64,000 bases of DNA, from contig CAVPNL010000001.1 in the NCBI GenBank assembly GCA_963706575.1, forward strand, positions 64,001 through 128,000, read 5' to 3'. Below the pieces are notes generated by a model. That model was not told the origin of the DNA and did not search any database. It saw only the letters and a list, made by a program, of their open reading frames with translations. This DNA is from an uncultured delta proteobacterium (lineage in GTDB: Bacteria > Desulfobacterota > Desulfobacteria > Desulfobacterales > JAHEIW01). Numbering within the stretch: position 1 is the first letter of the stretch; every line of letters starts with the position of its first letter. This document shows positions 1 to 64,000 of the stretch, in pieces. Position numbers and translations under genes: made by a program.

Positions 1-1
1 G

Positions 2-100
2 GAGGTCAATCCTGAAAAAGGGAAGATAAAGGTGCTGGTCAGTATATTCGGCCGCTCAACGCCCGTAGAATTGGAGTTTGTACAGGTCCAAAAGCTTTAG
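2..100 (+). CDS. nusG: Transcription termination/antitermination factor NusG, C-terminal end (partial)
   Basis: Translates [32 protein letters not shown], the KOW-domain end; lies directly upstream of rplK. Confidence 0.95.
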
Positions 101-158
101 CCGGCGTTGACGACCATTTGGTGAAAGTTTAAAAGCATAGTAGGAGTAGAAAAAGCAA

Positions 159-581
159 ATGGCAAAAAAAGTATTGACAATGATCAAATTGCAAGTCGAA
201 GCCGGAAAAGCCAACCCATCGCCGCCCATTGGTCCCGCCCTGGGACAAAATGGCGTCAATATCATGGATTTTTGCAAGGCGTTTAATGCCAGGACGGCCG
301 ATGATGAAGGCATGATCATACCGGTCGTAATAACGGTTTATCAGGATCGCTCCTTTTCATTTATCACCAAAACACCGCCTGCGGCTGTGCTGCTGAAGAA
401 GGCCGCCAAAATCGCAAAAGGCGCCGGCGATCCCAAACGGGATATCGTCGGTTCGGTTACGCGCCAGCAAGTTGAAGAAATTGCCAAGGTGAAAATGGTC
501 GATTTAAACGCCAATGACTTGGATGCCGCCTGCAAAATAATTGCCGGTACGGCGAGAAGCATGGGAATAGAAGTCAGCTAG
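159..581 (+). CDS. rplK: 50S ribosomal protein L11
   Basis: [21 protein letters not shown] motif. Confidence 0.99.
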
Positions 582-674
582 ATATTACCGTTGCGGGATT
601 CGAGTAGGACAGGGTTTTAACTCGCAACACGCAACTTGAAACTCGCAACGCGATTGAGGGAGATGATTATAAAG

Positions 675-1379
675 ATGTCGAAACGGGGGAAAAAATATTC
701 AGAATCCAGAAAGAAGATCGATTCGGAAGATGTCGGCAGTTTCAACGATGCTGTCAAAATGACATTGGAATCATCTTTTGCCAGGTTTGACGAAACAGTT
801 GATCTGGCAGTTCGTCTGGGGGTTGACCCCAGGCATGCCGATCAGATGGTCAGAGGCAGCGTGGTGTTACCGCATGGAACCGGCAAAGATGTCAAGGTTG
901 CTGTCTTTGCCAAGGGCGAAAAAGAGAAAGAAGCCACGGATGCCGGAGCCGACTTTGTGGGTAACGACGATTTGATCGAAAAGATAAAAGAAGGCTGGTT
1001 TGGCTTTGACAAGGCTGTAGCCACGCCGGATATGATGGGATCCGTCGGAAAGATCGGCAAACTGCTTGGACCACGAGGGCTGATGCCCAACGCCAAAAGC
1101 GGAACCGTTACTTTTGATTTGGCGCGGGCGATCCAAGATCTTAAAGCCGGCAAAATCGACTTTCGAGTCGAAAAGGCTGGAATTGTGCATGCACCCATGG
1201 GGAAGGTGTCTTTTGGCGTGGATAAAATTGTTCAAAATATCGCGGCTTTTTTTGACACCATCATGCGTCTCAAGCCGGCTTCCAGTAAAGGTACCTATCT
1301 AAAAGGTATTGCGATCTCGACAACCATGGGGCCCGGCCTGAAGATCGATTCAGCCCTGGTCAAAGATTTGCTTAAATAA
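675..1379 (+). CDS. rplA: 50S ribosomal protein L1
   Basis: FDETV...LPHGTGK...LGPRGLMPN; start taken at ATG 675 (MSKRGKKY). Confidence 0.98.
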
Positions 1380-1473
1380 TCTACGATTATTTGCGTATCG
1401 CAAAAAGAAGTGGTTTGCGCTCAATTCGTGTAATGGTCAACGCCGAAACCGGCGTAAAAAAATAGAAGGTCAT

Positions 1474-1553
1474 CTGTCAAAGACCGTAGGTTCACAAACA
1501 CAGGACCGTAACTGTGGTTGTGTTTAATCGGCGATGCCGGCCTGCCGAGACAG
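1474..1553 (+). promoter_or_regulatory. L10 leader (rplJL autogenous regulatory RNA)
   Basis: CTGTC-AAAGACCGTAGG...TTAA...CCTGCCGA-GACAG architecture upstream of rplJ. Confidence 0.75.
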
Positions 1554-1679
1554 TTGTGTGATTTGCGTTTCCGTCCAGCCCTGAGTGCAGGGGAAGCGCT
1601 ATATCGTCAATTGCAAATCGGCAATGTCAATCCCTCCGGTTTTGTCAGATCGATATGGAAAGGAGGTGTTTGGTTACCT

Positions 1680-2201
1680 GTGAATTTAGAAGAGAAGAAG
1701 AGAATTGCCCAGAATCTAAACGAACGCTTTTCGAAAGCAGCGGTGATCATCGTAACCGACTATAAAGGTCTCGATGTTGCTGCCATAAATGATCTGCGGC
1801 GAAAACTTAGACAGGAAGAAGTCGAATATCAGGTTGCAAAAAATTCACTTCTGATTAGAGCCTCGGAAGAGACCGATGTGGCGCTGATCAAAGACACATT
1901 TAAAGGACCCAACGCCGTCGCAATGAGTTATGGCGATCCGGTCGCACCGGCAAAAATTTTAACCGAATTTGCCAAAGAAAACAAAGTGTTTGAGATCAAA
2001 ATCGGCGTCATGGACGGGAAGATCCTTGATGCAAACGCGATCAAGTCCCTTTCGGCCCTGCCGTCGCGAGAAGTTCTGCTAGGTGTCTTTGTCTCAACCC
2101 TGAACAATGTACCCGCGGGTTTTGTTCGGACGCTGGCAGAAATTCCCCGGCAGTTGCTGAATGTTCTGCAGGCCGTAAAAGATCAAAAAGAAGCAGCCTG
2201 A
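1680..2201 (+). CDS. rplJ: 50S ribosomal protein L10
   Basis: DYKGL...LRRKLR...VAKNSL...LPSRE; GTG start after AGGAGG. Confidence 0.96.
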   Translation: MNLEEKKRIAQNLNERFSKAAVIIVTDYKGLDVAAINDLRRKLRQEEVEYQVAKNSLLIRASEETDVALIKDTFKGPNAVAMSYGDPVAPAKILTEFAKENKVFEIKIGVMDGKILDANAIKSLSALPSREVLLGVFVSTLNNVPAGFVRTLAEIPRQLLNVLQAVKDQKEAA

Positions 2202-2257
2202 TCGAATGACAAAAAAGCATCTATTGATGAAAGCGTAAATGAAACTGGAGGAAGAAA

Positions 2258-2650
2258 ATGGCGAATGCAAGTATTACCAAAGAAGACGTAATTGAATTTG
2301 TGGCGAATATGTCGGTACTTGAGCTCAGTGAGCTTATTAAGGAAATGGAAGAAAAATTTGGCGTGTCTGCAGCGGCACCGGTGGCCATGATGGCAGCCGG
2401 ACCTGCTGAAGGTGCTGCCGGAGCATCGGATGAAGAAAAGACGGAGTTTGATGTAATTATTACAGCCGCCGGGGACAAGAAAATAGCGGTCATTAAAGAA
2501 GTGCGGGCCATTACCGGACTGGGACTCAAAGATGCCAAGGCTTTGGTTGACGAAGTGCCCAAGCCGGTCAAAGAAGCAGTGGCCAAAGAAGAAGCTGAAA
2601 AGATTAAATCCCAACTTGAAGAAGCTGGCGCTCAGGTGGAGCTCAAGTAA
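2258..2650 (+). CDS. rplL: 50S ribosomal protein L7/L12
   Basis: [10 protein letters not shown]...[20 protein letters not shown]. Confidence 0.99.
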
Positions 2651-2789
2651 ATTCACTGAAAAAGGAACGGGTAACGGGGGGATTCATCGGAGTCGATGAT
2701 GGTCCCCTTGCCCGGTGCTGGCAAGCTCTTGTTTCTTTCCGAAAACTCATCACCAGCAACTCATAACCCCAAAAAACAATGGAGATGGC

Positions 2790-5700
2790 ATGTCAAAAAA
2801 TCCGTTGGCACCAAAACGGTTTCGGAAAAATTTCGGTAAGATAAAACAAATCGTCGGAATCCCTGATCTTATCGGAATGCAGCGTGAATCGTTTCAACGG
2901 TTTTTGCAAATGGATGTACCGCCTGAAAAGCGCGAGGATATTGGTTTGCAGACCGTTTTTAAATCTGTTTTTCCGATCAAAGATTTTACCGGCAGCGCAT
3001 CCCTCGAATTCGTGTCCTACCGATTCGGGGAGGTAAAGCACAGTATTGAGGAATGCGTCCACCGCGGTATGACCTATGAGATACCGCTGCGACTTACGGT
3101 CAGACTGGTCGTCTATGAACTTGACGTTGAAACCGGAGTTTCTAACATCCGCGACATTAAGGAACAGGAAATTTATTTTGGTACGATACCCTTAATGACT
3201 GAAAAAGGTACCTTTATTATAAATGGAACCGAGCGGGTCGTGGTCAGTCAGCTCCACCGGTCTTCCGGTGTGTTTTTTGACCATGACAAGGGCAAATCCC
3301 ATTCAAGCGGAAAAATTATTTATAGCTCACGGATTATACCGGTGCGTGGCTCCTGGATTGATATGGAGGTTGATCCTAAGGATATTGTCCACATTCGTAT
3401 TGATCGGCGCCGCAAGTTTCCAGTCACCTTGCTGTTTAAGGCTTTCGGTTACACAACCGAGGATTTGTTGAGCTATTTTTATGAGACGGAAAAAATAATT
3501 GTAAAAGGCAAGCGTTATTTTAAGGAATTCAATGAGGCGTATCTTGGAGGCAAACGGGCCAGCAAAGAAGTGCGTGATCCTAAAAGCGGAGAAGTCATCG
3601 TAAAAAAGGGCCGGGTCTTTACCATGAAGGCCATTAAACGCCTTAAATCGATTAAGGCCAATTTAATTCCGATTAATGTCGAAGAGATTATGGGCCACGC
3701 TTTCGCCCAAAGCATCGTGGATCCAGATACTGGAGAAACGATCGTCAGTGTTGCTGAGCTCATCAATGAGGAAGTATTGACCAAACTCAGCGATGCCGGC
3801 ATTGATGAATTTGATTTGTTGTATGTCGATGTGGCCACCAACAGCGATTCAATCCGCAAGACGCTTTTGCTGGATAAGGTTGAAACCAAAGAAGAAGCCC
3901 TGATTGAGATATATCGCCGGCTCAGACCGGGAAATCCGGCTACGCCTGAGGTGGCTCAGGATTTTCTTGATAATTTGTTTTTCAGGTCAACCTATTACGA
4001 TCTTTCCGGTGTGGGGCGGCTCAAAATAAATCAACGCCTGGGTATCGGCAGTCAGATTAATTTAAACATCTTACGAAAAGAAGATATCATACTTACGGCT
4101 AAAGCACTGATTCAGCTGCGCGATATCCAGGGTGTGGTGGATGATATCGACCATCTGGGCAATCGCCGGGTTCGCGCGGTGGGTGAGCTGCTTGAAAATC
4201 AATACCGCATCGGGCTGGTCCGGATGGAACGCGCAATAAAAGAACGCATGAGCCTTCAGGAGGTTGATGCCCTCATGCCTCACGATCTGGTGAATCCCAA
4301 GCCCGTATCTGCAGTTGTAAAAGAATTTTTTGGCACCAGTCAGCTGTCTCAGTTTATGGATCAGACCAATCCGCTTTCCGAGACGACCCACAAGCGGCGG
4401 CTCAGCGCATTGGGGCCCGGAGGTCTTACACGCGAACGGGCAGGCTTTGAGGTGCGGGATGTCCATCCTTCCCATTACGGTCGCATCTGTCCCATCGAAA
4501 CCCCGGAAGGGCCCAATATCGGCCTGATTGTTTCGTTGAGCACCTATGCGCGTGTAAACGCCTATGGCTTTATTGAAACCCCTTACCGGGTGGTGGCAAA
4601 TGCCAAAGTCACCGATGAAGTCAAATTTCTGGATGCCTTTGAAGAAAAGGATCTCCCCATCGCCCAGGCCAATGCTAGCATTGATAACAAAGGCGCATAT
4701 GTCAATCCGCTGGTGACCTCTCGGGTTGCCGGGGAATTTATGATGGTCGAAAAAGAACACATCGACCTGATGGATATTTCACCGAATCAGTTGGTTAGCG
4801 TTTCGGCCTCCTTGATCCCGTTTTTGGAAAATGATGACGCCAACCGGGCATTGATGGGTTCCAACATGCAACGCCAGGCAGTGCCGTTGCTTATTAATAG
4901 CGCGCCGCTGGTGGGAACCGGTATCGAAGGGGTCGTCGCAAGAGATTCCGGCGTTGCTGTGGTTGCCAAACGGGATGCGGAAGTGGTCGATGTGGATGCT
5001 GCCCGGATTGTTTTAAAGCATCAACCGGCAGGCGTGCCTTCTGAAAAGGATGTCACCATTTATAATCTTTCCAAATTCATCCGTTCCAATCAAAACACCT
5101 GTTTTAACCATCGCCCGATTGTTCGCAAAGGCGATTTTGTAAAGGCCGGTGAAATCATTGCGGATGGTCCAGCAACGGATCAGGGTGAACTGGCCCTGGG
5201 AAAGAATGTCACCGTGGCCTTTATGCCCTGGGGTGGGTATAATTTCGAGGACTCAATTTTGGTAAGCGAAAGACTTGTGCGCGATGGTGTTTACACTTCG
5301 GTACATATAGAAGAATTTGAAGTCGTCGCCAGAGATACCAAGCTGGGAAAAGAAGAAATTACCCGTGATATCCCCAATGTGGGCGAAGAAGCTTTAAAAA
5401 ATTTAGACGAAAGCGGAATTATTCGTCTTGGCGCTGAAGTGCTGCAGGGCGACATACTGGTTGGCAAAATAACACCTAAAGGTGAAACACAGCTATCTCC
5501 TGAAGAAAAACTACTGCGTGCTATATTTGGCGAAAAAGCCGGCGACGTTAAAGACACCTCTTTGCGGGTGCCCCCCGGGGTTCAGGGGACAGTTATCGAT
5601 GCGAAAGTATTTTCAAGGCGCGGCATCGACAAGGATGACCGCACCCGCCTGATCGAAGATGAAGAAATTGCGTCCCTTGAAAAAGATCGTGATGATGAGC

Positions 5701-6905
5701 AGGCTGTGATTGAAGAAGTGGTTCGTGCGCAGCTGGGGGATCTGTTGATCGGTAAAAAAGCCATGGCCGACTTGAAAAAGGGAAAGAAGGTTTTAATCGA
5801 AAGTGGGACGAATATCAATCGGGAAAGCTTGGCAAACGTCCCCATGGCCCAGCTGGAGGGCCTGGTTTTGAAAGATCCCAAAATCAGCCAGCAAGTCCAT
5901 GAACTGCTTGAACGCTACCGGGATCAGCGCGAGCTGTGCCGGCTGGCGTTTGAACAGCAGGTCAGTCGTTACGAAAAGGGAGATGATCTACCGCCCGGTG
6001 TCATCAAAATGGTTAAAGTTTACGTAGCCATGAAACGCAAGCTGTCTGTTGGTGATAAAATGGCGGGTCGCCACGGAAACAAGGGGGTCGTATCCCGGAT
6101 TTTGCCCGTAGAGGATTTGCCGTATTTCGAAAACGGTTTGCCGGTGGACATGGTGCTCAACCCGCTGGGGGTTCCTTCGCGAATGAATGTCGGCCAGATA
6201 TTGGAAATTCATCTGGGCCGCGCCGCCAAGGGTCTCGGGGATCAGTTAAATGAACTGCTCGAAGAAGCAAAATTTAAGGACCTGCGCGAGAAAACAAAGA
6301 AGATTTTTACAATCCCGGCCCAGCGAAAATTGATTTCCGAAATGGATGAAAAGCAGCTTGTCGAATTTACGGACTTTTATAAAGACGGTGTTCATATGGC
6401 CACACCGGTTTTTGACGGTGCCAAAGAAGATGAAATCAAATCACTGCTGAAAGAAGCCGGGCTCGAGCAAACCGGTCAGGCAACACTCTTCGACGGCCGC
6501 AGCGGTGAGCCTTTTGACGACAAGGTCACCGTGGGCACCATGTACGTTATGAAACTGCATCATCTGGTGGATGACAAGATTCATGCCCGTTCGATCGGCC
6601 CGTATTCCCTGGTGACCCAGCAACCGTTAGGCGGAAAGGCACAATTCGGCGGTCAGCGCCTGGGTGAAATGGAAGTCTGGGCCATGGAAGCATACGGAGC
6701 CGCGTATGCTCTGCAGGAATTTTTAACCGTGAAATCAGATGATATGGCCGGACGGACGCGCATGTATGAGAAGATTGTCAAGGGCCAAAACGTCTTGGAA
6801 CCCGGGATTCCCGAATCTTTTCGGGTTATGACCAAAGAATTGCAGGCTCTGGGGCTGGATATTGCACTATTAGATAAAGATGAACTGGAAGCCAAAAGCT
6901 CATAA
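2790..6905 (+). CDS. rpoB: DNA-directed RNA polymerase beta subunit
   Basis: [31 protein letters not shown] motifs; start at ATG 2790. Confidence 0.99.
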
Positions 6906-6978
6906 TGATCATCGATGGGTAGCGGATATTCAGGCAGGTTAGATTTTCGCAATCAACCAAACAATATAGGAATTCAAT

Positions 6979-9900
6979 ATGGAAACTCTTTACGATTTTT
7001 TCGCAAAACCGACCGATCCAAGAAAGTATTTCGGTATTCAAATTGCACTGGCTGCGCCGGAACAAATTCGCAAGTGGTCACACGGCGAAATTAAAAAGCC
7101 GGAAACCATCAATTACCGAACCTTTAAGCCCGAACGCGATGGGCTGTTTTGTGCTAAAATTTTTGGGCCGACCAAAGATTATGAATGCAATTGCGGTAAA
7201 TACAAACGCATGAAACACCGGGGCGTCATTTGTGAAAAATGCGGCGTAGAAGTTATTCAATCCAAGGTGCGACGTGAACGCATGGCGCATATCGAGCTGG
7301 CTACCCCGGTCTCTCATATCTGGTTTCTAAAAAGCTTGCCGAGCAAGATCGGCAACCTGCTTGATCTGACCCTAAAAAACATGGAAAAGGTTTTGTATTT
7401 TGACAGCTATATCGTGGTGGATCCCAAAAACACGTCGCTGACAAAAGGTCAATTGCTTTCAGACGAAAAATACATGGAGGCATTGGAAGAATTCGGCTCC
7501 AAGTTCGATGCCGGCATCGGCGCCGAGGCGGTTCAGGCACTGCTGGAAAGCATTGACCTGGAAGAATTGTACATTGAACTCAAAGCGGACATTAAAGCGA
7601 CCGGATCGGTTGCCAAACGGCAGAAGCTATCCAAACGGCTGAAGATCGTCGATGCCTTTCGAAAATCCGGGGTTGATCCGACCTGGATGGTGATGAGTGT
7701 GATTCCGGTACTTCCTCCCGATCTTCGCCCGCTGGTACCTCTGGAAGGAGGCCGTTTTGCGACATCAGACCTCAATGATCTGTATCGCCGCGTGATTAAT
7801 CGTAACAATCGTCTCAAACGACTTATCGATCTCAAAGCACCGGACATTATTATACGCAATGAGAAACGGATGCTGCAGGAATCCGTCGACGTTCTTTTTG
7901 ACAATGGCCGCCACGGCCGGGTAATAACCGGGACCAATAAACGACCGTTGAAATCGCTGAGTGACACCTTGAAAGGCAAACAGGGTCGTTTTCGACAGAA
8001 CTTGCTGGGCAAACGCGTGGATTATTCCGGACGGACGGTAATCACCGTCGGGCCGGACTTAAGGCTGCATCAGTGTGGCTTGCCCAAAAAAATGGCGCTG
8101 GAACTGTTTAAACCGTTTGTTTATTTTCGACTGGAACAAAAGGGTTTCGTTTCGACCGTAAAAAGTGCAAAGAAAATGGTGGAACGCGAAATTCCGGAGG
8201 TATGGGATACGCTTGACGAGGTGGTAAAGGAATATCCGGTATTGTTGAACCGGGCGCCGACGCTGCATCGACTCGGTATTCAGGCCTTTGAGCCGATTTT
8301 GATCGAAGGTAAAGCCATTCAGTTGCATCCGCTGGTTTGTACGGCCTTCAACGCCGACTTTGACGGTGATCAGATGGCGGTTCACATACCGCTCTCGGTT
8401 GAATCACAGATCGAAGCCCGGGTGTTGATGCTATCCAGTAACAACATTTTGTCACCGGCCAACGGAAGTCCGATTATTGTACCGAGCCAGGATATTGTAC
8501 TGGGCACCTATTATATGACCCGGGGTGTTGCCGGTCGCCGAGGCGAAGGCAAAATCTTTGCGAATGTCGAAGAGGTCCAGGCTGCCTATGATGCCAAAGA
8601 AGTTGATCTGCACGCCAACATTACGGTTCGCATGCAAGGCAAACGCCATGAAACAACGGTTGGCAGAGTACTAATGTGGGAAATCATCCCCCAGGTCGAT
8701 ATTCTGGAACTGCGGCACATTCAGGTGGGCACGGAAGAAGAAGCGCTGGAGGTTTTTGATCAGATTAATAAGGGCAGACTGTTTACCGGTCTGGTCAATA
8801 AATATTCCCAGAGCCCGGATAAGGAAAATAAGGGGCTTATCGGAAAGCTCAGTTTCAACGAGTTTCGTAGTTTATTCGGCTGCCAGGAAGCCGATATTGA
8901 GGCCGTGTTTTCTCTTAAGGTCGGCGAATCCAGCAACGCCATATTTGCCGGTAACGCTTACCACTTTTTTGAAATTATATCCAAAAAGCCCGCCATCCCT
9001 TACGATATTGTCAATGCAGTGATGGATAAAAAAATGCTGCGTCAGCTGGTGGATTACGTCTACCGCAACCTGGGGCCCAAAGCCACCGTCATTCTTTCGG
9101 ATCGTCTCAAGAATATCGGGTACAAATATTCAACCCAGGGCGGCCTATCCATTGCGATTGACGATATGATAATTCCGGCGGCCAAATGGGATATCTTAAA
9201 TCAGGCTGAATCTCAGGTATCGGAAATCGGGCGGCAGTACACCGAAGGGCTGATTACCCAAGGGGAAAAGTATAATAAGATCGTCGATATCTGGGCCAAA
9301 GCCACTGATGATGTCGCCAATGAAATGATGGAGTCCATGAAACTGGAGCGCGCTGGAGAGAAAACCAGCAAAGCGGCAAAGAAAAAGAAGCAAAAATCGA
9401 GTCATGCTGAAAGTTTCAATCCCATTTTCATGATGGCTGACTCCGGCGCCAGGGGCAGCAAAGATCAGATGCGCCAGCTTGCCGGGATGCGGGGTCTGAT
9501 GGCCAAGCCGTCCGGCGAAATTATTGAAACGCCGATTAGCGCCAATTTCCGGGAAGGACTTTCGGTACTGCAATATTTCATCTCAACTCATGGCGCGCGT
9601 AAAGGATTGGCAGATACGGCTTTGAAAACCGCCAATTCCGGATATCTGACCCGCAGACTGGCTGATGTTGCGCAGGACTGTGTGGTTACCGAGCCTGACT
9701 GCGGAACCACGGCGGGGGTTGAAGTGGAACCGTTGATGGAGGGCGGTGAAATCATCCAGCGATTGGGTGAACGTATCTTGGGCCGGACCCTGGCGGAAGA
9801 TATCCATGATCCCTACACAGACGAGGTGGTGACGCGAGCCGGCGATCCCATTGATGAGGCCGCCGTCCAAAAAATTGAAGAAACCGGTGTCTCCAATGTC

Positions 9901-11379
9901 AAAATTCGTTCGGTGTTGACCTGTAAAGCCAAAACAGGGGTTTGCAGCAAATGTTATGGCCGCGATCTGGCGCACGGGCGCCCGGTGGAAATCGGTCAAG
10001 CGGTCGGGATTCTGGCCGCCCAGTCCATTGGCGAACCCGGCACCCAGCTGACCATGCGCACGTTTCATATCGGCGGTACCGCCAGCCGGCGGGTAGAGCA
10101 GGCGGACATTCGTTCCCGCACCGATGGAAAGATTAAGTATGTCGACCTCAATGTAGCCAAAAATTCCGAAGGCCAGCTGGTGGTCATGAACCGCCGGGGC
10201 GGCAAGTTTACCATTATCAGCAAGACGGGCCGTGAGCTGGAAACCTTTCCGGTCATTTACGGTGCCCATATTCAGATCAAAGACGGCGGGAAAGTCAAAG
10301 CAGGTGACTTGCTGGCCACCTGGGATCCATTTACCACCCCGATCATCTCCGAAGTCGATGGAAGCGTTAAATTCGGTGACATCGTTGCCGGACAGACCAT
10401 GCAGGAAAAGGTGGATCCGGTAACCGGCAAGTCGAGCCAGACCATCATTGAATCCAGAAGTGGTGATGAGCGTCCGCGGATATCCATCAAGGACGCCGAC
10501 GGCAAAACGGCCAAACTGCCCGCATCATCGGCTATGGCGCGCTATATTTTGCCGGTCAATGCCATTTTGCTTGTAGAGGAAACCGATGCGGTCAAGGCCG
10601 GTGATGTCGTTGCCAAACTGCCAAGGGCAACCACGAAAACCAAAGACATCACCGGCGGTTTGCCCCGAGTCGCCGAGCTTTTCGAAGTCCGGAAACCGAA
10701 GGAAGTGGCGGTGTTAAGTGAAATTGATGGATATGTTTCGATCTCAAAAAGCACCAAAAAAGGAAAACAGAGAGTGAGCATCACCCCTGTTGATGTCGGT
10801 GATAAAAAGGAATACCTGATTCCGCGGGGCAAACATATTAATGTGTACGAAGGCGATTATATTCGTGCCGGTGAGCCTTTGATCGGCGGTTCGGCGGTAC
10901 CCCAGGACATCTTAAGTATTAAAGGTGAGGTTGCACTGGCCCGTTATCTGGTTGATGAAGTACAAGAAGTTTACCGCCTGCAGGGTGTTCGTATCAATGA
11001 TAAGCATATCGAGGTGATTGTCCGGCAGATGATGCGGCGGGTGAAGGTCTTAACTGTCGGTGATACCGATTTTATCACCGAAGAACAGGTCGATCGCATC
11101 AAATTTGAAGAGGCCAATAAGGCCGTGATCGAAAAAGGCGGCAAGCCGGCTACGGCCGAGCCGCTGATTCTGGGAATCACCAAGGCATCTTTAAGTACGG
11201 ACAGTTTTATTTCGGCAGCTTCATTCCAGGAAACAACCAAAGTCCTTACGGATGCCAGTGTATCCGGAAAGGTTGACAGTTTGAGAGGGCTCAAAGAAAA
11301 CGTGATTATGGGTCGCCTCATCCCAGCCGGGACGGGTTTAAGAGCTTACGATGACGTTGCCGTCAAAATGGCGGATTAA
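6979..11379 (+). CDS. rpoC: DNA-directed RNA polymerase beta-prime subunit, with a ~100-aa parvulin-like insertion
   Basis: NADFDGD catalytic motif, zinc-binding Cys, trigger-loop insertion; extra domain at about aa 572-671. Confidence 0.99.
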
Positions 11380-11395
11380 ATCGCAGGGATTCAAC

Positions 11396-11425
11396 TTCAT
11401 CGCGGGCAAAGTGATGAATTTTTAT
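11396..11425 (+). terminator. Putative intrinsic terminator after rpoC
   Basis: TTCATCGC-GGGCAAA-GTGATGAA stem followed by a T run. Confidence 0.5.
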
Positions 11426-11445
11426 TGTAAATTTCAACAAAACAC

Positions 11446-11473
11446 TTGACAATCGTATGTTTCCTGTATAAAT
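11446..11473 (+). promoter_or_regulatory. Putative sigma70 promoter of the str operon
   Basis: TTGACA followed by TGTATAAAT upstream of rpsL; spacing slightly non-canonical. Confidence 0.5.
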
Positions 11474-11529
11474 ACGGTCATTTTACCAAGTCTAGAATCT
11501 TAGAAGAAAAAAAGGGTCGTCAGGAGATT

Positions 11530-11901
11530 ATGCCAACCATAAATCAACTCGTTCGTAAAGGCCGAAAGACAGCCAAAAGAAAAGTTACGACGCCGGCATT
11601 GAAGGGGGCACCCCAGAAGCGCGGTGTTTGCACCCGGGTGTATACATCAACCCCCAAAAAGCCCAATTCGGCCTTGCGGAAGGTGGCGCGTGTTAGATTG
11701 ACCACCGGGATTGAGGTCACTGCCTATATCCCCGGCATCGGCCATAACCTCCAGGAGCATTCGGTGGTTTTAGTGCGCGGGGGTCGGGTCAAGGACCTGC
11801 CTGGTGTTCGCTATCATATTGTTCGTGGCACCTTGGATACGCTTGGAGTTGAAGATCGCAAACAGAGCCGCTCCAAATATGGAGCCAAAAAGCCCAAATG
11901 A
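11530..11901 (+). CDS. rpsL: 30S ribosomal protein S12
   Basis: [12 protein letters not shown]...[10 protein letters not shown]...[10 protein letters not shown]. Confidence 0.99.
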
Positions 11902-12002
11902 TGATAGTTACTGGTTATTGGTTAATCGTTATTCGGTTAGTAAGGAAAAAAATCCTTATTTCTCCAATAACCAATAACGAATAACAATTTTCTGGAGAAT
12001 AA

Positions 12003-12473
12003 ATGCCTAGACGAAGAGAAGTGCCGGAGCGCGTCACTACCCCGGATTCAAAATATAACAGTGCACTGGTAGCCAAGTTTGTAAACTGTATTATGCGCGA
12101 TGGGAAAAAGAGTACCGCAGAAGCGACACTCTATAAGGCGCTCGATATCATGGGAGAAAAAACCAACGAACTTCCGCTGAAAATGTTTGAGCAGGCTGTG
12201 GATAATGTGCGCCCGTTAATAGAAGTAAAATCCCGACGCGTGGGAGGTTCAACGTATCAGGTCCCAACCGAAATACGACCATCCCGCAGAACCGCTTTAG
12301 GCATTCGATGGATTATTACCTATGCTCGCCAGCGGCCGGAAAAAGGTATGGCCAGTAAATTGGCTTCCGAGTTACTGGATGCAGCCAATAGAAGAGGCGC
12401 TTCCGTTAAGAAAAAGGAAGACACTCATAAAATGGCCGAAGCCAACAAGGCCTTTGCCCATTTTCGCTGGTAG
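12003..12473 (+). CDS. rpsG: 30S ribosomal protein S7
   Basis: MPRRR...[12 protein letters not shown]...[12 protein letters not shown]. Confidence 0.99.
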
Positions 12474-12574
12474 GCCAAAACCCAACTCACCACGGGCAAG
12501 TTGCATGGAAATGATATTCAATTGCGTTCGTCTGTGCGCGATGCCCATGCATGTTTAATTGGGAGGATGAAAAG

Positions 12575-13768
<1,194 letters not shown>

Positions 13769-13783
13769 CGGAAATATACGACA

Positions 13784-14095
13784 ATGATAACCAACACCAA
13801 GATAAGAATCAGACTCAAGGCTTACGACCATAAGTTGCTGGATCAGTCTGTATCCGATATCGTCGATACGGCAACAAAAACCGGTGCTAAAGTTGTTGGA
13901 CCGATACCGCTGCCTACGCGAATCAGTAAATATACGGTGCTGCGATCTCCACATATTGATAAAAAATCCCGTGAGCAGTTCGAAATTCGGACCCACAAGC
14001 GTCTCATGGATATCATGGAGCCCACCCAGCAGACAGTGGATGCCTTGATGAAATTAGACCTGTCACCGGGTGTCGATGTGGAGATTAAGCTATAG
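13784..14095 (+). CDS. rpsJ: 30S ribosomal protein S10
   Basis: [11 protein letters not shown]...GPIPLPT...SREQFE. Confidence 0.99.
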
Positions 14096-14242
14096 TCCAG
14101 ACCTAATTAGGGATTCAGGTAAATAACGCAACGTTGAGCTGATGGTTTGCCCTGTATCCCTAATTTTTTGACTCTTTTGGCGCCGAATTCGTGGAATGAA
14201 GCATCAACCCCTTTTTTAGATATTGGACAAAAGGTTAGAGCG

Positions 14243-14887
14243 ATGTGCAAAGGATTGATGGGAAAAAAACTGGGAATGACCGGGCTGTTTTTGCCCGATG
14301 GTCAGTATGTTCCGGTCACCGTTATTGAAGCCGGCCCGTGTGTGGTTACCCAGATAAAAACTGCTGAAACGGACGGTTATAACGCCCTCCAACTGGGGTT
14401 TGGCAAGAAAAAGGAATCCCGCGTAAATAAACCGCTAAAAGGGCATTTTCTCAAAAGCGATTCCGGGGCTTTTGATTATATCAAAGAATTTGCGGTTGGC
14501 GACCCGGGCGCATACAGCCTGGGACAGCAAATTACGCTTGAAATGTTTAAAGTCGGAGAACGGGTAGATGTCGTCGGAACAACGAAAGGACGTGGTTTTG
14601 CGGGTGTAATCAAACGTCATGGGTTTCATGGTGGACGCAAAACGCATGGAAGTCACAGCCACCGCATACCCGGATCCGTCGGATGCAGTGCGTCTCCGGC
14701 AAAAATCGATAAAGGAAAAAAGATGCCGGGCCGCTATGGCAATGACCGTCAAACCATGCGGAATCTGGAAGTTGTCGATATCCGATCCGAAGATAACATC
14801 ATTTTGATCAAAGGTGCGGTACCGGGTTCAAAATCTGCGCTGGTTACGATCAATAAGCTTAGATTTAGTAAGGACGAAGCTTCATAA
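14243..14887 (+). CDS. rplC: 50S ribosomal protein L3
   Basis: GKKLGMT...KGRGFAGVIKRH. Confidence 0.98.
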   Translation: MCKGLMGKKLGMTGLFLPDGQYVPVTVIEAGPCVVTQIKTAETDGYNALQLGFGKKKESRVNKPLKGHFLKSDSGAFDYIKEFAVGDPGAYSLGQQITLEMFKVGERVDVVGTTKGRGFAGVIKRHGFHGGRKTHGSHSHRIPGSVGCSASPAKIDKGKKMPGRYGNDRQTMRNLEVVDIRSEDNIILIKGAVPGSKSALVTINKLRFSKDEAS

Positions 14888-14957
14888 ATTTACTTTTATA
14901 GTGCGGAATTGCGATTCAAAAATAATTTTGCCGCGATTCCCGCAAATGAGAAATGCT

Positions 14958-15581
14958 ATGCCGGTTATCGATGTTCAAAATACCAAAGGGAAAAAAGTTA
15001 CAACGGTCGATTTGGCCGAAAACATCTTCAATGTACCCGTCAAGCCCAGTGTGCTGCATGAGGTTGTCACTATGCAATTGGCCAATCGACGGGCTGCCAC
15101 CGCTACGGTGAAGCATCGCGGTGATGTGAAGGGCAGCACTCGTAAATTGTTTCGCCAAAAGGGCACGGGCAGGGCCCGGCGCGGGGATATTAAGTCGCCG
15201 CTGCTGAGGGGTGGCGGCGTTGTGTTTGGCCCCGATGGGCGGACCTACGCTTTCCGAGCGCCCAAAAAAGTTCGCAAGCTGGCGCTGAAGATGGCGTTAA
15301 GCAGCAAGCTGCAAGCCAAGGAAATCGTTGTGGTCGACAAATTTGAGCTCGAGCAGATTAAGACCAAAGATTTTGTTGATATTTTAAAAAACCTGAAGCA
15401 GACCAACACGCTTATTATCACCGATGTAAAAAATGAAAATCTGGAACGCTCATCAAGAAACGTACCCGATGTGAAGGTGCTTCGCCACGAAGGCTTGAAT
15501 GTTTACGATATCCTCAAATACAAGACGTTAATATTGCTGGAGCCGGCAATAAAGCGTATTGAGGGGAGGCTGGCCGCATGA
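14958..15581 (+). CDS. rplD: 50S ribosomal protein L4
   Basis: [11 protein letters not shown]...GGGVVFGP. Confidence 0.98.
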
Positions 15582-15865
15582 TGCCATATGAGATAATCAA
15601 ACGACCATTGATCACTGAAAAAACAAGCATTCAAAAAGAGATTGCCAACCAGCTGACCTTTGAAGTCGACCGGCGCGCAAATCGCATCGAAATAAAGCAG
15701 GCGATCGAAACCGCTTTTAAAGTCAAGGTGGCCAAGATTCAAACCATGCAGGTCAGGGGTAAGGTTAAGCGCAGAGGGCGATTCGTCGGCAAGCGCCGGG
15801 ATTGGAAAAAAGCAATTGTTACCTTGATGCCCGGAGAACGCATCGAGTTCTTTGAAGGAGCTTAG
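15578..15865 (+). CDS. rplW: 50S ribosomal protein L23
   Basis: PLITEK...WKKAIVTL. Confidence 0.98.
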
Positions 15866-15887
15866 AAGCAACTTCTCTTAGGAGTAC

Positions 15888-16712
15888 ATGATGATTAACA
15901 AAAAGGTTAAACCGACTTCGCCAGGGAGGCGCTTTCAGACGTTTTCGTCATTTGAAGAGATCACCCGGACCACTCCGGAGAAACGGCTGCTCAAAGCGCT
16001 TAAAAAAACCGGCGGGCGAAATGCCCACGGGCGCATTACCCTCCGGCATCGGGGCGGCGGCCAAAAACGGCACTATCGGATCATCGACTTTAAGCGCGAT
16101 AAAACCGGTATTCCGGCCAAAGTGGCTGCCATTGAATATGATCCGAATCGTTCATCTCGGATTGCACTTTTACATTACGCTGATGGAGAAAAGCGTTACA
16201 TTTTGGCACCGGTTGGGCTTAAAGTCGCTGATATCGTAGAATCCGGACCTGATGCGGATATTAAACCCGGTAATAATTTGCCGTTGAGCAATATTCCGCT
16301 GGGCACACATATTCATAATATTGAATTACGCTTGGGCAAGGGTGGGCAGATTGTTCGCAGTGCCGGCACTTATGCCCAGTTGATGGCAAAAGAGGACGCC
16401 TACGCGCTGATTAAACTGCCTTCGGGCGAGGTGCGCATGGTGCTTTTAAAGTGCAAAGCCACGATCGGACAAATCGGAAATGTGGGCCATGAAAATAAAT
16501 CCCTGGGCAAAGCCGGCCGCAAACGCTGGCTCGGGCGTCGCCCAAAAGTTCGGGGAGTCGCCATGAATCCGGTTGACCATCCGATGGGAGGCGGTGAAGG
16601 AAGGTCTTCGGGCGGCCGGCATCCCTGCAGCCCATGGGGCTGGCCTACCAAAGGCTTCAAGACCCGGCCCAAGCGGAAAAGCAACCGCCTGATTGTAAAA
16701 AAACGCAAGTAA
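15888..16712 (+). CDS. rplB: 50S ribosomal protein L2
   Basis: IEYDPNRS...[17 protein letters not shown]. Confidence 0.99.
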
Positions 16713-16824
16713 GAATTGTTAATCGTTATTTGTTATGAGTTATTTGTTTCCTGCCGATTTTATGAGCACTGCAAATATTTAATAACGAATAACCATTAAC
16801 GAATAACTAATTTTTGGAGATTTT

Positions 16825-17103
16825 ATGCCACGTTCGCTGAAAAAAGGTCCTTATATTGAAGAAAGACTGCTTAAAAAAGTCGAGGAAGCCCAGGCATCCC
16901 GCAGCAGCCAGGTTATTAAGACCTGGTCGCGACGGTCGACCGTCGTTCCGGAGATGGTTGGTATAACATTGGCGGTCCATAACGGCCGAAAATTTATACC
17001 GGTGTTTGTTTCCGAAAACATGGTCGGTCATAAACTGGGGGAATTCTCACCCACACGGACTTTTTATGGGCATTCCGGAGATCGGAGATCACGCTTAAAA
17101 TAA
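16825..17103 (+). CDS. rpsS: 30S ribosomal protein S19
   Basis: MPRSLKKGP...[11 protein letters not shown]. Confidence 0.99.
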
Positions 17104-17250
17104 GGGCGAATTGGGTTAAAACTCAATTGGAGTCATTCGTTATCCGTTATTAGTTAATAGTTTAAAAGGAATAACGGCGGGTTCTTACAGATACGACAAC
17201 TTCAAAGGCCAATAACGAATAACCAATAACAATTAACAAGGTTTAGATCG

Positions 17251-17592
17251 ATGGAAGTTAAAGCGTCTGCAAAGTATATGCGAATTTCGCCCCGCAAAGT
17301 CCACAAATTGGTTGGGGCGGTCAAGGGCAAGCCGGTTGAAATTGCCCTGAATACACTTAAATTCATGCCACAGAAGGCAGCTGGAATTTTGGAAAAAGTA
17401 ATCCGTTCAGCAGTCGCCAATGCGGATCAAAATTCTGAAGTCGATATCGATCTGTTGGTTGTACGCAATGTGGTTGCAGATCAGGGTCCCACGCTGAAAC
17501 GATGGCGGGCCAGGGCGCGGGGCCGGGCAAGCCGAATTTTAAAGCGAACCAGTCATATTACTGTCATTTTGGACGAAGAATCTTCTGCTTAG
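17251..17592 (+). CDS. rplV: 50S ribosomal protein L22
   Basis: RISPRK...RARGRA...TSHITV. Confidence 0.98.
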
Positions 17593-17616
17593 CGTTTAAC
17601 ATAAGGAGGTAAAAGT

Positions 17617-18270
17617 TTGGGCCAGAAAGTAAATCCAATTGGATTGAGATTGGGAATTGTCAAAACGTGGGAATCCCGCTGGTACGGTGGTAAGAATTAC
17701 GCCGAATATATACTGGAAGACCACAAATTGAGGAAGTTCATTAAAGAAAAACTCTACCATGCGGGCGTGTCGCGAATTGAAATTGAACGCTCTTCCAAGC
17801 GAGTGCGTTTGCGGATTTATACCTCCAGGCCCGGGATTGTTATCGGTAAAAAAGGCTCCGAGATATCCCAGCTCAAAAAAGACATCGAAAAGATGACGGA
17901 TCGTGAAATTCTAATCGATATCCAGGAAGTCCGTAAGCCGGAGATCGATGCACAACTGGTTGCTGAAAATGTAGCGCTGCAGATTGAAAGACGCGTAGCG
18001 TTTCGCCGCGCGATGAAGCGCGGCGTTTCCTCTGCCATGCGCTTTGGTGCCCTGGGTGTGAAAATCATCTGCGCCGGCCGTCTGGGAGGCGCTGAGATGG
18101 CCCGAACTGAATGGTATCGCGAAGGTCGGGTGCCCTTGCATACCCTCAGGGCCGATATTGATTACGGATTTATCGAAGCGCGCACCACCTATGGTGCTAT
18201 TGGCGTTAAAGTTTTTATTTTCAAAGGAGAGATTTTGAAAAAGGATGAAGTGCAGTTTGGTCAGGCTTAA
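17617..18270 (+). CDS. rpsC: 30S ribosomal protein S3
   Basis: [12 protein letters not shown]...[17 protein letters not shown] start after AGGAGG. Confidence 0.99.
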
Positions 18271-18387
18271 TCCTCAATGCACTTTCAACCCTTTTTTAGG
18301 CAGTTAGATTTAAAAGCAAACCACAATTGTTGCGGGTTGCGAGCGAAAAAACGCGAAACTCGGAACGCGTAACAGGAGTCGTTGAAA

Positions 18388-18801
18388 ATGTTAAGTCCGA
18401 AAAAGGTAAAGTATCGCAAACAGCAAAAAGGCAAAATGAGGGGTATTGCGCGTCGTGGATGCCATCTGAATTTTGGAGAATTTGGATTACAGGCCATCGG
18501 GTGCGGCAGCGTTAGTGCCAAACAAATCGAGGCAGCGCGCATCGCTATGACCCGTCACATCAAGAGAGGCGGACGAATCTGGATTCGTATTTTTCCGGAC
18601 AAACCCTTTACTAAAAAACCGGCCGAAGTTCGAATGGGAAAGGGCAAAGGTGCTCCGGAAGGTTGGGTGGCGGTTATTCGCCCTGGCAGAATCCTGTATG
18701 AAATGCAGGGCGTCAGCAAAGAGGTGGCTAAAGAAGCATTTCGTCTGGCAGCGCATAAGCTTTCAGTTAAAACACGATTTGTTGAGAGGGGTGAGGCCTG
18801 A
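18388..18801 (+). CDS. rplP: 50S ribosomal protein L16
   Basis: [11 protein letters not shown]...RMGKGKG. Confidence 0.98.
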
Positions 18802-19010
18802 TGAAAGCCAGCGAAATTAGGGAAATGACCGTCGATGAAATGGAGCAGAAGCTCAGCGATCTCAAGGAACAATTATTTAATTTGAGCTTTCAGCATGAAA
18901 TCGGCCAGCTTGAAAATCCCCAACGGATGAAAGAGACAAAAAAGGATATTGCCCGGATAAAAACCATTATTCGTGAAGTTGAAGTGAAAAACAGAACTGC
19001 TGAAGAATAA
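18801..19010 (+). CDS. rpmC: 50S ribosomal protein L29
   Basis: MKASEIRE...KKDIARIKT. Confidence 0.97.
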
Positions 19011-19018
19011 TTGATGTC

Positions 19019-19276
19019 ATGAAAAAACGAGAAATGAAAAGACAATTGGTAGGAACCGTCGTCAGTAACAAGATGGACAAAACGGTGGTAGTCGCCGTCG
19101 AGCGGCTGGTTAAGCACAAATTTTACCACAAGTATATCCGGCGTCGGACCAAGTTTGCAGCCCATGATCAAGGCAATGTGTGTCAGATTGGCGACCAGGT
19201 GATGCTTTCCGAGTCCCGGCCGCTTAGCCGGTCAAAAAGATGGCGCGTCAGCAAAATTGTCAAAAAAGCCGTTTAA
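19019..19276 (+). CDS. rpsQ: 30S ribosomal protein S17
   Basis: GTVVSNKMDKTVVV...ESRPLSRSKRW. Confidence 0.98.
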   Translation: MKKREMKRQLVGTVVSNKMDKTVVVAVERLVKHKFYHKYIRRRTKFAAHDQGNVCQIGDQVMLSESRPLSRSKRWRVSKIVKKAV

Positions 19277-19294
19277 TTTCAAGGGAACGAAAAC

Positions 19295-19663
19295 ATGATC
19301 CAGTCAGAGACGAGGCTAACCGTAGCCGATAATTCAGGGGCCAAGGTATTGTACTGCATCAAAGTTCTGGGAGGCTCCCGCAGAAGATATGCCAGTGTCG
19401 GTGATATTATCGTGGTGGCAGTTAAAGAAGCCTTACCGAATGCCAAGGTCAAAAAAGGCGACGTGTTGAAAGCGGTTGTGGTTCGAACCAAGAAAGAGAT
19501 TCGCCGGCCGGACGGTTCTTACATCCGATTTGATGATAATTCGGCCGTTCTGGTTAACGCATCGCGCGAACCGATCGGAACTCGAATTTTCGGTCCTGTA
19601 GCCAGGGAATTGCGAGCGAAACGGTTTATGAAAATTATTTCATTGGCACCCGAAGTTTTATAG
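19295..19663 (+). CDS. rplN: 50S ribosomal protein L14
   Basis: VADNSGAK...[12 protein letters not shown]. Confidence 0.99.
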
Positions 19664-19827
19664 TTATTAGTTATTCGTTATTAGTCATTTGTTCATTGCT
19701 CGTCTTGTTTTTATGTTATCTGGAAGAAACACATTGCCCTTTAAGCGGCAAAAAGACATCAACGCTGAATATTTCCATTCTAATAACGAATAACAATTAA
19801 CGAATAACGAATACAGGGAAATCGAAA

Positions 19828-20157
19828 ATGGCTCAAGCCAAGATACAGATAAAAAAAGACGATAAGGTCAAGGTTGTCGCCGGTAAGGACAAAGGCAAAA
19901 TAGGCAAAGTCCTAAAAGTTGACCGTAAAAAGAATCGATTGCTCATCGAAAAGATCAATCTGATCAAACATCATACGAAGCCCAGTGCAAAAAACAGGCA
20001 GGGAGGCATTGTGGAGGGTGAGGCGCCGGTAACCGTCTCCAACGTGATGATTATGTGCAACAAGTGCGTAAATCCCACCCGAATTAAAATGCAGCGCCTG
20101 GAAGATGGAAAAAAAGTACGTCTTTGCGTTAAGTGCGGCGAAGCAATAGATACTTAG
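19828..20157 (+). CDS. rplX: 50S ribosomal protein L24
   Basis: [19 protein letters not shown]. Confidence 0.98.
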
Positions 20158-20179
20158 GCCAGACCGGCGGAGGAAGGCG

Positions 20180-20719
20180 ATGTCACAGTTAAAAAATATC
20201 TATGAAAAAGAAGTTGTGCCCAAGCTCATGGAAACCTTCAAGTACAAAAACATCATGCAGGTTCCTGCTTTGGATAAAATTATTCTCAATATGGGCCTGG
20301 GCGAAGCCATCCAAAATATAAAGGTTCTGGATTCCGCGGCAGAAGAGCTTAAGGCGATTGCCGGGCAAAAGCCGGTGATCACCCGCGCCAAAAAATCTAT
20401 TGCTGCCTTTAAACTTAGAGAGGGCATGCCGATCGGATGTATGGTTACACTGCGGCGCCAGCGGATGTATGATTTTTATTCCAAGCTGGTCAATATTGCA
20501 CTGGCCCGTGTCAGAGATTTTAGAGGCGTTAGCAAAAAAGCGTTTGACGGCCGGGGCAATTACTCTTTGGGGATAAAAGAGCATATTATTTTCCCGGAGA
20601 TAGATTATGACAAAATTGACAAAATTAAGGGTCTTAACATTAGCATCGTAACGACAGCCCGGACAGACGAAGAAGGAAGGCAGTTGTTGAGTCTGATGGG
20701 TATGCCGTTTAAAAATTAG
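20180..20719 (+). CDS. rplE: 50S ribosomal protein L5
   Basis: [21 protein letters not shown]...FDGRGNY. Confidence 0.99.
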
Positions 20720-20729
20720 GGAGGGAGAT

Positions 20730-20915
20730 TTGGCAAAAAAATCGCTCAGAATCAAAGCAATGCGAAAGCCCAAATTCAAGGTGCGACAATATAATCGGTG
20801 TCCGGTCTGTGGGCGGCCCAGAGCATATCTAAGAAAGTTTGGGCTTTGCCGTATTTGTTTTCGGGTATTTGCATCCGAGGGGAAATTGCCCGGAGTTGTC
20901 AAATCGAGTTGGTAG
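20730..20915 (+). CDS. rpsN: 30S ribosomal protein S14, zinc-binding type Z
   Basis: 61 aa with CPVC...CRIC; TTG start. Confidence 0.97.
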
Positions 20916-21091
20916 CTGGTCGCTGGCATCTGGTTGTTGGTTATTTGTAAGATAAAAAATTGAGCTGATTTATCGCATCGTATCATTGAGATAATCAGTT
21001 ATAAGAAGCCAAAATCGGTTACCAGATACAAGAGGCCAGGAACAAGAAGCAAGCAACAAGATACAAGATAACAAGATAACAGGAGAAAATA

Positions 21092-21490
21092 ATGGCGGTA
21101 AGTGATCCAATAGCCGACATGTTGACCCGCATTCGAAATGGTGCCAAAGCCAGGTTTAACAGTGTTGATGTGCCGGGGTCAAAACTTAAAACCGAGATCG
21201 CCAAGATCTTAAAGAGTGAAGGTTTTATAAAAAATTACAAGTTCCTTAAAGATGGCAAACAGGGTATCTTAAGGATTTACCTCAAGTACGGTCCTGGCCA
21301 GTCTGCCGTGGTTTATGGCCTTAAACGCATCAGCAAACCCAGTTGTCGCGTTTACGTAAAAGGCAATGATATCAAACCCATTTTTAATGGTATGGGAATT
21401 TCAATCTTATCCACATCCAGGGGCCTTATGACAGATAAAAGAGCTCGGAAGGAAAATGTCGGAGGCGAGATCCTCTGCAATGTATGGTAG
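21092..21490 (+). CDS. rpsH: 30S ribosomal protein S8
   Basis: DPIADMLTRIRN...GGEILC. Confidence 0.99.
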   Translation: MAVSDPIADMLTRIRNGAKARFNSVDVPGSKLKTEIAKILKSEGFIKNYKFLKDGKQGILRIYLKYGPGQSAVVYGLKRISKPSCRVYVKGNDIKPIFNGMGISILSTSRGLMTDKRARKENVGGEILCNVW

Positions 21491-21581
21491 CTTTTTTAGT
21501 AAGCAGTAGGCAGCAGGTCAAGAAGTATGGGCATTCAGCCAAATATTAACTGCTTACTGCATGCTAATATGGGAGTAATAC

Positions 21582-22127
21582 ATGTCTCGAGTAGGAAAAA
21601 AACCGGTTCTGATTCCGGAAAAGACCAAAGTGTCGTTTGAAAACAGGGTGGTAACCGTTCAAGGCGAGAAGGGTACCCTCACGCAAGCGATTCATCCCGC
21701 TGTGGATTTAAAAATAGAAAACGGTGTCTTAAACGTGATGCCGTTCGAAGACAAACGGACGAGCCGGGCGATGCAGGGACTGATGAGAAGCTTAGTGGCC
21801 AATATGATTACCGGTGTCAACCAGGGCTTTGAACGCACACTGGTTATCGAAGGGATTGGCTACCGCGCCGAAACCAAAGGAAACGCCATTGTACTAAATG
21901 TGGGGTATTCAAATCCGGTTCAGTTCAATCTGCCGGAGGGTATCAGTGCGTCGGTTGATCGCAATACCATTATCAAATTATCCTGCATCGATAAGGAAAA
22001 ACTGGGTCGGACCGCTGCGGCGATCCGGAAAATACGGCCTCCGGAACCTTATAAAGGCAAGGGGATAAAATACGCTGAAGAACGAATTCGCAGAAAGGCC
22101 GGTAAAGCAGGAGTTACGGCGGCATAG
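21582..22127 (+). CDS. rplF: 50S ribosomal protein L6
   Basis: MSRVGKKP...RPPEPYKGKG. Confidence 0.99.
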   Translation: MSRVGKKPVLIPEKTKVSFENRVVTVQGEKGTLTQAIHPAVDLKIENGVLNVMPFEDKRTSRAMQGLMRSLVANMITGVNQGFERTLVIEGIGYRAETKGNAIVLNVGYSNPVQFNLPEGISASVDRNTIIKLSCIDKEKLGRTAAAIRKIRPPEPYKGKGIKYAEERIRRKAGKAGVTAA

Positions 22128-22167
22128 CAGAGAATTTATTTAAACAGTCAAAAACGGGCATGAGGAA

Positions 22168-22536
22168 ATGGGAACGCTTAATTTAAGAACACAGGCACGG
22201 TTAAAACGTAAAAAAAGAATTCGTAAAAAACTGGTTGGTACCGCGAACCGGCCAAGGCTCTGTGTGTTTAGAAGTGCCAAACACATCTATGCACAGTTGG
22301 TTGACGATTCTCTGGGCCAAACACTTGCTGCAGCGTCGAGCATGGAAAAGGCCGTGCGGGAAGTTCCGGAAACAAAGAACAAGGTCACTGCGGCCAATAC
22401 GGTGGGTAAAATCATTGGCCAACGCGCTCTGGAAAAAGGCGTCAAACAGGTCGTATTTGACCGTAGTGGATTTCTGTATCACGGCAGGGTAAAGGCCGTT
22501 TCTGAAGGTGCCCGTGAGGCCGGCTTAAAATTTTAA
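22168..22536 (+). CDS. rplR: 50S ribosomal protein L18
   Basis: RPRLCVFRS...[12 protein letters not shown]. Confidence 0.98.
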
Positions 22537-22675
22537 AATTCATTAATTGAAATTGAGCTTAGATGAAAAGGAGAAATTCTCTCGCCAAGGCGCAAAGATT
22601 TTTTATTATATCGAAAATAGATTTTTTCTTTGCGAGCTTTGCGGCTTTGCGTGCGAATGATAAGGAGGCAGGCTC

Positions 22676-23170
22676 TTGTTCAAACCAGAAATAGAGGAAA
22701 CTCAGTTAATTGACAAAGTGGTCCACATCAATCGAGTGGCCAAAGTGGTCAAAGGCGGCCGCCGCTTTAGTTTCAGCGCGATTGTTGTTGTCGGCGACGG
22801 TCAGGGATCGGTTGGATACGGTCTCGGCAAAGCTGGAGAAGTTCCCGAGGCCATTCGCAAAGGTGTCGAAAAAGCCAAAAAGAGTATGATCGCGGTCCCC
22901 TTGCAGGAAGGCACGATTCCCTATGAAACCATCGGTCGATTTGGAGCCGGCAGGGTTCTGCTTAAACCGGCGGCAGAGGGTACCGGCGTCATCGCTGGCG
23001 GTGCGGTTCGGGCGGTTCTTGAAGCCGTTGGCGTGCAAAACATTTTAACCAAATGCCTGGGGTCACACAACCCCCACAATTTAGTGAAGGCAACGATCAG
23101 CGGCCTCGAACGACTTGAGAGCCCTGAAATGGTGGCGAATAGACGCGGAATTTCTGTGGAAGATCTGTAG
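22676..23170 (+). CDS. rpsE: 30S ribosomal protein S5
   Basis: [19 protein letters not shown] start. Confidence 0.98.
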
Positions 23171-23228
23171 ATCCAGACCCTGAAGAATAAATGCAGCGAA
23201 GGAGCAGATCACAGAAAGGATGAGATAA

Positions 23229-23426
23229 ATGGCCGGAAGTGTAAAAGTAAAACTCATTCGAAGTATGATTGGCAGACCCGAAAAACATCGCAAGGTCTTG
23301 CGGGGGATGGGTCTAATCCGATTAAATAAAACGGTTGAGTTCAAAGATACCCCTGAAATCAGGGGGATGATTAATAAAGTATCCCATCTCGTTAGCACTG
23401 AGGAGAAGGTCGATGAAGCTTCATGA
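23229..23426 (+). CDS. rpmD: 50S ribosomal protein L30
   Basis: RSMIGR...[10 protein letters not shown]. Confidence 0.97.
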
Positions 23427-23853
23427 ACTATCGCCGCCTGCAAACTCTCGCAAATCCGGTAATCGGCTGGGCCGTGGTGTTGGGTCCGGCTGGGGCAAGA
23501 CCGCCGGTCGGGGTAACAAAGGGTATAACAGCCGATCCGGTGGCGGTGTCAGACCCGGTTATGAAGGCGGGCAGATGCCAATTCAACGGCGCCTTCCCAA
23601 GCGCGGCTTTACCAATATTTTTAGAAAAAAAATTGCTGTCGTAAATCTAAGGGATTTACTCGCATTTGAAAGCGGCAGCCTAGTGGATGAAGCGGCGCTT
23701 GTGAAAGCAGGACTCGTTAAAGGCCAAAAAGACGGCATCAAATTACTGGGACACGGAAAAATCCAGGTTGCCCTCAATGTCAAAGTCAATCAGGTCAGCA
23801 AAAGTGCCCGGGAAAAGATTGAGGCCGCGGGCGGCAGCGTAGAGGTCGTATAA
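23413..23853 (+). CDS. rplO: 50S ribosomal protein L15
   Basis: GRGVGSG...EGGQMP...LPKRGF. Confidence 0.98.
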
Positions 23854-25166
23854 TGATCGGTAGCGGGTTCCAAAATATCTTTAAAATACCCGAGCTAAAA
23901 AAGCGCATTCTGTTCACCCTGGGTTTACTCATCGTTTATCGGATAGGGGTCCATGTTCCGGTTCCGGGTATCGATTCCGGTGCACTGGCATCCTTTTTTG
24001 CCAGGGCGGAAGGCACCATATTCGGAATTTTTAATATGTTTTCAGGCGGCGCGCTGGAACGGCTGTCTGTTTTTGCTCTGGGGATCATGCCCTATATCAG
24101 TGCCTCAATTATTTTGCAGCTTTTAACTGTCGTCATACCGCATCTGGAACAGCTAAAAAAAGAAGGCGAGCAGGGGCGCAAAAAAATAACGCAGTATACC
24201 CGCTACGGCACCGTTTTTTTAAGTATTGTTCAAGGTTTTGGTATCAGTGTGGGTCTGGAAAGCATGAGCTCGCCCGGCGGGGCGCCGGTGGTCCTGATTC
24301 CGGGGTGGGCCTTCAGGCTGATGACGGTGATTACCTTAACGGCCGGTACGGCCTTTATCATGTGGCTCGGGGAGCAGATTACCGAACGCGGAATCGGCAA
24401 TGGTATTTCTTTGATCATTTTTGCCGGCATCGTTGCGCGGCTACCGACCGCCGGCGCCAATACATTTCGGTTGTTGTCAAGCGGAGAAATGGGGGTATTT
24501 ATTGCCCTGATTTTAATCATTTTTATGGTGCTGGTTGTTGGTTTCATTATTTTTGTCGAACAGGGGCAACGCCGCATACCGGTCCAATATGCCAAACGTG
24601 TGGTGGGGCGCAAAATGTATGGGGGGCAGAGCACCCATCTGCCGTTGAAAATCAATACGTCCGGTGTGATTCCACCGATTTTTGCTTCATCGATCATTAT
24701 GTTTCCGGCCACCATCGCCAATTTTATCAATATTCCCTGGATAAAATCGATTGGCGAAGCCATGCGGCCGGGTAATGTTGTTTATGAATTGCTGTTTGTG
24801 GGATTTATTTTCTTTTTCTGTTACTTTTATACGGCGGTCACCTTTAACCCGGTTGACGTGGCCGAAAACATGAAAAAACAGGGTGGTTACATTCCCGGCA
24901 TCCGGCCCGGCAAACGCACGGCCGATTATATTGATAAGGTGCTGACACGCATCACGCTGGGGGGCGCAATTTACGTTTCAATGGTTTGTGTCATGCCTTC
25001 TATTTTGATCACCCGGTTTAATGTTCCGTTTTATTTCGGCGGTACGGCATTGCTGATTGTCGTCGGTGTGGCGATTGATACGGTTGCGCAGATCGAGTCG
25101 CATATGCTGAGCCGCCACTATGAGGGGTTTCTAAAACAGGGCGGTGCGCGTTTAAAGGGCCGCTAA
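23853..25166 (+). CDS. secY: Preprotein translocase subunit SecY
   Basis: [27 protein letters not shown]; multiple TM segments. Confidence 0.99.
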
Positions 25167-25224
25167 TAGTCCCAAGCCCCACTAATGGTGTTGAAACGAT
25201 AAACCCGGTAAACAGGAGTTGCCT

Positions 25225-25443
25225 GTGGCCAAAGAAGAACCGATTGTTGTTGAGGGTGTTGTTCTGGAAACATTGCCCAACGCGATGTTCAAGGTTGAAT
25301 TGGAGAACAAACATCAGGTGCTTGCCCATATTTCGGGAAAAATGCGGATGCACTTTATTAAGATCCTTCCCGGAGATAAGGTCACGGTGGAGCTTTCTCC
25401 CTATGATCTGACTCGCGGTCGAATAACTTATCGATCGAAATAA
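25225..25443 (+). CDS. infA: Translation initiation factor IF-1
   Basis: AKEEPI...LPNAMF...HISGKMR...ELSPYDL; GTG start. Confidence 0.98.
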
Positions 25444-25557
25444 ACTGGGTATTCGGTATTGGGTATAGGGTATTGGTAAGGGTAGCAAGCAAATCGTGCT
25501 TTTTTTTACCAATACCGAATACCCAATACCCAGCACCTAATTTCAGGAGTATATTTT

Positions 25558-25671
25558 ATGAAAGTGCGCGCATCAGTAAAAAAAATTTGCCCCAAATGTA
25601 AAATCGTAAAACGTAAGGGCGTCGTTCGGGTAATCTGCGAAAATAAACGGCATAAACAGCGGCAGGGATAA
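25558..25671 (+). CDS. rpmJ: 50S ribosomal protein L36 (not in ORF track)
   Basis: [37 protein letters not shown]. Confidence 0.98.
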
Positions 25672-25684
25672 AGGAGGATTGACA

Positions 25685-26071
25685 TTGGCAAGGATTGCAG
25701 GGGTTGATCTACCCAGGAATAAGCGAATCGAAATCGGGCTGACCTATATTTATGGGATTGGCAGAACCTCGTCCAGGCGGATTTTGGAGAAGCTCGACAT
25801 CGATTTAGATTTGAAGACCGATCATCTGACGGAAGATCAGATCAGTAATATCCGCAAGGCAATCGACGATCAATATAAGGTGGAAGGCGAGCTGCGTACC
25901 GAGATCTCGATGAATATCAAACGCCTGATGGATTTTGGTTCTTATCGCGGACTGCGTCATCGCAAATCGCTGCCGGTGCGCGGCCAACGAACCAGCACCA
26001 ATGCCCGCACCCGGAAGGGGCCCAAACGAGCAGCCGTTAAGAAGAGAGGTGCTACCAAGCAGAAAAAGTAA
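25685..26071 (+). CDS. rpsM: 30S ribosomal protein S13
   Basis: ARIAGVDLP...[11 protein letters not shown] start 7 nt after AGGAGG. Confidence 0.98.
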
Positions 26072-26093
26072 ACGACTTAGGGTATAATTTGAT

Positions 26094-26133
26094 TAGAACC
26101 CATCTCAAAATTCTATTTTTGAGATGGCTTATA
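26094..26133. mobile_element. Collapsed MITE (terminal inverted repeats only) between rpsM and rpsK
   Basis: TAGAACCCATCTCAAAA...TTTTGAGATGGCTTATA, nearly the same ends as the elements at 35578 and 49312. Confidence 0.65.
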
Positions 26134-26153
26134 GATAAGACAGAGGCAAAACG

Positions 26154-26540
26154 ATGGCCAAAAAAATTCGTACCAAGAAAAAGAGCAAGAAAAACATTTC
26201 TAACGGCGTTGTTCATATTCAATCGACATTTAACAATACGATTGTGACCATAACCGATTCAGGAGGAAATGTCGTTTCCTGGTCCAGTGCCGGGGTGCAG
26301 GGGTTTAAGGGTTCTCGTAAAAGTACGCCTTTTTCAGCGCAGCTCGCAGCTGAAGACGCAGCCCGGAAGGCAATGGAACATGGGATGAGAACCGTAGAGG
26401 TTTATGTTAAGGGTCCCGGTCCTGGAAGAGAATCCGCATTACGCGCGCTGCAGGCCGCTGGATTCAACGTTGTAATGATTAAAGACGTGACACCCATTCC
26501 CCATAATGGGTGCCGACCACCCAAGAGAAGAAGAGTTTAA
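26154..26540 (+). CDS. rpsK: 30S ribosomal protein S11
   Basis: STFNNTIVT...[18 protein letters not shown]. Confidence 0.99.
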
Positions 26541-26639
26541 TTTAGTTAATTCGTTGATATGTTAAATAGTCAAATAGTTTTAAATGATTTTATCTTCAGT
26601 TACGATTTAACCATTTAACGAAACAAAAGGGAGGATCTT

Positions 26640-27269
26640 TTGTCAAGATATAAAGATTCGGTTTGTCGGCACTGCCGGCGTGAAAATTTAAAATTGTATC
26701 TTAAGGGAGACCGCTGCTATTCGGATAAATGCGCCTTTGACCGGCGTTCGTATCCGCCCGGACAGCATGGTGAGCGCCGGGGCAGGAAAATTTCTGATTA
26801 CGGAATACAGTTGCGGGAAAAACAGAAAGTCAAAAGAATGTATGGACTTTCTGAAAAACAATTTCACCTGTTTTTTAAGAGGGCTGAGCGCCAGAGAGGT
26901 GCCACCGGAACCAACCTGCTGTCATTATTGGAACGGCGTCTCGACAATGTTGTCTATCGCCTTGGCTTTGCGAATTCTCGCGCTCAGGGGCGCCAGTTTG
27001 TCCTGCACAATCATTTCATGGTCAATGACAAAAAGGTCAACATCCCGTCTTTTTTAGTCAAAGTAGGCGATGCAATTGAAGTAAAGGAAAAGAGCAAAAA
27101 AGTTGCGGCGATCTCCGACTCCATTGAGGCGGTTGTTCGCAGAGGAATTCCGCAATGGTTGGAGCTTGAAAAAGAGAAAAGTAAAGGCGTCGTGAACGGA
27201 TTCCCGGTACGCGAAGACCTTACGATGCCGATTCAAGAGCAGCTGATTGTCGAGCTCTATTCCAAATAG
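26640..27269 (+). CDS. rpsD: 30S ribosomal protein S4
   Basis: CRHCRRE...[11 protein letters not shown]...IVELYSK; TTG start. Confidence 0.99.
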
Positions 27270-27317
27270 CGGTTGTTGCAGCCAAATCCAAAAACCTTTT
27301 CAACCTGGAGAGAAAAA

Positions 27318-28337
27318 ATGTCATCTGATGAACTGATGTTTATTAACTGGCAACAAATGATCAAGCCAGAAAAAGTTCAGGTTAGCAGTAATCCATCCTA
27401 TGGCAAGTTTGTATGTGAACCATTGGAAAGGGGTTTCGGGATCACGATCGGCAACTCCTTAAGACGGATTATACTGTCTTCGTTATATGGTGCTGCCATT
27501 ACATCGGTAAAGTTTGATGGCGTCATGCATGAATTCAGTGTTATCCCTGGAGTGCTGGAGGACGTGTCCGAAATTATTCTAAATCTCAAAGAAGTTCGTT
27601 TTCGGGTTGCAGACACGGAGCCCAAAAGCGTCCGAATTGAAGCTTCGGGAGAAAGGGAAGTCACCGCCGGCGATATCCTGAGTGATGACGGAAAATGTGA
27701 TGTGCTTAATTCCAAGCACCACATTGCGAGCCTTTCGGAAAAGGGCAAGTTAAACATGACCATGACTGTGAATTACGGAAAAGGTTACTCCCTTGCCGAA
27801 GCAAATAAAGATGAAGAAGCCCCTGCCGGTACAATACCGATTGATGCGGTCTACTCACCGATCAAACGCGTCAATTACGTGGTCGGTAATGCGCGGGTCG
27901 GTCAGCGAACCGATTATGATAAGCTCACATTGGAAATCTGGACCGACGGAAGCCTCCTTCCCGAGGACGCGGTGTCTTTTGCCGCCAAGATCTTAAAAGA
28001 TCAGATGAGTATTTTCATAAACTTTGACGAAGAAATGGAACCGCCGCCCGAGGAAAAATCCAGGGATAAGACCAAGCCAAAGTTTAACGAAAATTTGTAT
28101 CGCAGCGTTGAAGAACTTGAATTATCGGTCCGCAGTGCCAACTGCCTGAAAAATGCAGACATCAACCAGATTTGGCAACTGGTCAGCAAGACCGAAGCAG
28201 AAATGCTCAAGACAAAAAACTTTGGTCGCAAGTCCTTGAACGAAATTAAAGAAGTGTTGTCCGAAATGGAATTGTCGCTCGGGATGAAACTGGAAGGCTT
28301 TATGCCCCCCGAAGAAGACAACGAAGAAGGAGAGTGA
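27318..28337 (+). CDS. rpoA: DNA-directed RNA polymerase alpha subunit
   Basis: [17 protein letters not shown]...[11 protein letters not shown]...NFGRKSL. Confidence 0.99.
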
Positions 28338-28345
28338 TTGGCCGT

Positions 28346-29032
28346 ATGAGACATCGAAAAGCTAGCTTGAAACTAAATCGAACCACGAGTCATCGCCTCG
28401 CGATGTTCCGCAATATGGTCACATCTTTGTTTAAACATGAGCGTATTCGGACAACGGGTCCCAAAGCCAAAGAGTTGCGTCGGCTGGCAGAGCATCTCAT
28501 TACCCTGGCTAAAAGGGGTGACCTGCACGCCAGACGGCAAGCCCTTGCGGTTATCAGAGAAAAAGATGTAGTTCACAAATTGTTTGATGAAGCCAATGAA
28601 AAATTTGGTCATTCCGCCGGAGGGTATACCCGCATTGTCAAGTTGGGCCGACGGGCCGGCGATGCGGCGCCGATGTCGTTGATTGAGCTGATTGTTCCCG
28701 AGGCCGGTGGCAAGAAAAAAACCAAAAAGAAAGGCGCCAAAGCGAAAGCTGCCAAAACAAAAGCGGGCAGCGAAAAGAAAGCCGACGTTAAAGCTCAAGA
28801 TAAAAAGAAATCAGCTAAAAAAGAAGCCACGGCTGAAATGAAGAAAGAGCCGAAAGCAAAAAAGAAAGAGGCGTTAGCGCCTAAGGAAGAAACGGCAAAA
28901 CTGAAAAAGGCTACCGGAAAAAAAGAAGAACCCGAGGTCAAATCAGCAGCAACACAGGAAAAAGACGATTCCGCCGACAAACCTAACAAAGCATCAAAGA
29001 AGAAACCCTCAAAGGAAGAAAAAAAATCTTAA
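28346..29032 (+). CDS. rplQ: 50S ribosomal protein L17 with long Lys/Ala/Glu-rich C-terminal tail
   Basis: MRHRK...GGYTRIVK...GDAAPM, then about 110 low-complexity residues. Confidence 0.97.
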
Positions 29033-29086
29033 ATTAACTCATCTTCGAATCTTCTTTCCAAAAAAAATCTGAAATTATTTCAGCAG

Positions 29087-29116
29087 ACCCTGTCGAACAC
29101 GACGGGGTTTTTTTTT
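29087..29116 (+). terminator. Intrinsic terminator of the alpha operon
   Basis: ACCCTGTCG-AACA-CGACGGGGT followed by a long T run. Confidence 0.85.
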
Positions 29117-29296
29117 GGGGTTTTTCGCTTGAATCAGGATAGAACCCATCTCAATCCGCGGCGGACTGCGTGTTCCTTAGGACTTTTAAAACTTTCATGG
29201 GCGCATTAAATTTGATAAAACCCCGGCTCTTGATTTATTAGCGGCGTTTCGGATATATAAATTCAATTCAACTGGATTCAAAAGGGGGGAGGGGGG

Positions 29297-30724
29297 ATGA
29301 ACGACCTATCCGATTCCATAAAGCCAAAAGCTTTTGTGTTGAGCAATGCCCAGGTTGAAAAAATCCATGGCGCCACGTTGGGTTTGTTGGAACATACCGG
29401 CATAAAAATGCAACACGCGGAAGCCATAGAAATTTTGGACGGTGCAGGGGTGCGTGTCGAAAAGGACCGAATTTACTTGCCTGCTGCCATCATCGATGAA
29501 GCACTTGGCAATTCTCCTTCACGTGTGGTTTTAGGTCGCAGAAACTATGAAGATTCTGTCATTTTAGAAGGAGATCGCACCTGGTTTGGTCCCTGCCTGG
29601 ATTGTATTAATTATTTGGATCCGATCACCAATGAACGTCGGGCTTTTACCTCTGAAGACTGCCGGATAAATGCATCCATTGCCGACGGGCTGGCCAATTT
29701 TACTTGGGTAATGACCCTGGGGCTGGCTGATGATGTACCCCCCAGTATCGCTGATCGTGTCATTGCCCGGCAGGCGCTAACCTATTGTGAAAAACCACTG
29801 GCCTTCTGTTGCCAGGGTCTCGATAGCACCCGGGACATTTATGAAATGTCACTCGTGATTTCCGGGAATGAAAAGCATTTTAAGCGGGCACCCAACATCG
29901 CTACGATCTTAAGTCCGACTTCACCGCTCTCCCTATCCGAGGTTACGATCGATAGATTATTGTTTTGTGTTGAAAAAGAGATACCTGTTATTGTTTGCCC
30001 AGCACCTTCGGCCGGCAGCACCGGCCCGGCAACATTCGCTGGAACCATTGTGCAGGCAAATGCTGAATCGCTAAGCTGCCTGGTCATTGCCCAAATTCTC
30101 CGTCCGGGTTTCCCTATCATTTATGGCGCCATGCCCAGCATAATGGACATGGCAACGACCATTTTTTCATACGGTGCTCCTGAATTAAGCATAATGTCGG
30201 CCGCTTTTTGCCAGATAGTAAAACATTATCAATTGCCATTTTTTGGGACAGGCGGGTGTTCTGATGCCAAATATGTCGATGCGCAGGCTGCAGTAGAAGC
30301 AACATTTTCCTTGTTGAGCTCATCACTGAGCGGGGCCAACATGATACACGACTGCGGTATCCTCGATCATGGATCGGTGGCTTCTCCGGCTTATAATGTG
30401 CTTATCGATGAGGTGCTCGGTATGGTCAAAAGTTACGAGCAGGGAATCGTCTTAGACGACGACACCCTGGCACTTGACGTGGTTGACCGTGTCGGGCCCG
30501 GGGGTCACTTCCTCGATGAGGAGCACACATTGAATCATTTTCGGGATGTATGGTATCCACAATTGTTTGAAAGAAGCGATTATGATCGCTGGCTTGAAAA
30601 GGGCGCAAAACATTTTGAAGAAAGGTTGCTTGAAAAAACGAAGCAGGCAATGGCGTATGTGCCCACACCGCTGCCGCCGGAGGTTCTGAGAGAGCTCGAC
30701 CGGTTGGCGAAGCACTGGAAATAG
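29297..30724 (+). CDS. Trimethylamine:corrinoid methyltransferase (MttB) superfamily protein, non-pyrrolysine
   Basis: IHGATL.LLEHTG, SPTSPL, GPATFAGTIVQANAE, GAPE, GGCSDAK.VDAQA, VGPGGHFL. Confidence 0.9.
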   Translation: MNDLSDSIKPKAFVLSNAQVEKIHGATLGLLEHTGIKMQHAEAIEILDGAGVRVEKDRIYLPAAIIDEALGNSPSRVVLGRRNYEDSVILEGDRTWFGPCLDCINYLDPITNERRAFTSEDCRINASIADGLANFTWVMTLGLADDVPPSIADRVIARQALTYCEKPLAFCCQGLDSTRDIYEMSLVISGNEKHFKRAPNIATILSPTSPLSLSEVTIDRLLFCVEKEIPVIVCPAPSAGSTGPATFAGTIVQANAESLSCLVIAQILRPGFPIIYGAMPSIMDMATTIFSYGAPELSIMSAAFCQIVKHYQLPFFGTGGCSDAKYVDAQAAVEATFSLLSSSLSGANMIHDCGILDHGSVASPAYNVLIDEVLGMVKSYEQGIVLDDDTLALDVVDRVGPGGHFLDEEHTLNHFRDVWYPQLFERSDYDRWLEKGAKHFEERLLEKTKQAMAYVPTPLPPEVLRELDRLAKHWK

Positions 30725-30732
30725 ATAAAAAA

Positions 30733-31011
30733 ATGAAAGTAAACATCATGTTCTGCGGCCCACTGGCGCGTTACGCCGGAATTGAAAAGGCCCGGATCGA
30801 ACTTTCTGAAATCGCCCGTTTCGAAGACCTTTTGTCTGAAATCGGACGCCAGTATGGCTCAAATATGCCGCCCCTCATATGGGATGCAGACCGGGACCGC
30901 TTCACCCACCACGTGCTCGCGGTGAAAGGATTTAAACATTTAACCGATTTAAAGGAACCACTGAATAAGAGGGAAGAAATAAGGTTCTATCTTGTAATGC
31001 TGGGCGGCTAA
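30733..31011 (+). CDS. MoaD/ThiS-family ubiquitin-like protein
   Basis: 92 aa, beta-grasp-like start MKVNIMFCGPL, C-terminal GG. Confidence 0.75.
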   Translation: MKVNIMFCGPLARYAGIEKARIELSEIARFEDLLSEIGRQYGSNMPPLIWDADRDRFTHHVLAVKGFKHLTDLKEPLNKREEIRFYLVMLGG

Positions 31012-31056
31012 ATCACACAGGATAAAACCGATATAATCTATCATTGTTTCAAGCCG

Positions 31057-32196
31057 ATGGAGAAGACCAAAATGGTTAACGTTAGAAAAGCAGCGGTGGT
31101 TGTCATTGGCGGTGGCATCATGGGGTGTTCTACCGCGTACGAACTGGCCAAAAAGGGGCAATCCGTCATTCTGCTGGAAAAAGGTTTCGTTGGTGCTGAA
31201 GCCTCTGGAAGAAATGGCGGGGGAGTGCGCCAGCAAAAGCGTGATCCGGCGGAGTTGCCGCTGGCCATGGAATCTGTGAAAATCTGGCAAGGGTTGCAGG
31301 ATGAATTGCAGTGGGACCTTGAATACCGGCAAGGCGGTAACATTCATATTCTTGGGAATCCCGACCGTTATGATTTTTTTGTCGAACAACTTCGATATTC
31401 CCAGGAAGCCGGCCTGGATGTACGCTTGCTGAGCCCTGAACAGACCCATAAAGTGCTTCCGACCCTGAGAAGGGGTCTGGATCTGCTTGGATCCACTTAT
31501 TGCCCGTCGGACGGAAATGCCAATCCGCTATTCGTGTGCAAGGCATATGCTAAAGCGGCGCAACAGCTGGGTGCCGAGATCAGAGAGCATGAACCCTTGG
31601 AGCGATTGGCGGTCAAATCCGGCCGAGTGATTGCCGCTGTGACGGCCCAGGCCGAATACAGGGCATCGGATTTCGTTATTGCCGCCGGTGCGTGGTCGAG
31701 GCCAATTTGTCATCAAATCGGTTTGAATTTTCCGGTCCAGGTTAAACGGTCTCAACTCATGGTGACCGAGCCGCTGCCCCCGGTTTTCACTGAATTTGTC
31801 AGCGCCGATCAATGCAGTAGTTATTTCCGCCAGGCGTTAAGCGGCGGAATACACATCGGCATCCCAAGTGCCCCCATCGAGGACCATAATAAATCGACAA
31901 GTTATGATGCCTTTAAAATTGCAGGGCAAAGCTGCATGACACTTTTGCCTTTTCTCGAGAAAGTCAACATTGTTCATAGCTGGGCTGGGCTGACCAACTG
32001 GACCCCCGATGCGGTATGTATCATCGACAAGGCCCCCAATGTAGAAAACTTTTATTTGACCGGAGGGAATTCGGGTCACGGTTTTTGCCTGGGTCCGATT
32101 ACGGGAAGGCTACTAGCGGAATGGATCGTTGATGGCGCACCCTCCATGGATTTGTCGGCGGTGCGCTGGACACGATTTGACGATATTTATCTTTGA
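31057..32196 (+). CDS. FAD-dependent amino acid/amine oxidoreductase (DadA/SoxB/HcnC-like)
   Basis: VIGGGIMG, ASGRNGGGVR, TPD, GNSGHGFCLGP. Confidence 0.9.
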   Translation: MEKTKMVNVRKAAVVVIGGGIMGCSTAYELAKKGQSVILLEKGFVGAEASGRNGGGVRQQKRDPAELPLAMESVKIWQGLQDELQWDLEYRQGGNIHILGNPDRYDFFVEQLRYSQEAGLDVRLLSPEQTHKVLPTLRRGLDLLGSTYCPSDGNANPLFVCKAYAKAAQQLGAEIREHEPLERLAVKSGRVIAAVTAQAEYRASDFVIAAGAWSRPICHQIGLNFPVQVKRSQLMVTEPLPPVFTEFVSADQCSSYFRQALSGGIHIGIPSAPIEDHNKSTSYDAFKIAGQSCMTLLPFLEKVNIVHSWAGLTNWTPDAVCIIDKAPNVENFYLTGGNSGHGFCLGPITGRLLAEWIVDGAPSMDLSAVRWTRFDDIYL

Positions 32197-32231
32197 TTGA
32201 AGATATCCTTATTGAATATTAGGGAGATAGT

Positions 32232-32546
32232 ATGACACAGGACTTGAGAATATGGAAGGATGTGCAACGCGGCCAGGCCTTTAAGATCGAAGTCGATGGT
32301 GTAGCGGTTGTGGCTTATGAAGGGGAGACGGTCGCTGCAGCCCTCATGGCAGCCGGCATACGGACAACCAACAGGACGGTTCGGGGAGAAGCGCCCCGTG
32401 GGGTTTGTTGCGGCATTGGTCTGTGTTACGGCTGTGCGATGGTCATTGATGGCGTGCCCAATACCCGGACATGTCAGACGCTGGCGCGGCCCGGGATGCG
32501 CTTGGAAACCCAGAAAGGCTTGCGGGGATGGGAGGTGGCAGAGTGA
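32232..32546 (+). CDS. [2Fe-2S] small subunit (HcnA-like)
   Basis: GETVAAAL...PRGVCCGIGLCYGC...TC. Confidence 0.88.
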   Translation: MTQDLRIWKDVQRGQAFKIEVDGVAVVAYEGETVAAALMAAGIRTTNRTVRGEAPRGVCCGIGLCYGCAMVIDGVPNTRTCQTLARPGMRLETQKGLRGWEVAE

Positions 32547-33970
32547 AAAATCCTGAATTGATCATCATCGGTGCGGGGCCCGGTGGAATCGCCGCTGCAG
32601 TTGAAGCCGCAAGGGCAGGGGTAAGCGTCAAAATTTTAGATGAGAATCCGAAACCCGGTGGCCGGATTTACAGCCAGCTCAACGACGGGTTCAAACTGGT
32701 AAATCCCGGGTTTCTGGGCCCGGATTATGAAAAGGGAAAAGCGCTTTTTACTGAGTTCGACGCTTTTCGCGAAAAGATCGATTACCTGCATGATGCTTTA
32801 GTATTCGGTATATTTGAAAACCGGGTCATGGCCTATCATCAAGCGGGTATAGGACAGCGCCTATCGTTTAACAAGCTTATTGTGGCCACCGGTGCTTACG
32901 ACCGACCGGTTCCATTCCCGGGCTGGACCCTGCCGGGTGTCTTGACCGCTGGAGGGGCCCAGACCCTGGTCAAAATGCAAAGGGTGTTGCCGGGCAGAAA
33001 TATTCTTTTTGCCGGCACGGGGCCATTGCAGCTGGTTGTAGCCACCCAGGTCCTGGATGGTGGCGGAACGGTTGAGGCCATCCTGGAGGCCGGTGCAATC
33101 AATAACTGGCTCAAATTACTAAAAGGATTCAGCCGCAATTGGGGGCTTTTGACCGATGGACTGCAATACATGCGCGCCATACGAAAAGCGGGTGTGCCCC
33201 TGTTGCGCAAGCATATCATATTGGAGGCCCGCGGAGACAATCAGGTGGAGGAGGCCGTTATTGCGGAGGTGGACAAGGACTGGCGCGCCATTGAAAAAAC
33301 GCGCCGTACCCTTAAGGTTGATACGATATGCCTCGGTTATGGTCTTGTGCCTTCGGTTGAACTGACGCGGTTGGTGGATTGTCAGCACAGATATGCGCCT
33401 GATCTGGGGGGCTGGATTCCGGCACGAAATGAGGACATGGAAACATCTGTGCCGGGCGTGTTTGCCGTGGGTGACGGCGCCGGCGTAGCCGGCAGCGCCA
33501 TGGCCATGTTTGAAGGAAGAATCGCCGGTATCTCCACCGCCCAATCCCTCGGTTATATTTCACCCGGGGAAGCCCGCAAGCGGAAAAAGCCCTATCTGAA
33601 TAACATGAAAAAAGTGGGGCGTTTGCGGGATGCCCTTAATCGGATATCTTACCCCCGAGCGGGCCTATTTGAACTCGCCAATGATGATACCATTATCTGT
33701 CGATGCGAAGAATTAACACTGGGGGATATTAAAAGCGCCATCAGCAAAGGCACCATCGAAATGAACGAGTTAAAGCGCATGACCCGCATGGGTATGGGTC
33801 GCTGTCAAGGCAGGATGTGCGCGCCGGCCGTCCAGGAAATCATCGCCAGACAGACCCAAACCCCGGCAGCCGAAATCGGGTATCTCAACCAGCGGCCGCC
33901 AACAAAGTTGGTTCCGATTCATGTATTGGAATCTTTGCCGGGAGAATTTGAGATTCGACATGGTTGGTAG
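32543..33970 (+). CDS. NAD(P)/FAD oxidoreductase with BFD-like [2Fe-2S] domain (HcnB/OoxA-like)
   Basis: IIGAGPGG, ATGAYDRPVPFPGWTLPGV, ICRCEE, GMGRCQGRMC; GTG start overlaps the upstream TGA. Confidence 0.9.
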   Translation: MKNPELIIIGAGPGGIAAAVEAARAGVSVKILDENPKPGGRIYSQLNDGFKLVNPGFLGPDYEKGKALFTEFDAFREKIDYLHDALVFGIFENRVMAYHQAGIGQRLSFNKLIVATGAYDRPVPFPGWTLPGVLTAGGAQTLVKMQRVLPGRNILFAGTGPLQLVVATQVLDGGGTVEAILEAGAINNWLKLLKGFSRNWGLLTDGLQYMRAIRKAGVPLLRKHIILEARGDNQVEEAVIAEVDKDWRAIEKTRRTLKVDTICLGYGLVPSVELTRLVDCQHRYAPDLGGWIPARNEDMETSVPGVFAVGDGAGVAGSAMAMFEGRIAGISTAQSLGYISPGEARKRKKPYLNNMKKVGRLRDALNRISYPRAGLFELANDDTIICRCEELTLGDIKSAISKGTIEMNELKRMTRMGMGRCQGRMCAPAVQEIIARQTQTPAAEIGYLNQRPPTKLVPIHVLESLPGEFEIRHGW

Positions 33971-33975
33971 GTTGA

Positions 33976-34260
33976 TTATTCAAGTAGAGAACGGCTAATG
34001 ACAATGTTTTGAATGGACGTTGCGTCCGACCCTGCATTGGGTTCCGTCAATAAAAACGCTCCAATGGCTTCACCGGACATCAATTTGCCCAGGTTTCGGT
34101 CGCGAAGCGCTTTATTCACGATAAGGGAGGCCGCAATCGTCACAACGTTATGAACCGCCAGGGCACAGGTAAACCCGATATCGATCTTGGCCAATTCTTC
34201 ATAAACACGTGCAATGGTGGCCGCCGAACTCCCGTTCCCTTCAAATCCTTTATGTTTTCT
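33976..34260 (-). pseudogene. Acyl-CoA dehydrogenase gene fragment
   Basis: GFEGNGSSAATIARVYEELAKIDIGFTCALAVHN...GEAIGAFLLTEPNAGSDA then an early stop; no N- or C-terminal domains. Confidence 0.8.
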
Positions 34261-34277
34261 AAGGCATCCATCGTATA

Positions 34278-35240
34278 TTACGACAGATTCTCTAACGCTT
34301 CTCTTGCGGCCTCTTTGACTTCTGCCGCATATTCTCCTTTCAATATGCTTTCCAGCAGAGGCGCTGTTTCAATTGGCGTCATTTGACCCAAAATATACAC
34401 GAGATCTCCCTTTACCCGATTATCAACTTTATCAAACCGCTGCCACAGGGGGTTGATGGTTTGAGCCGCCAGGTCGGGATTTTTCTCGATGAGTTCCTCC
34501 ATCACTACCATCGCACCCAAACGAACCGGCCACTTTGTATGGATCAAAAGCTTATAAAAGGCAGGAAAGATTTCTGCTTTGTTCAGCATCATTTCTGTGA
34601 GTTGACCGGCTTTGCCCTCCTTTAGCATCATTTCCAAAGAGGCCGGCCCTAAAACACTGGGATCGCGGTTTACCATCATCTCAATGATCTCGTTGAGTTG
34701 AATCGTTCCGGTCCAGCGGAATTGTCCTTCTAAAATCAAGGTGGGCACGGATTGAATGCTGTCTTTTTCGGCAAGTTCGGGAAAATGCATCGCGTCGACA
34801 ACCGTTAATCGAATGTTGGGGTTCAAACTTAACAGCGGAAGCAGCTGTTGTACGGCGCCCGGGCAGAATGTGCACTGGGGCGAGACGTAAATAACCAGAT
34901 GGGTTGGCAAATCTATTTGGGTCAACCCGGTCGTTGCTGCCCCCTCAATCTGAGTTGCCTCCCTATCTTTCAATTGAAGGGCTTCAATAAACGGTCCGAC
35001 CTCGGTGCCCGCAGGAATTGCCTGGTACCGCAATCCATTGTGAACCTGGATAGCCGGAACCTCATCCGGATCTCCCTCTTCTTTTTTGACAAGAATTTTC
35101 GGTACCCGTTGAACAAGATCGTCGCAAAATTGCCTCATTGCGGGGCTTTTCTCATGGTCGGATTCAATGAGCTCGATCTGGATTTCTTTTGATAAACTTT
35201 CATTCAGAGCCGCAAACTGCTTTTTTTCGGCAGGCGTCAT
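34278..35240 (-). CDS. Thioredoxin-fold protein (AhpF-NTD/PDO-like) with C-terminal HEAT-like repeats
   Basis: SPQCTFCP, IQSVPT cis-Pro loop; helical C-terminus WPVRLGAM...VKEAAREAL. Confidence 0.75.
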   Translation of the reverse strand: MTPAEKKQFAALNESLSKEIQIELIESDHEKSPAMRQFCDDLVQRVPKILVKKEEGDPDEVPAIQVHNGLRYQAIPAGTEVGPFIEALQLKDREATQIEGAATTGLTQIDLPTHLVIYVSPQCTFCPGAVQQLLPLLSLNPNIRLTVVDAMHFPELAEKDSIQSVPTLILEGQFRWTGTIQLNEIIEMMVNRDPSVLGPASLEMMLKEGKAGQLTEMMLNKAEIFPAFYKLLIHTKWPVRLGAMVVMEELIEKNPDLAAQTINPLWQRFDKVDNRVKGDLVYILGQMTPIETAPLLESILKGEYAAEVKEAAREALENLS

Positions 35241-35248
35241 TTATTCTC

Positions 35249-35321
35249 GGTTCAGGGTTCAGGGTTCAGGGTTTAGGGTTCAGGGTTTAGGGTTCAGGGT
35301 TCAGAGGTTCAAGGTTTAAGG
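35249..35321. repeat. Heptamer tandem repeat (GGGTTCA/GGGTTTA)n
   Basis: About 10 units, with seven GGG tracts spaced 7 nt apart. Confidence 0.95.
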
Positions 35322-35577
35322 ATTTGTTAAATTAGTTTTATTGGTCTCATTGGTTGAATCGGTTGGTTTGAACTCAACCAATTGAACTTATTAAACCAAT
35401 CAAACCAATATAACGTGCGGGTGAAACCCGCAATCTTTATTACATGGGGCCTTGCAATGCAAGCTAAAATTCATAGTCTAGGTTTGAATAAAATGATTGA
35501 ATAATTATTCGATCTGTTCAATTATCAATTCAAGGCATTCCTTGACTTGTCGTTTTTTATGATGATATAGGCCATTA

Positions 35578-35723
35578 TAGAACCCTACTCAAAAATGTCT
35601 TTGGGCCCAATATCTTTGTTGGTGCCTCGTTTAAAATCCTCAACATACAACAGTATGCCTGCGGTTTTAAACTCGGCCCCGCCGCGATCTTGAACCAAAA
35701 TCCTATTTTTGAGTAGGGTTCTA
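35578..35723. mobile_element. MITE, 146 bp
   Basis: Perfect 19-bp TIR TAGAACCCTACTCAAAAAT/ATTTTTGAGTAGGGTTCTA; interior shared with 49312-49514. Confidence 0.8.
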
Positions 35724-35785
35724 AGAATAATCGATCCGGCTTTGCGGTCTATCGAAGCCTTCGGCAGAAAGGAGAAATCGAGGTT

Positions 35786-36280
35786 ATGGATTCTGAAAGT
35801 CTGTTGAAAGATAAAATTGTATTGGCGGTGGATGATGAGGTCGATGTTACCGATACCATCGTAGAGGTTTTGGACATGTGCCTGGTGCGGAAAGCCAATG
35901 ATTATGAAACCGCCCGTCAGCTTTTGATGAGTTACACGTTTGATATTGTCATCCTGGATATCATGGGCGTAAATGGCTTCGAACTTTTAAAGACCTCTGT
36001 CAAACGGGGGTTCCCCACCGTAATGCTGACCGCCTATGCATTGACACCGGAGGCCCTCGAAAAATCGATTAAACTGGGTGCGGTTTCCTTCCTGCCAAAG
36101 GAAAAAATGAGCGACCTGGACGAATTCTTGGCCGATGTGGTCCTGAAAGGCGGGCAACCGGTCTGGGGCAAGCTCTTTGATAAACTCGGCGATTTTTTCA
36201 ATAAACGCTTCGGGCCGGACTGGAAACAGCGCAACCAATTTTTCGAAGACTTCGAGCAATCCATCAAATCGGAAAAATAG
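35786..36280 (+). CDS. Response regulator receiver protein with Trp/Phe-rich C-terminal extension
   Basis: AVDDE...ILDIMG...MLTA...FLPK. Confidence 0.9.
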   Translation: MDSESLLKDKIVLAVDDEVDVTDTIVEVLDMCLVRKANDYETARQLLMSYTFDIVILDIMGVNGFELLKTSVKRGFPTVMLTAYALTPEALEKSIKLGAVSFLPKEKMSDLDEFLADVVLKGGQPVWGKLFDKLGDFFNKRFGPDWKQRNQFFEDFEQSIKSEK

Positions 36281-36319
36281 GTTGAGTCCGGATAGAACAA
36301 GACCTGTTTTCGCTTAATT

Positions 36320-36745
36320 ATGAAACTATCCAAGCAACAGATCAAAGAGACGCTCATATGCTGGAATGCGGCCTGGGATACCCACGATCTGGATGGCGTC
36401 ATGGCGCTTTTTCATAAAGACGTCTTATTTGAGAATTGGACAGGTGGTAAGGTCAAAGGAAAAGCGTCTTTGCGCAAGGCCTGGGCGCCCTGGTTTGAAA
36501 AACATGGCGGATTTCGATTCATCCCTGAAGATACCTTCATCGATGAAGCGGAGCAGAAGGCTCTTTATCGCTGGCAGCTCCAATGGCCGTCCCTTGAAGA
36601 AGGCTATGAAGGCCACCCCGAAACTCGCAGGGGTGTGGACGTGATCCACTTCCAAGACGGAAAAATCATCAAAAAACTGACCTATTCTAAAACCACCATC
36701 GAGATCGACGGCCAAAGGCGCCAACTTTTCGTTTCGGGGGCTTAA
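36320..36745 (+). CDS. NTF2/SnoaL-like protein
   Basis: WNAAWDTHDLDGVMALF...RGVDVIHFQDGKI. Confidence 0.85.
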   Translation: MKLSKQQIKETLICWNAAWDTHDLDGVMALFHKDVLFENWTGGKVKGKASLRKAWAPWFEKHGGFRFIPEDTFIDEAEQKALYRWQLQWPSLEEGYEGHPETRRGVDVIHFQDGKIIKKLTYSKTTIEIDGQRRQLFVSGA

Positions 36746-37016
36746 GTATAGAATTTGGCATTCAAAGGCAAAAAAAATCGATTTGTAAATCCAGATTAAG
36801 TATTGAATCTATTGGCTTTTGATATAGCAGTTTCTGTAAACGCACACATTGTAGAGGCTGAGGGCAATCATCGGCCTCAATTTGTCTAATATTTTTGCTT
36901 GACAAAAAATCAAATAGCTGTGATATAGCTATCAAATCATCTTTGGCGAATGAATCGTGTTCATTTTTTGAAATTTACTATTCCTAAAAGGGAATACTTC
37001 AAAGCAGGGCTGGGAA

Positions 37017-37526
37017 ATGGAAACAGAAAAACTGCTTCAAGGGAAAAGGGTGTTGATAGTTGATGACGAACCCGACATCCTTGATTCTTTGACTGATCTT
37101 TTGAGCATCTGTATGATTGATCGTGCATCTACATTTGAGGAAGCAAAAGAGCTTCTTGAAACACATAACTACGACGTTGCGGTTCTTGACATCATGGGCG
37201 TTCAGGGATTCAAACTTCTCCAGATTGCAAAAGAACAAGACATTCCTGCTCTAATGCTCACCGCCCATGCTTTAGGCGAAGAGACCTTGACGAAATCCGC
37301 AGAAGAGGGAGCTTCCTACTATGTTCCTAAGCACGAAATAGCAAATATTGATTTGTATGTCGCAGATGTTATTGAGGCCAGAGAGAAAAAGAAGAACCCG
37401 TGGGTCAGGTGGTTCGAGAGACTCGGCCCTTTTTTTGAAAAACGGACAAATTTTAGAGGTCCGAATTGGAGAGAAGATCATAAGAAATTTTGGGATGAGA
37501 AGCTCAAGCAGTTGACAGGCTATTGA
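37017..37526 (+). CDS. Response regulator receiver protein, paralog of 35786-36280
   Basis: IVDDEPD...VLDIMG...MLTA...YVPK. Confidence 0.9.
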   Translation: METEKLLQGKRVLIVDDEPDILDSLTDLLSICMIDRASTFEEAKELLETHNYDVAVLDIMGVQGFKLLQIAKEQDIPALMLTAHALGEETLTKSAEEGASYYVPKHEIANIDLYVADVIEAREKKKNPWVRWFERLGPFFEKRTNFRGPNWREDHKKFWDEKLKQLTGY

Positions 37527-37726
37527 TAATGCTGCTCATATTTCCCTTTGGGATTCATTTTAGGGAAGTGTAACAATACAACTGAACTTAATTTATAAGT
37601 CACAATTTCCTTTTACCATGGGAAAGTTAAACCGGCTTGGTGGTGAAAACGGAAAATTTGTCACCGGTACTGACTTCGGCAGAGGCAATTTCAGCAGCTC
37701 TAAACCATACAAAAGGAGGAAAAATA

Positions 37727-38848
37727 ATGAAGAAAGCATCCCTAATCGTGTTAGCCGTAGTGCTAGCTGTGAGCATGGTTGTTCTGGCCTGGTCTGCGCC
37801 AGCTAGTGCTCGCGAGAAGGTTCAGCTCGATTTCGCTACTTTCTGGCCGGCTGGCGACTTCCAGGCCGGAATCGGGTTCAAGACTTGGATGAAGACCATA
37901 GGGGACCGTGTTAAGGCCGAGACCGACTATGAGATCGAGTGGACCGAGTTCTACGGCGTGCATCCAGCGAAGCTATTGGATGGTATTGAGGCCGGAACTT
38001 ACGATGTCGGGACAAGCGGTCCGGGTTATAGTCCTGGCGTTTTTCCCTTGTGGGCTGGTCCCCAGTACCCAGGCGAAGCTTACAGAAAGAACGCTTACAC
38101 GATGTCGTTGACCATACAGGCACTTCATGAACAGATGCCCGAGCTGCAGGCACAATTCGACCGCACAAAAATGAAGCTGATGCATTTCTGGTCCACTGGG
38201 CCGGGCTACTTCCTTATGACTCCAGATAAAAACGTTCGAACGCTGGCTGACTTTTCAGGTAAGACCATCAGAGCGGCCAACCCCGCATCCGTGGCTTGTA
38301 TTGAAGCTTTGGGAGCAAAACCTCTTTTCGCCCCCATGAGTGTGGCGCTCGAGCGGTTTGAGGCCAAACTGATCGATGGCATCCTCTGTCCCACTGACAC
38401 GCCCAAGGGCTTCGGTCTGGGTTCATATGTGCGGCATGTTACCTTCGCTCCATTCAGCTACCACTTCGTGTTCTTCAAGGTAATGAACAAGGATGCCTAT
38501 GATCGCTTGCCGGCAAAGGTGAAAACTATCTTTGATGAGGTCAACGCTGCCTATCCTGCATACTACGGCCAGTTGAGAACATGGGGTGAGGCAGATGGGC
38601 TAGAGTACATGAAAGGTCTTGAGGGCTACACCTACTATGATGTGCGCGCAGAGAATCCGGCTGAATATGCTAAATGGGTTGGCGCAACAGCTGGTCTCAT
38701 CGACAAGTGGATCGGCGGTGACGCCAAGAAGAAGGCAGTGTGGAACAAGTTCCTCGAACTGGATAAGTACTATAGCACGACGCCCCCGTATTCTACCTGG
38801 ACACACAGCTGGCCAACTCCGCCGGTGCCACCCTCTGGGAAAAAGTAG
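37727..38848 (+). CDS. dctP: TRAP transporter substrate-binding protein (DctP family)
   Basis: Signal peptide ending ASA, GTYDVG, DFSGKTIR; upstream of dctQM. Confidence 0.85.
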   Translation: MKKASLIVLAVVLAVSMVVLAWSAPASAREKVQLDFATFWPAGDFQAGIGFKTWMKTIGDRVKAETDYEIEWTEFYGVHPAKLLDGIEAGTYDVGTSGPGYSPGVFPLWAGPQYPGEAYRKNAYTMSLTIQALHEQMPELQAQFDRTKMKLMHFWSTGPGYFLMTPDKNVRTLADFSGKTIRAANPASVACIEALGAKPLFAPMSVALERFEAKLIDGILCPTDTPKGFGLGSYVRHVTFAPFSYHFVFFKVMNKDAYDRLPAKVKTIFDEVNAAYPAYYGQLRTWGEADGLEYMKGLEGYTYYDVRAENPAEYAKWVGATAGLIDKWIGGDAKKKAVWNKFLELDKYYSTTPPYSTWTHSWPTPPVPPSGKK

Positions 38849-38899
38849 GATGATCAACGTGGATTTGGCGTGATGTCGGTCAGAGTACGGTAAGGAGGT

Positions 38900-38940
38900 T
38901 GGGGTACCCCGGGGAGAAACCCGTGGTACCCCAGCTGTTT
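38900..38940 (+). terminator. Stem-loop between dctP and dctQ (mRNA stabiliser or partial terminator)
   Basis: TGGGGTACC...GGTACCCCA inverted repeat followed by GCTGTTT. Confidence 0.5.
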
Positions 38941-38990
38941 TGAGGGAAAACCTGACTGGTTGCTTAGGACAAAAGACACAGGAGGGCCGG

Positions 38991-39482
38991 ATGAATACTT
39001 TCGAAAAAGTGCTGGGGTTTGTCGCAGAGAAGATGGCCTGGATTGCCATGTTCGCCATTGTGGCGTGTATGGCCCTTGTGGTAACGGATGTGATTAGGTA
39101 TCAAGCTGTCCATAAGCCGCTTCCCGGTACTCACGAGGTTGTGGAGCTGATAGCCTCCGTGATCCTGAGCATGGGAATCGGCTACCTTACGTTTGTGAGA
39201 GGACATGTGGCGGTGGGTATCCTGGTGGACAGCTTTCGGCCCCGAGTGCAGGCCGTCTTTGACCTCGTGACCGGTGTGATTTCTCTTGGCTTTACAATCT
39301 GGCTCACCGAGGGAACGCTCGAAATGGCCATTCGAAATTTCAGATACGGATGGGTGACGGGAGTTTTGGCAATTCCCAGGGCTCCTTTTATGTTTTTGAT
39401 TGCCGTGTCACTGGCACTCGCATGCGTGGTTCTTGTCAGGGACGTGATCAAGTCGGTGATGGTGATCCGAAAAGGAGGTTGA
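38991..39482 (+). CDS. dctQ: TRAP transporter small permease
   Basis: Four TM segments, DVIRY...PLPGTHEVV...GHVAV. Confidence 0.9.
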   Translation: MNTFEKVLGFVAEKMAWIAMFAIVACMALVVTDVIRYQAVHKPLPGTHEVVELIASVILSMGIGYLTFVRGHVAVGILVDSFRPRVQAVFDLVTGVISLGFTIWLTEGTLEMAIRNFRYGWVTGVLAIPRAPFMFLIAVSLALACVVLVRDVIKSVMVIRKGG

Positions 39483-39483
39483 G

Positions 39484-40788
39484 ATGGAGCGAGAGCTGAT
39501 AGGAGTCCTATCCGTGATTGTCATGGTTGTGCTTCTTCTTGCCCGCATGCCTGTGGCTTTCGTGATGCTGGTGCTGGGCATGGCCGGTATTGGTTTGATT
39601 AAGGGTACGGCGGCCGCGTTGGGTGCTGCGTCCTCGATTATGTACGGGACATTTGCCAGCTATGCTCTGGTGGTTGTTCCCCTTTTCACCTGGATGGGCT
39701 ACATCGGCTACCACTCCGGCATCAGCGAGCACCTGTACGACGCCGCATACAAACTGGTGGGCCGGCTCAAGGGTGGCCTGGCCATGGCTACCACCATAGC
39801 CTGCGCCGCTTTCGGCGCCATCTGCGGTTCTACGACGGCTACTTCAGCGACCTTCGCGGCCCTGGCATTACCCGAGATGAAGAAACGGGGTTACAATCAC
39901 TCTCTGGCCACAGCCAATGTCGCGGCCTCGGGCATCCTGGGAGTGCTGATTCCGCCCAGCGTCATCTTCATCGTCTATGCCAGTATCACGGCAGAGAGCG
40001 TGGCTAAGCTTTTCATTGCCGGTATCTTTCCCGGCCTGCTTCTGGGAGTTCTTTTCTTGGGTGCCACTTACGTGGTGGTAGCCCTCGATCCGAAAAAGGC
40101 ACCGCCCGGTCCGTATTTTCCCTGGAAACAAAGGATCATTGCGTTGGCTAAAGGAGGGATAGAGGTCATCATCATCTTTGTGGCTGTGATTGGAGGGCTG
40201 CTGGCCGGGTTCTTCACAGGCACCGAGGCCGGATCGGTGGGCTGTTTTGCCACGCTGCTGGTGGTGCTGGCCAGGCGGGTCCTCACCTGGCAGGGCTTTG
40301 TAAACTCGCTGAAAGACACCGTCCGCACATCGACCATGGTCATGTTCCTGGTAGGTGCGGCAGCCGTCTACGGGGAGTTTCTTGGTCTGACACGCCTTCC
40401 CATGCTTGTGGCGGACTGGGTGGTGGCGCTTCCTCTGCCGCCCTGGCTTATCATCATTGCCGTTCTTCTCATCCTCATGACAATGGGCTGCTTTGTCGAC
40501 GCCCTGGCTATGGTTTTGCTGACCATACCCATTTTTTACCCGGCGGCATTGAAGCTGGGCTTCGACGGGACATGGTTCGGGGTTATCATGACGCTGGCCC
40601 TGGGGATGGGCGTGCTGACACCCCCTGTGGGCGCCAATGTCTATGTCGTGTACGCCGTGGACAAGGAAACACCGGTCATGGATATTTTCAGGGGGGTATG
40701 GCCTTACCTGATCGGCCTGTGGATTTGCTGTCTCATCCTGCTGGTTTTCCCCCAGGTTGCCCTTTACCTGCCCAGTTTTATTAAATAG
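39484..40788 (+). CDS. dctM: TRAP transporter large permease
   Basis: FGAICGS, LPEMKKRGY, LIPPS, TPPVG. Confidence 0.95.
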   Translation: MERELIGVLSVIVMVVLLLARMPVAFVMLVLGMAGIGLIKGTAAALGAASSIMYGTFASYALVVVPLFTWMGYIGYHSGISEHLYDAAYKLVGRLKGGLAMATTIACAAFGAICGSTTATSATFAALALPEMKKRGYNHSLATANVAASGILGVLIPPSVIFIVYASITAESVAKLFIAGIFPGLLLGVLFLGATYVVVALDPKKAPPGPYFPWKQRIIALAKGGIEVIIIFVAVIGGLLAGFFTGTEAGSVGCFATLLVVLARRVLTWQGFVNSLKDTVRTSTMVMFLVGAAAVYGEFLGLTRLPMLVADWVVALPLPPWLIIIAVLLILMTMGCFVDALAMVLLTIPIFYPAALKLGFDGTWFGVIMTLALGMGVLTPPVGANVYVVYAVDKETPVMDIFRGVWPYLIGLWICCLILLVFPQVALYLPSFIK

Positions 40789-40894
40789 GGCCTGGGGACG
40801 GACCCTGTTTTTGGAGAGCTGAGATTTTCCCTCTCGCCCAAAAAGGGAGACCCCTTCCGGACTTTGATATTTTTTGAAGAAGGAGAAACGGTCG

Positions 40895-41038
40895 ATGGCT
40901 GTGCCTCGTGGTCCTCTGGACCGGGCGCTGCGCTACCGCTGGGTTATTTTCTGGATACTGGCTTGCGGCTATGTGCTGGTCTATTTTCACCGGCTTTGTG
41001 CGGCGGTGCTGGCGGTGGACATGATGCGCATGGCTTAA
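40895..41038 (+). pseudogene. Truncated MFS transporter (N-terminal 47 codons)
   Basis: AGGAG SD then MAVPRGPLDRALRYRWVIFWILACGYVLVYFHRLCAAVLAVDMMRMA*, typical MFS TM1; stops at the IS remnant. Confidence 0.7.
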
Positions 41039-41411
41039 CCGAACTTCATCCTCAGAAAAATTATATTGTGTAATATCAGAATGATAGCCGCATAGAAACC
41101 TCGATTTTGACACTACGGATTTTAGAATTCCTATAGGACCGTCTTCACTATTCTCCCAGGTTGATACGATGATTTAGTGCGTCATATATTGCCTGGTGTG
41201 ATGGTTCAGCCTTGGACGATTTTCGGATATGGACAGCTTTATTGTCTTTTCGCTTCATGTTAGTTGTAAGCCGTACCTGTGTTGATTGCTGTTTGCGAAT
41301 TGTCGTCCAGCAAAAATGAATGCCTTGTCGTCGAAGCTTATAGCGAATCGTATGCAAGAGATGGTAGGCAATAGTGGTTATAAAAAGATGACCATCTCAG
41401 CGCCTCTCTTT
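41039..41411 (-). mobile_element. IS1634-family transposase remnant (C-terminus and right flank)
   Basis: KERR*DGHLFITTIAYHLLHTIRYKLRRQGIHFCWTTIR...HIRKSSKAEPSHQAIYDAL, frameshifted tail QPGRIVKTVL*. Confidence 0.75.
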
Positions 41412-41413
41412 CG

Positions 41414-41524
41414 CTCAGGATTGAAAACTTCAGCGTATATCACGACGCGATTCCGGCACTTAAAGGCGTATCGATCGAAGTACCCAAAGGCGAAATCGTC
41501 TTGTTTAGCGACTTTCTTTCTTGA
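41414..41524 (+). pseudogene. LivF-like ABC ATPase N-terminal fragment
   Basis: LRIENFSVYHDAIPALKGVSIEVPKGEIVLF then a stop before Walker A. Confidence 0.6.
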
Positions 41525-41582
41525 CACACCCGGCGCCTTCCTTTATATTCCACTACTTATACCTAAAGGGTATACTGTATAC
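41521..41582 (+). promoter_or_regulatory. Sigma70 promoter with downstream operator-like palindromes for acd-etfBA
   Basis: TTGACA-17-TATATT; TATACC-N5-GGTATA and GTATAC-T-GTATAC. Confidence 0.6.
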
Positions 41583-41627
41583 GAAATTATCATTTTGCCA
41601 AAATAAAATCAGTTTTAGGAGGAAAAA

Positions 41628-42791
41628 ATGGAATTTAGTTTGCCCGAAGAACTCGAGATTCTGAGAAATATGGTGCACGATTTTGCAGAAGAGAAAATTG
41701 CGCCTTTTGCCGATGAATGGGATGAAAAGCATTATTTCCCTTACGAGGAAGCCGTCAAGCCAATGGGCGAGCTGGGCTTATTCGGCACGGTTATCTCTGA
41801 GGCCTATGGTGGATCCGAGATGGGCTGGCTGGCGGCCATGATTATTACCGAAGAAATCGCCCGGGCATCGAGTTCACTCAGGGTCCAGATCAATATGCAG
41901 ACCCTTGGGTGTGCCTATACCATCGAAAAATACGGCAGCGAGGAATTATCAAAAAAATATATTCCCAAACTGGTCAGCGCCGAATATATGGGCGGATTTG
42001 CCATGACCGAACCGGACGCGGGCTCTGATGTCATGGCCATAAAATCGCGGGCCGAAGATAAGGGCGATCACTGGCTTCTAAACGGATCCAAGACCTGGAT
42101 CTCCAATGCCGACGTGGCCGATATCATCATTTATTATGCTTACACCGATCGTGATGCGGCTTCAAAGGGCTTATCGGCTTTTGTCGTTGAGCTTAAAAAT
42201 TTCAACGACGTGCGGACCACGGCTCTGGACAAATTAGGATCCCGATCTTCACCTACAGGAGAAATCTATCTGACCGATACCAAAGTGCCCAAGGAAAACA
42301 TTCTCGGCAAACCCGGTGATGGTGCCAAAATTCTTTTTGGCTCCTTGAATCAAACCCGGCTTTCGGCTGCCGCCGGGGCTGTGGGGGTGGCTCAGGCCTG
42401 CCTGGATGAAGCCGTCAAGTATGCAACCGAGCGCAAGCAATTCGGTAAAGCGATCGGTGAATTCCAGATGAACCAGGATCTCATTGCCCAGATGTCGGCT
42501 GAAATTGAAGCCGCCCGACTGCTGGTTTACAAGGCCGGCTGGGCAAAAGATCAGGGAAGATTAAACAACGGTCTGGATGTGGCCCAGGCAAAATATTTTG
42601 CGGGTGAGGTGGTGACCAAATGTGCCAATTATGCCATGCGGATTCTCGGTGCTTACGGCTATTCCACCGAATATTCCGTGGCGCGCTATTTCCGTGATGC
42701 CCCGACCTATACCATGGTGGAAGGATCTGCCAATATCTGCAAATGGATTATTGCGTTGGATCAGTTGGGCATTCGCAAAGCAAATAGGTAG
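41628..42791 (+). CDS. acd: Glutaryl-CoA dehydrogenase, non-decarboxylating type (acyl-CoA dehydrogenase family)
   Basis: FPYEEAVKPMGELG, SSSLRVQINM, NNGLDVA, MVEGSANICK, LDQLGIRKANR closely match my recollection of Desulfococcus multivorans Acd. Confidence 0.88.
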   Translation: MEFSLPEELEILRNMVHDFAEEKIAPFADEWDEKHYFPYEEAVKPMGELGLFGTVISEAYGGSEMGWLAAMIITEEIARASSSLRVQINMQTLGCAYTIEKYGSEELSKKYIPKLVSAEYMGGFAMTEPDAGSDVMAIKSRAEDKGDHWLLNGSKTWISNADVADIIIYYAYTDRDAASKGLSAFVVELKNFNDVRTTALDKLGSRSSPTGEIYLTDTKVPKENILGKPGDGAKILFGSLNQTRLSAAAGAVGVAQACLDEAVKYATERKQFGKAIGEFQMNQDLIAQMSAEIEAARLLVYKAGWAKDQGRLNNGLDVAQAKYFAGEVVTKCANYAMRILGAYGYSTEYSVARYFRDAPTYTMVEGSANICKWIIALDQLGIRKANR

Positions 42792-42861
42792 GCTGTTATA
42801 TTCGGTCAATTTAAATTGATTTTTTTCTATTCGGGCGGGAGCTGCCTGCTTTAAACAACAA

Positions 42862-42968
42862 GTGAGCTAAAATGTCTAAAATGAGCTAAAATGCCTAAAA
42901 TTGGAGATAAGGATGGTTTTCTCCTTAATTTTAGGCATTTTAGGCACTTTTAACTTTAGGCATTGTGC
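42862..42968. repeat. Inverted array of 9-10-mers (GCCTAAAAT / ATTTTAGGC)
   Basis: About four units per arm around a GGAGA...TCTCC inner stem. Confidence 0.85.
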
Positions 42969-43038
42969 ACGGTTTTCTCCAGCCTTGACAAATTTACTTA
43001 TTTTAAAAAGAATTAAAGTTGTATGAAAGGAGAAGAAG

Positions 43039-43827
43039 ATGGACATCGTTGTTTTGGTGAAACAGGTGCCGGATACCGAATCACTGGTTCAGATTGCAGA
43101 AGATGGGGTTTCCATTAAAACGCAGGATATCAAATGGACCATGAACCCCTATGATGAACTGGCGGTGGAAGAGGCACTGCAAATCAAAGAAGCTCAGGGG
43201 GGTACGGTAACCATCCTTACCCTGGGACCGGATAAAGCCATTGAGGCGATCCGGACCGCACTTGCCATGGGCGCTGACCAGGGCGTGCATATCAATGATC
43301 CGGCCGCCCAAGGCAGCGATTCCCTGGCCACTGCAAAATTGTTGGCAGCTGCTTTAAAGGACATCCCTTATGATTTGATCATTGCCGGGCATCGGGCTGT
43401 GGATGAGGACAATTATCAGGTGGCCTCGGCCGTCGCTGAATTGCTGGGTATTCCCCAGGTTTCAATGGTCAATAAAGCCGAAATCACTGAAGGCAAGATC
43501 ACCTGCCATCGAACGATTGAAGGTGGTACCGTTGTCGTGGAAGCTTCACTGCCGGCGGTGTTTACCACCCAGCGCGGGCTCAATGAGCCGCGTTACGCAT
43601 CTTTGCCGGGCATCATGAAAGCCAAGAAAAAGCCTGTTGATGTTAAATCAGTCGCCGATCTGGGTGTTGATGCCGCCATGGTGGGCGCAGCCAACCGCAA
43701 AGTCAAGATAAAGGCGCTTAATCTGCCACCTGTAAGGCAGGCGGTCAAAATGATTGAAGGCGAAGCCGCTGCAGATAAAGCAGCAGCGCTGGTAAAAATT
43801 TTACATGAAGAAACAAAAATTATTTAG
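43039..43827 (+). CDS. etfB: Electron transfer flavoprotein beta subunit
   Basis: VKQVPDT, NPYDELAVEEA, NEPRYASLPGIMKAKKK. Confidence 0.97.
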   Translation: MDIVVLVKQVPDTESLVQIAEDGVSIKTQDIKWTMNPYDELAVEEALQIKEAQGGTVTILTLGPDKAIEAIRTALAMGADQGVHINDPAAQGSDSLATAKLLAAALKDIPYDLIIAGHRAVDEDNYQVASAVAELLGIPQVSMVNKAEITEGKITCHRTIEGGTVVVEASLPAVFTTQRGLNEPRYASLPGIMKAKKKPVDVKSVADLGVDAAMVGAANRKVKIKALNLPPVRQAVKMIEGEAAADKAAALVKILHEETKII

Positions 43828-43839
43828 GGGAGAGCAAAA

Positions 43840-44805
43840 ATGGCACAGGGTGTATTTGCAATAACAGAACAAAGAGACGGGGAACTTCGAAAAGTGAGCC
43901 TTGAAGTCGTGAGCGAGGGCCGACGGGTGGCCGACGGTTTAGGAACTGATTTAACGGCGGTGGTGCTGGGCAGCGGTATCGAAGGCCTTGCGGAAGAACT
44001 TAAAAAATATGGTCCCGATAAAATATGGGTGGCCGACGATCCGGCGCTGGCTGACTATACCACCGATGCTTACACCAATATACTGTCTGGCTTAATTCAG
44101 TCCGCTGATCCGGCAGTTATTATTCTCGGCGCCTCCGCCCAGGGCAAAGATCTATCCGGGCGATTGGCCGCCCGGCTGGACGCCGGTGTAGCCATGGATT
44201 GCACCGCGATAAAATTGGATAACGGCAGTTTAACTTATACCCGACCGATGTTTGGCGGAAAAATTGTTGCAGATGTCGAAATCGCAGGCACGCTTCAAAT
44301 CGTTGCTATTCGACCCAATGTAATGGATATTACCGCAGCAGCCAAAGACAGCGCGATTGAAAAGTCGGCGGTTGAGGTCGGGGAGGTCAAGACCGCAGTG
44401 ATCGAAAAGACCATGGAGACCGGTGATAAAGTTGAACTCACCGAGGCCGATATCATTGTCTCCGGCGGGCGCGGTACCGGTGGCGATTATGCCGCAATTG
44501 AAGCGCTGGCCGCTGAACTGGGTGCCGCGGTCGGCGCCTCCAGATCGGCTGTGGATGAGGGCTGGCGGCCGCACAGCGATCAGGTCGGCCAGACCGGAAA
44601 GACCGTATCGCCGACGCTGTATGTTGCCTGCGGCATTTCCGGTGCGATTCAGCATCTTGCCGGCATGTCGACTTCCAAATATATTGTCGCGATTAACAAA
44701 GATGAGGAAGCACCCATTTTTTCAAAGGCTGATTTCGGTATTGCCGGCGATCTGTTTGATCTGGTTCCCGCGCTTACCGAAGAAGTTAAGAAAGTAAAAG
44801 GATAG
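43840..44805 (+). CDS. etfA: Electron transfer flavoprotein alpha subunit
   Basis: IVSGGRG, QVGQTGK, GISGAIQHLAGM. Confidence 0.97.
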   Translation: MAQGVFAITEQRDGELRKVSLEVVSEGRRVADGLGTDLTAVVLGSGIEGLAEELKKYGPDKIWVADDPALADYTTDAYTNILSGLIQSADPAVIILGASAQGKDLSGRLAARLDAGVAMDCTAIKLDNGSLTYTRPMFGGKIVADVEIAGTLQIVAIRPNVMDITAAAKDSAIEKSAVEVGEVKTAVIEKTMETGDKVELTEADIIVSGGRGTGGDYAAIEALAAELGAAVGASRSAVDEGWRPHSDQVGQTGKTVSPTLYVACGISGAIQHLAGMSTSKYIVAINKDEEAPIFSKADFGIAGDLFDLVPALTEEVKKVKG

Positions 44806-44914
44806 ACGCCGATTTCCCGATCGGCTAACAAACGAAATCGGTTCCAGATGTATGTATTTCGGATCAGCCCTGCCATCGGCGGGGCTGATTGTTTTTGAAA
44901 GAAAGGAGAGACCA

Positions 44915-45307
44915 TTGGATCAGGAAATCGTTGAAAAAACAAAGAAAACGGCCGGACTTTATTTTAAAGATGTTCAAGGTGAAAGGCCATATGATCTCTG
45001 GCGTTCTTTTGACAGGAACCTGGCCAAAGACCTATCGCTTTTTATTACCGGTCAGATGTATGCACGCGAAAAAATTCCGCATCAGACCCGGCAGTTGATC
45101 ACCGTGGCGGCGCTTACCGTGCTCTCCCGGCTGGATGAACTCCGGCTGCACATTCATGCCGCGCTGAACGTGGGGTGTACCCCGCAGGAAATTGCCGAGG
45201 TCATTTTTCAAACGGCTGTTTATGGCGGTATGCCGGCCACTAATCAGGCTTTAAAGACCTTAAGGTCGGTTCTTGAGGAAAAAGGGGAATGGCCGCTGAA
45301 CGATTAG
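44915..45307 (+). CDS. Carboxymuconolactone decarboxylase (CMD/AhpD-like) family protein
   Basis: TRQLITVAAL...ELRLHIHAALNVG...EIAEVIFQTAVYGGMP; TTG start after AGGAG. Confidence 0.85.
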   Translation: MDQEIVEKTKKTAGLYFKDVQGERPYDLWRSFDRNLAKDLSLFITGQMYAREKIPHQTRQLITVAALTVLSRLDELRLHIHAALNVGCTPQEIAEVIFQTAVYGGMPATNQALKTLRSVLEEKGEWPLND

Positions 45308-45615
45308 GAATACGATCATTTAAATACGAATGCCCGATAATTGACACTTAATGACTTAATGAAAAATGTGATTATTTTGGATTTGATAGCTATCCATATC
45401 GCAGCAACACACATTGCGCATCGGTTTTACTTTTGTCGGGAACCCGCTTGCCGTAAATTGGGGCAGTCGGTTGGCAATGGAATGTATTCAATGGCAGGCA
45501 CTTTCTTGCTTGACACGCGAACCCTATTTTTTTTATCTATCTGGCATAACGTCATTTTTTATCGTTCCTCGAGATAGAAATCGACTAAATCAGATTTTAC
45601 CACAGGGAGGCTTAA

Positions 45616-46074
45616 ATGAGTTTAAAATTAAAACAGATCGTCGTATCGATTGAAAACGCTCCCGGCAGGCTGCACGAAGTTACCGAGGCGCTTGGTAACG
45701 CCGGGATTAATCTGCGCGCACTCAACCTGGTTGATACCGGCGCTTTTGGGCAGCTGAGGTTGCTTGTTTCTGATGTGGCGACTGCCCGCAAGATTCTTAT
45801 GGAAATGCAGATTCCGGCTTATGTTAATGAAGTCGTGGCTGCCGAAATCGAGGACAAACCTGGCAGCCTGGCAGAGTTGCTCAAACCGCTGACGCAAGCA
45901 GGTGTAACAGTCATATTTATGTATGCCTTTATCACCTTTGCAAAGGGAAATGCCATTATGATCTTTCGCTTCAGCGATAATGATAAGGCCATAGAGGTTT
46001 TAAGGACCAATGGCACTCATTTGCTGGACTCAGAAGCATTCGGGATCCTATCAACCGAAAGTAATAATTTTTGA
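45616..46074 (+). CDS. Tandem ACT-domain protein
   Basis: KQIVVSIENAPGRL...AGINLRAL...EDKPGSL. Confidence 0.88.
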   Translation: MSLKLKQIVVSIENAPGRLHEVTEALGNAGINLRALNLVDTGAFGQLRLLVSDVATARKILMEMQIPAYVNEVVAAEIEDKPGSLAELLKPLTQAGVTVIFMYAFITFAKGNAIMIFRFSDNDKAIEVLRTNGTHLLDSEAFGILSTESNNF

Positions 46075-46075
46075 A

Positions 46076-48410
46076 ATGACGCTAAGCAAACATAAAAACC
46101 CCTCTAAAAAATCTGCTGTGAAGATGAAGGGGGCAGAGCAAAAGAAAATCCAGAAGGATCGGTATCGCGTTCTGATTGAGGATGTGGCTGATGGGTTCTA
46201 CGAGGCTGATTTAAAAGGGAATTTCAAATTTTTTAATGATGCGCTCTGCCGAATTTTCGGATATTCACGCCAAAAAATCCGGAACAGCAACTTTCAGATT
46301 TACATGGATGATGCCAATGCCGCTATCGCCTATGAAGCCTTTAATAAAATATATCGTACCGGCAAGGGTGTGGTCGATATCAACTGGGAAATCATTCGCA
46401 AAGACGGCGAAAAGCGCCATCTGGAAATTTCCGCCAACCTGATTCGTGACAACGGCGGCAAACCCATCGGTTTCAGGGGGATTGCCAGGGATGTTACCGA
46501 TAAAGTCATCGCTCAGCTCGCGTTGAGTGAGTCTGAGACCTGTGCGCTGGAGCTGTCAGAGCAAAGCCGCCGTGCGGAGCTGCGCTATCGGGCGTTTTTA
46601 AAATTTTTACCCATACCGGTGTTTGTCTTTAATCTGGATAATACGGTGTCCTATCTGAATCCGGCTTTTGAAGAAGTGTTTGGCTGGCGCCTTGAAGAGG
46701 TGGATGGCAAGAAAATACCGTTCGTGCCCGAAAAATATAAGGAACAGACGATTGAGGGCATCCGGCGTCTGCACAAAGAAAAAGTTCTGCGTGGCTTTGA
46801 AACCAAACGGTTTACCAAGGACGGACGGCTGCTGGATATTATTGTTGATGGTGCCATCTTCTATGATGAAGACGGGCAGCCTGCCGGTCAGGTCGTCACC
46901 CTGCGCGATGTGACCCGCGAAAAACGCAGTGCGCGCGTCAATCAGGCTCTTTTTCAGGATTGCCCGCGCCATGTATCAGTATCGGGGTTTGGATCAGCGC
47001 TTGGAGCTGATTACCAAGGAAGTTCAGGATCTGCTGGGCCTTGAGGGCACCATGGTTATTTTGCTCGACGAAGCCAATCAGGAATTCTTTTTCCGCGAAG
47101 CCGTATTTGATAAAACCGAAACCGGCAAGAAGTTTAAGGAACTGCGCTACCCGGTGGACAAAGGCATCGCCGGATTGGTATACCGCACCGGCAAGCCTCA
47201 AATCGTACAGGATGCCTATAAAAGTCCATATTTCTCCCGTGAAGTCGACCTGCAGGCCATGCATCGCACGCGGAACATGGCCGACGTACCTTTAGAGATT
47301 GAGGGACGAATAATCGGTGTTTTGTGCGCCGTCAACAAAAAGGAGGGTGATTTTGATCAGTCCGATATTGAGCTGTTGACGACGATCGGTAATCTGGTTG
47401 CACTGCCGATTGAAAACGCCGGCATCAACGAAGAACTCAAACGGTCTTACGAAGATGTCAAAAGCCTTAACCGCACCAAAGACCGTGTGATTCATCATCT
47501 GTCTCATGAATTAAAAACCCCGGTCTCAATTTTGTCTGCATCTTTGAATCTTTTAAAAAAACGACTATCAGAAATGACCGACCAGCGCTGGGACCGGATT
47601 TTTGAGCGGGCTCAAAGAAACCTGCAGCGCTTGCTCGAGATGCAATATCAGCTGGAAGATATCCTGCGCGAAAAGGACTATAAAACCCATCACATGCTAT
47701 CGGCCCTGCTGGATGCGTCGGTGGATGAACTGGAAGTATTGATTTCACTGGGTTTGGGAGAAAAGGATATTATCGCAAAAATCCGGCAGCACATCGATGA
47801 CACCTACGGTCCCCGGGAATCCAAATCAGAGGTGATCGAGCTGGGCCCTTTCGTAAAGGACAAAATTAAAGCTCTGCGTCCCAAATTTGCGCATCGAAAG
47901 TGCCGCCTGCGAACCTATGCATCTGAGACCGCACCCATCTACATCCCTGCGGAGGTTTTGGGAAAGGTTGTGGAAGGCCTGGTTCGCAACGCCGTTGAGA
48001 ATACGCCCGATGGCGCAAACATATCTGTAAAGGTGCGCAAAGGTGAAATTGGCCCCGAATTTGAAGTCAAAGACAGCGGCATCGGTATCAGTGAAGAAAA
48101 TTTACGGTTAATCTTTGAAAATTATTTTACATCCTATGATACCATGCAGTACTCTACCCGTCAGCCCTATGATTTTAAAGCGGGCGGGAAAGGCTTTGAT
48201 TTACTGCGTATGAAAATATTTTCAGAAAGGTATAACTTCAGAATTAAGATGACATCCCGGCCCTGTCATTTAATCGACAAAGAAGGGTTTGAATGCCCGG
48301 GTAGTGTCGCCGATTGTGTGCCGGATGTTGATACGAAAGATTGCCGCAACACCGGCGGAACAACCGTGAAGGTGCAATTCTATCCCGCCGATCGATTTAC
48401 CAAAAGATAG
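46076..48410 (+). CDS. PAS-PAS-GAF histidine kinase, split by a +1 frameshift at about 46950-46954
   Basis: Two PAS domains, GAF (KGIAG, VNKKEGDF), H-box SHELKTP, N-box LVRNA, G1 DSGIGI; removing one T joins the ORFs as NQALFRIARA. Confidence 0.85.
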
Positions 48411-48500
48411 TTTTGCGGTAAAAAAAAAGTTAAGACTGCGGCGCAGATCTTATGGACATTTGGATTAAACCGATAAACGATTTATTTAAAGGCCCGTACC

Positions 48501-49314
48501 ATGAGCGAACAAAACGAACACAAAGATAATATTCAGCCGACTGGAGAAAAGGCCGAGCAATTTTTCAGGGAAATTGAAATCGAATTTCTGGTCCATGAAC
48601 TCAAAGACCCCATCGCCGTTATTGAAACCGGCCTGCGGACCCTGTTGGAGCGCCAGGATAAGTTCGGGGTTTTATCTGCCCGCCAGGAAAGCACCTTAAA
48701 GCGCACGTTAAGAAATTCAAAAAAAGCCCGAGAGCTGCTTCACAACTTACTTGAGATTGGACGCTCAGAATCCGGATGCTTTATCGGTGAGCGCTTTCAA
48801 CCGGCAGAATCGGCTTTTCAGGCCTTAAAAGATGCGCTCGAGACGCATGCATGGAATGTATTTGAAAAATTTGGCACCTATGACAATCAAACGAAAGCAC
48901 TTGAGTTTCTGCAAACCAGCGGTATTTCTTTTGCAGTGGCACCAACGGTAGATGGCTTGGAGATGTTTCAAGATGAAGTTAAATTTCGCCAGATTATCGG
49001 CAATTTGATTAAAAACGCGCTTCATCACTGCAAACAGAGGGTGGACATCCGGCTGGAACTGGATGGAGAAGATCTGGTCATAGCGGTCAGCGATGATGGG
49101 CCCGGCATTGAGCCGGAAAATCATGAAATGGTATTTCAACGCTATGCCCAGGTAAAAGAGTGCTCTATTGTGCCGCGTAAGGGCCACGGCCTCGGCCTGG
49201 CCGGTGCCAACATTATTTCCCGCTGCCTGGGGGGCAGCCTCGAGTCTGGAAAGTGAGAAAGGCAAAGGGGCTACCTTTCGATTAACAGTACCCATAAGAC
49301 TGGCCGACGATTAA
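48501..49314 (+). CDS. Sensor-less histidine kinase (HisKA-HATPase), +1 frameshift at about 49245
   Basis: VHELKDP, NLIKNA, DDGPGI, GHGLGL; the shifted frame gives the expected LESEKGKGATFRLTVP end. Confidence 0.85.
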
Positions 49315-49514
49315 AACCCACCTCAAAAATGTCTTTTGGCCTCCCGCCTTTGGCGGGATTGGTGCCTCGTTTCAAATCCTCGACATACAAAAAAGTATGC
49401 CTCCGGTTTGCGACCCACAAGGCGTTTAAGATCAGATGGGGAATCCAGCAACGCTGGGAAACGAGGCCCCGTCGCGATCTTGAACCAAAATCCTATTTTT
49501 GAGATGGGTTTTTA
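49312..49514. mobile_element. MITE, about 203 bp, same family as 35578-35723
   Basis: TAAAACCCACCTCAAAAAT...ATTTTTGAGATGGGTTTTTA; shares TTGGTGCCTCGTTT.AAATCCTC.ACATAC and CGCGATCTTGAACCAAAATCCTA. Confidence 0.8.
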
Positions 49515-49527
49515 GTTTTAATACAAT

Positions 49528-51388
49528 TCAATACAGCGCTTTAGCCACATCTTTGAGGCCTAACGCCTCCAGTTTTTGCTTTTTAGGCTTTCCGGAGTGA
49601 AGGTCCCAATCCATTTCGGTGTACCAGTCTCTAACCAAAAGGTCGATATCGCAGTGTCTGCCAACAAGAGGCCCTTTTTCTGGAGGAGGCGTCTTGTATA
49701 CCCGATCGGGAACATGAAATTCCAATGGGTTTAAGCCTTCCCGGATGTTAAACGCCTGTTGTAAATTCGCAATTCGCTCGCCAATCAATATTAATTCATC
49801 GAAATCGATATCCCATCCAGTTACACAACCGATAAACTCGTGAGTCGCATTTACCGGAATCGTTATATGGCCGAACAGGCAGAATCCCGCACTTGTTGCT
49901 GCGTTTGTCAGGCTCATGATACGCTTTTGCTCGGCCCCCTCTGTTTTCAAAGGAATCTAAATCGTAAGGCGGCATTCCAAGGTCCGGGTGCCGGAATTCA
50001 CCCTCGCCGGAAGCACGTGTATGGCGTGCAGGTGCTGGAGCAGCCTTATAGGTCGCTCCCAAGCCGAGACGGATCTGGGCTCGAGGATCGTGCATTGGTA
50101 GTTCCTGGCCTTTGATATGGATGGCATATTTTTCTGCTCCGTTCCCTATTTTTTCAGCGGCCAACTTGACGCCATCGGCTAATATATCTCCAAAGCCTTC
50201 TCTTCTCGCAATCTTTTCAGCCATGGCGATGATCGCTCTGTGATTTCCCCAGGTGAGTTCAATACCATCCGTATCTTTCTGACGAATGATTCCATTTTCA
50301 AAACATTCGATCGCAAAGGCAATTGTGCAACCGGTTGATATGGTATCCAGCCCTTGACGATTACAAATATCGTTGGATAGAATAATAGATTCAATATCGC
50401 TATTCAGACACATGCTGCCAAAAGCCCCAATCGTCTCATATTCTGGTTTGTGGACACCTGCAGCATATTTGTACTTTCCCAGGCCTTGCTTCATGATTCC
50501 GCCGCAGTGCATGGGGCAGTTCCAGCATCCATATCGTTTTTCTTGCCTTTTGATAAAGTTTTCACCCGAAATTTCCTCCAGGTCAGGCATGTCAAGGATA
50601 CTTCCGGCCCAATTCTTAATCGGAAGGCGTCCGTTCATGACCGAGCCGGGAATCATGGCGCTGGTTCCAATATCATGGAAGAATGAAAACCACGGATTTT
50701 CCTTCATTTCGGGTAAATAGTTTTTGCGTAACTGATCCAGTTTTTCTTTCTCAACGACGGGTACCTTTTTTTTCCCACGAACCGCCAATGCTTTAAGACC
50801 TTTCGAACCCATGACGGCCCCAATTCCTGAACGTCCTGCGGCTCTGCCCTTATTCGTAATAATGGCTGATATTAAGGATATTTTTTCTCCAGCAGGGCCG
50901 ATACAGGCAACTCGAACGTCTTTGCCATGCTCGCTTTTCAACAGATCCTCAGTGTCGTGTGTGTCCTTTCCCCAGATAAACTGCGCATCCCTGAGCTCGG
51001 CCTTGCCCTCGTCGATCAAAAGATATACGGGCTTTTCTGATGCGCCGGTGAAGAAAACAGCGTCGTACCCGGCGAACTTGAGGTATGGGCCGAAATCTCC
51101 TCCAGAGTTTGCATCACCCCACGTATCTGTCAGCGGAGATTTAGCGACAACGGTGAATCTTCCGCAAAAAGGAACCGTCGTTCCTGTCACCGGACCCGTT
51201 AAAAAGCCAAGAATGTTGTCCGGCCCTAAAGGATCGACCCCCCTTAGCTGGCGGTTGAAAAGAATATGAGCGCCCATTCCATAGCCTCCGAGAAATTGAC
51301 GGCAAATTTCATCCTCAAGCGTATCTTCAATAATTTCAGATGTTGTAAGATTTACAAATAAAATCTTTCCCATGTATCCGCCAGTCAT
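49528..51388 (-). CDS. Aldehyde:ferredoxin oxidoreductase (tungsten AOR family), +1 frameshift at about 49935-49939
   Basis: GGYMGKIL, KSPLT, AAGRSGIGAVMGSKGLKA, CWNCPMHC, EYET, GLDTIS, HDPR; removing one G gives NRGAEQKR. Confidence 0.9.
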
Positions 51389-51437
51389 ATTCACCTCCTA
51401 TTTAAAAAAGAAATTAGAGAAAACCGATCGAATCATT

Positions 51438-52010
51438 TCAGTCTAAATAAATCCCTTTGGTGAAAATTCGGTTAAAAATTTCAGAAAGCCGGGCAGGGGA
51501 GATCTTACCTTTTGGGTCATACCAGCGATAGGCCCAGCTGACCATCCCGAAAAAAGCGAAGGCACATGCTTTCGTATCCAAATCAACCATTTTACCATCA
51601 GCTTTTAGTTCATCCAAGATTTTCATGAGGCTGTTGGCATAGATTCTTTGCTTCTCTTTTATTTCTTCTTTGTGTTCAGGGTTGAGCGCGTCCTGATTGT
51701 GAACCAACAATTTCATTTTATTAAAATCGACCGCTGCCTGGGTATGAATTTTGAGGATGTCGGATAATTTTACTTTGAGACTTTTTTGGCTTCCTTCAAT
51801 CTCCTGAATCAGGCTCAGGCCGGTGCTGATGGTCTCTTCCAATATCTGGTATAGCAGATCTTCTTTGCTGTCGAAATAATAGTACACGGCTGCCGGGCTT
51901 ATTCCGGCCGACCGGGCAATGTCCCGGGTTGTCGCAGACTGAAATCCGCGTTCAGCAAATACCTTTGCGGCCGCATTGCGAATTAATTTTCTTTTTTCTT
52001 CTTTCATCAA
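51438..52010 (-). CDS. TetR/AcrR family transcriptional regulator
   Basis: FAERGFQSATTRDIARSAG...YYYFDSKEDL; KstR2-like C-terminus YRWYDPKG. Confidence 0.95.
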   Translation of the reverse strand: MMKEEKRKLIRNAAAKVFAERGFQSATTRDIARSAGISPAAVYYYFDSKEDLLYQILEETISTGLSLIQEIEGSQKSLKVKLSDILKIHTQAAVDFNKMKLLVHNQDALNPEHKEEIKEKQRIYANSLMKILDELKADGKMVDLDTKACAFAFFGMVSWAYRWYDPKGKISPARLSEIFNRIFTKGIYLD

Positions 52011-52029
52011 AAATCTCCAAATTTTTTGT

Positions 52030-52263
52030 CTGATTGATCAATCAGGCCATTCGTTCAATTAATAGAATGAACTTCACCTGGGCGTCAATAGGATTTTGAA
52101 TCATCTTTAGGTCTCAAGCGTGCTTATGTATTCGCTGCTAAAATCTCGAATAAAGTTATAACTATCTAAAATAATATTAAAATTTTTATTAAAAATACCT
52201 TGACACCAGGTTCCAAAGAGGATATTTATTTTGAACAATTGATCTGATTGAACGATCAGTCAG
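52030..52263. promoter_or_regulatory. Divergent promoter region with TetR-type operators
   Basis: Perfect palindrome CTGATTGATCAATCAG (52030-52045); related CTGATTGAACGATCAGTCAG (52244-52263) downstream of TTGACA at 52200. Confidence 0.7.
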
Positions 52264-52299
52264 ATTTTTATGAAAAGTAATTCCAAAAGAGGTCAATTC

Positions 52300-54621
52300 A
52301 TGAAAACACATCGCATCATTGGGAAACGGCTTCCCCGGATCGATTCAAAGGATAAAGTTACCGGGAAAGCGCTTTACACGGATGATATGTCCTTGCCGGG
52401 CATGCTATGCGGTTTGATCTTACGCAGCCCTTTGCCGCATGCCAAAATCATTCGTATCGATACATCGAAAGCCTTAAAAGTATCCGGGGTCAAGGCGATT
52501 GTAACCGCTGAGGACACGCCCAAAATTAAATTCGGCATTATTTCCAGATCGCCCAAATATATGGATGAGTACCCATTAGCTGTGGATAAGGTTCGCTTTA
52601 TCGGAGAGGAAGTGGCTGCTGTGGCAGCGGTCGATGCCGACGCTGCAATGGAAGCGTTGGACTTGATTCAAGTTCAATATGAAGAACTGCCGGCAGTATA
52701 CGACCCGGAGGAAGCCCGGAATCCGGCAGCCCCTCAAATTCACGAGCATGCCCCGCTGAACATTAGCCGTGAGTATCACATCAAAAGAGGCGACCCTGCC
52801 GCCGCTTTTAGCAAATGCGCACTGGTACGCGAAGACATATTTACAACCCAATCGGCCATTCATGCTTATATGGAGCCCCGGGTTGCCCTGGCTTACTGGG
52901 ACCAAGGCAGAGCGTTGACGGTTTATACATCAACCCAGACACCGTACTACGTTCAACAGCACCTGGGGCGGACCTTAGATATCAATCCGGATAACATCCG
53001 GGTGATAAAGCCCCATGTGGGCGGCGGTTTTGGCGGTAAATCAGATGGGTTGTCCGCGGTAGAATTTTGTGCAGCATTGCTGGCCAAACATACAGATCGG
53101 CCGGTGAAAATCGTCTGTTCGCGGGATGAAGAATTTACAGCTGCCAGAAGAAAACACCCGGTAAAGATCACCATGAAAACCGGTGTTAGCAAAACCGGAA
53201 TGATTTTGGCGCGACAGTGTAAAGCGGTGTTGGACGGTGGCGCATACTGCAGCCTGGGTCCGCTAACAACGATTTTAATGGGAACCTTTCAAACGCTGCC
53301 TTTCGGTTTTGAGCATTATCAATACGATGGTTACCGAATTTATACCAACAAGCCGCCCTGTGGGGCTATGCGGGGCCACGGTGGCCCCCAGATTCATTTT
53401 GCTCAGGATATTCAGTTAGATATGATCGCCGAAGCGTTGGGTTTGGATCCGGTGGAGATGGCGATGAAAAACGGTCTGCAAAAGGGAGATGAATCAGCGG
53501 CAGGCTTTAAAATCGTTAGCTCCGGGTTTCGAGAATGCCTGCAAAAGGTTTCGGCCGAGGCCGGGTGGAAGCAGAATAGAAAATCAAAAAATAAGGGGAG
53601 CAGCCCCAAAGCATATGGCATCGGCCTGGGGTGCGGCGGGTTTCCGTCCGGTGCGGGGTTTTACTTCAACAAAACGACTTCTGCCCATTCGTCCGTAATT
53701 ATAAAGGCCGGTGAAGGCGGCGGGTTAAATGTGCTTACCGGAGCCTCCGATATCGGCCAGGGATCTGACAGTGTGATCTGCCAGATCATTGCCGAGGTTT
53801 TGGGGCTGTCTTTGGAAGACATCCATCTGACAAGTGCAGATACCCACCTGACACCGCCGGATATGGGGACCTATTCGAGCCGGGTGACGGTCGCAGCCGG
53901 CAATGCAGCCTTAAATGCAGCCAAAGCCGCCAGGGATGAGATTTTTCGCATTGCGGCGGACCATCTGGAAGCAAATCCAGATGATCTAGTCGCCAATGAC
54001 CGCAGGATTTATGTCGATGGAAGCCCGGATCGATTCATATCCTTTGCCGATGCAGTCAATCAATATCAGAGAAAAAACGAGGGATCACCTTTGCTGGTCA
54101 AAGGTTCTTACAATTCTCCGGATCCATTGTCTCCCACCTACAGTTTTGGGGCGTATATATGCGAAGTTGAGGTCGATCTGAGAACGGGTGAGTTTAAAAT
54201 ACTCAGGTTTTCGGTGGCCCATGATTGTGGGCAACCGCTTAACCCCATGTCAGTGGAAGGGCAAATAGAAGGCTGTATCGGAATGGGCATGGGATATGCC
54301 ATCCAGGAACAACTGGATTTCGAAGATGGCCAGACCTTAAACCCGTCCTTTATGGGATATTCATTACCCACAGCCAACCAGATGCCAGAAATTAACATTG
54401 CCCATATCGTTACAGAGGATCCACACGGACCTTTTGGGGCCAAGGAAACCGGGGAGGGTTCTCTGGACCCGGCTGCACCTGCAATTTGCAACGCGATATA
54501 CAATGCGACGGGTGTGCGAATTATGGATCTCCCCGTCACAGCGGAGAAAATTTTAAAAGGATTAAAAAAAAAGGAGTCGCAGGATGCAAAATCGACTGAT
54601 CGAATTGACAGTAAACGGTGA
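52300..54621 (+). CDS. hcrA: Xanthine-oxidase-family Mo subunit, 4-hydroxybenzoyl-CoA reductase alpha-like
   Basis: TQTPYYV, GGGFGG, YTNKPPCGAMRGHG, DIGQGS, GAKETGEG. Confidence 0.7.
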   Translation: MKTHRIIGKRLPRIDSKDKVTGKALYTDDMSLPGMLCGLILRSPLPHAKIIRIDTSKALKVSGVKAIVTAEDTPKIKFGIISRSPKYMDEYPLAVDKVRFIGEEVAAVAAVDADAAMEALDLIQVQYEELPAVYDPEEARNPAAPQIHEHAPLNISREYHIKRGDPAAAFSKCALVREDIFTTQSAIHAYMEPRVALAYWDQGRALTVYTSTQTPYYVQQHLGRTLDINPDNIRVIKPHVGGGFGGKSDGLSAVEFCAALLAKHTDRPVKIVCSRDEEFTAARRKHPVKITMKTGVSKTGMILARQCKAVLDGGAYCSLGPLTTILMGTFQTLPFGFEHYQYDGYRIYTNKPPCGAMRGHGGPQIHFAQDIQLDMIAEALGLDPVEMAMKNGLQKGDESAAGFKIVSSGFRECLQKVSAEAGWKQNRKSKNKGSSPKAYGIGLGCGGFPSGAGFYFNKTTSAHSSVIIKAGEGGGLNVLTGASDIGQGSDSVICQIIAEVLGLSLEDIHLTSADTHLTPPDMGTYSSRVTVAAGNAALNAAKAARDEIFRIAADHLEANPDDLVANDRRIYVDGSPDRFISFADAVNQYQRKNEGSPLLVKGSYNSPDPLSPTYSFGAYICEVEVDLRTGEFKILRFSVAHDCGQPLNPMSVEGQIEGCIGMGMGYAIQEQLDFEDGQTLNPSFMGYSLPTANQMPEINIAHIVTEDPHGPFGAKETGEGSLDPAAPAICNAIYNATGVRIMDLPVTAEKILKGLKKKESQDAKSTDRIDSKR

Positions 54622-55060
54622 GATTCGTGAGGTGGCGGTTAAAGCCAATGATACGCTTCTGGAGGTGCTGAGAGAAAAACTGAGTCTGATCGGTACCAAA
54701 GAAGCCTGCGGCATGGGTGAATGCGGCGCTTGTACTGTTTTAATCGATCGCAAGCCGGTGCTGTCCTGTCTTACCTTAGCCGTTGACGCAAACGGCAAAG
54801 AAATCATTACCATAGAAGGCGTATCCTCCCCAAAGGGTCTGGATGCGGTTCAGGAATCATTCATTAACCAGGGTGCGGTTCAATGCGGGTACTGTACGCC
54901 CGGGATGGTACTTACGGCCAAAGACCTTTTATCCCGCAACCCAAGCCCCAGCGAAGAACAAATCCGTGCAGCGATCTCAGGAAATTTATGCCGCTGTACA
55001 GGTTACACGAAGATTGTAGAAGCCATTCAGGCTGCGGCCGAGGGAGGTGTCAGCAAATGA
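54584..55060 (+). CDS. hcrC: 2x[2Fe-2S] subunit (HcrC/CoxS-like)
   Basis: CGMGECGACTV, QCGYCTPG, NLCRCTGY. Confidence 0.8.
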   Translation: MQNRLIELTVNGEIREVAVKANDTLLEVLREKLSLIGTKEACGMGECGACTVLIDRKPVLSCLTLAVDANGKEIITIEGVSSPKGLDAVQESFINQGAVQCGYCTPGMVLTAKDLLSRNPSPSEEQIRAAISGNLCRCTGYTKIVEAIQAAAEGGVSK

Positions 55061-56055
55061 ACAGTAACCGGCTACCAAAGTTGACCTGCTTTGAACCCAA
55101 AACGATCGATGAGGCGGTCGAGATTAAAAAAGAGTTCGGAAAAGATGCCGTCATTTTGGCCGGCGGAACCGATGTCCTCCCGCTTCTCAAGCGCCGCAAC
55201 ATCGGCGCCCGAACGCTGCTCAATCTCAAAACCATTCCGGAATTAGGTCAGATTGAATCGAATGCTAACGGAAAAATCAAAATCGGGGCAACCACGACGC
55301 TACGGGATATCATCGATTCTGATTTGATCGTCGACGCATTTCCTCTTTTGGTTGAAGCGGCTGCTTCGGTTGCCTACAATCAAATCAGAAATATGGCGAC
55401 CCTGATCGGCAATCTCTGCCTAGACAATAAGTGCACTTACTACAATCAATCCAAATTTTGGTGGCAAACCCGGGCGGATTGCATCAAGCGTGGTGGAATT
55501 CAGTGTTATGCGGTCAAAGGCGGTGAACAATGTTTTGCTTTAGCTGTTGGTGACACCGTCCCCGCATTGATTGCCCTGGATGCAGAATTAAGCATCATTG
55601 GGCCCAATAGTGTACGCCGAATACCCGTGACGAAATTTTATACCGGAAACGGCCGCAAGCCCTATCAGCTAAATGATGATGAACTTGTTTGCGCTATTGA
55701 GCTGAGCGCTTCTTCTGATGGTTGGCGTAACGGATTTCTAAAAAAAAGTGTGCGCGGCGCTGTCGATTTTGCCCTCGCAGCCATGGCGATGCGCTTAAGG
55801 CCAAAGGGCCGCAAAATTGAAGACATTCGGATTGTTTTAAACGGGATTTCGGTAAAACCGATAGAGGCGAAAATGGCCCAGAGATACCTTATTGGGAAAG
55901 ACATCAACAAAGACACAATCGATGCGGCTGTTAAATTGATATTGAAGGAATCCGTTCCGCTATCTTCGATTGGGACTACAGTTGCGGTCCGCAGAAAAAT
56001 GATCGCGGCTATGTTCGAAGATCTTTTATATCGTTTAAATCCAAACCACTTCTAG
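55057..56055 (+). CDS. hcrB: FAD subunit with [4Fe-4S] insertion (HcrB-like)
   Basis: AGGTD, IRNMATLIGNLC, plus the insert CTYYNQSKFW...C.K.GG..C......EQC. Confidence 0.8.
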   Translation: MNSNRLPKLTCFEPKTIDEAVEIKKEFGKDAVILAGGTDVLPLLKRRNIGARTLLNLKTIPELGQIESNANGKIKIGATTTLRDIIDSDLIVDAFPLLVEAAASVAYNQIRNMATLIGNLCLDNKCTYYNQSKFWWQTRADCIKRGGIQCYAVKGGEQCFALAVGDTVPALIALDAELSIIGPNSVRRIPVTKFYTGNGRKPYQLNDDELVCAIELSASSDGWRNGFLKKSVRGAVDFALAAMAMRLRPKGRKIEDIRIVLNGISVKPIEAKMAQRYLIGKDINKDTIDAAVKLILKESVPLSSIGTTVAVRRKMIAAMFEDLLYRLNPNHF

Positions 56056-56474
56056 AGAAATGGTATGGGCTTACCGGTTCGGTAAGCCAGGGCTGAACAC
56101 GTGGCAATCAGGGCACCCGTTTCATCGGTGACCTTGATATCAAAGTTTGCGGTTTTTTTGGTTTGACTGATTCGACGCGCAACCGCGCGCAACCGCGCGC
56201 CGGCTGTTGGACTGGCCACATAGGTCACGTTCATATTCAAGGCCACAACGATGGTCCCCTCGGTTTGACAGGCAGTCTCAAATGCTTCGTCAATAAGCCC
56301 AAATAGGGCACCCCCGTGAGCATGTTGATAGATATTGTCCATGCGATCCGGATCATATTTCATTTCAACCACCGAATAACCCAGATCTAATTCTTCCAGT
56401 GTTATATTCAAGGCCTGCGCAAATGGTTCTTTTCTCACCGCTTTAAATAACGCCTCCTTTAACTTTGCGTCCAT
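56052..56474 (-). CDS. PaaI-family hotdog thioesterase
   Basis: N...HAHGGALFGLIDEAF. Confidence 0.9.
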   Translation of the reverse strand: MDAKLKEALFKAVRKEPFAQALNITLEELDLGYSVVEMKYDPDRMDNIYQHAHGGALFGLIDEAFETACQTEGTIVVALNMNVTYVASPTAGARLRAVARRISQTKKTANFDIKVTDETGALIATCSALAYRTGKPIPFL

Positions 56475-56630
56475 CTCCGTTCTCCTATCTTTGCATAATG
56501 GCACTGTTTTTTAAGATCGATTCATACTTATTAGCGGGATCATCGTTTGCATGCAAGTTCTTTTAAACCTGGCATTATCAAACACCCTTTTTTCTTGAAT
56601 AACCGCAAGAGTCATCTTAAGTTTAAACCT

Positions 56631-57431
56631 ATGGACGACGATCAATTTCGGCAACTACTGGATCGGTTTGATTTTTCCTGGTCCGGATATCGCAAGGTCA
56701 GAAAAGGCGTTAAAAAGCGCATATCGCGGCATATGCAGGAATTTAAATGCCCAAATATCAATGCCTACCTGGATCTGCTGAATAAAAGTGAAGAACTGCG
56801 GCAAGAATTTGAAAAACGGATGGCCGTTTCTATCAGCCGGTTTTTCCGGGACCGACAGCTCTGGGTTGACCTGGAAGACGATGTTTTGCCCCGCCTGATT
56901 GGAACAGATTCGAAAAGGCTTTTCGTATGGTCGGCCGGTTGTGCACGTGGTGAAGAGGTGTATAGTTTCAAAATCGTCTGGGACCGCCTGAATAAAAAAT
57001 ACGAGCAATTACCTGAAGTTGAGATTATGGCGACGGATATACATTCGGATTATATCGACAAGGGCAGGGCAGGGGTATATGCCAAAAGCAGTATGAAGGA
57101 GGTTCCCCCGGAAATTCGGGAGCACTATTTTGATATTAGAAAAAGCGGCAGTCGTTTTGATATAAAAGCCGCTTTTAAAAGAGACATTCAATGGAAGGTT
57201 CAGGATATTTTCAGCGATCCTCCCGGATCCGCATTTGATATTATCTTTATAAGAAACAATCTGTTAACGTACTACAAGGCCCATTTAAAAATAGAGGGTC
57301 TGAAAAGAATTATCAAGGCCCTTGCGCCTGGTGGATGGCTGATTGTGGGTTCCCACGAAAAATTGCCGTCAGCGGTTTCAAATATGCAACGCCACGATTC
57401 CATTCCGTGGGCTTACCGGCAATATCTTTAA
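56631..57431 (+). CDS. CheR-family SAM-dependent methyltransferase (orphan)
   Basis: ISRFFRD, WSAGCARGEEVYS, ATDI, FIRNNL, GSHE. Confidence 0.9.
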   Translation: MDDDQFRQLLDRFDFSWSGYRKVRKGVKKRISRHMQEFKCPNINAYLDLLNKSEELRQEFEKRMAVSISRFFRDRQLWVDLEDDVLPRLIGTDSKRLFVWSAGCARGEEVYSFKIVWDRLNKKYEQLPEVEIMATDIHSDYIDKGRAGVYAKSSMKEVPPEIREHYFDIRKSGSRFDIKAAFKRDIQWKVQDIFSDPPGSAFDIIFIRNNLLTYYKAHLKIEGLKRIIKALAPGGWLIVGSHEKLPSAVSNMQRHDSIPWAYRQYL

Positions 57432-57440
57432 AGTTTGTTT

Positions 57441-57645
57441 TAGAAGTGGTTTCAAAACCCCATCTAAGGCCCAATGGCTGCGTTGCCCCGCTTGCGGGAT
57501 TCGCATCTGATTTTTATAGCATTAGGGTGCAGCACAGGCCTCCGATAAATGCTCACATACCCATATGTATGCTGAGAACAACGACTTTCTCGATCGGCCT
57601 GCGCCTTGCCCTTGAACCTGATCTGAGACTTTGAAACCACTTCTA
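57441..57645. mobile_element. MITE-like element, 205 bp
   Basis: Perfect 16-bp TIR TAGAAGTGGTTTCAAA/TTTGAAACCACTTCTA; internal CATAC...GTATG hairpin as in the other MITEs. Confidence 0.75.
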
Positions 57646-57652
57646 TCTTAAG

Positions 57653-57757
57653 CTATTTTTTTTGTTCGCTTTTTGTCTTTTTCTTGCGCGGTCTTTTGAC
57701 TCCATAGGACTTGCGAAATAACTTTCCCTTTTTTGTGCGTCTATCGCCTTTACCCAT
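57653..57757 (-). CDS. 30S ribosomal protein bTHX (bS31/PSRP4 family), not in ORF track
   Basis: [41 protein letters not shown] SD upstream. Confidence 0.88.
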   Translation of the reverse strand: [34 protein letters not shown]

Positions 57758-57908
57758 CTAACTGTTTCCCTCCCTTAAGATAGTATTTCAGACACGTTTC
57801 TTATGAGGCCTTATTATCTATGCCTTTCATAACCCATTATCCCTGCTTTTTCAAGCAACAGAATTTGTTCTCAACTTGCAGCAATCCAAATTTATTTAAA
57901 GGCCCCAG

Positions 57909-58700
57909 TTAAAGTTTTGCGACCGGGTTCAAAAAACTGCATGGCATCAATGCGGCGCATTTGCCGCAGACATCGGTGGTCTCGGGCAGGTCCGAGAAAT
58001 AATCCAAGATGTCCCGATTTTCGTTCAGCCGAGCCCAGCACGTCTGCCGATCAAACCCATTCTCACCCAATGCGTCCACCGGACAGGCTTCAATGCATTT
58101 TCCGCACTTCTTCCCGGCTTTTAACAGACAGACCACATCCGTATCAATCACCGGATATTCGCCCAAATCGGCCTCTGTCACCAAACTTCCCAGACGACCG
58201 GCACAGCCCACCGGTGTAATAAGCAGGCAATGGGTGCCGAAGCGCCCCAGGTTTGCCAGATGGGCCAAATGCTTGTGTGACCAGCGGGCCATTAATATGT
58301 CTTCATCGAAATTGTGAGTGGCCGGTGTTAACCCGGATTTAATGCCCTCACCAGCAAGTAATTTTTCCATCCCCTGGCTTAAACGGTCGATTAAATCGTT
58401 GGTTTGAACATAGGCCAGGCCCCAGTTGCGACAGGGCCGGTCGCCTTTTTGATTTTCTTTTACCAGCTCGCGTTTAAACGGAACAAAGAAGACAATCAAT
58501 GATTTGGCGGACGGCAACAAATCATGGGGATGCAAGTGCTCATTAAATGCCACCTGTGGCAAAATATCGAAGCGCTCATCTATGGGGGCGCTGACCAACA
58601 ACGGTTTCTGCCAGAAGCCTTCAGTGCCGATACGATCCGGTTCTGCAGCCACGTAGTCCTCTGCAAAGGACCGTAATTTTTCTATGGGGATATCACGCAT
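57909..58700 (-). CDS. Epoxyqueuosine-reductase-like (QueG-like) Fe-S protein
   Basis: WSHKHLAHLANLGRFG, GRLGSLVT, C..K...KCGKCIEACP, CW...DVCGKC. Confidence 0.7.
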   Translation of the reverse strand: MRDIPIEKLRSFAEDYVAAEPDRIGTEGFWQKPLLVSAPIDERFDILPQVAFNEHLHPHDLLPSAKSLIVFFVPFKRELVKENQKGDRPCRNWGLAYVQTNDLIDRLSQGMEKLLAGEGIKSGLTPATHNFDEDILMARWSHKHLAHLANLGRFGTHCLLITPVGCAGRLGSLVTEADLGEYPVIDTDVVCLLKAGKKCGKCIEACPVDALGENGFDRQTCWARLNENRDILDYFSDLPETTDVCGKCAALMPCSFLNPVAKL

Positions 58701-58740
58701 ACATTTCACCCGCCTCTCTAAATTGCGCCTGTACCCTTAT

Positions 58741-58783
58741 AGTGCCTAAAGTGAACTAAAGTTCGAAGTGACTAAAGTTAAGG
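58741..58783. repeat. Short 9-10-mer array (GTGNNCTAAA)
   Basis: Same unit family as 42862 and 60534. Confidence 0.6.
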
Positions 58784-58797
58784 TATTGAAACCCGTT

Positions 58798-59556
58798 TTA
58801 GAACCGAATGGACAGACACGTCAAGCCCCCATCCATCTTTTGCATTTCACTTACATCCAGTTCGATAATCGGCAGCCCCAGGCGCTTAAGTTTTGTTTTT
58901 GTACCCGGGAACCCCTTGGGCATTAAGAGGTGATCGTTTATCCAGAGGGTGTTGGCAGAATATTCCTCCTCTTTGTTCACAATGATTTTGTCGTATCCGT
59001 TAAGTGCCTCGTGGCTTGTAAAATCTTGCGCAACGAGCATGCTGTTTTTACCAACATAATTCACGCTGGATTTGAAGTGTAATCCGGCGCCGACCTGAAT
59101 AGTTGTAAAGGTCTTTTGATGTTTTTGCAGTATTCCGCCCAATTGTTTGGCGCCTTCCAGGTTGGTGCGCTCTGAGATCCCGATAAAAAAGTGATTGCCG
59201 ATCATCAGAACATCTCCACCATCCAGCGTGCCGGGAGTTTGAATGTGTTCAACCTCGCGATATTGCCGCAGAACTTCAGCAATCGATTCTTCTTCGCCCC
59301 GTCTTGAAGCAGCACCGGGTCGGGTAATGACAGCGACCTCCGGCATTACCACTGCGGTATCCTCCACAAAATGGGCGTCCGGATAATTCGGCTGTGGGTC
59401 GAGTTCGATCACATCGATCCCAATTGTTTTCAGGGCATCCACATAGGACGCGTACTGCTTTAAAATCAGTTCATAATTCGGCGGGCCGAGGTTGGCCGTC
59501 GTGAGCCCCTCGATAAAATTTTTACCGGGTTTTCTGGTTAAGGCATAGGTAAACAT
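58798..59556 (-). CDS. N(G),N(G)-dimethylarginine dimethylaminohydrolase (amidinotransferase family)
   Basis: PDAHFVEDTAV, SRRGEE, DGGDVL, LHFKS, DGGLTCLS (catalytic Cys). Confidence 0.9.
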   Translation of the reverse strand: MFTYALTRKPGKNFIEGLTTANLGPPNYELILKQYASYVDALKTIGIDVIELDPQPNYPDAHFVEDTAVVMPEVAVITRPGAASRRGEEESIAEVLRQYREVEHIQTPGTLDGGDVLMIGNHFFIGISERTNLEGAKQLGGILQKHQKTFTTIQVGAGLHFKSSVNYVGKNSMLVAQDFTSHEALNGYDKIIVNKEEEYSANTLWINDHLLMPKGFPGTKTKLKRLGLPIIELDVSEMQKMDGGLTCLSIRF

Positions 59557-59572
59557 CTTGCTTAATCCGATT

Positions 59573-59923
59573 TTACTTCCTTTTCTGCCAGAAACGCACC
59601 ACCTGCATGACTTCTCTGACATAGGCACATTCACATTTTGACGGACAGGGATCGAGTTGATCTTCATGCAGGCAATATTCCTGGCATTCTTTTGTGCCCG
59701 TAAGTCGGTCCGCAAAAACCGGTCCATTGTAAAGGTCTTTGAAATTTCCGGCTGGAATGCCGAGCGTTGTGCCACATTCTAAATGATTGAATAAAAAGAA
59801 CCCCAGATCCAGCTGCTCGAAATTGACCTGGTAACCAATCATGTCGGTAGTGGGATCCTCCAGAAAATCTTTACGCGATTGCCATCGGTGGCCGCACATT
59901 GTGCATATTTTAAATTCATTCAT
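59573..59923 (-). CDS. Cys-rich hypothetical protein, probably metal-binding
   Basis: CTMC, HLEC, CQEYC, CPSKCEC; 4-nt overlap with the upstream gene. Confidence 0.7.
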   Translation of the reverse strand: MNEFKICTMCGHRWQSRKDFLEDPTTDMIGYQVNFEQLDLGFFLFNHLECGTTLGIPAGNFKDLYNGPVFADRLTGTKECQEYCLHEDQLDPCPSKCECAYVREVMQVVRFWQKRK

Positions 59924-60479
59924 TGTTTACCAGTCTTTGAAATAAATTCTTTATGACTTACCACCTTGGCATATGCGGAACCCAAAGCTGCCATGAAAGA
60001 CGCGTGGACATCCTGGGCCAATATCTTTTTCCTTCCAAAATCGAGATTTCGCGTTGCGCAGGCATCGTGTATTACCGTGCACCCGAAACCGAAATCGGCG
60101 GCTGCCCGGGTTGTTGCGTCGATGCACATATGACTCATGGCCCCACAGATCACAATGTTTTCAACCCCGGCGTTTTTAAGCGCATCCAAAAGCGGTGTTT
60201 CACGAAAACTGTTCGGATAATGTTTCTGTATCACCAACTCATTCGGGTGGGGCTCTAACCGCAGAGTGGATTTCTGACCCTTTTGTGTCCGGTAGAAAAA
60301 AAGTTGCGCCTTGATAATTTGAAATGTGTTGGATGTGAAACGTTGGCCACCGGTTTTCGCGGAAAAGAGCCAGCAATTGACCTGCCTTTTCGCCGGCTGC
60401 GTCCATTTCGATCCAATTCCATGCGGCCGCCCGCAAAATAATCATTCTGAATATCAACTAGTATTAAAGCAGTTTTCAT
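59920..60479 (-). pseudogene. Isochorismatase/cysteine hydrolase family protein with two +1 frameshifts (about 60413 and 60253)
   Basis: ALILVDIQNDYF / HIQH...GSEIH / KHYPNSF...GAMSHMCIDATTRAA lie in three frames. Confidence 0.85.
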
Positions 60480-60533
60480 TTTATTCCTCTCTAAATCGTT
60501 TTTCTGTACTTTAAATTTTATCCAAGTATACAA

Positions 60534-60651
60534 AAGTGCCTAAAATGAACTAAAATGAGCTAAAATGCCTAAAGTTATGGTGTCGCTACGCTTCATCGTT
60601 TTTAAATAAAAATGACGGAATTCCTAAACTTTAGTCGCTTTAGATCACTTT
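60534..60651. repeat. Inverted 9-10-mer array (GCCTAAAAT family)
   Basis: Four left units, degenerate CTTTAG right arm. Confidence 0.7.
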
Positions 60652-60668
60652 CTTTTGTAACCAGCTTA

Positions 60669-61334
60669 CTAACCTTTTTCCATTGAGCTTATGAATGCAT
60701 CCGCCTCTTTGATGGATGCCTCCATTTCCTTGATCAGGCGGGCGACATCGGTTTCAATGGAGGCCAGCTCGCTTTGCAATGAGGCAATGGCCTGGGCGTT
60801 TAAATTATGCTTGAGGTATAACACCTGATCCTGGAAAGCGGACAGAACCGGGTCGATTTTTCTTTCGGCGCGCTTCATGGCACCGATTAATTGGGCGTAC
60901 TTATTCTTCGTTTCTCTAAGTTTACGGGCGCTCGATTTCCTTAAGCTGCTGCTGCTGTACTGATTTAACTCCTCCTGCCATTCGGCAAAGAGGTCCTCGG
61001 CCACATCTTCAACAGCTGCAATCCGGCTGCGGACGGCATCGGCTTTGATGGCGCTTTCTTCATATTCATTTTTTAACTGGTCATATTTTTCTTCCAGGTC
61101 GCCGCCCCGGAAGCCCAGCACACTGCTGAATTTTTCAAGCGCCGATTCAAATTGCTCTTTGGCTTCTTGCTGGGCATCGCGAGCATCCTGTACGCGATCC
61201 ACCATGATATCGCGCTTGTGGTAACCCATGCTCTCCATGGTTTTGTAATAAGTGGATTCGCAACCGAACATCAGGCAGACGGCTGCAATTGCGATAACCC
61301 AATACGATCTGTTGTTAAAAATGGATCTCTTCAT
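60669..61334 (-). CDS. DUF2959-family coiled-coil lipoprotein
   Basis: Lipobox-like LMFGC, YY..ME..GYHKRDIMVDRV, LKHNLNAQAI. Confidence 0.85.
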   Translation of the reverse strand: MKRSIFNNRSYWVIAIAAVCLMFGCESTYYKTMESMGYHKRDIMVDRVQDARDAQQEAKEQFESALEKFSSVLGFRGGDLEEKYDQLKNEYEESAIKADAVRSRIAAVEDVAEDLFAEWQEELNQYSSSSLRKSSARKLRETKNKYAQLIGAMKRAERKIDPVLSAFQDQVLYLKHNLNAQAIASLQSELASIETDVARLIKEMEASIKEADAFISSMEKG

Positions 61335-61355
61335 TGTGATTCTCCATTTCATGCT

Positions 61356-62045
61356 TTAGGACAGGGCCTCTTTTAAGGCGGCGCGGGAAAGCAAACGCGT
61401 TGAGTCCAACACGGGCAGGGGGCAATCGTCCGGATCAACCAGCAATGGAATTTCCGTGCACCCCAAAACCGCCGCATCACACCCGCGGCTTTTTAATTTT
61501 TCAATAACATCATTGAAATAGCGACGTGATTTCTCGGTGAAAACCCCGTTTACAAGCTCTTTAAAGATGATTTCATCGATGCGCTCACGATCATCTTCTT
61601 CCGGTATCTGACTGTCAATGTCAAATTTTTTTAATGTAGCGGGATATACCGGGCCCGTCACGAGGTATTTCGTGCCTAAAATCGCCAGTTGTTTAAAGCC
61701 GTCTTCTATGGCTTTATTGGCGACAGCCTCTGCAATGTGGAGCCAGGGAATAGGTGACTTCTGTTTTACAAAATCAAAAGCCTCATGGATGGTATTGTCC
61801 GGGCAAATCGCAAATTCGGCTCCGATCTTGTAAACCTTTTGAGCTGACGAAAGCATGAGCGCCGCTACTTTTTCCCAATCTCCCGCACGAATGGGGACCA
61901 TGTATTCAGCTAACGGGTGCGTGTGCATGCTGACCTCCGGATGCATATGCTCACCCATTAAGGGCGGTGCTTCGCCGCATATGGTACGATAGCACAGCGC
62001 AGCTCCCTCGGCGCTGCAGCCCACAATTCCAATGTGCTTTGGCAT
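61356..62045 (-). CDS. Aspartate/glutamate racemase family protein
   Basis: IGIVG, CPDNTIH, LGTKY, LGCTEIPLL. Confidence 0.88.
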   Translation of the reverse strand: MPKHIGIVGCSAEGAALCYRTICGEAPPLMGEHMHPEVSMHTHPLAEYMVPIRAGDWEKVAALMLSSAQKVYKIGAEFAICPDNTIHEAFDFVKQKSPIPWLHIAEAVANKAIEDGFKQLAILGTKYLVTGPVYPATLKKFDIDSQIPEEDDRERIDEIIFKELVNGVFTEKSRRYFNDVIEKLKSRGCDAAVLGCTEIPLLVDPDDCPLPVLDSTRLLSRAALKEALS

Positions 62046-62078
62046 GTTTGATGTCCTTTCTTTAATTTTCAACGGTAA

Positions 62079-62489
62079 TTATACGGTAAATAAAACGATC
62101 GCGATAAATGCGAATACCATTCCGGCGCCTTCTTTCAAGGTGATGGGCTCTTTCAAAATGAAATAGGCCAAAGCGATGGTGATCACCGGATTCAGGGCGA
62201 CAAGTGTGGCGATAACGGAAACCTTGCCTTTGGGCATGGCAAAAAGGTAAAACAGGGCCCCCAGCATACCCAGCAGCCCGGTAACAAAAGCCAGAGATAC
62301 GCCTTTGGGATGAATTTCAGGTTTAAAGCTCATGGAAAATAAGATGATGAGCGCAAAAATGGCGCTGCCCAAGCCTTCAAAAAGCGAAGCGCTCAGCGGA
62401 TTAATGTATCGGGTGGTAATTTTGGGGATAAAGCCCCAGATACCCCAACAGATCATTGTCATGCTTGCCGGTAACAGCCATTCTTTCAT
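62079..62489 (-). CDS. EamA/DMT-family small membrane transporter
   Basis: Five TM segments, WGIWGFIPK, GKVSV...NP...LKEPI. Confidence 0.85.
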   Translation of the reverse strand: MKEWLLPASMTMICWGIWGFIPKITTRYINPLSASLFEGLGSAIFALIILFSMSFKPEIHPKGVSLAFVTGLLGMLGALFYLFAMPKGKVSVIATLVALNPVITIALAYFILKEPITLKEGAGMVFAFIAIVLFTV

Positions 62490-62773
62490 TTTTCGATTTT
62501 CCGTTTACCTGAGCGGCTTTTTTTATTTTATGGCCTTGCGAGCATACGCCATAAAATATAATTTCAGATTTTTATTAATTTTAATACAAGCTTAAGGTAT
62601 TAAGATAATTGGGCTAGTTTTAGCAAGCTTTTTTAGAAAAATTAGCCTAAACAGGACGATGAATGCCTGCAGCGCTCAAATTGGGTGTGTTTGATAGGCT
62701 GGACAATTAAAATTCCTTGACAGGGGGGCACCTATTAAACTTAGAATGAACCTTCTAATAAAAGTGAGAAAGC

Positions 62774-64000
62774 ATGACTGAATTTAAATATTCCAATATC
62801 AAAAAGGAAATACAAACTTACGGATTTGACGGGGTTGTCAAAAGCCATTGCCGAATGTGTCACGGCGGCTGCGGAGTTCTAGTCTATACCAAAAACGGCA
62901 AAGTTGCCAAGATTGCCGGTGATCCGGATTGCCCCATTAATCACGGCACGCTTTGCAGCAAGGGGCTTGCATCGGCCCAGCTGGTATATCATCCGGATCG
63001 ATTGACCTATCCTGTTCGAAGAGTCGGACCCAAGGCAAGCGGCCAATGGGAGCGAATTTCATGGGATGAGGCCCTGAATCACATCGCTGAAAAGATTCTT
63101 GTCTATAAGGACCAATTCGGGGCTGAATCTGTTGTAATGGGTTACGGGACCGGCAGGGAGAACGAGGCGGTCATTTATCGTTTTGCCAATCTGCTGGGGA
63201 GCCCCAACGTTCTGACCGCAGGTCACTTTTGCTATGGCCCGCGAATTGCCACCAGCATTATCACCTGCGGAACCAACCCCATTGCCGATTATGAAAACCA
63301 CCCCCGCTGCATCATGGTCTGGGGCAACAATCTGGTGATCAGCAACCCGGATTGTTACAAGGGCGAACCGTTTTCGGTCAGTCTGAATAAAGGCGCCAAA
63401 CTCATTGCGGTTGACCCGCGGTTGACCCGCATCGCGGCTCGCGCGGATGTATGGCTGCAACTCAGGCCCGGAACGGATGCCGCCCTTGCCCTGGGGATTT
63501 TGAATGTGATTGTGAATGAGGAGCTCTACGACCGGGAATTTGTGGAAAATTTCGTGTACGGTTGGGAGCCGTTCGTAAAGCGGGTCAACGAATACCCTTT
63601 GGAGAAGGTTGAAGAAATCACCTGGGTTTCCAAAGAAAAAATTCAGCAGGCCGCGCGGCTGTTCGCAACCACCAAACCGGCGGTTGTTCAGTGGGGGGTG
63701 GCCATTGAACAGCAGATCAATTGTGCCGATAACGACCGCTTGCTGATGGCACTCATGGGGATTACCGGAAACATCGATGTGCCCGGCGGGCAAGTCCTGT
63801 TTCAGACGCCTAGAATCCGGAATGTGGGCTATTTCGGCGCCCACCGGATGCTGCCCGATACGCAGCGTGAAAAACGTTTAGGCGGTGACCGGTTTCGCCT
63901 GGCCGGAAATTTTGCCATCATCAATCCAAAGTGTGTCTGGGACGCTATTCTCGATGAAAAGCCCTATCCGGTGAAAATGCTTTTTTTTATCAGCTCAAAT
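62774..64000 (+). CDS. Molybdopterin (bis-PGD) oxidoreductase, acetylene-hydratase-like clade (partial; runs off window, not in ORF track)
   Basis: Open frame from ATG 62774: CRMCHGGC...LCSKG, HPDRLTYP, WERISWDEAL, LGSPN..TAGHFCYG, VDPR, LRPGTDAALALG; no Tat signal. Confidence 0.88.
   Translation, partial: MTEFKYSNIKKEIQTYGFDGVVKSHCRMCHGGCGVLVYTKNGKVAKIAGDPDCPINHGTLCSKGLASAQLVYHPDRLTYPVRRVGPKASGQWERISWDEALNHIAEKILVYKDQFGAESVVMGYGTGRENEAVIYRFANLLGSPNVLTAGHFCYGPRIATSIITCGTNPIADYENHPRCIMVWGNNLVISNPDCYKGEPFSVSLNKGAKLIAVDPRLTRIAARADVWLQLRPGTDAALALGILNVIVNEELYDREFVENFVYGWEPFVKRVNEYPLEKVEEITWVSKEKIQQAARLFATTKPAVVQWGVAIEQQINCADNDRLLMALMGITGNIDVPGGQVLFQTPRIRNVGYFGAHRMLPDTQREKRLGGDRFRLAGNFAIINPKCVWDAILDEKPYPVKMLFFISSN

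What the first reader, a model, noticed from the sequence alone, without database searches (positions are those of the whole stretch)
8692..8991. Parvulin (PpiC-type PPIase)-like domain inserted into RNA polymerase beta-prime
Seen: between [13 protein letters not shown] and [13 protein letters not shown], which are separated by only a few residues in E. coli RpoC (WMIVPKGLPYSIVN), there are ~100 extra in-frame residues (about aa 572-671): [54 protein letters not shown]...[29 protein letters not shown]. Established: this follows the parvulin/PrsA pattern (SHILV.TEEEA......L..G..F..LA..YS.D....NGGDLG......F..AAF.LKVGEIS.PV....GYHII). Both core histidines are kept (H580, H662), but the Cys/Asp site reads YSQS and GGDLG reads KGLIG. 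Inference: a chaperone/foldase or protein-docking module permanently tethered to the RNAP surface, possibly catalytically weak. I do not recall this among described lineage-specific RNAP insertions.
Basis: partly seen in the sequence, partly recalled or inferred. Interest (0 to 1): 0.93.

Follow-up and report, generated by a model that had tools for sequence, protein, structure and literature searches.

The report
Parvulin-fold domain inside RNA polymerase beta-prime
The largest subunit of this sulfate-reducer-type bacterium's RNA polymerase carries a built-in 98-residue domain with the fold of a prolyl isomerase (parvulin), shared by most of its order, with a degenerate active site, so it probably serves as a binding module rather than as an enzyme.

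Summary
rpoC (window 6979-11379, +) holds an in-frame 98-residue insert (aa 573-670, nt 8695-8988). It lies between blocks that are adjacent in E. coli beta' (about 585/586).

- **Identity:** the insert matches Pfam Rotamase above its cut-off. It models as a parvulin fold.
- **Not an artefact:** contigs of independent runs bridge both junctions. At least 128 of 151 sampled genomes of the order carry it inside rpoC-sized frames.
- **Distribution:** it was not seen in rpoC elsewhere in the phylum. It was lost at least twice within the order, once as a clean deletion.
- **Active site:** the window keeps both histidines, but the Cys/Asp site is Ser. Only 8 of 118 distinct inserts have His-Asp-His.
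- **Selection:** purifying, but 3-4 times weaker than on the rest of rpoC.
- **Closest free relatives:** about 325-residue SurA_N-parvulin proteins of the same phylum.

Best reading: an accessory, largely non-catalytic docking module.

No paper I could search describes it. Lane & Darst 2010 was not readable. Pfam tables already flag the domain. This scan found the same insert before on five other genomes.

The parts
2715..6905 (+). rpoB (RNA polymerase beta, 1396 aa), directly upstream
   Evidence: ORF. Pfam RNA_pol_Rpb2 domains 1, 2, 3, 45, 6 and 7.
6979..11379 (+). rpoC (RNA polymerase beta', 1466 aa), the host gene of the insert
   Evidence: TIGR02386 rpoC 1765.9 bits. Pfam RNA_pol_Rpb1 domains 1-5.
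8419..8694 (+). N-terminal flank (aa 481-572), conserved beta' block ending in ...[11 protein letters not shown]
   Evidence: Aligns to E. coli beta' 481-585. In relatives without the insert it is 60-77% identical.
8695..8988 (+). Parvulin-fold insert (aa 573-670, 98 residues)
   Evidence: PF00639 25.8 bits against cut-off 21.7. AF2 pLDDT is 76.8 alone and 88-94 per 10-residue block in context. The Foldseek rows shown are all parvulins; 1zk6 has TM 0.85 and rmsd 2.2.
8716..8718 (+). His580, first active-site histidine (aligned with the His of Par10 and PrsA)
   Evidence: Alignments. His in 94 of 118 distinct inserts; otherwise R 13, Q 9, T 2.
8812..8814 (+). Ser612 at the position of the catalytic Cys (Par10) or Asp (PrsA)
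   Evidence: Alignments. Across 118 inserts: S 66, A 20, D 12, G 11, E 4, others 5, and never Cys.
8839..8877 (+). Best-conserved stretch of the insert: I621, G622, L624, E628, F629, F633. These are candidate counterparts of the parvulin proline pocket, plus an acidic residue.
   Evidence: G622 in 117 of 118, E628 in 113, F629 in 109, F633 in 104 (plus 13 Tyr), L624 in 101. The match to the Pin1 pocket residues is my own reading of the motif spacing. It was not tested.
8962..8970 (+). His662 (second active-site histidine) and Phe664
   Evidence: His in 104 of 118 and F664 in 117 of 118. Aligned with the GYH motif of PrsA and Par10.
8989..9258 (+). C-terminal flank (aa 671-760), conserved beta' block starting PAIPYDIVN...
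   Evidence: Aligns to chain residues 586-675 of solved beta'. It follows the N-flank within 0-36 nt in relatives without the insert.

Best explanation
A single parvulin domain was inserted once into a surface loop of beta'. Its closest free relatives are the parvulin domains of about 325-residue SurA_N-parvulin envelope proteins of the same phylum. The insertion happened near the base of the order Desulfobacterales, at or next to the small bacterial domain beta'-bD4, between E. coli-equivalent residues 585 and 586. It has been inherited vertically since then.

The domain's first and last strands connect to the polymerase without flexible linkers. It is held by purifying selection on its fold and on a hydrophobic groove (I621, F629, F633, beside the near-invariant E628). 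The chemistry needed for prolyl isomerisation is not maintained.

I therefore read it as an accessory, largely non-catalytic module on the polymerase surface. It would bind a short peptide segment of a partner protein or stabilise a local surface, in the way the inactive parvulin domains of SurA (P1) and PpiD bind substrates.

- **Shown:** the insertion, its fold, its distribution, its losses, the residue pattern and the selection.
- **Inferred:** the donor family, the groove as a binding site, the existence of any partner, and the position near the pore/secondary-channel and omega side of the enzyme.
For: **Fold and family**
- Searches support the parvulin fold and family.
- In the 400-residue model there is no confidence dip at either junction. 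The 10-residue blocks covering model residues 141-260 score 88-94.

**Site**
- The site is fixed.
- PMC11515920 (sections 2.1 and 2.4 read) lists the middle of beta'-bD4 among seven insertion sites. It places the cyanobacterial split inside bD4.
- The cyanobacterial gamma profiles end, and the beta'' profile begins, around the insert.

**Distribution**
- 37 of 41 relatives carry the insert.
- At least 128 of 151 genomes of the order carry it.
- All 80 of 80 kept loci from named records cover it.
- 115 of 120 listed profile hits are RpoC, from Desulfobacter, Desulfotignum, Desulfobacula, Desulfobacterium and others.

**Absence outside the order**
- In a 201-genome phylum sample, insert-like hits outside the order lie in frames of 94-932 aa in the listed rows, not in rpoC.
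- 86 of 88 non-order genomes show the two flanks but not the insert.
- 10 of 10 fetched outgroup fragments have 0 residues in the insert columns.

**Vertical descent and losses**
- Insert and flank distances correlate, Pearson 0.79 over 1275 pairs.
- On a tree built from the flanks only, the order is one clade (SH-aLRT 98).
- The starred branches force at least 3 changes, meaning one gain and two losses:
  - G063 is sister to insert-bearing G061 (99). It keeps only DNI..KR of the insert.
  - The f38 clade is nested among insert bearers.

**Degenerate chemistry**
- His-Asp-His occurs in 8 of 118 distinct inserts and Cys in none.
- His1 is lost in 24 of 118 and His2 in 14 of 118.
- The closest free relative already reads Q at His1 and T at the Asp site.

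**Selection**
- Median dN/dS is 0.13 in the insert (23 of 36 pairs with finite dS; 0.23-0.46 in the least saturated pairs). It is 0.034 in the rest of the locus.

**Charge**
- Median net charge is -7, which argues against nucleic-acid binding.
Against: - No partner was found or tested. The groove residues may simply be core residues of the fold.
- Both histidines are kept in 91 of 118 distinct inserts, this window's included. A weak isomerase is therefore not excluded for most lineages. From recall, Pin1 Cys113 mutants keep some activity.
- Two or more losses could equally mean that the domain does little.
- The 118 sequences are not a random sample: 10 are from one genus and 80 are the best matches to this window's sequence.
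- The tree rests on 292 columns, a quick search and SH-aLRT only. The position of insert-less G031 at the base is unresolved.
- The location on the enzyme was not modelled, because no coordinates were available to me.
- Omega is present and of ordinary size in both bearers and non-bearers, so it shows no co-variation.
Confidence: 0.55

Rival explanations
1. The insert is an active prolyl isomerase fixed on RNA polymerase. It would isomerise prolyl bonds of polymerase-bound factors such as NusG, Rho or sigma, of the polymerase itself, or of nascent chains during coupled transcription and translation. This would be a built-in counterpart of Pin1/Ess1 acting on the Pol II tail.
For: - Both histidines are kept in this window and in 91 of 118 distinct inserts.
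- The hydrophobic positions I621, F629 and F633 are near invariant.
- PF00639 is matched above its cut-off.
Against: - The Cys/Asp position is Ser, Ala or Gly in 97 of 118 inserts and never Cys.
- The complete His-Asp-His set occurs in 8 of 118.
- Whole families, such as the f22 rows with R/Q ... T/N/Y/C/D, lack both histidines yet keep the domain.
- The position matching PpiC F81, whose F81A mutant is inactive, is always polar or Gly here. Pin1 has Ser there (from recall), so this point is weak.
- The GGDLG motif is degenerate.
Confidence: 0.2
2. The insert is a tolerated passenger. A domain landed in a permissive loop, the same small domain where cyanobacteria split the subunit. It is kept because removing it cleanly is rare, and it has no ligand and no role beyond not disturbing assembly.
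For: - It was lost at least twice without loss of rpoC.
- It evolves 3-4 times faster than the rest of rpoC.
- One lineage, G042, has an insert so diverged that the insert-only query missed it.
- The site is a known insertion and split site.
Against: - dN/dS is well below 1.
- Length is held at 92-106 residues, median 98, over 118 inserts.
- Near-invariant surface-type residues such as E628 and S610 are kept across families.
- The insert is retained in at least 128 of 151 sampled genomes of the order.
Confidence: 0.2
3. The insert is an assembly chimera or a mis-joined contig in this metagenome-derived genome.
For: G000 is a 25-contig assembly with 6.39% estimated contamination.
Against: - The same insert sits at the same site in complete single-contig genomes (G047, G123, G145, and records CP070746 and CP070694).
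- Contigs of independent runs bridge the junctions:
  - the 5' junction by X2 records 13 and 14 (8553-8829);
  - the 3' junction by X2 record 15 (8838-9026) and X1 record 6 (8883-9021).
- No joint or indel was reported in the 4 runs laid.
Confidence: 0.01

Closest known systems
Lineage-specific insertion domains of bacterial RNA polymerase beta' (E. coli SI3/beta'i6, Thermus beta'i2; the HABAS, BEAN and sLC domains of PMC11515920)
   Same: It is an in-frame extra domain in a surface loop between conserved blocks. It is confined to one lineage, evolves faster than the core and is dispensable in some members. The site, beta'-bD4, is among the seven insertion sites listed in that paper.
   Different: The fold differs. 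That survey reports that most beta' inserts are HABAS and that the rarer variants combine HABAS, BEAN and sLC. The words parvulin, PPIase, rotamase and isomerase do not occur in its main text, nor parvulin, PPIase or rotamase in its one held supplement. This insert derives from an enzyme and chaperone family.
Inactive parvulin domains of periplasmic chaperones: SurA P1 and the PpiD parvulin domain
   Same: They share the fold. PDB 2pv1 (SurA P1 with peptide) and 2kgj (PpiD) are among the Foldseek hits, at E about 1e-5. The catalytic set is incomplete while the fold is kept.
   Different: Those domains are periplasmic and work with a SurA_N chaperone module, which the insert lacks. That they are inactive and bind peptides is recalled, not tested here.
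About 325-residue SurA_N + Rotamase proteins of other classes of the same phylum (L140, L142)
   Same: They are the closest free relatives: 36% identity over 95 residues (E 1e-16) and 35% over 91 (E 4e-15) in pairwise BLASTP. They share the YS.SPD.E motif, and L140 already has Q at the first His.
   Different: They are free-standing and have an N-terminal hydrophobic leader and a SurA_N domain. They have GG where the insert has one Gly, and they lack the 5-7 extra residues after the GxxG strand.
Pin1/Ess1, parvulins that act on the C-terminal repeats of the largest subunit of eukaryotic RNA polymerase II
   Same: A parvulin domain is associated with the largest polymerase subunit. Pin1 and Ess1 are among the fold hits.
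   Different: They are separate proteins with a WW domain and an intact active site, specific for phospho-Ser/Thr-Pro (recalled). Here the domain is covalently built in, there is no repeat tail, and the active site is degenerate.
E. coli PpiC (Par10), the free cytoplasmic parvulin
   Same: It is a single parvulin domain in the cytoplasm. It is reported to co-purify with transcription proteins (PMC7353009). It aligns over the whole insert (1jns, E 0.012).
   Different: PpiC has Cys at the catalytic site and F81, and it is an active enzyme. The insert has Ser and Asn at those places.

Membership tests
Parvulin / PpiC-type PPIase domain (Pfam PF00639, PF13145, PF13616) | Sequence match to the family profile above the curated cut-off | tested here: met
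   PF00639 scores 24.7 and 25.8 bits against cut-off 21.7 on the isolated piece. 45 of 50 orthologous inserts match at E <= 0.01. It is not met when the whole 1466-aa protein is scanned: only PF13145 appears, at 14.8 bits against cut-off 27.
Parvulin / PpiC-type PPIase domain (Pfam PF00639, PF13145, PF13616) | Parvulin fold: a four-stranded antiparallel sheet with helices in the order beta-alpha-alpha-alpha-beta-alpha-beta-beta | tested here: met
   The AF2 models give that order of elements, with one extra short helix. Foldseek finds 81 PDB matches at E <= 0.001. Every row shown is a parvulin-type protein, the best by TM being 1zk6 at TM 0.85 and rmsd 2.2. These are predicted structures, not solved ones.
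Parvulin / PpiC-type PPIase domain (Pfam PF00639, PF13145, PF13616) | Complete catalytic set (two His plus Cys or Asp; Thr/Ser five residues before the second His) | tested here: not met
   This window has H580 and H662 but S612 at the Cys/Asp site and A657 at the Thr/Ser site. His-Asp-His occurs in 8 of 118 inserts. Which residues define catalysis is recalled from the Pin1 and Par14 literature.
Parvulin / PpiC-type PPIase domain (Pfam PF00639, PF13145, PF13616) | Prolyl cis/trans isomerase activity | not testable with these tools
   This needs an enzyme assay on the isolated domain.
Lineage-specific insertion of bacterial RNA polymerase beta' | An in-frame segment between blocks that are contiguous in other bacteria | tested here: met
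   One search shows this for solved beta' chains. Searches show it for relatives without the insert.
Lineage-specific insertion of bacterial RNA polymerase beta' | Confined to one lineage and inherited vertically | tested here: met
   Order against phylum. Tree and distance correlation. Other phyla were not sampled genome by genome. Profile hits with names are all from this group or carry broad labels.
Lineage-specific insertion of bacterial RNA polymerase beta' | Built from the folds described for such inserts (SBHM/HABAS, BEAN, sLC) | tested here: not met
   The fold is parvulin. The comparison list comes from PMC11515920.
SurA/PrsA-type chaperone | SurA_N (or PrsA N/C) chaperone module flanking the parvulin domain, plus an export signal | tested here: not met
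   No SurA_N match in RpoC. The free relatives do have it.
Intein or other self-removing element | Hint/intein or homing-endonuclease domains | tested here: not met
   There are no such Pfam or NCBIfam matches at E <= 10 in RpoC or in the 127-aa piece. Splicing junction residues were not examined.

The most novel reading that the evidence does not exclude
RNA polymerase of Desulfobacterales carries its own prolyl isomerase or chaperone. In lineages that keep both histidines, the tethered parvulin would catalyse or trap a proline switch in a bound transcription factor, or in the polymerase itself. That would couple transcription to a conformational timer, as Pin1/Ess1 does for eukaryotic Pol II, but built into the enzyme.
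Probability: 0.12. Interest if true: 0.85.

Novelty: new variant of a known kind. Interest (0 to 1): 0.6.

Why it matters
Lineage-specific inserts of bacterial RNA polymerase are thought to be platforms for lineage-specific regulation. According to the one survey I could read, those described so far draw on very few folds.

A parvulin-fold insert would add an enzyme- and chaperone-derived fold to that list. It occurs in an order that dominates sulfate reduction in marine sediments.

Nature has also supplied controls. There is a clean deletion in one genome of an insert-bearing genus (G063), a whole family without the insert (f38), and lineages with and without the histidines. Function can therefore be tested by comparison.

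The insert also misleads automatic annotation. One partial RpoC record is named a peptidyl-prolyl isomerase.

Tried and rejected
1. **Representative library.** The 161-aa piece was scored against 1.84 billion cluster representatives. It returned only RpoC fragments and free parvulins. Full-length RpoC with the insert is probably hidden under representatives without it. The search therefore says nothing about other phyla.
2. **Word-indexed search with the single insert.** It reached only relatives at 68% identity or more. The profile search went further.
3. **Omega subunit as a co-varying partner.** Omega is present, in open frames of 70-85 aa, in 4 insert-less and 2 insert-bearing genomes. There is no signal.
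4. **Transcription of the insert.** The one RNA run laid (X15) has contigs at 8400-8436 and 8483-8680 only. It neither shows nor excludes expression of the insert.
5. **Lane & Darst 2010, PMC2813377.** The paper is not held, so I cannot say whether its numbered list of beta' inserts includes this site. The bioRxiv review 10.1101/2021.06.06.447298 (term search) and the HelD paper PMC8655204 (term search) mention no such insert.
6. **Own-genome paralogues as donor.** The 327-aa and 338-aa SurA_N-parvulin proteins of G000 are only 29% and 22% identical to the insert. They are further from it than relatives in other classes.
7. **Position on the assembled enzyme.** The tools return no coordinates, so the placement near the pore, omega and secondary-channel side stays an inference. 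It rests on the interrupted Pfam Rpb1 domain 3 and on recalled E. coli ppGpp site-1 residues (K615, I619, D622), which lie 30-37 residues downstream.
8. **Complex prediction.** Not used, because I had no specific partner to test.
Full report
**1. The observation**

The window holds rpoB (2715-6905) and rpoC (6979-11379), followed by rpsL, rpsG, tuf and rpsJ. rpoC translates without a stop into 1466 residues. It is an unambiguous beta' (TIGR02386, 1765.9 bits).

H580, S612 (within YSQS), KGLIG and H662 are all present.

I ran a 280-residue piece (aa 481-760) against all PDB chains.
- Its first 92 residues align to E. coli beta' 481-585.
- Its last 90 residues align to chain residues 586-675 in the printed alignments.
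- None of the 60 chains shown covers the 98 residues between.

The insert is therefore aa 573-670 (nt 8695-8988).

**2. What the insert is**

Sequence evidence:
- Scanned alone, the insert matches Pfam Rotamase (PF00639) at 24.7-25.8 bits, against a cut-off of 21.7.
- It matches NCBIfam PrsA models down to E 2.8e-9.
- It matches PrsA of Bacillus (6vj6) at E 7e-7, and 27 of the 28 PDB sequences at E <= 1 are parvulins.
- Of 50 orthologous inserts scanned one by one, 45 match PF00639 at E <= 0.01, best 1.1e-12.

Fold evidence:
- An AlphaFold2 model of aa 560-685 with a 50-sequence alignment has mean pLDDT 76.8. Its elements run beta-alpha-alpha-alpha-beta-alpha-alpha-beta-beta.
- Foldseek finds 81 PDB matches at E <= 0.001. 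Every row shown is a parvulin-type protein: PrsA, Par14, SurA, Pin1, Ess1, PpiD and others. The best by TM is 1zk6, at TM 0.85 and rmsd 2.2.
- In a 400-residue model (aa 421-820, 66 sequences), the insert and both junctions score 88-94 per block. There is no low-confidence linker. The domain is probably rigidly mounted, with its first and last strands side by side.

Results against the strength of the match:
- In the whole protein, only Rotamase_2 appears, at E 0.052.
- A whole-genome PF00639 scan at E <= 0.01 lists three free parvulins but not this insert.

**3. Where it sits**

The insert interrupts Pfam RNA_pol_Rpb1_3. It lies where the profiles of the cyanobacterial gamma subunit end and that of beta'' begins.

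PMC11515920 (sections 2.1 and 2.4 read) names the small bacterial domain here beta'-bD4. It places the cyanobacterial split inside that domain and lists the middle of bD4 among seven sites of lineage-specific insertion. PMC10895346 (passages read) puts the split before conserved region E.

From recalled E. coli numbering, the ppGpp site-1 residues K615, I619 and D622 lie 30-37 residues downstream. They are conserved in this protein by eye. That the domain faces the pore, omega and secondary-channel side is my inference. No coordinates were available to test it.

**4. Distribution and history**

Within the order:
- Among 41 relatives, 37 show the whole 127-residue piece inside frames of 804 aa or more.
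- Among 151 genomes sampled at class level, all labelled as the same order, at least 128 have the insert in frames of 906 aa or more. A further 62 matches were not listed.
- A pattern scan of 185,579 species genomes gave 471 confirmed stretches of 496. All 80 kept cover the insert.
- A profile of the insert alone found 134 proteins at E <= 1e-6. Of the 120 listed, 115 are RpoC.
- Record names include Desulfobacterales, Desulfobacteraceae, Desulfosarcina, Desulfatibacillum, Desulfobacter postgatei, Desulfotignum, Desulfobacula and Desulfobacterium.

Outside the order but inside the phylum:
- The insert-only query hits only free parvulins, in frames of 94-932 aa in the listed rows. The 932-aa frame is a SurA_N-Rotamase protein.
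- With the flanks as query, 86 of 88 genomes show both flanks. Wherever both pieces are listed they lie 0-36 nt apart.
- All 10 outgroup fragments I fetched have no residue in the insert columns.

I examined ten genomes of the order that had no RpoC-embedded match to the insert query.
- G042 has a 98-residue insert too diverged for that query.
- G097, G152 and G174 (family f38), G031 and G063 lack the insert.
- In G026, G039, G115 and G117, no rpoC piece was found.
- G142 and G150 were not examined.

G063 is the telling case. Its flanks are 91% identical to those of insert-bearing G061, which is in the same genus. At the site it reads DNI-KR, the first three and last two residues of its neighbour's insert. 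This is a clean in-frame deletion.

I built a tree from the 292 flank columns only, with 66 rows, a quick IQ-TREE search and SH-aLRT support.
- The order is one clade (98).
- G063 pairs with G061 (99).
- f38 is nested among insert bearers.
- The starred branches force at least three changes, meaning one gain and two losses.
- G031 sits in an unresolved basal fork.

Insert and flank distances correlate (Pearson 0.79, Spearman 0.67, 1275 pairs), as expected for vertical descent.

**5. Likely source**

The genome has three ordinary parvulin proteins, all SurA_N plus Rotamase. They are only 29% and 22% identical to the insert where I compared them.

The closest free relatives are SurA_N-Rotamase proteins of 325-327 residues with hydrophobic leaders, in other classes of the phylum.
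- L140 is 36% identical over 95 residues (E 1e-16).
- L142 is 35% identical over 91 residues (E 4e-15).
- Both share YS.SPD.E.
- L140 already reads Q at the first histidine and T at the Asp site.

A degenerate chaperone-type parvulin is thus the likely donor. This is an inference; I did not build a domain tree.

**6. Active site and selection**

I compared 118 distinct inserts out of 130. They are the window, 49 sequences chosen across the order and 80 best database matches, so this is a biased sample.

| Position | Residues found (of 118) |
|---|---|
| First His (H580) | His 94 |
| Second His (H662) | His 104 |
| Cys/Asp site (S612) | S 66, A 20, D 12, G 11, E 4, never Cys |
| Full His-Asp-His set | 8 |

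Some families lack both histidines.

The best-kept residues are G622 (117), F664 (117), E628 (113), F629 (109), F602 (107), S610 (106) and F633 (104, plus 13 Tyr). By motif spacing, I621, F629 and F633 may correspond to the proline pocket of Pin1 (Leu122, Met130, Phe134, recalled). This was not tested.

Insert length stays at 92-106 residues, and the median net charge is -7.

In nine genomes of the window's genus (L003 was left out because its locus is shorter), dN/dS compares as follows.
- Insert: median 0.13 over the 23 of 36 pairs with finite dS, and 0.23-0.46 in the least saturated pairs.
- Rest of the locus: 0.034.
- The 100 residues on either side: 0.041.

**7. Artefact excluded**

The insert is present in complete single-contig genomes. 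Contigs of independent public runs bridge both junctions.
- X2 records 13 and 14 cover 8553-8829.
- X2 record 15 covers 8838-9026.
- X1 record 6 covers 8883-9021.

No joint or indel was reported in the four runs laid.

**8. How it most likely works**

I commit to an accessory, largely non-catalytic docking or structural module (0.55). The parvulin scaffold is kept and rigidly mounted. Its hydrophobic groove, beside an invariant glutamate, is the best-conserved surface candidate. The chemistry is not maintained, and the domain can be lost.

The rivals are:
- a weak but real isomerase in the histidine-keeping lineages (0.2);
- a tolerated passenger with no ligand (0.2);
- an artefact (0.01).

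The report that E. coli PpiC co-purifies with NusG, Rho, SuhB and RpoA (PMC7353009, passages read) is a lead for candidate partners. It is not evidence here.

**9. Comparison and novelty**

By position and behaviour this is a lineage-specific beta' insertion. By fold it departs from the HABAS, BEAN and sLC domains reported for such inserts in PMC11515920.
- That paper's main text lacks the words parvulin, PPIase, rotamase and isomerase.
- Its one held supplement lacks Desulfo, parvulin, PPIase, rotamase and the CATH code I tried.
- Six full-text searches found no paper describing the insert.
- Lane & Darst 2010 could not be read and may list an insert at this site.

Databases do see the domain. 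Precomputed Pfam lists PF00639 or PF13145 on many of these RpoC entries. One partial RpoC is even named a peptidyl-prolyl isomerase (P0247).

This scan has noted the same insert on five other genomes with the same reading. I reached mine before seeing those notes. New here, beyond what those note summaries state, are the two losses, the clean deletion, the candidate donor family, the selection figures and the bridged junctions.

**Verdict:** real, unusual in fold and ordinary in kind, with function open.

Noticed in passing
L136 (G063:C14), site equivalent to window 8695-8988: One genome of an otherwise insert-bearing genus (4 of 5 genomes) has a clean in-frame deletion of the parvulin domain. 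It leaves only DNI..KR. Its flanks are 91% identical to those of insert-bearing G061.
   Followed up: yes
L131 (G042:C1, a 2.1-Mb single-contig genome): Its rpoC keeps a 98-residue insert at the same site. The insert is so diverged that the insert-only query missed it, and its flanks sit on a long branch (0.76). This may be a reduced or fast-evolving genome.
   Followed up: partly
P0247: A 703-aa partial RpoC of a Desulfotignum MAG is named 'peptidyl-prolyl cis-trans isomerase, partial' by its source. The misnaming is probably caused by the insert.
   Followed up: no
L071, L077, L082, L095, L115: Contigs carrying this Desulfobacterales-type rpoC insert belong to MAG records labelled Xanthomonadales, Hyphomicrobiales, Gammaproteobacteria or Pseudomonadota. 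These are likely mis-binned contigs or broad or outdated labels.
   Followed up: no
G025:C12:26889-27274: The query matches in two pieces (residues 1-55 and 101-127) in short open frames of 236 and 187 aa. The rpoC here may be frameshifted, broken or mis-assembled.
   Followed up: no
window 9349-9438 (RpoC aa 791-820): There is a Lys-rich stretch (KAAKKKKQK) ahead of the conserved [15 protein letters not shown] block. It falls in a segment with pLDDT below 50 in the 400-residue model. The low score may also reflect the end of the fragment.
   Followed up: no
window 11446-14095: The gene order is rpsL, rpsG, tuf, rpsJ. No EF-G gene (fusA) lies between rpsG and tuf, where many bacteria have one.
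   Followed up: partly
L140 (G372:C37) and L142 (G299:C25): These free SurA_N-parvulin proteins of 325-327 aa are in other classes of the phylum. They have hydrophobic leaders and share the insert's YS.SPD.E motif. L140 has Q in place of the first catalytic His, which suggests a subfamily of degenerate envelope parvulins.
   Followed up: partly
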